Source: Vitrella brassicaformis CCMP3155 (taxonomy: Eukaryota; Protista; Chromerida). From it: a stretch of DNA of 64,000 nucleotides. Location: the NCBI GenBank assembly GCA_001179505.1, contig CDMY01000449.1, positions 10,656 through 74,655 on the forward strand. The letters are read 5' to 3'. Below the pieces are notes generated by a model. That model was given only the letters and a program-made list of their open reading frames with translations. It was not told where the DNA came from and ran no database searches. The position numbers were made by a program, and so were the translations under genes. This document shows, piece after piece, positions 1 to 64,000 of this stretch (positions are counted from its first letter, which is position 1; each line of letters opens with the position of its first letter).

Positions 1-2994
1 CCTTCCTGACGCTAAAGACAATCTCCCTCAGCTGTGGGGTGAGTGTCCTGACTGCCTTGTGCACCGCATCCTTGCCCACGTCGAACGGGCCGGGGTCCGC
101 CAAGTTGAGCACCTTGACGGCGGGGAACATCCTGGTCATGAGAGACTCGGGCGGCTCGGGGAAGGGGGCCTCCCTGGTGGGCGAGTGCTCCAGGCACAGC
201 ACGGAGGCGCGCGAGAATCTGAGGGAGCGGATGAGGTCGAAGAACTCCGTCGGCATGGGGGGCTGCTCACTCCCCAACAGCGAGGTGGGGAAGATGGCCT
301 GCATTGCATTGTCACAAATGCATTCATTGAGTTGATCGCCTAAGGGCCCCCACCACCTCCCCCCAACTCACCTTGGTTGCGTATGATGCGAGGACCCTGA
401 CGGTGGGTGCCACTGTGTCGAATTCCTCGTTGTTGAAGTGGACCATGCGCCTCACCGAGAGGGCCAGCTCGCTGCCGCTGTAGTCCTCTACGGCATCGGT
501 AGCTAGCACATTGGTTCGGAACGTGTGCAGCTCCTGGGATGGCATTGCAGGACACACACGCACACTGATCCATGGCATGGCACAAATCGAGTGGGATGCT
601 GTCTGTCTGTCTGCTCCCGCCTCACCCGGACGTGCATCGACGTCAGTTTGTCGATCCTGAGTGTGGCCTGCAGCTTGACGATGCGCGGCTGAGCCCCCTC
701 GTGGAGCCAGCTGTTGTAGAGCTCGCCCCTGCTCTCGTGTGAGCCGCGGAACACCACACCGCCGATGGAGTACAGCTTGGGCGACTTGCCGTAGCGGTCG
801 GGGTCGAAGAAGTCGACGATGGTGGTCGCATCCTGACACACACCACACACACAAACACGTCAGCTGAGCGGGTCGGGCAGGTGCCACGGTGGACTTCCGG
901 CTGGTGCATACCGCCAGGCTCCAGCCAGGAAACTTGCGCTGGGCCCACTGAGCGATACACGCAGAGACGACAACGGGAAGGTGATCTGGCCGCCGGCTGG
1001 CTGTGTGCGTGCGTGTGTGGTTACAAGTTGATTCTGGTTGCTGATGAGTTTGATGTCGACGAATCCGGAGTTCCTGACCCACCAGGTGGTGTGCCTCTCG
1101 GCGGCGCGGACCTCCTCGGGGGTGTACTGGATCCGTCCCTTGCGGAACTTGAGCTTGTTCTTGCCCCTTCGCCACGTGGGGACGGAGACCGTCATGAGCG
1201 TGTCACGCATCGACAGCTTCTCGAGGGCCCTGTCAGACGGACAGACACACGCACAAGAGCAACCAACACGCGAGCAGCGAGAGACAGTGGGCATCCCAGT
1301 GACGTGCCTGCCCTGCCTGTGTTGGCTTACGTGAGCTGCCAGTTCCTGCGATATGCGACCCACACCCACAACCCGCCAACGTGCACGACCTGACACACAC
1401 ACGGACAGACAGACAGACGGACAGACAGACGTGTGGCCCCCATAAGCTTTTCTCCCTCCCTCCCTCCCTCCCCCCTCCCTCCCTGCTGACCTTGAGTTTG
1501 GGAAAGGGCACTGGCTTTTCGTTGCGTTTGTGTGGAGCGGCCTCCTCTTTCTTGCTGACTCCCTTGTCCTTGGGGAAGAAGGGCACTGTCTCCTTGGCGG
1601 AGCCCACACGCCCCGTGTCAGCCCACAGATACTCGATTTGCGTGGCGAACAAGCCCTCGACGAGGATGCTGAGCGAGTGGGTGTGCGGCGTCGTGATGGT
1701 CGCCTTGGTGACCGCAGCGAAGGTGGGCGTCCATGCGGCGATGGCCTTGGCTTTGGGGAAGAGGAACCTCTCGCTCGCAATGGTAGCTTCCGGGTGCATG
1801 GTGGGGTCGCGAGTCATGACGTGGAAGATGGGGTGCGCACGACCCAGGCTGCCGATCATCGGAACGACGCCTGCACACAGACCGACCAGCCTATATTTGC
1901 CCGTGCCTTTTGGTACGTCTGCGCGCACCCACCTAGCGAGGGTCCGATGAACTTGTAGAAGACCACCTCGGGCACGTCAAACAGACTTGGAGGGCAACCC
2001 TGATACACCAGCCACGCACAATATCGACACAGAACCACTCACTGATAGCTGCCTGTCTGTCTTTTTGCGGGTGGAGTGTGGCTTGCCTTGAAGCGCTTCC
2101 AGTAGTCCCACTTGGCGTCGACGCTGTCGAGTCGCCCTTTGATGGTGTTATAGGCCTCCAGGAGCTTCCTGACGTCCTGTATGTTCTTCTTGACGGCACA
2201 GTCACGGAGCACCTCCACACCCCCATGCATGAAGGATCGGAACATCTGATCAACAGCAGCAGCAAGAACAGAACAGCAAACCATCCACCACACGTGTGTG
2301 TGGTGTGTTGTCCATCCATCCATCGCCTGTCACCCACCTGCTGCTGCTTCCTCATTTCCTCCAGGTGCTGGTGATCCCGCCGCAGGAGCTTGACGTTGCT
2401 GATGCCCGGCAGCAGCCGCCTCACCTCCTTGAACCTCGCGCGCCGATCCTTCTCCACGATCGCCAGCCGCTTGTCCAAATCCTTCAGATGTCTGCTGACA
2501 TGACACACGATCGACTCGGCCTGAGGGTCAACAGCAAAGTCAGTGGCCACCGGTGAAAGACAAGGAATGTGTTGATTGATGCTGGTCGCCTCACCCTTCC
2601 TTTAGCTCTGTGGAGGCTGCTTCTGATCATCTGGCCTGTCACCTCGGCCGACAGATCTTCCTGCAGCGAAACATACATACCGACAGCAGACAGAACGGAA
2701 TCACAATGGCGAGTCGACTTGAAAGAAAGGTGTCCACTCACTCACCAATTTCTGCTGCCTCTCGGCCTCGCTATGGCAGGCATCAGCCGCGGCCATCTGC
2801 ACTTCCAAGTCGGCACGGGCTTGCTGACGCTCAGCTCGCCGCCTCCTGTTGTAGAACGCCCGCACCCGCACCCGCAGATCGGCCAACCTTCTTGCTACGC
2901 TCGGCAGACAACAGCGTGCCTTGCGCCGCCTTCCGTGAGGTGCTCTCCGCCCCGTCCCTGGTGAAGATCCACTCAGATGAGCCATCTCTGCCAA
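1..2994 (-). CDS. Multi-exon hypothetical protein, 3' end runs off the window; possible F-box-like motif (SLFDVPEVVFYKFIGPSL)
   Basis: Series of GC3-rich minus-strand exons (about 2336-2550, 2087-2220, 1931-1990, 1490-1870, 1030-1220, 646-835, 376-535, 1-300) separated by GT-AG introns with microsatellites. Start codon uncertain; F-box resemblance weak. Confidence 0.6.
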
Positions 2995-3059
2995 TGATGG
3001 CCGTCCACTCCCTCACTCCCTCCCCTCACCAAGGGGAGATCCCAGCTAGCTGGGAGCCG

Positions 3060-3075
3060 GTTAGGGTTAGGGTTT
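3060..3075 (-). promoter_or_regulatory. Telomere-like/telo-box motif (AAACCCTAACCCTAAC on minus) upstream of the first gene
   Basis: gttagggttagggttt seen directly; regulatory role is inference. Confidence 0.3.
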
Positions 3076-3639
3076 CGATCGGCCCGAGGGGTTTGGTGGA
3101 CGCGCGTTGAGCAAACCATGACGTGGACCGCGCGCGACGGGCTGCTGTTGCTTGCCTGTGATTGCTTCGACGTTAGTGAGTGAGTGAGTGAGTATCAAGG
3201 TCCTTGTCCCTTCTGCTTGACTCATATGTGTTTATGTGGATACGTACGATGTGACGTCAATTCGAGCTGTACTATGCGGATGTCCTCTTCCTTTGATGTG
3301 GCTTGCTTGTGTGTGTGATGGATGGGTCGCGACGAATGGATGGATCCATCATTGCAATGGACGAACCAAAGGTGTCCGTGTCGTATTCCCAACACTCCAC
3401 ATGGAGCGAATGAGTCGTTATGGCCATCAGAGTGACAAAGGCAAACACAAACCATCACAGAAAAGCCCACCACACACACGCTGCACCCGTCCACTCATCG
3501 CCGATGGACCGATCGATCAATCTGCACATCAAACAGCCGACAGCCGACCCGCCATGTGTCCTTGGTCACCCTGCAGCTGTTGCCTGCCTGTCTGTCTGTC
3601 TGCCTCCTTGGTGTGTTGGTTGGTCACGTACGTACGTAC

Positions 3640-6600
3640 CGTTTTGGACGAATCTGTACTCGCATAGTGGGCACTCGTAGAGGACCGTCATGCCCTCATC
3701 CATCCCGCGACACTGACCGACCGACCAGTCAAGGAAGGACATCACATCACATTCATCCATCCATCAGTGCATCCGTCGATGCGTGGAATATATGCGCCTG
3801 TCTCTGTGTGTGTGTGTGTGTGTCTGCATACGCACCTGTTTGGTGGCGAATCGCATGCGGGGATGGCCGCACCTCGGGCACTCCTCACAGATCTGACCCA
3901 CACACAACACAACACAACACAACACAGCACAACACAACACACGGTGCAGCGCATCAGTCCCTCCCTCCCCTGCCTCCCTCTTTGCTCTCTGTGCCACTTC
4001 CCCAGATGGCTTGCTTACGTATCTGTATTGTTCGTATTTGTCGTCGATGATGAATGGGTGTGAGAGTATGGGGTAGGAGAGGCCTCTGCAGAGCGTCACG
4101 GGGCAGGCCGGGTGGCCCCACTCGCGCCACCTCCTCCAGTACTCGGGCATGTACATCCACTCCTCCTCGATTACGTGAGGCGCACACGTCACCGACTGCT
4201 GACCCCAATACTCGTCAACCTACACACACACACACACACACACCAATCCATCCATCCATCCATGTGTCTGTCTGTCTGTCTGTCTGTTGTACTGTGGTTC
4301 TTTCTCTACCTCTGGAGGGGCGTCGCGCATCTGTGCGCGGCCCCGGTCCTTCTCGTCGTTGACCAGAAAGTCGGTTTGGGCCTTGACGTGCTGCCGCCCC
4401 CCACCGGTGCCCTTCTTCTTCCGCTCCCCCTCCTCCTTGTAAAAACGCGGGTAACTCGCACGCTGCGTCCGCCTCTGCCGCCTCACAGGCCTCCCCCCGC
4501 CCACCTCCTCTGTGTCGGCCATGTGTCCGTCCAGCTCACGCAGGACCTTCCTCTGTGCCATGGCAGTGAAGGCGCCCGTCCTGAAGTACTCATTGCGGCG
4601 GACGGCGTACTCTGCCTTGGAGATCTTGGGTGGGTAGTCGGGGCTGTAGGTGGGGCCCTTGAACCGCTCCCCCCGCCACTTGTGCACGTCGGGGTGCTGC
4701 CCGTCGACGGTGGCATAAATGGGGCCCGGGTTGGTCACCACGTGGTAGGCCGTCCTCGGCCGAGGAGGGATGAACTTGGGCTTGTCGTCGTCCTCGGGCG
4801 GCTGCCGGGCGGGGTCCAGGTCAGGGTGAGGCAGGTCATCCAGCGGGTCGTCAAACGGCACGCCCACCACCTTGCCCCACAGAGGGTGGTGCTTCACGCT
4901 TTCTGGATTGGCCTTCTTGCGCCGCTGGAACTTGGTCATGCTCTTGAGGTGCGCTGGGGTCTCGTTCTTCTTCCGCTCGGCCGTGTCTTTCTCCCCCTGG
5001 TCCCAGCGCCACTGGTAGCCGCTGTTCCAGGCCATCTGCCAGGGCAGCCAGCTGCCGGCGTACCCATTGCAGTCGTCGTATCCTTTGCACGTCTGCACGC
5101 CGCTATAGAGGTCCCGCTCGGTTAGTGCCTTGTCCTCCTTCTCACTCAGCGACTGCCGCACCGTCACGCGCGTGTTCTGCTTGAACTGCAGCAGGTCCTC
5201 GGTCGTGTAGGCGGTGCCGGGGTAGCCTGTGATGATCTGCCGGTCCTTGGGCAGCTTGCGGTCGGAGGGAGGGGGCGGAAGGGGCACCAGGTCGTCGGCG
5301 TATGGGCTCGGGTCGAACCCCCGCTCCCGGGCGTCGCCCTTGACCACACTGGCGGTCCTCTCCATCTTGCGGCGAAAGTTCTGGTTGTCCACGTACCGCC
5401 GCTGCACCTCAGCCTTGTCGCCGTGCACCGCCCAAGGGCCCCTCCACTCGTCCCTGTGCCACCGCGGCTTCCCCACCTTATTCTCGTACTTTTGACCGTC
5501 GATGGCCACCAGTCCGGCGCAGTACTGTGTGGGGCGCTTGACGCCGCGCTTGGCGGTGGGCGGGTTGGGTGGGATGAACTCGTAGTCGCTGATGTCGTCG
5601 GGCGATGAGTGCTCCTGACAGGGGACGAACAAGTCGCCGCCGTAGCCGTGTTTGGTGATGAGGGCCAGCTGGTCGGGCGGGCCGTCCTTGAAGACGTACT
5701 TGGCCACGCTCGGACTCATGCAGTGACGCTGGATGTCCTCCTCCTGGCCCCGCTGCTGATGGTCCAACTCGTCCAGCTCTTCCTTCTGCTCGCCCTCGCC
5801 CGCACCCTCACCCTCTTGCTGCTGCTCTGCCGTCTCGACTTCGCCCGCGGCCTCTGCAGGCTCGGGAGCAGCCATCTGCCGCTGGTCCTCGACGCTCGAA
5901 TCCTCCTTTGTGGCCTCCCGCACAGCAGCGTCGAGCATCTCGTCGGTAAGGATGGGGAGACCCTCGAGCGAGACCTCTTCACTGCCCTCCTCTTGCTTGA
6001 CCACAGGCATCTCAGGCACCTCAGGCACCTCAGGGGCGGGTGCAGGAGTAGCAGCTGCTGCTGGTGCAGCGGGAGCAGCCGACTGTGGTGGTTGCTGGGG
6101 CGGTGGTGGTGGCTGCTGTGGCGGCCAGGGGCCTGCCGGTGGCTGGGATGGCTCTGATGGTTGTTGGGGTGGCTGGGCAGGCTGCTGCAGGGGCTGGGGA
6201 GGCAGTGGCAAAAGTGACGGGCCAGCAGGTGGCTGTGGGTGGGGCTGGGGCTGCTCGCCCTCCTCCATGGGCTCTTGCTTGATGACTGGTGGTTGCTGGG
6301 GCGGTGGCTGCTGGCCCTCTTGCAGGAGGTAGTGCATCCAGCCCTTCTGGGGGTCGAAGCCCTCCTCCAGACTCGTGAGCAGACTCTCGCTCATCGTCGG
6401 CCAGATCTGCACCTCCTCGGGCATGGGCTGCGCAGCCCCCTCCCCGCTATCGCCCTCGGGCGGCTCGGACGACGAACTGCTGCTACCGCTGCTGCTGCTG
6501 CCACTGCTGCTGCTGCTGCTGCTGCTGCTCTCCTCTTCCTCCACACCCCGGCCACTGCCGTTGCCACTGCCGAGTTCTTGGCCGTGCTCGGCCTGCTCCT

Positions 6601-8443
6601 GGCCCTCCTCTGCCCCTCCCTCTTGCTCGTCCTCCTCTTCCTGTTCGCTGCCCTGTTCCGCAGCCATGGCTGCCCTCTGTCGGTCTCTGTCGGCGAGTCT
6701 GTTGTCGATGCAGCCATAGGTGTCGCCGTACCAGCGTGGCATGTAGTCGGGGTAGGCGTAGCGGAACTTGTCCTTGAACCAGTCGCTCTTCTTCATCCTC
6801 CCCTCCTGCAGGAAGCTCTGCCGCACGACCTCCTCCTTCTCCTCGCCATCTTCGAAGAAGCCCAGCCCCGCCATCATGTGGTAGCACCAGCGGTTGGTGC
6901 CCTCGATGCAGCCGTCCATGTCCCACATGATCCGCAGAGGGTCGGCGTTGGTGTTGTAGGGTCTGGAGGGAGGGGGGTAGGGGGCGGGGAGGGGCGTGTT
7001 GCGCGGCGCCATGGGGCCCAGGTGGGGCCACACCACGCGGGTGGTCCGGCACACGTGGCACTCGTGCGACATGAAGTTCTGGGCGTTGCTGAGGGTGCAC
7101 TTGAAGGGCTGGATGGAGCTGCCGCACCGACAACCTGACCAACCGACGACACGCACACGCACACACAGGTGAATGGTGCATCCATCCCTTCCGTGTGTTT
7201 GTGTGTGAGTGTCCCCTCAGCTCACTCACATTGGTATTCCTTGTAGGCCTGTCGCCAGGAGCCCCAGTTGGCGAACTGGCAGAGCGGGTGGAGGAGCTTG
7301 ACGGAGTTGTCATCCATCCTGCCGTCGAGCTCGAAGTCCGAGGGCAGCTCGTCCTCGTTTTTCTTCCTCTTCTTGCGCGCCCTCCTCTCGGCCTTCCACT
7401 CGCGGTCCTCCTCACTGTCGGTATTCCACGGATCTGTCATGGCGATGTCGGTCTCGACGTCCTCGGCCCTGACCTTGGAGTCCCAGAAGGGCTCGTCGTG
7501 CATCTCGAAGTCGGAAAAGTCGGGCTCGCGCGATATGTCGCTCTGCACGTCGTTGGCCTCGTTGGTGTGGCCCGAGTCGGCGTTGGTGAAGCCGGCCTGC
7601 CCGGTGAACATGACCATGTCGTGGTACGGCATATCAGCGCCTGATGGACAGACAGAGAGGGGAGAGGTGAGAGAAGGACGGCTGTGTGTGTGTGTGTGTG
7701 TGTGGTGAGCACTTACAGGCGTATGCGCCTTCAGGGAATGACCAGTAGGAGTCGTTGTGAGTGCTGAACCAGTCGACCATCTCGGGGTACCATTCCGGGT
7801 TCCAGTAGTCCATCTCCCTCTTGCCGTCCGTACGAGTGTCCACGTAGCTCCTGATGCACGTCCAGGCGTACTCGTAGATGCACCGCCAGTGCTGGTGCCA
7901 CTGCTCGATCATCCGGGGGTCCATGAACCCCACGCCCGTGCAGCGCGCCGGCTGGCAGAGCTTCTTGTCGATGAAGATCTTCTTAAGCCACTTGGTGCGC
8001 TCCATGCGCTTGGCCATCATCCTCTCGTACTCCTCCTTGACCTTGGGCAGCCGGGCCATCATCTGGTCGGTCTTGTCGCGCTTGGGGCGGTAGAGCAGGA
8101 AGCAGAGCTCCTCCCACAGCCCGTGGATGGCGTACGGCGTCCGCTCGTGGCCGCCCGGCTTGGTGTCGTCCCAGTACTCGTCGTAGAGGTCCTGGATCCA
8201 CCCCGGCCGCACCCCGTAGTGCTTGAAGTTCTTGCGGAAGATGTGACGCAGCACCTTGTCCCGCTCGAACTCACCCAGGTGCTTGACGCGCCACTCGCTC
8301 CACATCAGAGTGCCGTCCTCGTACTTGCCAAACATGTCACTCGTCGTGTCCATGCAGCCCCGGTCACCCTTGGGCGGCAGAGGCAGCCACTTGGGCCAGT
8401 CGTAACGACCCGTCTCGTAGTAGTAGAACTCCTGAGTCGTCAT
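3640..8443 (-). CDS. Giant (~1,430 aa) protein with an N-ribbon-like C-x2-C...C-x2-C motif and a C-terminal TFIIS/RPA12-type zinc ribbon
   Basis: Exons 8443-7717, 7640-7230, 7134-4310, 4219-4019, 3892-3836 and 3712-~3640 join in frame through canonical GT-AG sites. C-terminus reads ICEECPRCGHPRMRFATKQ|CRGMDEGMTVLYECPLCEYRFVQN, matching the CxxC...Q-x-R-S-A-D-E-G-x-T-x-x-Y-x-C-x-x-C consensus of RPA12/TFIIS-C. Final stop not resolved. Confidence 0.75.
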
Positions 8444-8660
8444 GGTGCCGTGTGGAGGACGCACCGATGGTCAGGAGGCACCAAGGCAGATGAGATGAAT
8501 GCGGACGGAGATGGATGCGATGGATCTGCCGAACTGACGGTAGATCTGAATGGGCTAATGGTCAGTGAGTGCCCCGGTGGTCCCACAAGCGGAAAAAGAA
8601 GGGGGTGGAGAAGCTCTGGATCGCAGTGCGAGCTCAAACGAAGAGAAGTTGAAGAGCCGA

Positions 8661-8837
8661 AGATCCGCACCAAAACCACACGCCTCGCCCGGCAGGTAAG
8701 ACGCAGATCCACTGGCGACGGAAGCGCTTCATTTCGTCACCTCTCTGCCTTTCTCCATTCAGGCAGCTTCCTGCAGCAGACGTCCATCCAGGCGGCCTGC
8801 TCCTGAAAACCACAACCAACACGCATGCAGGTACCAC
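8661..8837 (+). repeat. Repeat R, fragment A (terminal two-exon module only)
   Basis: Shares cgcaccaaaaccacacgcctcgcccggcag|gtaa...gacgtccatccaggcggcctgctc...accacaaccaacacgcatgcaggtaccac with the other copies. Confidence 0.85.
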
Positions 8838-9092
8838 CTTCCCAAACACGAAAGACCTGTGGAGTGATTGGCGTCTTTCGTGGCGCTGCATGAGGTCCGG
8901 TGAGCGCTGCAGTGAGGTCAACAGACCCTCCTGACCATACGGATTTGCTAGACAATGCAGATCTGAGGCGGACTGTCGGAGGAGCGTAACTCATCGAGAG
9001 CGATAGCATAGACACGGAGGACACACCAGCTGCAGGTGAGATGGGGGCATTGACGTGAATGGGTTTGTTTCATTCATCGGGCAGGTTGGTGT

Positions 9093-10249
9093 ATGGAAAT
9101 GGCGGCCTCCTCTGCCGGTGCTGGTCTTGGTGGTGATGGTGATTTGCTTGAGTGTGTGGTGTGTAAGGAGGAATACCAACCGGACGGCGACAAGGCGCCT
9201 GACCAGCTCAGATGCGGTGAACGAATGACAGCAGTGGATGGATGGCCTCACCGCCCGTCTGTGTGGCTGTGTGTACATGCTGTGTTTTCTCTCGGTACAC
9301 ACATTCTGTGCCAAGGTGCGTGGCTCACGCGAACCAAGACTGCACGGCTGTCCACTGCACTGTCTGTTGTGCTGTCTTGCAGTGTGTCAGAAACCTAGTG
9401 CGCCATCACCCCTATGGTCGTCGTGCTGCCAAGTGCTCCGAGTGCAGGTAAAGACAGCCATGGAGGGGACGCCTATGGCCAGTGTGAATGGCCTCAATCC
9501 TTCCCTCTTCCTTCGTCTGTGCGTCGATCGGTCAGGGTGGAGACTGCAGAGGCTGACGTCCGTCCCAACTACTTAGCCCAGAAGGCCGTGACCTCACTGC
9601 TGGCGGTGCGCATGCAATGGGTAAGAACAATCCCACAGACAGCCCTGACGCACCATGTGCTGCCGTGCTTGTGTGTGTGTGGTTGGACAGGTGAGTCTGC
9701 CAGAGGGCACGTCGCTGACTCGGCAGGAATACTACGGCCTTGTCGGACTGATGGGGGATCACGGGGTGAAGCTGCAGTCCATCTACCGGTACGCATGCAG
9801 GCGAGACACACACCCAAATAAGCACTGTGTATGACTGTGTGTGCATCAGGGCCTCCGTGCACGGAACCACCTACGGCGATATGCTGCGTTGTGTCGGCGA
9901 CAAAAGGGGCCTGGTGTTCGTCGTCCCCAAGGGCAAGTTCAAGTACGGCGCCTTCATCAGTGCCGGTCTGGAGCTGCCCGACGACCCCACGGACTGGAAC
10001 GCCTATGACTGTGATCTGTGGCACTTCTCGCTGGCCGGCAGTTTCCCCCAGCCCACCAAGATCGACATCGACCGAGAGAAGCAGTATGTGTATGTGGCGG
10101 GGAGGGAGGGAGGGTGTCTGTCGCTGGGTCATGGCTGTGATAAACCGACTGCCGACATCCGTGCCTGCGGTCAGCACTGCCGGATGACGGCTGGTGCGGT
10201 GGGGTACCATGCTATAGCTGATGACCTCGAGGTGCTGCATGTGTTGTAG
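9093..10249 (+). CDS. RING-finger plus TLDc-like domain protein
   Basis: Spliced RING: CVVCKEEY...LRCG|HTFCAK|CVRNL...KCSECR. C-terminal exon ASVHGTTYGDMLRCVGDKRGLVFVV...YGAFISAGLELPDDPT...WHFSLAG...ADDLEVLHVL matches TLDc-type motifs. Confidence 0.8.
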
Positions 10250-10669
10250 GGAATGAGGAAAGGAGATGCATCGAAGGTATGACTCGCTTCTTCACGCGTC
10301 ACTCACGCCTCCACAGAGTGCGTTTTCTATGTGCAACTGCTTGTCATGCGAGGAACGGATGGACGGATGGACTGCTGCAAGAGGGTGTCCATATCCAATT
10401 TATCCATCAATGCATTGTGTGCAATACGCATACGTCTTCCACTTGAATCGCAGTCCGTCGATTCGGATGTGACAGCACCCCCAACAGACCGAGCAGCCCC
10501 CTCTCTCACCCCATCTCTCTTCTTCCGACGTACACACGTCCAGACCATCCACCCACCGAACTGCCAGTCAGTCACGGCAGCGGGCCGGCCGTGTTGTCTT
10601 CCAGTCCAAATCGCCTCAGCAGCTGCCGCACGGCAGCCATCGTGAGAGGGAATCGCTCATCGACAGACG

Positions 10670-11868
10670 AGCACGGCCGATCCACCACCACCTGACACAC
10701 AAACAGAGGGGAAGCAACGCGATCGATCGGTCGCTGCTTGCTGCCTGCATTCTCTTGCCCTCCCTCTCTCTCTCTCTCTCTCTCGGTTGCGTGGTTCAAG
10801 TGACTGACCTGCTGCTGCCCGGTCTGTCTGTTGTTCCTCTTTAGCATGCTGAGATTTTGGGGTCGATAAGGCAGTCGCGAGCCGACCAACTATCCGCAAT
10901 TGCAAGCCATCCATCCATCCATCCATCCATCCACACGGATCAGAAAAAAGCGAGCCGCCTGCATGGATGAGCCGAGGAAACGACGGCCGAAGGGCTGAGA
11001 AGGCGCATCCGCCTCAATGCTGCAGACATGATGCGCGTGTGATTCGTTCGGGTGGCCGAGGTGTCCCCATCCTCAGTAAGTCACCAGGTAATGAAGCCGC
11101 CGTCCGTCCGCCGGTCTGTTGACGGGCACATGCTCTGCTCTCCACACTCCAACACACAGATACAGCCAGCCAGCCACCTGCTCAGATAGATAGACAGACA
11201 GACGGACAGACACAGGTACCAGGAGATCAATCAGCGCCGGGGCAGCCAGCCCCGGCCCTGAAGGCTATCGGAAACACCCCTGCTTGGTGCTCGATGACTG
11301 ACCGATGGGTCGATCTGCCAGCCCACTTTGTCATCGTCTTGCAATCGCGGCGGGCAGGACAGCACCTACACGAGAGAGAGGCAGACACACACAACACAGG
11401 ACGGCCCATTCATCAGTTGCGCAGGAATGGACTCGCCGTCGTTCCCTTACCTTGTCTGTCAATGAGGCAGACACTTAGCGGCGTCCGTCATCCTCAATAC
11501 GGCAGGTAGGCAGGCACCCGCCCGGCCGCACCGCTTTCCTCGTATGACTCCATTCCGTCCTTTCATTTGCTTCGTTGGTCACACCTGGACACAGACACAC
11601 GGACAGAGGAAAGAGGGAAACCTGTGGATCTCTCTGGTGGTCTGTTTCCGGGGACAGATCTCAGCGGATCGCGAGCTTAGCTTGCAGCGGTCGCTGCAGA
11701 AGACAGATCTCCGCACCAAAACCACACGCCTCGCCCGGCAGGTAACACGCAGATCCACTGGCGAAGGAAGCGCTTCATTTCGTCACCTCTCTGCCTTTCT
11801 CATTCATGCAGCTTCCTTGCAGCAGACGTCCATCCAGACGGCCTGCTCATCCTGAAACCACAACCAAC
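10670..11868 (+). repeat. Repeat R, copy B (~1.2 kb)
   Basis: Colinear with 57116-58415 and with the reverse complement of copies C and D; identical peptide shadows in the ORF track (MTDRWVDLPA..., MTPFRPFICF...). Confidence 0.9.
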
Positions 11869-36514: not shown

Positions 36515-39500
36515 CAGACGATGACGGGGCCCTTGCAACGTGCCGTTCTTGCTGTGCTGTTCCGTCAGGACAAGGGTGGCGTCGTGTGTGGTGATGGGAC
36601 CAAGAGCCCGGCGTCGCGTGAGGTGCGCGCAGGGCCGTCTGACCAGCTGACGATGGAGCTGAAGGGCACCAGTGACACTGCTGGACCGGCGAGCACCCAT
36701 GATGCTCCCCTGGCCCCTTTAGTGGTACGAGAGGCCCAGGGCTGTCAAGAAAGCACCATGCCTGCATTGCATGTCACCCTTGTCTGTGGCCGTGTTCTTT
36801 GCAGGTGTGCGAGACCCTTTTCCTCGACATAGCGGCAGGGATGGAGGACAAGCGGATGCAGATCAGCCAAGGAGCAGCTCCAACCCATCTGAGTCGCCCC
36901 ATCACGATGACCGTGGTAGGGTACGACCGCGAGCCGCCCGCCGTGGACTTCATTACTGCCATAAGATACATTGTGCCGCCGAGGGCCACGGTCAAAGCTG
37001 GTGAGAGAGAGGAACGAATGGAGGATTGCACTCGGGGCATCTGTAGGTTTGGATGTGTATGTTGTCTGGCAGGTGCATGTGACCAGTGGGGTACGGGCAA
37101 GCTGGGCTTCCTCATGTATCCCTTGCACCAGATCGACGGCGACGCGTCCCTCCACACGGCAATTGACGGGAAGCTGCCGAAGGATCATTTGCTGATCAAC
37201 GTCAACCTGAGCCCTCCTCGCCCACGTGTCACCGGCGCTCATGGCCATTTTCCCGCCAGTCGCCCTCAGGTGAGAAGCGTGTGACGCCACACACAGCTGT
37301 GAATGAGTGTTTATTGTCTTTCTGCAGTCACACAGCAAGCCCGATCTCACCCTGTGCGGCAAGAGTGTGCCGACAGGTATCCCATCTGACAAGGGCCAGG
37401 GCCCCAGTGCAGGCGGTGGACCATCGGCGAAACACAGACATGGCCACACACCCATCCCACAGACGTAAGCCGGCAACACCACCACTGACGCCATGTTGAC
37501 CAAAGGACATGGCAATCCTTTCTCTTCTCTCTTCAGTGCAGTACTCGTTCAGACCGCTTCCCACGGTGGATGTCCGCTCATGCAGATGTCTCGCAAGACA
37601 GCTCCTGCCCTACAGGCTCAGCAGACAAACGACCCACAGCCGGGTGAGTTGGCAGGGCAGACGAGAGGATGAATGACTGACACATGCGCTGTACGTTGTG
37701 ACGATGCAGGTGCGTCAGAGGAGCTCATGCGGCTGGTTGTGACCAGCACAGCGGCAGGCTTCGGACAGCACTGGCTTGTGACGCGTCGAGACGTCACGGC
37801 CGATGAGCTGAAGGCGTCGCTGTGTCAAAAGATCGGCCTCGCTGCCAGCCAAATCAGTGTCGTCGTCAAGCCGGCCAATATGGTGCTGGAGGGCTGCAAA
37901 GGCCTGCGGTCGTGCGGCATTGCTCATGATAGCCAACTCGTCATCGGTAGTCTAAGAGAGACAGCAAGACAGTGGTCCTTCTTAACGCGTTGTGCCTCCA
38001 TGTTGTGTATATCAATCTCCCGGAAGTGCCCACGTTGAGAGCGGCTGCCAGGGACGACAACCGGCAGGTGAGCAATGGCTGCATGCAATGGACAGGCGAG
38101 AAAACTCCTGTGTGTGAATGCGTTTTGGCCAACGCAGGCCCCGAACCAGAGCGTCTCGGCCTCAGCGGCCCCTGGTCCAGCGTCTAGTGTCGATTCCCAA
38201 GTCCGAGGCCAGGGCGTGGCAGAGGGCGCCGAGCAATCGCGTCAACACGAGCTGCACGTGAATCAGATCGATAGTGCGCCACGTGAGGAAGGCAGAGGCG
38301 GCCGTCCCGACGCATTTCCAGTGTCGATGTGTGTGTGTGTGCATTCCAGCCTCTGATCGCATGCTGGTGTTTCTTGCCGAGGAGCTCACGGCGGGCGACT
38401 CGTTGCCGGACGGGCGCAGGCGTTGGGCTGATGTCCATGGCGGCAAGCGACTCGCTGTCCCCCCGAGACACCAAACATGTGTCATCTGTGGATGTAACGA
38501 CCAGACTTGCCACAAGCAGATGGATATCAGCTTGCCACAACCAGATGGATATTTCCTGTGTGTGTGTGTGTGTGTGTGCGTGCGGCTACCAGGGGCGTTG
38601 AACGCCTTCGAGGCGAACCCGGGTCTCAGATACGAGGATGCCACGTCCGAATACCTCGTGAGCTGACAAGGGAAAGGAAGGCAGCTCCTTGAGTGATCTG
38701 TGGCTGGTTGTGTGCAGGTCATCTCAAACTGTAACACACCGGCGCACACAAGACAATGATGGATGGATGGATGGATTCCATTAATCAGGTCCGTGCTCGG
38801 TCGTCCTGCATTTGAGCTGCCTGCGGCGACTCGTCGAAAACAAGCGGCTCGAGGAGGTTCAGGCAGAGAACCGTCTGGGGCAGGTCAGAGAGCAGCCAGT
38901 CGCACCTACACATGCGCTCGCAATTCTCGACTGTGTGTGTGTGTGTGTGTGTGTGTGTGCCCTTTGCTTGCCAGGAAGTGAACCGTGCCAAGGCTTCAGA
39001 TGCCGAACAGAACAACACGACCATCGATGAGATTCTCAAGGAGGTGAGTCTATGTCGGTGAGGGCACGGAAGAACACAATCATTGCAGGGCGTCTTCCGT
39101 GTCACACACAGGATTCGCGGTACTCGGCTGTGCCCATCCCCTCCCAAAGCTGCGCTGCCAAGATGCAATGTCTATTCAATTGCCCAGGGTGAATTGTTCC
39201 AGCAATGGATCCATCAACTTGTCTGTCTTGTTGTTCTTGTTGTTGTTGTTATTGTCGTCGTCTGTTTGTTTCCGCAGGGAGCAGTCGGTGGTCCAGCTCT
39301 GTCAGTCGGTCGGTCGCCGAAACACACAAGCACTGCACACACAGACAGGCAGCCACACACCTACATCGAGTGAGTGCATTGCTGTCCCCCCGCAGCTCTA
39401 CACCCCGACCAACAAAAACCTTCTCGCCCTGGAGTGCCGTGAGCTGAAGCTGTCCGACCTCATCCCCGACACACTTCACCATCTGGCCAAGACGTGTGAG

Positions 39501-40725
39501 GAAATACGCCACGACCTGCGGGCGAGACAAGAGACAGTGCAGCTGAATGAGGAAGCCCTGGCGATGGCAGAGCGAGGTACGCCACACACACACAGAGAAA
39601 AGGGACTGCATTTGTCTCTGTGTTTTGCATGCAGCCGACGCTCTGAGGGTTTTCGATATTGGTACGGTTCAATCCACCGTGACAGAGAGAGGGACGCTGC
39701 TTTGTCTGCAGGCGACTGGAATGCCGAGACGATGGTCTATTCAAGTGTCCCGGCAGGGCTACCCGGCAGACAGGTACGGGCTCACGGCATTGTCGTACAC
39801 TCACTCACTCACCATCTGTTTCTGCCAACCTGTTTCGTTGTCGGTCCTTGCAGATCGTAGACCGAAAGGTTCTCATTTTCCCCAGCACATACGCCAGCAT
39901 CGAGTCGATCGAGTGCTGTCACCCAGGTACAAGGCCAGAAAGAACACACACAAATGTGTATCAGTACGTGTCTCACTGTACGGTACACTGATGGTCATCA
40001 ATCGATGCATTGGTGGTGTGGCCAGGTTGTTCCAACCCCGCAGTTGTCTTCTGCTGCGGCGAAGTGCACGCGAAGCCACCACACATGCCTGTCGAGGTAC
40101 GGCACATCCAGGCAATGCGCTCACAATCGATGGGGATGCGCATTTTTGATAGGAGTACGACGCCATCGCCGCCAAGCCCACCTACAAAACTGGTGAAACA
40201 CAAGGAAAACAGGTGCAGGCAGGCGGCCAGAAATCGTTGTGGTCTCAGGTCATTGTGTGGAGCACTCTGGTCTGGCTGATGTGCCCGGCAACAACAGTGT
40301 CCTACGCTTCTGGCTGCTTCCAGAGACCAACCGCGCTACCATGGTCAGCGCGAGGAATGACAGATACTTGATGGAGAGCCTTTCTCTTTCCGATTCAGTG
40401 GTATTGTCCTTCTTGTCGCGCCGACGCTGAGTCGTTCCCCCATGACGACTGCTGCACAGACTGTGGCGTCAATCGCGGTAACATGATAATGACCTACACA
40501 TCCCGTCTCTTGTCTTGACTGGCTCTTGGGCAGATGAGGAGAGCGTCTATCTTGCATGCGACACCACGGGTATCCTAAGATACACATATAGAAGCAAGAG
40601 ACACAAGATGTGGGCTGCGAATGTGTCATCTGTGTGTCTGAGAACCAGGCTGCAGCGGCACAATTATGTGCAGGTCAGCCACCAACCCACACACACACTC
40701 TGGTTCCCACACCACCCCTCTCTCA

Positions 40726-40762
<37 letters not shown>

Positions 40763-41250
40763 TGTGTCTCGCTCGCTAGTCACGAAGGGGTTGGAAGGAG
40801 GAAGTGCGACCAAGTGAGAGAGAGCCCTGTGGCTGACACAAGGCTGCTGCGCTTCTGTGTCTCACGCCTGATCAGTGCGTCCGCCAAGATCCTCAGCGCA
40901 GGAGGGGAGATGAGGATCCCCTGTGGAAGTAGGGAGGGGTATGGGAACGCACCCAGCAATCTCTCTGCACCGTCTTGTGTGGCTCTCTGTTAATGCAGGG
41001 ACAGGAAAGAGAGAATGACAGGACAAATGCATACAAGTGACGGGCTCTACATATTGATCTGTGTCGCATTTGTGCGTCAGGGACTGCATTGTCTGTGGCG
41101 AGCCGCTGACGGGGCCTGACTTCGGTGAGACACTGAGCTGGTTCTTCCATCGATTATGTGCATGCCGCCCACCTTTGTGTGCAGTCCACTTCAATACTCT
41201 CGCCCCAGGGTGCCAATACAACCCAGAGGAGGGCAACAATCGCTATGAGG
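35809..41250 (+). CDS. One or two multi-exon genes with a ubiquitin-like exon, coiled-coil exons and a C-terminal Cys/His cluster
   Basis: Ubl-like exon ~37710-37950 (MRLVVTS...TADELKASLCQKIGLAASQI...LRSCGIAHDSQLVI); coiled-coil exon ~39395-39575; CIVC...HRLCACRPPLC at ~41080-41240. Exon joins not fully resolved. Confidence 0.45.
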
Positions 41251-41439
41251 GTACCCAAGCAGACAGAGACACAGCACTGGAATCACATTCTGACTTTCTG
41301 TCTGTCGTCTTTGTTCAGTAAGTGGCTACTTTAAACCAGCGGAGGCTGCATATTATCCCCCTTTCTCTTTCAGACGCTGTGGATGTTCGCGCATGCACCC
41401 ACAGACGGCAGTCCGTCATGGTATGATACACACACGGCA

Positions 41440-44400
41440 TGACACGTAGGGGAATAGCTGTGTCACCTGTCGATCTACTGTCCATTCAGTTTGGAGAAGT
41501 GGTTGAGCCACCTGCGGTGAGGCTCGGCTCGGCGCTTCGCGCCTCACCTTCGCAATGTTTGTTTTGTTTTTGTTGTGAGGCCTGGCGAAAATCGAGGTCT
41601 TGGGCCATTCTGCCGCTCATGCAACAAGCACCACGCGGTGACCAACTTGCAAAAACGCAGCAAACACACACAGCCACACAGCAGTCCACCTCCTTTGGCT
41701 GTGTGGCTCGCCTTCGCAATTGCCTCTTGCAGATGTGTTTCTGGCAGTACCCACCCTGGGTAAGGTGAAGTCGCACATACACACACACACACACATACAT
41801 GACTGCCGCATACACGCATTTGCTGCGTCTGATGTGTGTGCAGCCGCCACAGAAGACGGACTTTGCAAACGGTTCCAGCATCATCACGACAGAGGCTTGA
41901 TAGTCGCAGCCCCATATCTTCCCTGCTCGTCAATGCAGACTCACTCGTGCAACCTGGACGCAAAGGCAACGACACGGGCGGAGTGGGGGGCGACTCCAGT
42001 GCCTTGGGGAGCATCTCACACCACTGCGGCTCTGCGTGTGTGTGTGTGGGGTGTGTGTGTGCAGGCAATGAGCTGCGCAAGCAACAACTCGCCGTGAGCG
42101 CATACCAGCCCATACAGCTTTTTGAGCACCGCCTTTTGTCTTCAGGCCCTCGAGCTGGCAGGGACGTCATTGTGGCCGGTCAGCAAGAGAAAGAACACAC
42201 ACTCCTCAACATGCAATGCCCCCACCCCTGTCTATTCCTTGCCTATGTGTGCAGCTGACTTCAGGTGGGGCTGGCGACGGATAGCACTCAACCATTTGTT
42301 TGTCTCATCCATCCTGTCAATGAACAGAGAGCGAGTGGCCGGCTTACGTCGCGGATCAGAGGCAGCGCGAGAGGGAGGACAAGAAGGCCGACAAGCGCCG
42401 CAAGGCAGGGCAGAAAAGACAGAAAGAGCGCAGTGCCGACGCAACGGACAACGGCTGTGAGGTCAACTCTGAGGCGGACGGTAACAAGGCCTTTGCAGTC
42501 TGTCTCCAGGTGCGCTTTGACATGTGTCTTCTCTGGACTGTTTGCTTTTCTGGACAGGTAGAAGGAGGAAGGGTAAGCAAAGTGGCGCACGCAGGTGGTG
42601 CGATTGATTGCTCTTTTCGTGGCAGCAGCACCAAGCGACGATGACATGGAGTTGGATGCGGCAGACGAAGACGACGACAATGGCAGCGAAGCTGAAAGCC
42701 AGGTGTGCCTATCATTTCTCTAGGCACTGATATGTTTGAGTCGATGTGTGGTTTTACCCTTCGCTCGGGTCAGGACGAGAGCCGTGCGTCGCGTGGTAGT
42801 CGCGTAAATGACGGCGACAAGACCTGCAGCCACCCTCTCCGTCTTGCGCTGTGTACAGGCAAACACAAGACGCACGAGGCCGCCAAGAAGGAGAAGAGGA
42901 AAAAACGTAAGACGACTCATCATCCCTACTAATCTCTTCTGGGCGTTCTGCGGTCGTGTCGCTCCCCGTCAGGCAACGACGCCCAGACCAGGGACGCAGC
43001 ATCCGACTTCAGCCGTGCAAGAGCGAATGACGATGCCATGGCAGACGATCATCGTGAAGGAGACGGCGAGCAAGAGCTAGAACAGGTGCGTCGCGTCGTG
43101 GCCAGGTAGACTCATGTCTTTTGTACTTGGCTTGTGTGCAGCTCCACGATGATGACGGCGAAGGGCAGGGCAGTGGCGTGTCGGGTGCCGACAACGACGG
43201 CGGTGACCAGCCCAGTCGGCAGGCACGCTCTGGACCGCCAGAGGGGCACGTGTCGGGCCGTCCCGAGCTCGTCAAGAGAGCCACGCGCGTATGTGCACCA
43301 TGTGTATGGCCACTATCGCTGCGTCTATGTGAGTTGTCTGACTGATGTCAGGTCATGAGTTCCGGCTTCTCCTCGCTGATGGTTGAGCCCGAGTAAGGAG
43401 CGCAGAGCCAACGATGCTGTCAAGTGGATGCAGTAGTACGCTACTCCGTTCTTGTCTGCAGGTCTCCGTTTTCTCACTTCCAACCTTTCTGGACTTCGGA
43501 GGACCTCTCTAATGTCATGTACTTCGGAGTGAAGAAGGTAAAAGTCAGCTGAAGCCACGAGAGAACATGTCACCACGACGGCTCATGGCACTTGCTCTCG
43601 TGACCGTCTCAGATTCTTCTCGACGATATTCCCAACCGTCTGCAGAATTTGAGCAGGGAATTCTCAAAACGTAAGCAAGCAAGCAAACAAGGGAGGGAGG
43701 GAGGGAGGGAGGGAGGGCGGATGAGAGTTGCATGTCAAAACTGCCTTGTTTAGTGGTGGACGAGTTAGCCATGTGTGAGAGGATCAAAGATCGGCAAGAG
43801 CGAGAGCGGACCAGGACGGGCGTAGACCGGTACGGTGGATCCCTACATGCCTCGCACGCACACGAGACAGACGACATACTTGTTCGCACACAGGAAGCTG
43901 CAGGAGCTCGGCGAGCAACTGGCAAGAGCTATAAAGCGACAAACGAAGTCTCAAGCTAAGGTAAGTGACGGGAGGGGCAATTGTGTGCATCTGGCATTGC
44001 TGACGTCACTGTATTTCTCATTGGCTTGGGTCAGGAGGAGGGCCGCGTGCGGATCGATGAGTTGGTGGGAGAGGTCAGCCTGGACGATTCAACCTTCACC
44101 ACAGACTTCGAACTCCCCAAGAAAGAGTTGCGCCCGCAGGTACACGTGACACATATGTCTCATCCATCCATCCGATTTGGATGGGGAGTCCAACACACAC
44201 ACATACACATGCACACACACGGAGACCACACATACACATGCACATGCACGGAGACCACACACAGACACAGACATCAATCACGAACCCCCTTCTCTCCCTC
44301 TGGACATCTCTCTGCGTGCCGTTCGTTCGTTGTGCGTGCGCGTTCGTTGTGCCTGCAGGTGCGCTGAGACACATTGTATTGGGAGGGGGGCAGGCTGTTT

Positions 44401-47400
44401 GTCGTTGTCAGGACTCGCTGAGATCGGCTTGCGTCGAAGAGCTGGCCTTGTTGCTGGATAGGTTCCATCGTCAGCAGCTCCCGGACGACGATCCAGCGGC
44501 TGTGTCGGAGAAGCGCGAGTAAGACTGCTTGGCATGCGAATGCACTCATAAATGTCCCATTCATGTATGTATGTATGCATGTAGGCTGTATGGCGCACAG
44601 TTCGCAACCCCACGAAGAAACAAGGCTGCGTCTGATCGTGACGAGCGAGATATGAGATGGTACGTATGTCAGACACACTCGTGCACCACACACACGTTCA
44701 TTCATGCCGTGTGCGAACAGGTTGCTCGAGTTCATCCTCAACGAGGACGAGCAGGCCCGCGCCAAGCATGACGGCTGGCAGAGCGGCACACTGAGCTATG
44801 TACGCAGACACAACACAACGAACACCATCTGGACCGATGCGTGACTTTTTGCACCAAACAGATCATCTGGTGGCTCTCGTCGGGCAGATGCATTGGTGGG
44901 CGCCTGTCGTTTTCGCATACAAAGCACCTTGTGTGTGTGTCTGCATTGTGCCTTGCCCGCCGCCGTGTGTGAATGTGTACCGCAGCTGCGATATGTTTCC
45001 TGGATCAAGCCTTGGCCCAGCTCATTCAGGTGCGGTGATATTTGCCTTGGCCCCATTCAAAGCACAGATTGGCTGTCTCTCTCTCTGTGCTTGGTTGGTT
45101 GGTGGGTTGATGGGTTTGTTGTTCAGGAGGGTGAGCCTGCGTCCGAGAGGGCGAACGAGTCGACCCCAAGTCTCGCCTGGAGGCTCATATCCATCGTAAG
45201 CCAGCCAGCTGACAGCCGCACCCCTTCTCACTGTGTCTTGACGATCACATCTACCTTTCCCTTCCCACGCACAGGTGCTGGACTCGGCCACCGTAGACGA
45301 ACGAAGTCAGCAGCTCCCAAGTTTGCACGAGACGGTACCAGAGACACGCGTGCACACTGTGGGGCTGACAGCTGTGTTTGTATGTGGTGCTGTGGGGGCC
45401 CTCAGGAGCTGAGAGACATCCGCAAGTTCCGGAAAGTCTTGTTGCGATGCTACCAGGTGACATGCTGGTGGAAAGAGACGGACGAAGGAAGCTGCGTCTT
45501 TTCATGTGATCCTCAGCAAACTGAGGCGCTGTGCTATCGATGTGGCAAAGACATCGCCAGGTACCCGAAGCTACATCACACACGAGACGCTTCGCATCCG
45601 TGTGTGGATCTCTCTGGGTGTGTCTGGTGCATACGTGCAGCCACCCTGAGCAGAGCGGAGAAGGTGAGACTTGCCGACCGGTACATGGCGGACTTGTCCT
45701 CTGTGTGTGCCTCCACAGGAGTTGGTATCCCTAGGACCAAGAAATGCCCATTACCGAGTGAATCCTTCTGTGACGGCATCGACAAGGTACATGAATGACA
45801 CGCGCCTCACACGCAAATCCGCTTGGCACGTATGTATCGGAAACCAGGCGAGACTGCGGCATCTGGTGTACAAGCGGATCCAGGACTACAGAGAGCTGAA
45901 GGTGCCTTGGTTGTGATTTCACCTGCTGTTTACCTTTCGGTCTCTGACGTGTCTCTCTTTTGTCATTTTGCGTCTTTGCCTGTGACAGTCGTTGCTCGAG
46001 CTGATGCCCAACATAGGTGCGCGATGGTGGCATCAGTGGGAGCGCACACACATTGGCATGTGCTTGGCATTCGCTCTCTCTGTCACACACAGATCTGATC
46101 CGAGCTGCGCTGCCGCTGAGGGCGTGGGCCGACCAGAAGGTGCCGCTGCTGGTGTACCTCCAGTAAGTGGCACGTGAGTCGACAGTAGATAGTTGATTGG
46201 CTTGTGTCTTATCCAAGGCACACGATGTTCGAGACGTGGCGATGTGAGCCAGGGGCGACGGCTCTCGGCCGTGGTGTCAAGGTGTGCGGGTAAGACTGAC
46301 GAAAGGGCTCATGGCGTGGGATGAGTCGTGTGTTTGTGTGCAGGAAGCATGTCTTCGACACGTTCGGTGGCGGCGATTTTCAGGTCACAGCTCACACACA
46401 CATTCACTCATGGCCACAGACATTTGCCGCGTCGTGCAGATGGATTACGAGGGCATTCATGTCCAGAAGGCAAGAAGGAAAGAAAAAGAAAGACAGACAG
46501 ACAGACAGACAGAGACACAGTGCACTGCGAGTGCACGTGAGTTACTCAGAGACACACAGAGACGGGCACAGTAACGCACCTTTTCCGTCTCAATTAATTT
46601 TTACATGGAATCCCTCTTCAGGCACACCTGCAGGTCGACATCTTACACTCTCATCTATGGCCATCCATCCATCGATTTATCCATCTGCAAACCAACCACA
46701 CGCGACGTTTCCTTGTTTCTTGTTCCAGGAGGCAGACACCAACGCATACGTCAACAGCATCATCAACCTGATCAAAGTCGCAAACAACAAGTTCGAGGGC
46801 CTCAACCAGGTAAAGAAAGGAAGCTGATCAGGTAGAGTGACACCATCAATATCACACTTCAATCCCCCTCCCTGTGTGGGTACGGATGTACATGTATTAG
46901 GTCTACAATGAAAGCGTCTCACCGCTTTCGGCCGAAACCCTCCAGCGTTTTGCCGGTACTGCACAGACATCGTCTTGTAGCCATGGTGCACCTGTCGGTC
47001 TGTCTGTCTGTCTGTCTGTCAGGGATGGCATGGCTTGTTCGAAGCAGCAGTGAGCAGCCCACACTCGACTTCGCTGCTCTGGCTGGTGGCGACGTCCGCA
47101 TTCGGACACTCCTCCAGAGCTTCGCACGAGTACCAAACACGCGATGTTTCCTTTTCTCCGTACACACACAAAGTCAGTGTGGTTTGTGTGCGTGTGTGTG
47201 TGTGTGTGTGTGCTGTCGGACTCAGCTGTGTGACGCGCGGACAAGAGACCTGTACTTCGGCATACTCATCGCTAAGATTTCGGTATCCTTGATCCACATC
47301 CAAACCACTGCATGGACATGTGTGTCGTCTGCTTTACAGGAGGCTCGGTTCGGGGAGAGCGGCAGGAAGATCTTCACAGAAAGTCCTGTCCACCCAAGAT

Positions 47401-50220
47401 CCAAACGGAATCTTGGGAATGAGGACGACTGCCCGACTCTCACAGCTCTTGCAGAATTTGTGTAAGTGGCTGCGACGTGATACGTGACGCGTGAGCTGTT
47501 GTGTCGTGCTGTGACAGGAATGAGGCCCAGCAGCACGTCAGCAAGGACCTCTTTGGCGTGAGTGGCGAGCAGCATTCGACCCATGCTATGAGAAGTAAGT
47601 CGTCAAGAACTCTCGACCAAGCTGAGCACACACAGCACACACAGCACACAATGGTCATATGCGGGCGGCTTTTGTGTCTCTTGCCCATACCCTGAACAAA
47701 AGTGCGTTTGATGAGGTGAGCGGAGCACACGACCATCCATATGCACGTCCTTGGATGATGCACGTTGTCTTCTCCTCCTTCTAGGATTCGCGACAAGATG
47801 TTCACGTTCAGTCGCATTCCCATACTTAGGTTTGCGCCCATCGGGGCGGACGCGCCGGGCATCAGAACTGGCGTGGACGCGCTGGATGCGTTGAAGCAAC
47901 TAGTCAGACACGACAAGCTTTTCCGCGGGTACAACTTTACAAGGGAGACGAGAACAAACAAAGAGATGACACCCATCCGCACGAACATCGTACCGTACTA
48001 TCTGCTGCACTTTGCCTTGCAGGATTCTGAAGTTGGTGTTCGACAGCTCGGCTGAGTCGTATCCGCCCTCGAGAGACGTCGACGGTGACCATTCACACTT
48101 TCAGGCTGCTCGTTTGCCTTTCACGTCTGTCTGCCTGTCTGCCTGCCTGTCTGTCTGTCTGTCTGTCTAGCTGAGAAGCGGCGAAACGGCGCAACGGCGA
48201 ATCAGAAGCCGGTGAGAGGGGTGGATTGCCATGGCATCTCCTTGTTTCTTCGTTTGATTGTGATGGTACTCTGCAGTTTCCGATGTATCGCTTTTCCGAG
48301 GATGGACTCCTCATGTGCCTGAAGCGCATGCTGGGGCTGAGTGAGGATTTGTCCTTCCGCTTTCGGTTCCTAGGTGAGTGGGTCCGAGGGGAGCTTAACC
48401 ACACACAAGCCCCGTCCTTTCAATTCTCTATCGTGGCAGACTCGGACAGCTGCATGGAGTACTGGAAGATCCTCCAGCAGCAGGTAGCAAATGAATGCAT
48501 CGCGTGTGTCTCAATTTGGAGAATGTGTGGATTGCCTGCATGTTGTGCCATCAGGACGACAAGCGCCCATTCATGTGAGTGGCCAGTGCCCACACGTGAG
48601 CCTGTAGCACCGTGGCATGTCTCCCATCGTCAGGTTCGGCCCCATTCCGGGTTTCATCCGCGACATGACAGAGGTAAGCAGCCAGACAAAGGTCACAACA
48701 TCGGGGACAAACACCTGTTGACTACATTCGTCAATTTCTTGCAGCCGGAGCTGTTGAAGTGCAACGAAAATGGCGTCGTAAGCCTCCCGCAGCGAGAGAG
48801 AGCGCTGCATCAAGAGACTTCAACTCAGTCCTCACTGATTTTGATCCCTCAGGTCCAGTGGGACAAACCGGCCCCCAAAAACCGAGGCGGGAGATCAGGT
48901 AACGCTCTCGAGACTGTGTCCGACACTGCACACGGGGCTCACTTTATGCTGTCTTGACGGGCATGCAGATGCGAGGGCTGCGGCCGCTGGCAAGAAACGA
49001 GCACGCAGCCAAGGTAAGGTGGCGGGCGGGGCGTCCACTGCAGCCTTTCCCTGGTGGTGGCGTTGCCGTTCAGCCCACTCCTCGACAGGGGAGCGAGAGC
49101 GAGAGGTCCGACAGCGGAGCGAGAGCGAGAGGCGGTATGAAAGGCGGAAGCAAGGCGGGGATTTGCCTTACGAGGTGACATTTCTCTTCGCCAAACAGGT
49201 CAGTACTGATGCCTACCACGCGCCGTTGACCAGTCGTGAGTGAGGCATGTGTTGCACCTTCACAGATGGCAAGTGCAGAGCGAGTGCTGTATCGCGCCGA
49301 GAGTTCGCGCCTCACTGCCGGTAGAGAGAAAGGACAGAGGAGGGAGGTGTGTCGCGTGTCGATGATGGGTTTTTTCGCTGTCCGTGTACTTCGTTTCAGA
49401 GAGGATGGGCTTCCTTCTCAGCTACGAGCCGCTTACCGTAAAAAGGGAAAGGGAGGGGTATCACCGTGCCCACGACAAGCCTCACGCGCCTTGCGTGTGT
49501 GCGTCTATGTACGGCATCATCAGGTGCACAAGGGCGCTTGGCGCGGGCACCAGGTGGGTGACGAATGCGAGAGAAGACGCGCCGTCTCAGTCTCACATGC
49601 CTGTGTGCTTGTTTTGTTTTTATGCTTATGCAGTATGTCGTCAAACGGAAGAATGCCGGAAGCGGACGGCAGCAGATCGTGCACTCTGAGGCGATCACGA
49701 CGCCTGCTGAGGTGAGCTTGGGCGTTGTGAAGGACAGCAAGAGTCTTTGACCACTTTGACCAGCTACGCTCGCTTCGCTCGCTACGCTCGCTACGCTGTC
49801 AGGTGAAGGAGCTGCCGGAGAGTCATTTTGACGACAAGGCGCTCCTGCTACTGGAGACGTAAGATGCGCAACAATGTGGAGGCCTCGCGTATGCACTTTC
49901 TTTGTCTGCACAGGTCATGCCAGACGGCTCTCAACGCATGTCTGCGAGTTGTGGGCATTGGCCCGGTTAGTGTTGTCGACACCGATGCGGCCGCCCCAGC
50001 TGCTGCTGCTGCTGGTGGTGCTGGTGAGGGTGCTGCTGGTGCAGGTGCTGCAGGTGCTGCAGACGATGTAGACATGGTGCCAGTCGTAGAGGCGGCCGCA
50101 GAGAATGGATCGGAGCAGCAGGATCATGGTGCGTGCAAGAATGGCACTGTGACGATTAATGTGCATTGCTGCTCTCATTGTTGCTCTGTAGTCCCAGAGG
50201 GCGAGGGCGGCGGACAGGCA
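41440..50220 (+). CDS. Large intron-rich orphan gene or genes, no recognised domain
   Basis: Many short exons with canonical sites, e.g. QEADTNAYVNSIINLIKVANNKFEGLNQ|VYNESVSPLSAETLQRFA and DDKRPFM|FGPIPGFIRDMTE|PELLKCNENGV|VQWDKPAPK. Integrity of a single frame not proven. Confidence 0.4.
46522..46590. repeat. 69-bp inverted repeat of 53175-53243 (exon end plus most of an intron of the KDZ gene)
   Basis: 65/69 identity by manual alignment. Confidence 0.9.
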
Positions 50221-50599
50221 ATGAGAGACTAGCCACGGTAGGTTTGACCGAAGGATATTTGCTCAAGTGAGTTGATTCTGATGCAGGTCCGTCGCAAGCC
50301 GAAGTGGTCGGTGGCATGCGCATGCAAGCGCGCTTAGCATCTATGGATTGTCCTTCTTGCTGGATGTGTGCGTTGAGACGTTGACGTAGATTGAGACACA
50401 TTCGGTAGGTAGGTATCAATGGACCGATCCAGCTGCCTCAATCATGCCACGATCATGACGCATCAAAGCCTCGCCACATGGGAAAGTGAAAAAATCGTCG
50501 CGTCTCGCATGAAACAGGCTGACTCACATGGCCATGGCGTCCCTCACTTGTGCTCTCATCAGCAGCCCCTCACCACCCACGTCTTCGAAACAAGCAGTG

Positions 50600-53500
50600 C
50601 ATGCGCCTGAGGGACACACACACACGCACGCACGCACGCACACAGAGAGAGAGAGAGGGAAGAGCGGATGGATGGCGCCTACATGTGCTCGAAGAGCAAT
50701 AGGGTGAGGCTGAGCGCAAGAGAGAAACAAGGGGCGTGTGTCTTCCTTCTTGTCAAGCTTCTGCCGCACACGAATGCTTACTGATCCCAGGTCAGATGAC
50801 ACCACGAGTCGTTGAAGCCTGGGGTTCAAGGACCAAAACACAAATGACACACCATTGCACCATGTGTCAAAGGGCACCATTGAGCCAGCTGAACAGACGC
50901 TGAAACAGACATACATACCCGATCTCGATTCGTCGTATTCAAAGATTCTTTGAATACGATCATGCACAAATTTTTACATACCTCACACACTTGCGTGTCG
51001 ACGTTCTGCATGATGTCTTTTAGCTCGTCTCGATCAGGTCCGAACGTCTCCTGGCATTTCTCTTGGCTGAACACATGAGACACAGCACAGCGAGGCCTTG
51101 CCATTCAGTTTCCTCACTGGTGGAGAGGTTGCTCACTGGTTGTACACGTGCAGCCGATCCAGGCAGTACTTGAGGCCCGCCAGCACGTGGGTCATCTCCG
51201 TCGCGTAAGCGGCCTTCACACACAGACAGCCACACATATACACGTCGGGCTGTTCGCTTTGCGTCTGTTATGACCTCGGCTTGGTTCTTCGCGTACGCTG
51301 CCATCATACAGCCGTTGTCATAGCATACGCACTCCACCTCCGGATGGCGCCGTTTTCTAAAGGACAGAAAGCTCATAGACAGGAGAATACGGTACCAAAC
51401 TGAAGATGTCGGCTTCAATCCTGTACATTTCCGCACACAGGAAGTGAGCTGAGCAAACACAAAAGACAGACACATGTGTGGTCGATGCATCGTTGTCTCT
51501 CCGCGACCTTGCGTGAGTGATTCGGAGGCAGCCATCATTGAGAATCCCAGGACCTCGCCGCACGGGCGCATGGCGACCAGGATTCCCGCCGTTGCCTTGT
51601 TGGTGTCTGTGCTCTCCTTGTCCCTGACGCGTGCATGGAGACAAGGAAACATCGCGTGGCTTTCAAGTGACGCAATTGACCTACGTCCTGCAGCCGGTGA
51701 GATTTGTTGTCTTGTCGATGCCGGCCAGCTCTGATGACAAAGGGAGATAGACACATTGCATCAGGCCAGGGTGGGCCGCTCTATGCTTCTCACGAGAAGA
51801 CAGGTGGACAAGCGAGTCATCTGCCGAGCCGCGCCTTCCTGGGCTGCCAGCTGGAGAAACGGCGAAAAGAAAAAAATCGACATCTCAACAACAGCTCCAC
51901 TGTGTCTTACTTCGTCGTCTTTTCGACGCATCAGACTCCGATCTCTTGCCTCTTTTCACGGACGAGACCTGCCAGCTCCTTGACGTGTGAGCTCTTGGCT
52001 TTGCCTTACTTGTTGTTGTTGAAGTACGGAACTCATTCAACGCATACCAGCCGCCTGACACACACAGTGCCAGATGTGTGCGCGAACCATCCGCTTGACA
52101 GACCTCTTACCGACGTATTTTGATCGGTCGATCAATTCCTCCATGGACACGCCTTTGACTGTCGTTTGATCCTTGAGAATGACGTCATAGAAAAGTTCCT
52201 GCGTAATAGACATCATATGTTTTGCCGGACGCATGTCTCGACCATGTCTCCGCGAATGTCATTGGCTTTTCCTGCCTGCCGACTCCCTCCCCTGTATGTG
52301 CGCCCCACCTGTGTGCCGTCCTCGGCCACCCGGCACTGCTTGGAGGTGAGCCTCTCCACTCTTCGAGCCATCCCATCTTCGTCGACATCAGCATCATTCA
52401 ACTGAAGGCGCGACATCTCGATGGCCTACCGGCGAGAGACAGGCACTCATGGCGGTTCAGGGACGCACAGATAAATTGATCAGACTCACAATGAGGCAAT
52501 CCTCGCAAAGCTTGGACCCACTGACTGGACGTCCCAGACAAGGAAGCAGCATGGACCGCCCCTGATATCCGAGATGAGGCATCGCAGAATATCATCGAAG
52601 CGGTCTGAGCTTACGAGCTCCTTGCTGTAGAGCTCTGAGAGGCCCTCAGTCGCACAACGGGGGATGGTTAGCTTCCTGCCGCCATCGATAATAACCACTG
52701 AGTGCACACCCCATCAAAGGTACATCGCTCGTCCTCTTTGAACCCATCTATTCCCTAACCCTTGCTGCAGTGCTCGTGACTGCACTGATGCTCGGCAGTC
52801 AGCTCCTCAAAGTCCTGTACAGACAGACACACACGCAATCGACAAAGCAGGGACACAACGGATTTGGAGGGATCAACTTTCTTGACTCTAGCCACCAGTA
52901 GTCGCTACCAGTGAGTACGCGTCGAGGAAGTCGCTGATGTTGACTGCCATGTCGATGTTGACAAAGGAGTTTGGTGCTATGAGCTTGACCATCTCTGTGT
53001 TGGCGGAATCGTGCTCACGACATGCATTGACTGTCGCCCGATTCAACCGACGCTGAGACACCAAAAATGTGGTTCGTGTCTGTGCATATCTTTTTGCTAG
53101 CCTGTTGACTGACCTCTGCGAAACGCGCCAGTCGATACAATGTGAACGCCCTCGTGAGCTGCAACAATCCATTTAGACGGAAAAGGTGCGTTACTCTGCC
53201 CGTCTTTGTGTGTCTCTGAGTGACTGACGTGCACTCGCAGTGCGCCCTTTGACAGCCCAGTGCGCCGCACTTGCCCAAACACAAACTCTTCCTCCAGGCA
53301 ATCCTGCGGAATGAAAGCAGACACAATGCTCTCGTCTCACTGTCTGGCCAGTGAGGGACAGTCCGGACCTGGAAGAGGTACGCATTTGCAAAACCTGAAG
53401 GGAGGAAAAAGAAGCATGTGAAGCCCCATCCACGGCCTGGGATATCCTCACTGACCGTAGAATGACACTTGACTGGAACAAACCATTCAGTCAAGACATG

Positions 53501-54477
53501 AAGACAGGGCCCTTTTGCTTCCGTTTTGCTTACCTCGTGTGCTGCAAGAGCATGAGTTGGTCCAGCATCGTTGTATCAAATGCCCTCTTGGTCGAGATCA
53601 TGAAATGCCTGTGGACATTGTGGTTTAAGGGAAAGCTATCTATTCATAGTATGCGATGATTCACAGCCATTGTGGAGACCTCAGCTCTATTTGGTTGCCA
53701 TTCTGATCTTTTCCGCCAGTAAATCCCCCGAAAATCGTCTGGAAGAAAGAAGAAACGGGCAAGCAGCAAATAAGACGGTGCGAAAAAATGCATCTGAGCG
53801 CCACAAAGCTTCTGACCTGCAAATCGTTTGGGAACAGGTGGAGGCGGCTGCACAGTAGAAAGGCTTTCCACAGTTAAGAAAGAATGGGAGTGACTGAAGG
53901 AAGCCTCTTCTAACACCGACCGTTTCTGCTGCTGGTAAAACACCGATGTGTCGAAGTCATCCTCTTCACCGTTGGCATCCTCCTTCTCGTCCGCTTCTTC
54001 ATCTTGGCCCCCCTCATCTCTGCTCCTTGGGATGGTGTGGAACTGAGTCCGTGACGACACACACAGATGCATTGAAGAGAATAGATGGCGCCCGACTGAA
54101 GTGCAAAATCAGTTTGTTACATTCTGATAGTGTCTTGAGCGGCAGCCGTTTCGCGTACACACTTTAAGAACCGCTAGACCATGCAGCTGCCCAACTGGCG
54201 TCTCGATCAGGACGTCCATGCACTTGCGATACGACAGGTTACCGCTGCACTCGAGGCACACATCGCCTGAAACAAAGACGTGCAGATGTGCTGCTTCCTG
54301 TGTCTTTCTTGGTATGTCACCTGGGTAGGATAGAATAGTGTAAGGAAGCGCTTTTGCTGTTTTCGCCTCCTCGTAGCGTTCTCTTCTGGAACTCGAGACC
54401 GCGGGGAAGATATTTCTGGGGACAACAATGCGCTGGGAAATACAGGTGCATGTGCTCGGTGGGGTTGCTGTTCTCAC
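50600..54477 (-). mobile_element. Intron-rich KDZ (Kyakuja-Dileera-Zisupton) transposase gene with an N-terminal CxC cysteine cluster; element termini not identified
   Basis: Canonical splicing yields YPG|DVCLECSGNL...VLIETPVGQLHG...KVCTRNGCRSRHYQN (CxC), HFMISTKRAFDTTML, HQCSHEHCSK|VVIIDGGRKLTIPRCA, GILVAMRPCGEVLG...SESLTQ, VCYDNGC, DRLHVYNH|QEKCQETFGP, VDTQVCE|RLFSWLN. This is the KDZ motif order as recalled, with catalytic D, D, E. Confidence 0.88.
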
Positions 54478-54549
54478 TGGATCAAGACGTTGAGAGACGG
54501 CTCACTCACACCTGATCCAATTTGTCGGAGCGAAGAGCCCGCAGCGACA

Positions 54550-56160
54550 TGAAAGGAGAAGAATTATCTAATAAACGGTGGTCTCAAGCTGACCTAGCTT
54601 CTCCTGCAGAGGAATGCAGGCCTGCTGGCTGCAAACACACACAATCAACCAAGAAGCGTCAGATCTGCCATCCAAGTGCAAATGCAAATGCCCTCTCAAT
54701 TGGTCCCTTTCTGCACTGACACTGCTGCAAATGGACACACATCAGGCGCGGCAATCCCATGGCGTCATCAGAAAGATGCCCACGTACCTTCAATGGGGGT
54801 GTGCGACGGCAAGCGCAGCAGACATTCCACGAGTGGGCTGTACTGCGTGAGGATGGCCGCAACGCCTTTGATCTCGTCAAGGGAAAGTTGTTTTGGTTCC
54901 ATTCTTCGCTCAGCCTCTTGCAGCGTTGGTTACTGCAGCGGTCTTCCACGACTCAGGGAAGGACACACAAACACATAGATACACACACACGCACACCCCG
55001 GGAGCTGGGGAGCGTCAACGAGGAGGGGAGAGAAGGGAGCCCCAAATCATGCAGGCCCCAACACGATTTTGGGGCCGCCGCGAAGGCCGTGTCGCATACG
55101 CTGCACATGTCTTGTCAGGCAGACGAATGCATGGACGTCATCGTTTGTGGCGATGACTCGCACGCCACGGGGAGAGAAGATGCTGTTGAAGACAAGAAGG
55201 AGTCCACACCAAGGTGGGTGTAGTGTCAGGTCTCGATTACCCCCGCTCGATTCGTGTGTGGCCCTCTTACAGACGTTCTCCACGGCTGAAGGCCATCTAC
55301 AAGAGTGAACAGGAGCCTGTCACGGTGGATGGCCCGCCACCGCCTCTCACTGATTCCGAGGTGGACACACACACGACCAACGAATCGGATGCACATCTTC
55401 GGACGATGTGGTGCTTTGCTTCTACTGGTCCCAGCTTCGTTCGATGGAGAGGATGTTTCGTTCGATGGTGCTGAAGGTCTATCGCAAGGCTGGCAAGCGA
55501 TGGCTGAAGTGGCTGCTGCGGGAGGTAGACAGGCGATGGCTGAAGGCGAAGCTGAAGCCGTTTGAGCGCGACATCCCCGAGGGCGCCTTCCTGGATTTTT
55601 GTAGACGACAAAACACGACCGTGACGAAAGGCAAACAAACACAACTGTGGTTGCTGCTGTTTGTGTGAATTCATGTGCTCCTACAGCACTGAAGAACGGG
55701 TATTTAGTTAAAGAGAAGAAGCGGTCAGGAAGTGGGACTCTCATAGGCACCCCCGACACGAAGATACAGGCGGGAGACTCTCGCTTTGAAGGCATTTTCC
55801 TGGATCCGGCGAAGACATACGAAAGAACATTTGAGTCTGTGCTGTATCATCTGAGTGCGAATCAGAGCAGCGCCCTTCGTTTGAGACAGCGGCCTATGTC
55901 GTTTGTCGAGTTTGAAGCGCTGAGACACACGCAAGTAAGCGAGACACGCATCAATGTCTGCCAAACGGATAAAACTCCCTGTCTGCCAGCCTGCAAAGAG
56001 CCGAGCGAAAGCGAAACAGGGCCCGCTACCGCTGGCAGCCAAAAATGCAGAACTGCAGGTGACAAATTGGATTGCAATTGTGCAATTCCTGCGTGTGACT
56101 GATGTGGAAAATGTCGGTCAGAAAGCGGCCAAGGACTACCGAGAGAGGCTCTTTTAAGCT
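54550..56160 (+). CDS. Hypothetical gene or relic divergent from the KDZ transposase
   Basis: Protein-like segments MASSERCPRTF...WLLQR, MERMFRSMVLKVYRKAGKRWLKWLL..., LKNGYLVKEKK...FEALRHTQ|gtaagc. Frame connectivity unclear. Confidence 0.35.
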
Positions 56161-56519
56161 GAGACGCGACGATGCGCGTGATTCTGCTGGCAGCCGCAAT
56201 GAATAGCGTGTCAATGCAGCCGTGAAGTTTGTGTTTGTCTGCAGTCGAGGGGTCTGTAGGCCCTGGGTTGTTGGATAGGTGAAGACATTTGAGACATTGG
56301 ATGATGCGAACGGTCAAAGCTCTGGCAGATCGTCAACGAGAGCATTGCGCACATACTCGGCACGCAGGAGAATTCGCTCGTGTACGTAGTGTACGCACGT
56401 ATACGACAACGCGACACGAGCCCGTGCAAAGACCACTAGCAGTGCAAAGCTCATGGGCACTGAGTAAAGCCATGATGGCCATAAGTGTCTTGTCGACGAA
56501 CACACATGACCAGTCTTCA

Positions 56520-56523
56520 TCTA

Positions 56524-56558
<35 letters not shown>

Positions 56559-57684
56559 GTATGGATTGCTTTTGACTCAGGAGTTTGCGTTTCTTCTCAC
56601 TGCTGTGTCTGTCCTCAATGTTGGAAGGGAACGGCATCCATCAGTGTCGACACACGTCGCGGTTGAACGAAGGCTAGGCCTGAAAGGCAAGAAGTACACA
56701 CACATCGATCGATCATATACGTACGAGAACACAGACACATGCATGTATACGTATACGTATTATGTATACCATGGTACGTATGTATGTATGTACGTATGTA
56801 TGTGTGCGCATTGTGTATGTAGTGATTGGGGCGATGCGCTGTATGTATGTGATTCACCGTACGTACGCACGTTACACACACGAAACTTCACTCACCGGCT
56901 GCCTCTCGGTCGGCTGCTGCTTCTCAATCACTCGTCTATCAGAATCAATCCGGCCGCATTCATTGACTCTGCCGCGGGATCGATGCCAATCGTTGGTTGA
57001 GTCACTCCTCGCCTCCTTGGATGAGTGAGAACGACAGAGGACAGGGGCGTGCTTCCTTGTCTGCTTGGCTAGAAAGAGTGAATGAAGCAGCCGCGTCAAG
57101 GCTTTGTCCATCCAAGCACGGCCGATCCACCACCACCTGACACACAAACAGAGGGGAAGCAACGCGATCGATCGGTCGTCTGGCTCTGGCTGCTTGCTGC
57201 CTGCATTCTCTTGCCCTCTCTCTCTCTCTATCTCTCTCTCTCTCTCTCTCTCTCGGTTGCGTGGTTCAAGTGACTGACCTGCTGCTGCCCGGTCTGTCTG
57301 TTGTTCCTCTTTAGCATGCTGAGCTTTGGGGGTCGATAAGGCAGTCGCGAGCCAGCCAAGCAACCATCTGCAATGGCAAGCCATCCATCCACACGGATCA
57401 GAAAAGCCGCGAGCTGCCTCCATGGAATGGATGAGGCCGGGGGGAAAGGACGGCCGAAGCGATGAAAAGGCGCATTCGCCTCAATGAATGCTGCAGACAT
57501 GATCCGCGGTGTCTCCATTCATTCACCTGTGTGTCGAGCTGTCTTCCATCGTTGCCATCCCCAGGTAAGTCACCAGGTACTTAAGCCGCCGTCCGTCCGC
57601 CGGTCTGTTGACGGGCACATGCTCTGCTCTCCACACTCCAACACACAGATACAGCCAGCCAGCCAGCCAGCCAGCCACCTGCTC

Positions 57685-57717
<33 letters not shown>

Positions 57718-58440
57718 CAGGTACCAGGAGATCGATCAGCGCCGGGGCAGCCAGCCCCGGCCCTGAAGGCTATCGGAAACAGCCTTGCTTGGTGCTCGAT
57801 GACTGACCGATGGGTCGATCTGCCAGCCCGCTTTGTCATCGTCTTGCTATCGCGGCAGGCAGGACAGCACCTACACGAGAGAGAGGCAGACACACACAAC
57901 ACAGGACGGCCCATTCATCAGTTGCGCAGGAATGGACTCGCCGTCGTTCCCTTACCTCGTCTGTCAATGAGGCAGACACTTAGCGGCGTCCGTCATCCTC
58001 AATACGCAGGCAGGCAGGCAGGCAGGCATCCGCCCGGCCGCACCGCTCTCCTCGTATGACTCCATTCCGTCCTTTCATTTGCTTCGCCGGTCACACCTGG
58101 ACACAGACGCACGGACAGAGAAAAGAGGGAAGCCTGTGGATCTCTCTGTCGGTTTGCTTCTGGAAAGATCTCAGCGGATGGCGAGCTTAGCTTGCAGAGG
58201 TCGCTGCAGAAGGCCACCTAGGGTGCTCCGTGAAACCGTCGCTGCAGAAGACAGATCTCCGGACCAAAACCACACGCCTCGCCCGGCAGGTAACACGCAG
58301 ATCCACTGGCGAAGGAAGCGCTTCATTTCGTCACCTCTCTGCCTTTCTCATTCATGCAGCTTCCTTGCAGCAGACGTCCATCCAGGCGGCCTCCTCATCC
58401 TGAAACCACAAGCAACACAATGCGCGACACTGTCAGGTGA
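56520..58440 (+). repeat. Repeat R, copy E (~1.9 kb, ungapped)
   Basis: Reverse complement of copies C and D; colinear with copy B. Confidence 0.9.
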
Positions 58441-61437
58441 CAACAACAAACAGCGCCGTGCCATCCTTTCGCCGCGCGGCATTGTTTCGACCTTTTTGCT
58501 GCTACCGTCTTGGTGCAGGTACCGCCGTGGCTATCCGGGTCAGCGTGATGGCCAGTCGACGACAGTGTTGCAGTTCTACCTCAACCGCATCGCGTCGACG
58601 CCTTACGGCACCAAGATAGAGGCCATCCTGGCGGACTGTCGCGGGGACTCCGAGCTGCTCGCGAGGCGCCTATTCGGGTGCATTCAGGTGTGCGCGACAG
58701 ACAGCCAGACAGACAGACAGACAGACAGACAGAACGCATCCCCATTTCCCGTCACGTCAGTCACTGCAACGAACGGTCGCTGTCTTGTTGTGTGTGTGTC
58801 CGTCAGTGGCTGTTTCCCATCCGTGAAAAGGGCCTGGCTGGCGATGCACCGCCTCTGACCAAACCTGAGGCCGAGTACATGGCGACGGACGAGTGGGTCA
58901 AGGACAGAGTGCTTCGCGCGTACAAGATGATTCTAGGTCAGTCAATCAGGCAACAAGCGGGCGACACACCGCAGACACGGAAGGGGCTGCCACACACATC
59001 CGCACTGTCATCTCTGTGCTGTTGGTCGTGTGCTTCGTCCAGACTTCTATGGCTTCCGTCTGGCGTGTGACGAAACCGGTGAGGTCGAGCGTGCCGCCGA
59101 GTCGGAGTACCCCCGGAGGTTCAACCACGTGGTCATGGTGCGGCACATTACCCGCATCATCAAGTCCCTCGGCGAGCTGGGATATCAGCACTTCCAAAGG
59201 CCGCTCGTCGAGACCCTCATCAGCGGTGGGCGGGTGGGTGACGGATACATGGACGTCTGTGTGTGCATGTATTGTGGCTGGGTGCCTGTGTGCAGAGATC
59301 TATGACAGTTGCCCGGCGCATCTCGACATCGTGTCTCTCCGCATGGCGAAATCGGCCACGCGATTGTGGGTGCATCTTGTTAGGTACGGTAGACATACAC
59401 ACACACACACACACACATACACCACCCAGAGACCCTCACTGATGCGTGTGCGATTCTCAGGGACGAGAATGAGCGTCAGGACCTCTGCCGCATGGTCTTC
59501 CACAAGTATCGAGAGGACATACGCGAGCCGGGAGACGACTTCTCACTCACCGGTACACAGACGGACACACAGACATGTACGACCCACCAATCCGATACGT
59601 GGCCTCCCCTCCTCTGTTCTTCTCCCTGTCGCCCCCACCCATCCGTCAGTGGCCGCCCCGCCCCCTCCTTTGCCCACACCACACGACACCACGAGCAGCA
59701 AAGCAGTTGGCCTGCTCGACGGCCTCCCTGTCTATGCGGCCGCCAATGGGTGCTTCAAGGCGCGGATCGATGGCGAGGTGCGCACACTGCCTGCGGCAGC
59801 AAAGCCCAAGATCGTGATGTTTGTGGACGAGCAACAGCATCCGGCGCAGCACAAACCAACCATGCAGGTCATCGTCGAGGCTCTTACTGGTAAAGGCCGC
59901 ATCCGGTCGGACACACACAATCGCTCTGTGACCTCGTCATTCGTTCGTCTTTGTATCTTTGGCAATGTATTTATGCAGGCAAGGTTTTCACGCTGTGTGT
60001 CGCCCCGTCTGACACCATCGAGGACGTCAAGGCCGACATACAGCACCGTGAGGGCACCCCGCCCTTCCAGCAGCTGGTGCTTTTAGGAGAACAAACGGTT
60101 GGAGAACTGGTAGGGCCGGAGAACGAACGGACCCTGGCGTTCTACGGCATCCAGGACAATGACATGCTGCGCCTCGTCCAGTTCATGCAGATCTTCGTCA
60201 AGCGTCTTGATGGTATGCACCCTTGAACATCCCGCAACCGAAAGCGTGCCACTCTCCTGGTGCATTCAGGCATGACCATCACGGTGCAGGCCTGTCGGCA
60301 TGAGACCGTTACGGACCTTAAGGCGAAGATAAAGGAGCGTGAGGGCATCCCGACCGACCAGCAGCGACTCATCTTCGCCGGTCGGCAGCTGGAGGACGGC
60401 CGCACCTTCGACTACTACAACATCCAGGAGGAGTCTACGGTGCATCTGATGCTGAGACTGAGGGGGGGCATGTTCCATGAGACCAGGTGAGGCCGACTCG
60501 GCGCACACAGTGACGACCAACACAGCCGTGCACACCTGGCTGCAATCCCTGTGTGTTTGGTGCAGCGGCCGTCACGGCTTCAACGCCTCTAGTGCGATGG
60601 AGTCAGGCCAAGACGACCAACAGGTGACCTATACCACACAGTACACTGAGGGGGGGCGAGGCGTCCATCTGTGTGGTCCCCGTACTGCAGGAGGGACCTG
60701 ACACACACCAGCAGCAGCCGGCCAGCAATGGGGGAGCAGGTGGGTGGGTGAGAGGGGGGGGGGNNNNNNNNNNNNNNNNNNNNNNNNNNNNNNNNNNNNN
60801 NNNNNNNNNNNNNNNNNNNNNNNNNNNNNNNNNNNNNNNNNNNNNNNNNNNNNNNNNNNNNNNNNNNNNNNNNNNNNNNNNNNNNNNNNNNNNNNNNNNN
60901 NNNNNNNNNNNNNNNNNNNNNNNNNNNNNNNNNNNNNNNNNNNNNNNNNNNNNNNNNNNNNNNNNNNNNNNNNNNNNNNNNNNNNNNNNNNNNNNNNNNN
61001 NNNNNNNNNNNNNNNNNNNNNNNNNNNNNNNNNNNNNNNNNNNNNNNNNNNNNNNNNNNNNNNGGGGGGGGGGTGGGGGGCGGCCGGCAAAGTGTCATCC
61101 TGTTTTGTTGCCAATCTCAGGTGGTGCAGACGACGAGGAGGATGGCAACGACCAGCACCAGATGTCCAGCGAGAAGAAGAAGCGACCCCCGGCCAAGCCG
61201 CTGTTCACTCGGTCTGCCATCGCTGCTGGTCTGGTGCGCCCCAGGAAGACCGCCAAGGACGACAAGGCAGAGCGGGTGAACAACAACAGGAAGCCTGGAA
61301 ATGGGACGGCGGGGACCGTGGCGTGTGGGGGCGGCATGACGCGCAAGATGGCCTGCAAACGGGCGGCAGAGCAGACTGGTACCGCGGCCGATCGGCGGGC
61401 CAGCAAACGCACAAAGAAAGAGAAGGGGCTGCTGTAA
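58360..61437 (+). CDS. OGFr-N plus ubiquitin-like plus ubiquitin-domain protein, copy 2
   Basis: TMRDTVR|YRRGYPG...QFYLNRI...GCIQ|WLFP...RAYKMIL|DFYGFRL...[13 protein letters not shown], then a Ubl exon, then MTITVQ...[33 protein letters not shown]...[13 protein letters not shown]. The last exon (61120-61437) lies beyond a gap, so its link is inferred. Confidence 0.8.
60764..61063. other. Assembly gap (300 N) flanked by G runs
   Basis: N run. Confidence 1.
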
Positions 61438-61913
61438 GTGAGGCATTGAGGGAGTGAAGCCAGCAGCCAGGAGGCAGACAGACACATGCCTTCTCGTTTA
61501 TGAGTTCACCGACAGTTTTTTGTATGCCGTCACTCTCTGTCATGGTTGTGTGCTAGGGTGTCGGGTGGGGCGTGCCGCCTTTTTTGTCCTTCTATGATGT
61601 CTTATGTGTCTGTGTGGTGGCAAGTGTATTTGTATCCATCGGAGTGTGCGTGTGGGGGGCGTTTGCTGGGCCCCGGAATGAAGGCCGATTGTGTGTTCCG
61701 AAGATATGTGAGTAAGATATCTGAGTGTTTCTGTGTTGGCGGTCTATGTGTGTGCGAATCTGTGTTCTCTGGCAGAAAACGAACCAAGAGTCAGCAAATT
61801 CGTTCTGATCCGATTCGAACAACAAAGAATGTCATGCATTGAATCACACTTGTACAACGATGCAACATCTCACACGCACGTACACCGGCTCATTCGTCCT
61901 CCTGCCTGCCAAG

Positions 61914-63693
61914 TTAGTGTGTGTGGGTGGACGCGATGAACGGCATGAGGGGGCACTCTCCCTGTGGGTATCGCTGCATCGAAGAGGCCCTCCCGCACAC
62001 GCGGCACCGCTTGTCGTGTTCGATCATCAACACGTGCAGGGACGGCTTCAGCGACTCGGGCACTCTGAACGACATGCCACACACACAGACAGACACAGAG
62101 AGGCACCACAGACAGCAGCAACATGCATCATTTCTGTGACAGATTGCAGCCGTACGCTGTGTGCGTACCTTCTGTTGAGGTGTTCGTATGTCTGCAGTCG
62201 TGTGGCTGACGGCGGCACCCACTGCAGCCTCAGGGCCACCTTGTGCACGTGTGTGTCGACGGGGAACTCCGGCCGGTTGAGGCCGAACATCATCACACAC
62301 GCCAGCGTCTTGGCCCCCACACCCTTGTAGCTGAACCACACACCACAGACAGACAGACAGACGATGACATTCCTCGGCGGAGGCTCTTCCCGTGTTCCTC
62401 TCCCCTCTGTGGCCATCGACCCACCTGAGAAGGTGTCGCTTCACGTCCTCGTCAGGCAGGTCCCGCAGATACTCGAGCGACGGCTCGCCACCATCCTGCA
62501 CACGCCACACAGACAGACAGGCCAACAGACAAAGCCATCGACTGACACGAGAAGCGCCATGGGGAATTGGTGGGGGCTGTCAGTGAGCTCACGTGGTGGC
62601 CCTGGTCGAGTACGTCCTGCAGGATGACTCTCATGCGCTTGACCTTGGTGGTCGCCAGGCCGCCCCGCACTATGGTGGCCTCCACGGCCGAGGGGTCGGC
62701 GTCCAGCACAGACCGCCACGTCGGATACGATGCCTGCACACACACACAGACATTGAACACAGAAATGAGAGATGTGACGACGGTGCAGCTGGCTGTGTGT
62801 TGTGTCACCTTGAGGCGCTTGAACATCTCATCCGACACGACGTCAGTCGTATTCTGATGCACAGACAGACAGACAGACAGACAGGAGAGAGATGTCGTGT
62901 CCCCGTCCTTCACCCCTCTAGCCATGGTCAATTGTACCTGTGAGAGGATGACCCGAACGAGCAAATCCAATAAGGGTCCCCCGGCCAGCCACTCGCCCAC
63001 TGGCGAGCCCCTGGCACTCGATGACGACTGTGGCTGTGCCGCCCTCTGGCTGGTCAGTATGTGTCCGTGTATTTGTTGCAGGACGTCATGGACGATGCGG
63101 CAGTCATAGGTGGAGGGGTGCGGCCACAGAGGGAACGGCTCCTCGTCCAACACCTTCTTGGCCCACGGCTCATCTGCTGATCCACCTTCGCCCATGACAT
63201 CACCGTCATGAGTCGGTGCCGTGGCCCTCTTCCGTCTGGTGCCTCGCCGCTGCTTTCCTCCAGCCTTGCTGAGCCCACCCCCATTATCGACATCGCTCCA
63301 GCCCGTTGAGGACGCCACGGACATCCTCTCAATGTCACCACCAGCATCATGATCAGGGGACTCACGATGCTCCCTCCTATCAGCAGCACTCATCGCAGCT
63401 CCTCTGCTCGCGCTGTCCCTGACACACTGGCCGTCTAATTGCCTCTCCAATCTCATGGATCCCTGCCTCATGCCGTGCCGCACGCCGGCGGGCGGCAGTT
63501 GCTGCGCTCTTCTGTCGTCATCTCGATATCTGAACGCGTCGAAGTCGAAGGGCACCGCAGCCGATGAGTCCCCGGCGTCATGCCCCCCCTCGTTGTGGCT
63601 CAGTGAGCAACCACCGTGCGGCGGGCTGGTTTTTGGTCGCGGCTTGGTTCGGCGCCGCTTCGGAGGTGGTAGAGGGGCAGGAAAGGATGCCAT
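61914..63693 (-). CDS. HhH-GPD superfamily (endonuclease III-related) DNA glycosylase with a disordered N-terminus
   Basis: LLDLLVRVILSQ|NTTD...; GGLATTKVKRMRVILQ; HhH motif YKGVGAKTLACV with Lys; FPVDTHVHKVALRL with catalytic Asp; LHVLMIEHDKRCRVC. Confidence 0.9.
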
Positions 63694-63926
63694 CAACACA
63701 TGGGACACAGCAAAAAAGAAGGCCACGGATTCTAGCTCGCGTTTGCGTTAGGGTTCCTGTGAAAGCGCTTGGGGAAAGGGATTTTTTCCATCACACTCGC
63801 ATAAGTAACGCCCTGCCCACAGTCACAGGAGCCGCGACTGCGTCGTGGTTGTCTCGAAGATGAAGGATACCTGTCCTATTGCTTCCAGCAACAGATTGGG
63901 CACGGTAACTTTGCGCTACAACCGCC

Positions 63927-64000
63927 GGCCCTTAGCGCTGTGGCGCCGGTGTGCCGGGTCCAATGTGTTACAACGGTCACGTGAACGATCCGGCGGACGA
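63927..64000 (+). repeat. Inverted copy of the 5S upstream block, truncated by the window end
   Basis: Exact reverse complement of 25152-25225. Confidence 0.95.

What the first reader, a model, noticed from the sequence alone, without database searches (positions are those of the whole stretch)
50600..54477. Apparently intact KDZ transposase with roughly 18-20 spliceosomal introns in an alveolate
It is invisible in the ORF track because it is split into tiny exons. Manual splicing of the motif-bearing exons recovers the CxC cluster and the catalytic series IIDGGRK (D at ~52684), CYDNGC (~51317), DRLHVYNH (~51140-51160) and TQVCERLFSWL (~50985), with no stop needed in those exons. KDZ transposases are established mainly in fungi, animals and some algae. 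A heavily intronised, catalytically complete copy in a chromerid is either an active new lineage or a domesticated gene. The middle exons (51740-52480) were not fully resolved, and no TIRs or TSDs were found by eye.
Basis: partly seen in the sequence, partly recalled or inferred. Interest (0 to 1): 0.85.

Follow-up and report, generated by a model that had tools for sequence, protein, structure and literature searches.

The report
Intron-rich KDZ transposase gene in Vitrella
A transcribed, intact gene for a KDZ-type cut-and-paste transposase, split by 31 tiny introns, sits as a single copy between ordinary genes of the alga Vitrella brassicaformis; it looks more like a transposase kept by the host than a jumping element, and public databases already carry it as an unnamed protein.

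Summary
RNA contigs of two public runs show the splices, and the exon lengths fit the positions of a 3.2-kb transcript contig exactly. The model equals a public protein of Vitrella brassicaformis CCMP3155, apart from a 4-nt microexon that the annotation missed. That protein passes Pfam's KDZ threshold (PF18758, E 1.5e-8, 35 bits against a cut-off of 26.6).

No CxC Pfam model hits. Only language-model neighbours point to a CxC5-like N-terminus. The first catalytic D rests on the motif alone.

There are no terminal inverted repeats, no target-site duplications, no second copy in the window and no close relative in 1.84 billion representative proteins. Flanking genes lie 229 and 338 bp away, and DNA-run depth is flat.

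Best reading: an immobile, probably domesticated KDZ-derived gene that keeps its catalytic motifs (about 0.55). A low-copy, Kyakuja-like element without inverted repeats is not excluded.

It is a new member of a known kind, of modest interest. The scan noted this stretch before and, unchecked, two other KDZ-like genes elsewhere in this genome.

The parts
50570..54902 (-). Coding region of the KDZ-family gene: 32 exons, 31 GT-AG introns, 729 aa
   Evidence: Model built from RNA joints and contig anchor positions. It equals public protein P0001 except for 8 residues.
54788..54902 (-). First coding exon (ATG at 54902). The 5' UTR runs further right and overlaps the 5' end of the divergent neighbour's transcript.
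   Evidence: The X6 contig covers 54788-55211 continuously and then carries the neighbour's + strand introns. The donor is AAG|GTACGT at 54788/54787.
54721..54724 (-). 4-nt microexon CAGT, flanked by ttgcag| and |gtcagt. It keeps the reading frame and is absent from the public annotation.
   Evidence: The X6 contig has 'ACTG' between 54628 and 54788 (table 5c). The only AG-CAGT-GT site in that interval is at 54724-54721. Without it the frame hits a stop.
53456..53472 (-). 17-nt microexon
   Evidence: X1 loose ends at 53395 and 53454 read into it from both sides (table 7).
54121..54266 (-). Exon with the N-terminal Cys/His cluster (CLECSG...C...VCTRNGCRSRH), aa 95-143. Candidate zinc-binding CxC5-like module.
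   Evidence: Read directly from the sequence. Language-model neighbours of aa 1-345 are CxC5 clusters, score 0.96. No Pfam CxC hit.
52615..52697 (-). Exon with VVIIDGGRK; candidate first catalytic Asp D364 (codon 52686-52684)
   Evidence: Motif read from the sequence. It lies outside the stretch aligned to the Pfam profile, so its role is inferred.
51911..52054 (-). 144-nt exon encoding a basic Ser/Lys/Arg-rich stretch (KRGKR...KRRR), a possible nuclear localisation signal
   Evidence: X1 contig is contiguous over 51911-52053. The localisation role is inference.
51508..51623 (-). Exon with TAGILVAMRPCGEVLGFSMMAASE, where the Pfam KDZ match begins (profile position 69)
51275..51356 (-). Exon with CYDNGC; candidate second catalytic Asp D621 (codon 51319-51317)
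   Evidence: Inside the PF18758-aligned stretch. Coordinates.
50982..51213 (-). Two exons with DRLHVYNH-QEKC (H657, H661, C665) and NVDTQVCE; candidate catalytic Glu E689 (codon 50984-50982)
   Evidence: Joints 51066/51137 and 50899/50982 are in the RNA. The motifs lie inside the PF18758 match. Coordinates.
50233..50569 (.). 3' UTR and intergenic stretch up to the convergent 2349-aa gene; no transposon end found
   Evidence: Gene calls of the public assembly. The transcript contig reaches 50286 and runs about 175 nt further. No TIR or TSD.
54903..55130 (.). 229-bp stretch between the two divergent start codons, carrying the overlapping 5' UTRs; no transposon end found

Best explanation
This is a single-copy, transcribed and correctly spliced gene of Vitrella brassicaformis. 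It encodes a 729-aa protein of the KDZ (Kyakuja-Dileera-Zisupton) family of DDE-type cut-and-paste transposases.

Shown: the gene model, its transcription and splicing, KDZ family membership, and the absence of recognisable transposon ends or close copies.

Inferred: the protein has three parts.
- An N-terminal Cys/His-rich, CxC5-like zinc module that would recognise DNA or chromatin.
- A basic stretch that would take the protein to the nucleus.

The gene is wedged between host genes, shares an overlapping head-to-head transcription start region with its neighbour, has host-like short introns at very high density, and has no ends to act on in cis. I therefore read it as an immobilised, probably domesticated transposase gene that the host keeps under selection. 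It may still be able to bind or cut DNA in trans.

Confidence that it is an expressed, intact KDZ-family gene is about 0.95. Confidence that it is domesticated rather than mobile is about 0.55. The confidence figure given for this explanation is for the whole statement.
For: - RNA contigs of runs X6 and X1 show the splices. DNA runs X2 and X5 show none, so there is no retrocopy.
- Exon lengths fit all positions at which the transcript contig is anchored, and the ORF has no stop.
- The model is the same as public protein P0001.
- PF18758 KDZ: E 1.5e-8, 35 bits, above the 26.6-bit cut-off, reaching profile position 215 of 217, so the C-terminal core is complete.
- ESM Atlas neighbours by features and by structure are KDZ, CxC5 and CxC6 clusters.
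- No second copy in the 64-kb window.
- Only the protein itself turned up among 1.84 billion representatives and in three word-index searches.
- No inverted repeat above chance in the flanks: best score 19, against shuffles of 20.5 +/- 2.6.
- No 7-9 bp direct repeat next to CA..TG ends.
- Neighbouring genes lie 229 and 338 bp away.
- The X2 DNA contig runs unbroken from inside the gene into the neighbour at flat depth 13.4.
- Keeping 2190 nt of ORF and 62 splice sites intact without close copies argues for selection (inference).
Against: - No orthologue was found, so purifying selection and age are not measured.
- The first catalytic D and the RNase H fold are not verified. The Pfam match starts at profile position 69, and the single-sequence AlphaFold model was unusable (pLDDT 33.5).
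- Kyakuja elements have no TIRs, only CA..TG ends and 7-bp TSDs (PMC12730594). Lack of TIRs therefore does not prove immobility, and the ends of a single copy cannot be defined.
- Unchecked scan notes say other transposase genes of this genome also carry introns, so intron richness alone is weak evidence of domestication.
- Copy number in the whole genome was not measured.
Confidence: 0.55

Rival explanations
1. It is the transposase gene of a still mobile, very low-copy KDZ transposon. This could be Kyakuja-like, with no TIRs, or larger and including neighbouring genes as cargo. Its intron-rich gene would simply reflect how genes look in this genome.
For: The catalytic motifs are intact and the gene is transcribed. 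Kyakuja families lack TIRs (PMC12730594). Unchecked scan notes report other spliced transposase genes and two more KDZ-like genes in this genome.
Against: No close paralogue appeared in the protein libraries, although the Vitrella proteome is in them. There is no TSD with CA..TG ends in the flanks. DNA depth is flat and the DNA contig is unbroken across the upstream boundary. The 5' end overlaps the neighbour's transcript, and the intergenic space is only 229 and 338 bp.
Confidence: 0.25
2. It is a dead, immobilised transposon copy that drifts neutrally and has by luck not yet been broken. Its transcription would be read-through or promoter sharing with the neighbour.
For: No orthologue and no measured selection. 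The head-to-head neighbour could drive its transcription. In X1 its depth is 5-10 times lower than the neighbour's.
Against: A 729-codon ORF and all 31 introns with GT-AG ends are intact, including 4-nt and 17-nt microexons whose loss would shift the frame. The Pfam core is complete to its C-terminal end. No trace of transposon ends remains, which implies age, and age without selection should have broken the frame (inference).
Confidence: 0.12
3. It is not a transposase relative at all. The motifs and the Pfam hit would be chance in a Cys/His-rich protein.
For: The Pfam match covers only the C-terminal two thirds of the profile. No CxC model hits. No PDB relative was found.
Against: The score is above Pfam's curated threshold, and the sub-fragment alone gives E 6.8e-9. 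Independent language-model and structure neighbours are KDZ/CxC clusters. The motif order D..D..HxxxHxxxC..E fits the family.
Confidence: 0.02

Closest known systems
KDZ (Kyakuja-Dileera-Zisupton) transposases, Pfam PF18758 (Iyer et al. 2014; Bohne et al. 2012; Kojima 2025, PMC12730594)
   Same: Passes the family's Pfam threshold. It has the same order of motifs: a D in a DG-type strand, a TG..C motif, YD.GC, H-x3-H-x3-C, and CER.[FW]S. My knowledge of the fungal consensus is from memory. It also has a Cys-rich N-terminal region.
   Different: Found in a chromerid alveolate, whereas the papers I could search describe fungi, animals, green algae and nematodes. It has 31 introns. It is a single copy with no TIRs or TSDs and no TET/JBP partner gene, and no Pfam CxC model hits.
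CxC5/CxC6-type KDZ proteins of rotifers and basidiomycetes (ESM Atlas clusters)
   Same: These are the nearest clusters by language-model features for the N-terminal half (score 0.96). For the C-terminal half the feature score is 0.84-0.91 and the structural TM-score is 0.52-0.55.
   Different: There is no alignment or E-value behind these matches, and Pfam PF18718 and PF18721 do not hit. No sequences were available, so no tree was built.
HMGXB3, the vertebrate gene thought to derive from a Zisupton/KDZ transposase
   Same: A possible parallel: a single-copy, intron-containing host gene that keeps KDZ-type domains. That HMGXB3 is a domesticated gene is recalled from memory.
   Different: The HMGX3 cluster carries CxC4 and matches only weakly (TM 0.40). 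The protein here has no HMG box. Homology beyond the shared superfamily was not tested.
Domesticated transposases of other alveolates (PiggyMac of Paramecium, PMC6143343)
   Same: A transposase-derived, intron-containing, single-copy host gene with catalytic residues retained, in an alveolate.
   Different: It belongs to a different superfamily (piggyBac). No programmed DNA elimination is known in chromerids. This is an analogy only.

Membership tests
KDZ transposase family (PF18758) | Match to the Pfam KDZ profile above its gathering score | tested here: met
   P0001: E 1.5e-8, 35.0 bits against cut-off 26.6, aa 560-712 on profile 69-215/217. The fragment 540-721 alone gives E 6.8e-9. The public database also lists PF18758 for it.
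KDZ transposase family (PF18758) | Second catalytic D, H-x3-H-x3-C motif and catalytic E in the C-terminal core | tested here: met
   CYDNGC (D621), HVYNHQEKC (H657, H661, C665) and VCERLF (E689) lie inside the Pfam-aligned stretch. The family consensus I compare them with is from memory.
KDZ transposase family (PF18758) | First catalytic D on the first strand of an RNase H-like fold | tested here: inconclusive
   IIDGGRK (D364) is a plausible motif but lies outside the Pfam match, and fragments 330-480 and 330-560 give no hit. The AlphaFold single-sequence model has pLDDT 33.5. Atlas structure neighbours align residues from 340 onwards with KDZ clusters, but without residue detail.
KDZ transposase family (PF18758) | N-terminal CxC zinc-chelating cysteine cluster (CxC1-7) | tested here: inconclusive
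   No Pfam CxC family at E up to 10. Language-model neighbours of aa 1-345 are CxC5 clusters at 0.96, with all ten best in one family. Cys/His clusters are visible at aa 98-138, 350-357 and 395-409.
Mobile KDZ transposon (Zisupton, Kyakuja or Dileera element) | Terminal inverted repeats (Zisupton) or CA..TG termini (Kyakuja) with 7-8 bp target-site duplications (PMC12730594) | tested here: not met
   Only microsatellite-based inverted repeats within 47000-58500. The best inverted match between the flanks is no better than shuffles. No 7-9 bp direct repeat beside CA..TG. The ends of a single copy cannot be mapped with certainty.
Mobile KDZ transposon (Zisupton, Kyakuja or Dileera element) | Several related copies in the genome | tested here: inconclusive
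   One copy in the window and no close relative in the protein libraries. DNA depth is flat. The whole genome could not be searched. Scan notes mention two other, unchecked KDZ-like genes.
Domesticated transposase gene | Intact ORF, transcription, and loss of transposon ends at a fixed host locus | tested here: met
Domesticated transposase gene | Orthologues at the same locus in related species, under purifying selection | not testable with these tools
   No orthologue was found in the libraries. No tool here searches the Chromera genome or other Vitrella strains.

The most novel reading that the evidence does not exclude
A catalytically competent KDZ (CxC5-type) transposase has been domesticated as a nuclear DNA-cutting or DNA-binding host factor in the closest photosynthetic relatives of Apicomplexa. 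It would be the first domesticated KDZ gene outside vertebrates, in a superfamily for which no biochemistry or structure exists.
Probability: 0.4. Interest if true: 0.5.

Novelty: new member of a known kind. Interest (0 to 1): 0.35.

Why it matters
KDZ transposases are a poorly studied superfamily. I found no solved structure by sequence and know of no biochemistry. In the papers I could search they are described from fungi, animals, green algae and a nematode.

An intact, expressed, single-copy KDZ gene in a chromerid extends the host range to alveolates. If it is domesticated, it adds a second case beside vertebrate HMGXB3 and offers a tractable protein for testing what KDZ enzymes do.

The gene is also a striking example of intron density: 14 introns per kb of coding sequence, including 4-nt and 17-nt microexons. 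The 4-nt microexon corrects the public gene model.

None of this overturns current views. The protein is already in public databases with an automatic KDZ label.

Tried and rejected
- Hand splicing by eye gave stops. It was wrong at four places: exon 51448-51427 is only 22 nt, 52054-51911 is a single exon, exon 53394-53369 is only 26 nt, and the 5' exons were misplaced.
- Pfam on ten unspliced, stop-free pieces gave nothing, because the exons are too short.
- The word-index protein search with the 246-aa piece found nothing.
- The word-index search with P0001 regions 340-721 and 555-721 found only the protein itself.
- The exhaustive HMMER search could take only an unspliced 246-aa window piece. 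It returned the gene's own protein and one repeat artefact, P0002.
- AlphaFold without an alignment gave pLDDT 33.5. I ran no fold search on it because the matches would be meaningless.
- The PDB sequence search found nothing.
- The metagenome scan found nothing.
- The Iyer et al. 2014 paper is not held in the library, so the family's motif consensus and the link between CxC types and clades are quoted from memory only.
- All-against-all comparison of the 31 introns showed no shared introner family.
- I did not paste the spliced 729-aa protein into any tool. The public 721-aa protein P0001 stood in for it.
- No phylogeny against Kyakuja, Dileera, Zisupton or HMGXB3 was possible, because no homologue sequences could be fetched.
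Full report
**What is in the sequence**

The stretch carries a gene on the minus strand. Read unspliced, it has no long ORF, and my first hand-spliced model still contained stops. Public sequencing runs settled the structure.

Runs X6 and X1 hold spliced contigs. Runs X2 and X5 hold the unspliced genomic sequence with no joints. The joined form is therefore RNA, not a retrocopy.

Twelve minus-strand joints are listed explicitly, all CT..AC on the + strand and so GT..AG on the gene's strand. X1 loose ends prove a 17-nt microexon at 53472-53456. An X1 contig shows that 52054-51911 is a single exon.

The 3214-nt X6 contig runs from the gene into the divergent + strand neighbour, whose introns are GT..AG on the + strand. 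The two transcripts therefore overlap head to head, and the assembler merged them.

Between 54628 and 54788 the X6 contig carries four extra letters, ACTG. On the gene's strand this is CAGT. The only AG|CAGT|GT site in that interval is at 54724-54721. This is a 4-nt microexon, and without it the frame runs into a stop.

**The gene model**

I enumerated GT-AG exon chains that fit the distances between the contig's anchor positions and that keep the frame open. The parsimonious chain uses the strongest splice sites.

- The model has 32 exons and 31 introns of 53-110 nt (median 64), all GT-AG, in phases 11/10/10.
- The ATG is at 54902, the stop ends at 50570, and the protein is 729 aa.
- Summed exon lengths reproduce every position at which the contig is anchored to the window (850, 995, 1445, 2720).
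- The model is identical to the public protein P0001 (721 aa) except for eight residues, SHTPIEAV. These come from the true first donor plus the 4-nt microexon, which the annotators missed.
- Two exon chains are not seen directly.

**Identity**

The exhaustive HMMER search could take only an unspliced 246-aa piece of the window. It returned the gene's own annotated protein P0001 and one repeat artefact.

P0001 is an 'unnamed protein product' of Vitrella brassicaformis CCMP3155, encoded on contig CDMY01000449.1 of GCA_001179505.1.

Pfam gives PF18758 (Kyakuja-Dileera-Zisupton transposase) at E 1.5e-8 and 35 bits. The gathering score is 26.6. The match covers residues 560-712 on profile positions 69-215 of 217. 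The C-terminal fragment alone gives E 6.8e-9.

| Motif | Residue | Codon in window |
|---|---|---|
| IIDGGRK | D364 | 52686-52684 |
| CYDNGC | D621 | 51319-51317 |
| DRLHVYNH-QEKC | H657, H661, C665 | 51150-51054 |
| VCERLFSWL | E689 | 50984-50982 |

D621, the His/Cys motif and E689 lie inside the Pfam-aligned core. D364 does not, and fragments around it hit nothing. The first catalytic Asp therefore rests on the motif alone.

No CxC Pfam model hits at E up to 10.

The ESM Atlas gives independent, weaker support:
- For aa 340-721 the nearest clusters by features and by predicted structure are KDZ, CxC5 and CxC6 families. The best feature score is 0.91, and the structural TM-scores by query to the CxC5/KDZ and CxC6 clusters are 0.52-0.55.
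- For aa 1-345 all ten best named neighbours are CxC5-type clusters, at score 0.96.

These are leads without alignments.

AlphaFold without an alignment failed (pLDDT 33.5), so I ran no fold search. No PDB chain is related by sequence.

**Mobile or not**

- There is no second copy in the 64-kb window.
- No relative other than the protein itself appeared among 1.84 billion representatives, in three word-index searches or in JGI metagenomes. The Vitrella proteome is in those libraries. Any paralogues, including the two other KDZ-like genes that unchecked scan notes report in this genome, must therefore be distant.
- Inverted repeats around the gene are only microsatellite matches.
- The best inverted alignment between the two flanks scores 19, against 20.5 +/- 2.6 for shuffles.
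- No 7-9 bp direct repeat lies beside CA..TG ends.
- The public annotation places a 229-aa gene 229 bp upstream (divergent) and a 2349-aa gene 338 bp downstream (convergent).
- The X2 DNA contig runs unbroken from inside the gene into the upstream neighbour at flat depth 13.4.
- Intron density is about 14 per kb of coding sequence. This is higher than my estimates of 5-11 for the neighbours but of the same kind: short introns of about 64 nt.
- The 31 introns are unrelated to each other.

Two points temper this. Kyakuja elements have no TIRs, only CA..TG ends and 7-bp TSDs, while Zisupton has TIRs and 8-bp TSDs (PMC12730594). And unchecked scan notes say that other transposase genes of this genome also carry introns. 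Missing TIRs and many introns are therefore suggestive, not decisive.

**Reading**

The gene is an expressed, intact member of the KDZ family (about 0.95).

It keeps a 2190-nt frame, 62 splice sites and two frame-critical microexons. It has no close copies and no ends, and it shares its start region with a host gene. I therefore think it most likely an immobilised, domesticated transposase gene that retains its catalytic motifs (about 0.55).

The inferred mechanism has three parts: a CxC5-like zinc module binds DNA or chromatin, a basic KRGKR...KRRR stretch directs nuclear import, and a DDE core binds metal.

The rivals are:
- a still mobile, very low-copy, Kyakuja-like element (about 0.25);
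- a neutral relic transcribed from the neighbour's promoter (about 0.12);
- a chance resemblance (about 0.02).

**Novelty**

KDZ elements are described from fungi, fish and other animals, Chlamydomonas and Pristionchus. My searches found no paper linking them to alveolates, but that search was weak. The protein already sits in public databases with an automatic PF18758 label. This is a new member of a known kind and of modest interest. The corrected gene model with a 4-nt microexon is a small addition.

The scan had noted this same stretch before (s1-216008).

Noticed in passing
window 53160-53243 (minus-strand gene) and 46522-46605 (+ strand, inside the 2349-aa neighbour gene): An 84-nt stretch is 89% identical between the two genes, in sense orientation in both. 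Here it covers intron 53228-53159 plus the last 15 nt of the upstream exon, including the donor GTGCAC|GTCAGT. The other copy has GTGCAC|GTGAGT inside what looks like an intron. It could be a small intron-carrying repeat or a case of intron duplication.
   Followed up: partly
window 51631-51658 (-), 47138-47165 (+), 46701-46720 (+): A 22-28 nt motif, CACGCGATGTTTCCTT.TCTCC, recurs. In two of the three places it lies just before an intron's 3' end. It may be a shared branch-site or polypyrimidine element, or a short repeat.
   Followed up: no
window 54788-55211: The transcripts of the KDZ gene (minus) and the 229-aa gene (plus, CDS 55131-56157) overlap at their 5' ends. One RNA contig of run X6 carries introns of both strands, which points to a shared bidirectional start region.
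   Followed up: partly
window 54721-54724 and public protein P0001: The public gene model lacks the 4-nt microexon and uses another donor, so the public protein is 8 residues short (SHTPIEAV).
   Followed up: yes
window 58178-63693 (L001 308-5823): Upstream lie a gene with OGFr_N plus ubiquitin-like domains and an HhH-GPD DNA glycosylase gene (precomputed Pfam). No link to the KDZ gene is shown. I mention them only because fungal KDZ elements travel with DNA-base-modifying TET/JBP genes.
   Followed up: no
window 50607-50666: A (GT/GC)n microsatellite inside the last intron breaks DNA-run contigs. Its translation caused the spurious repeat-protein hit P0002 in the HMMER search.
   Followed up: yes
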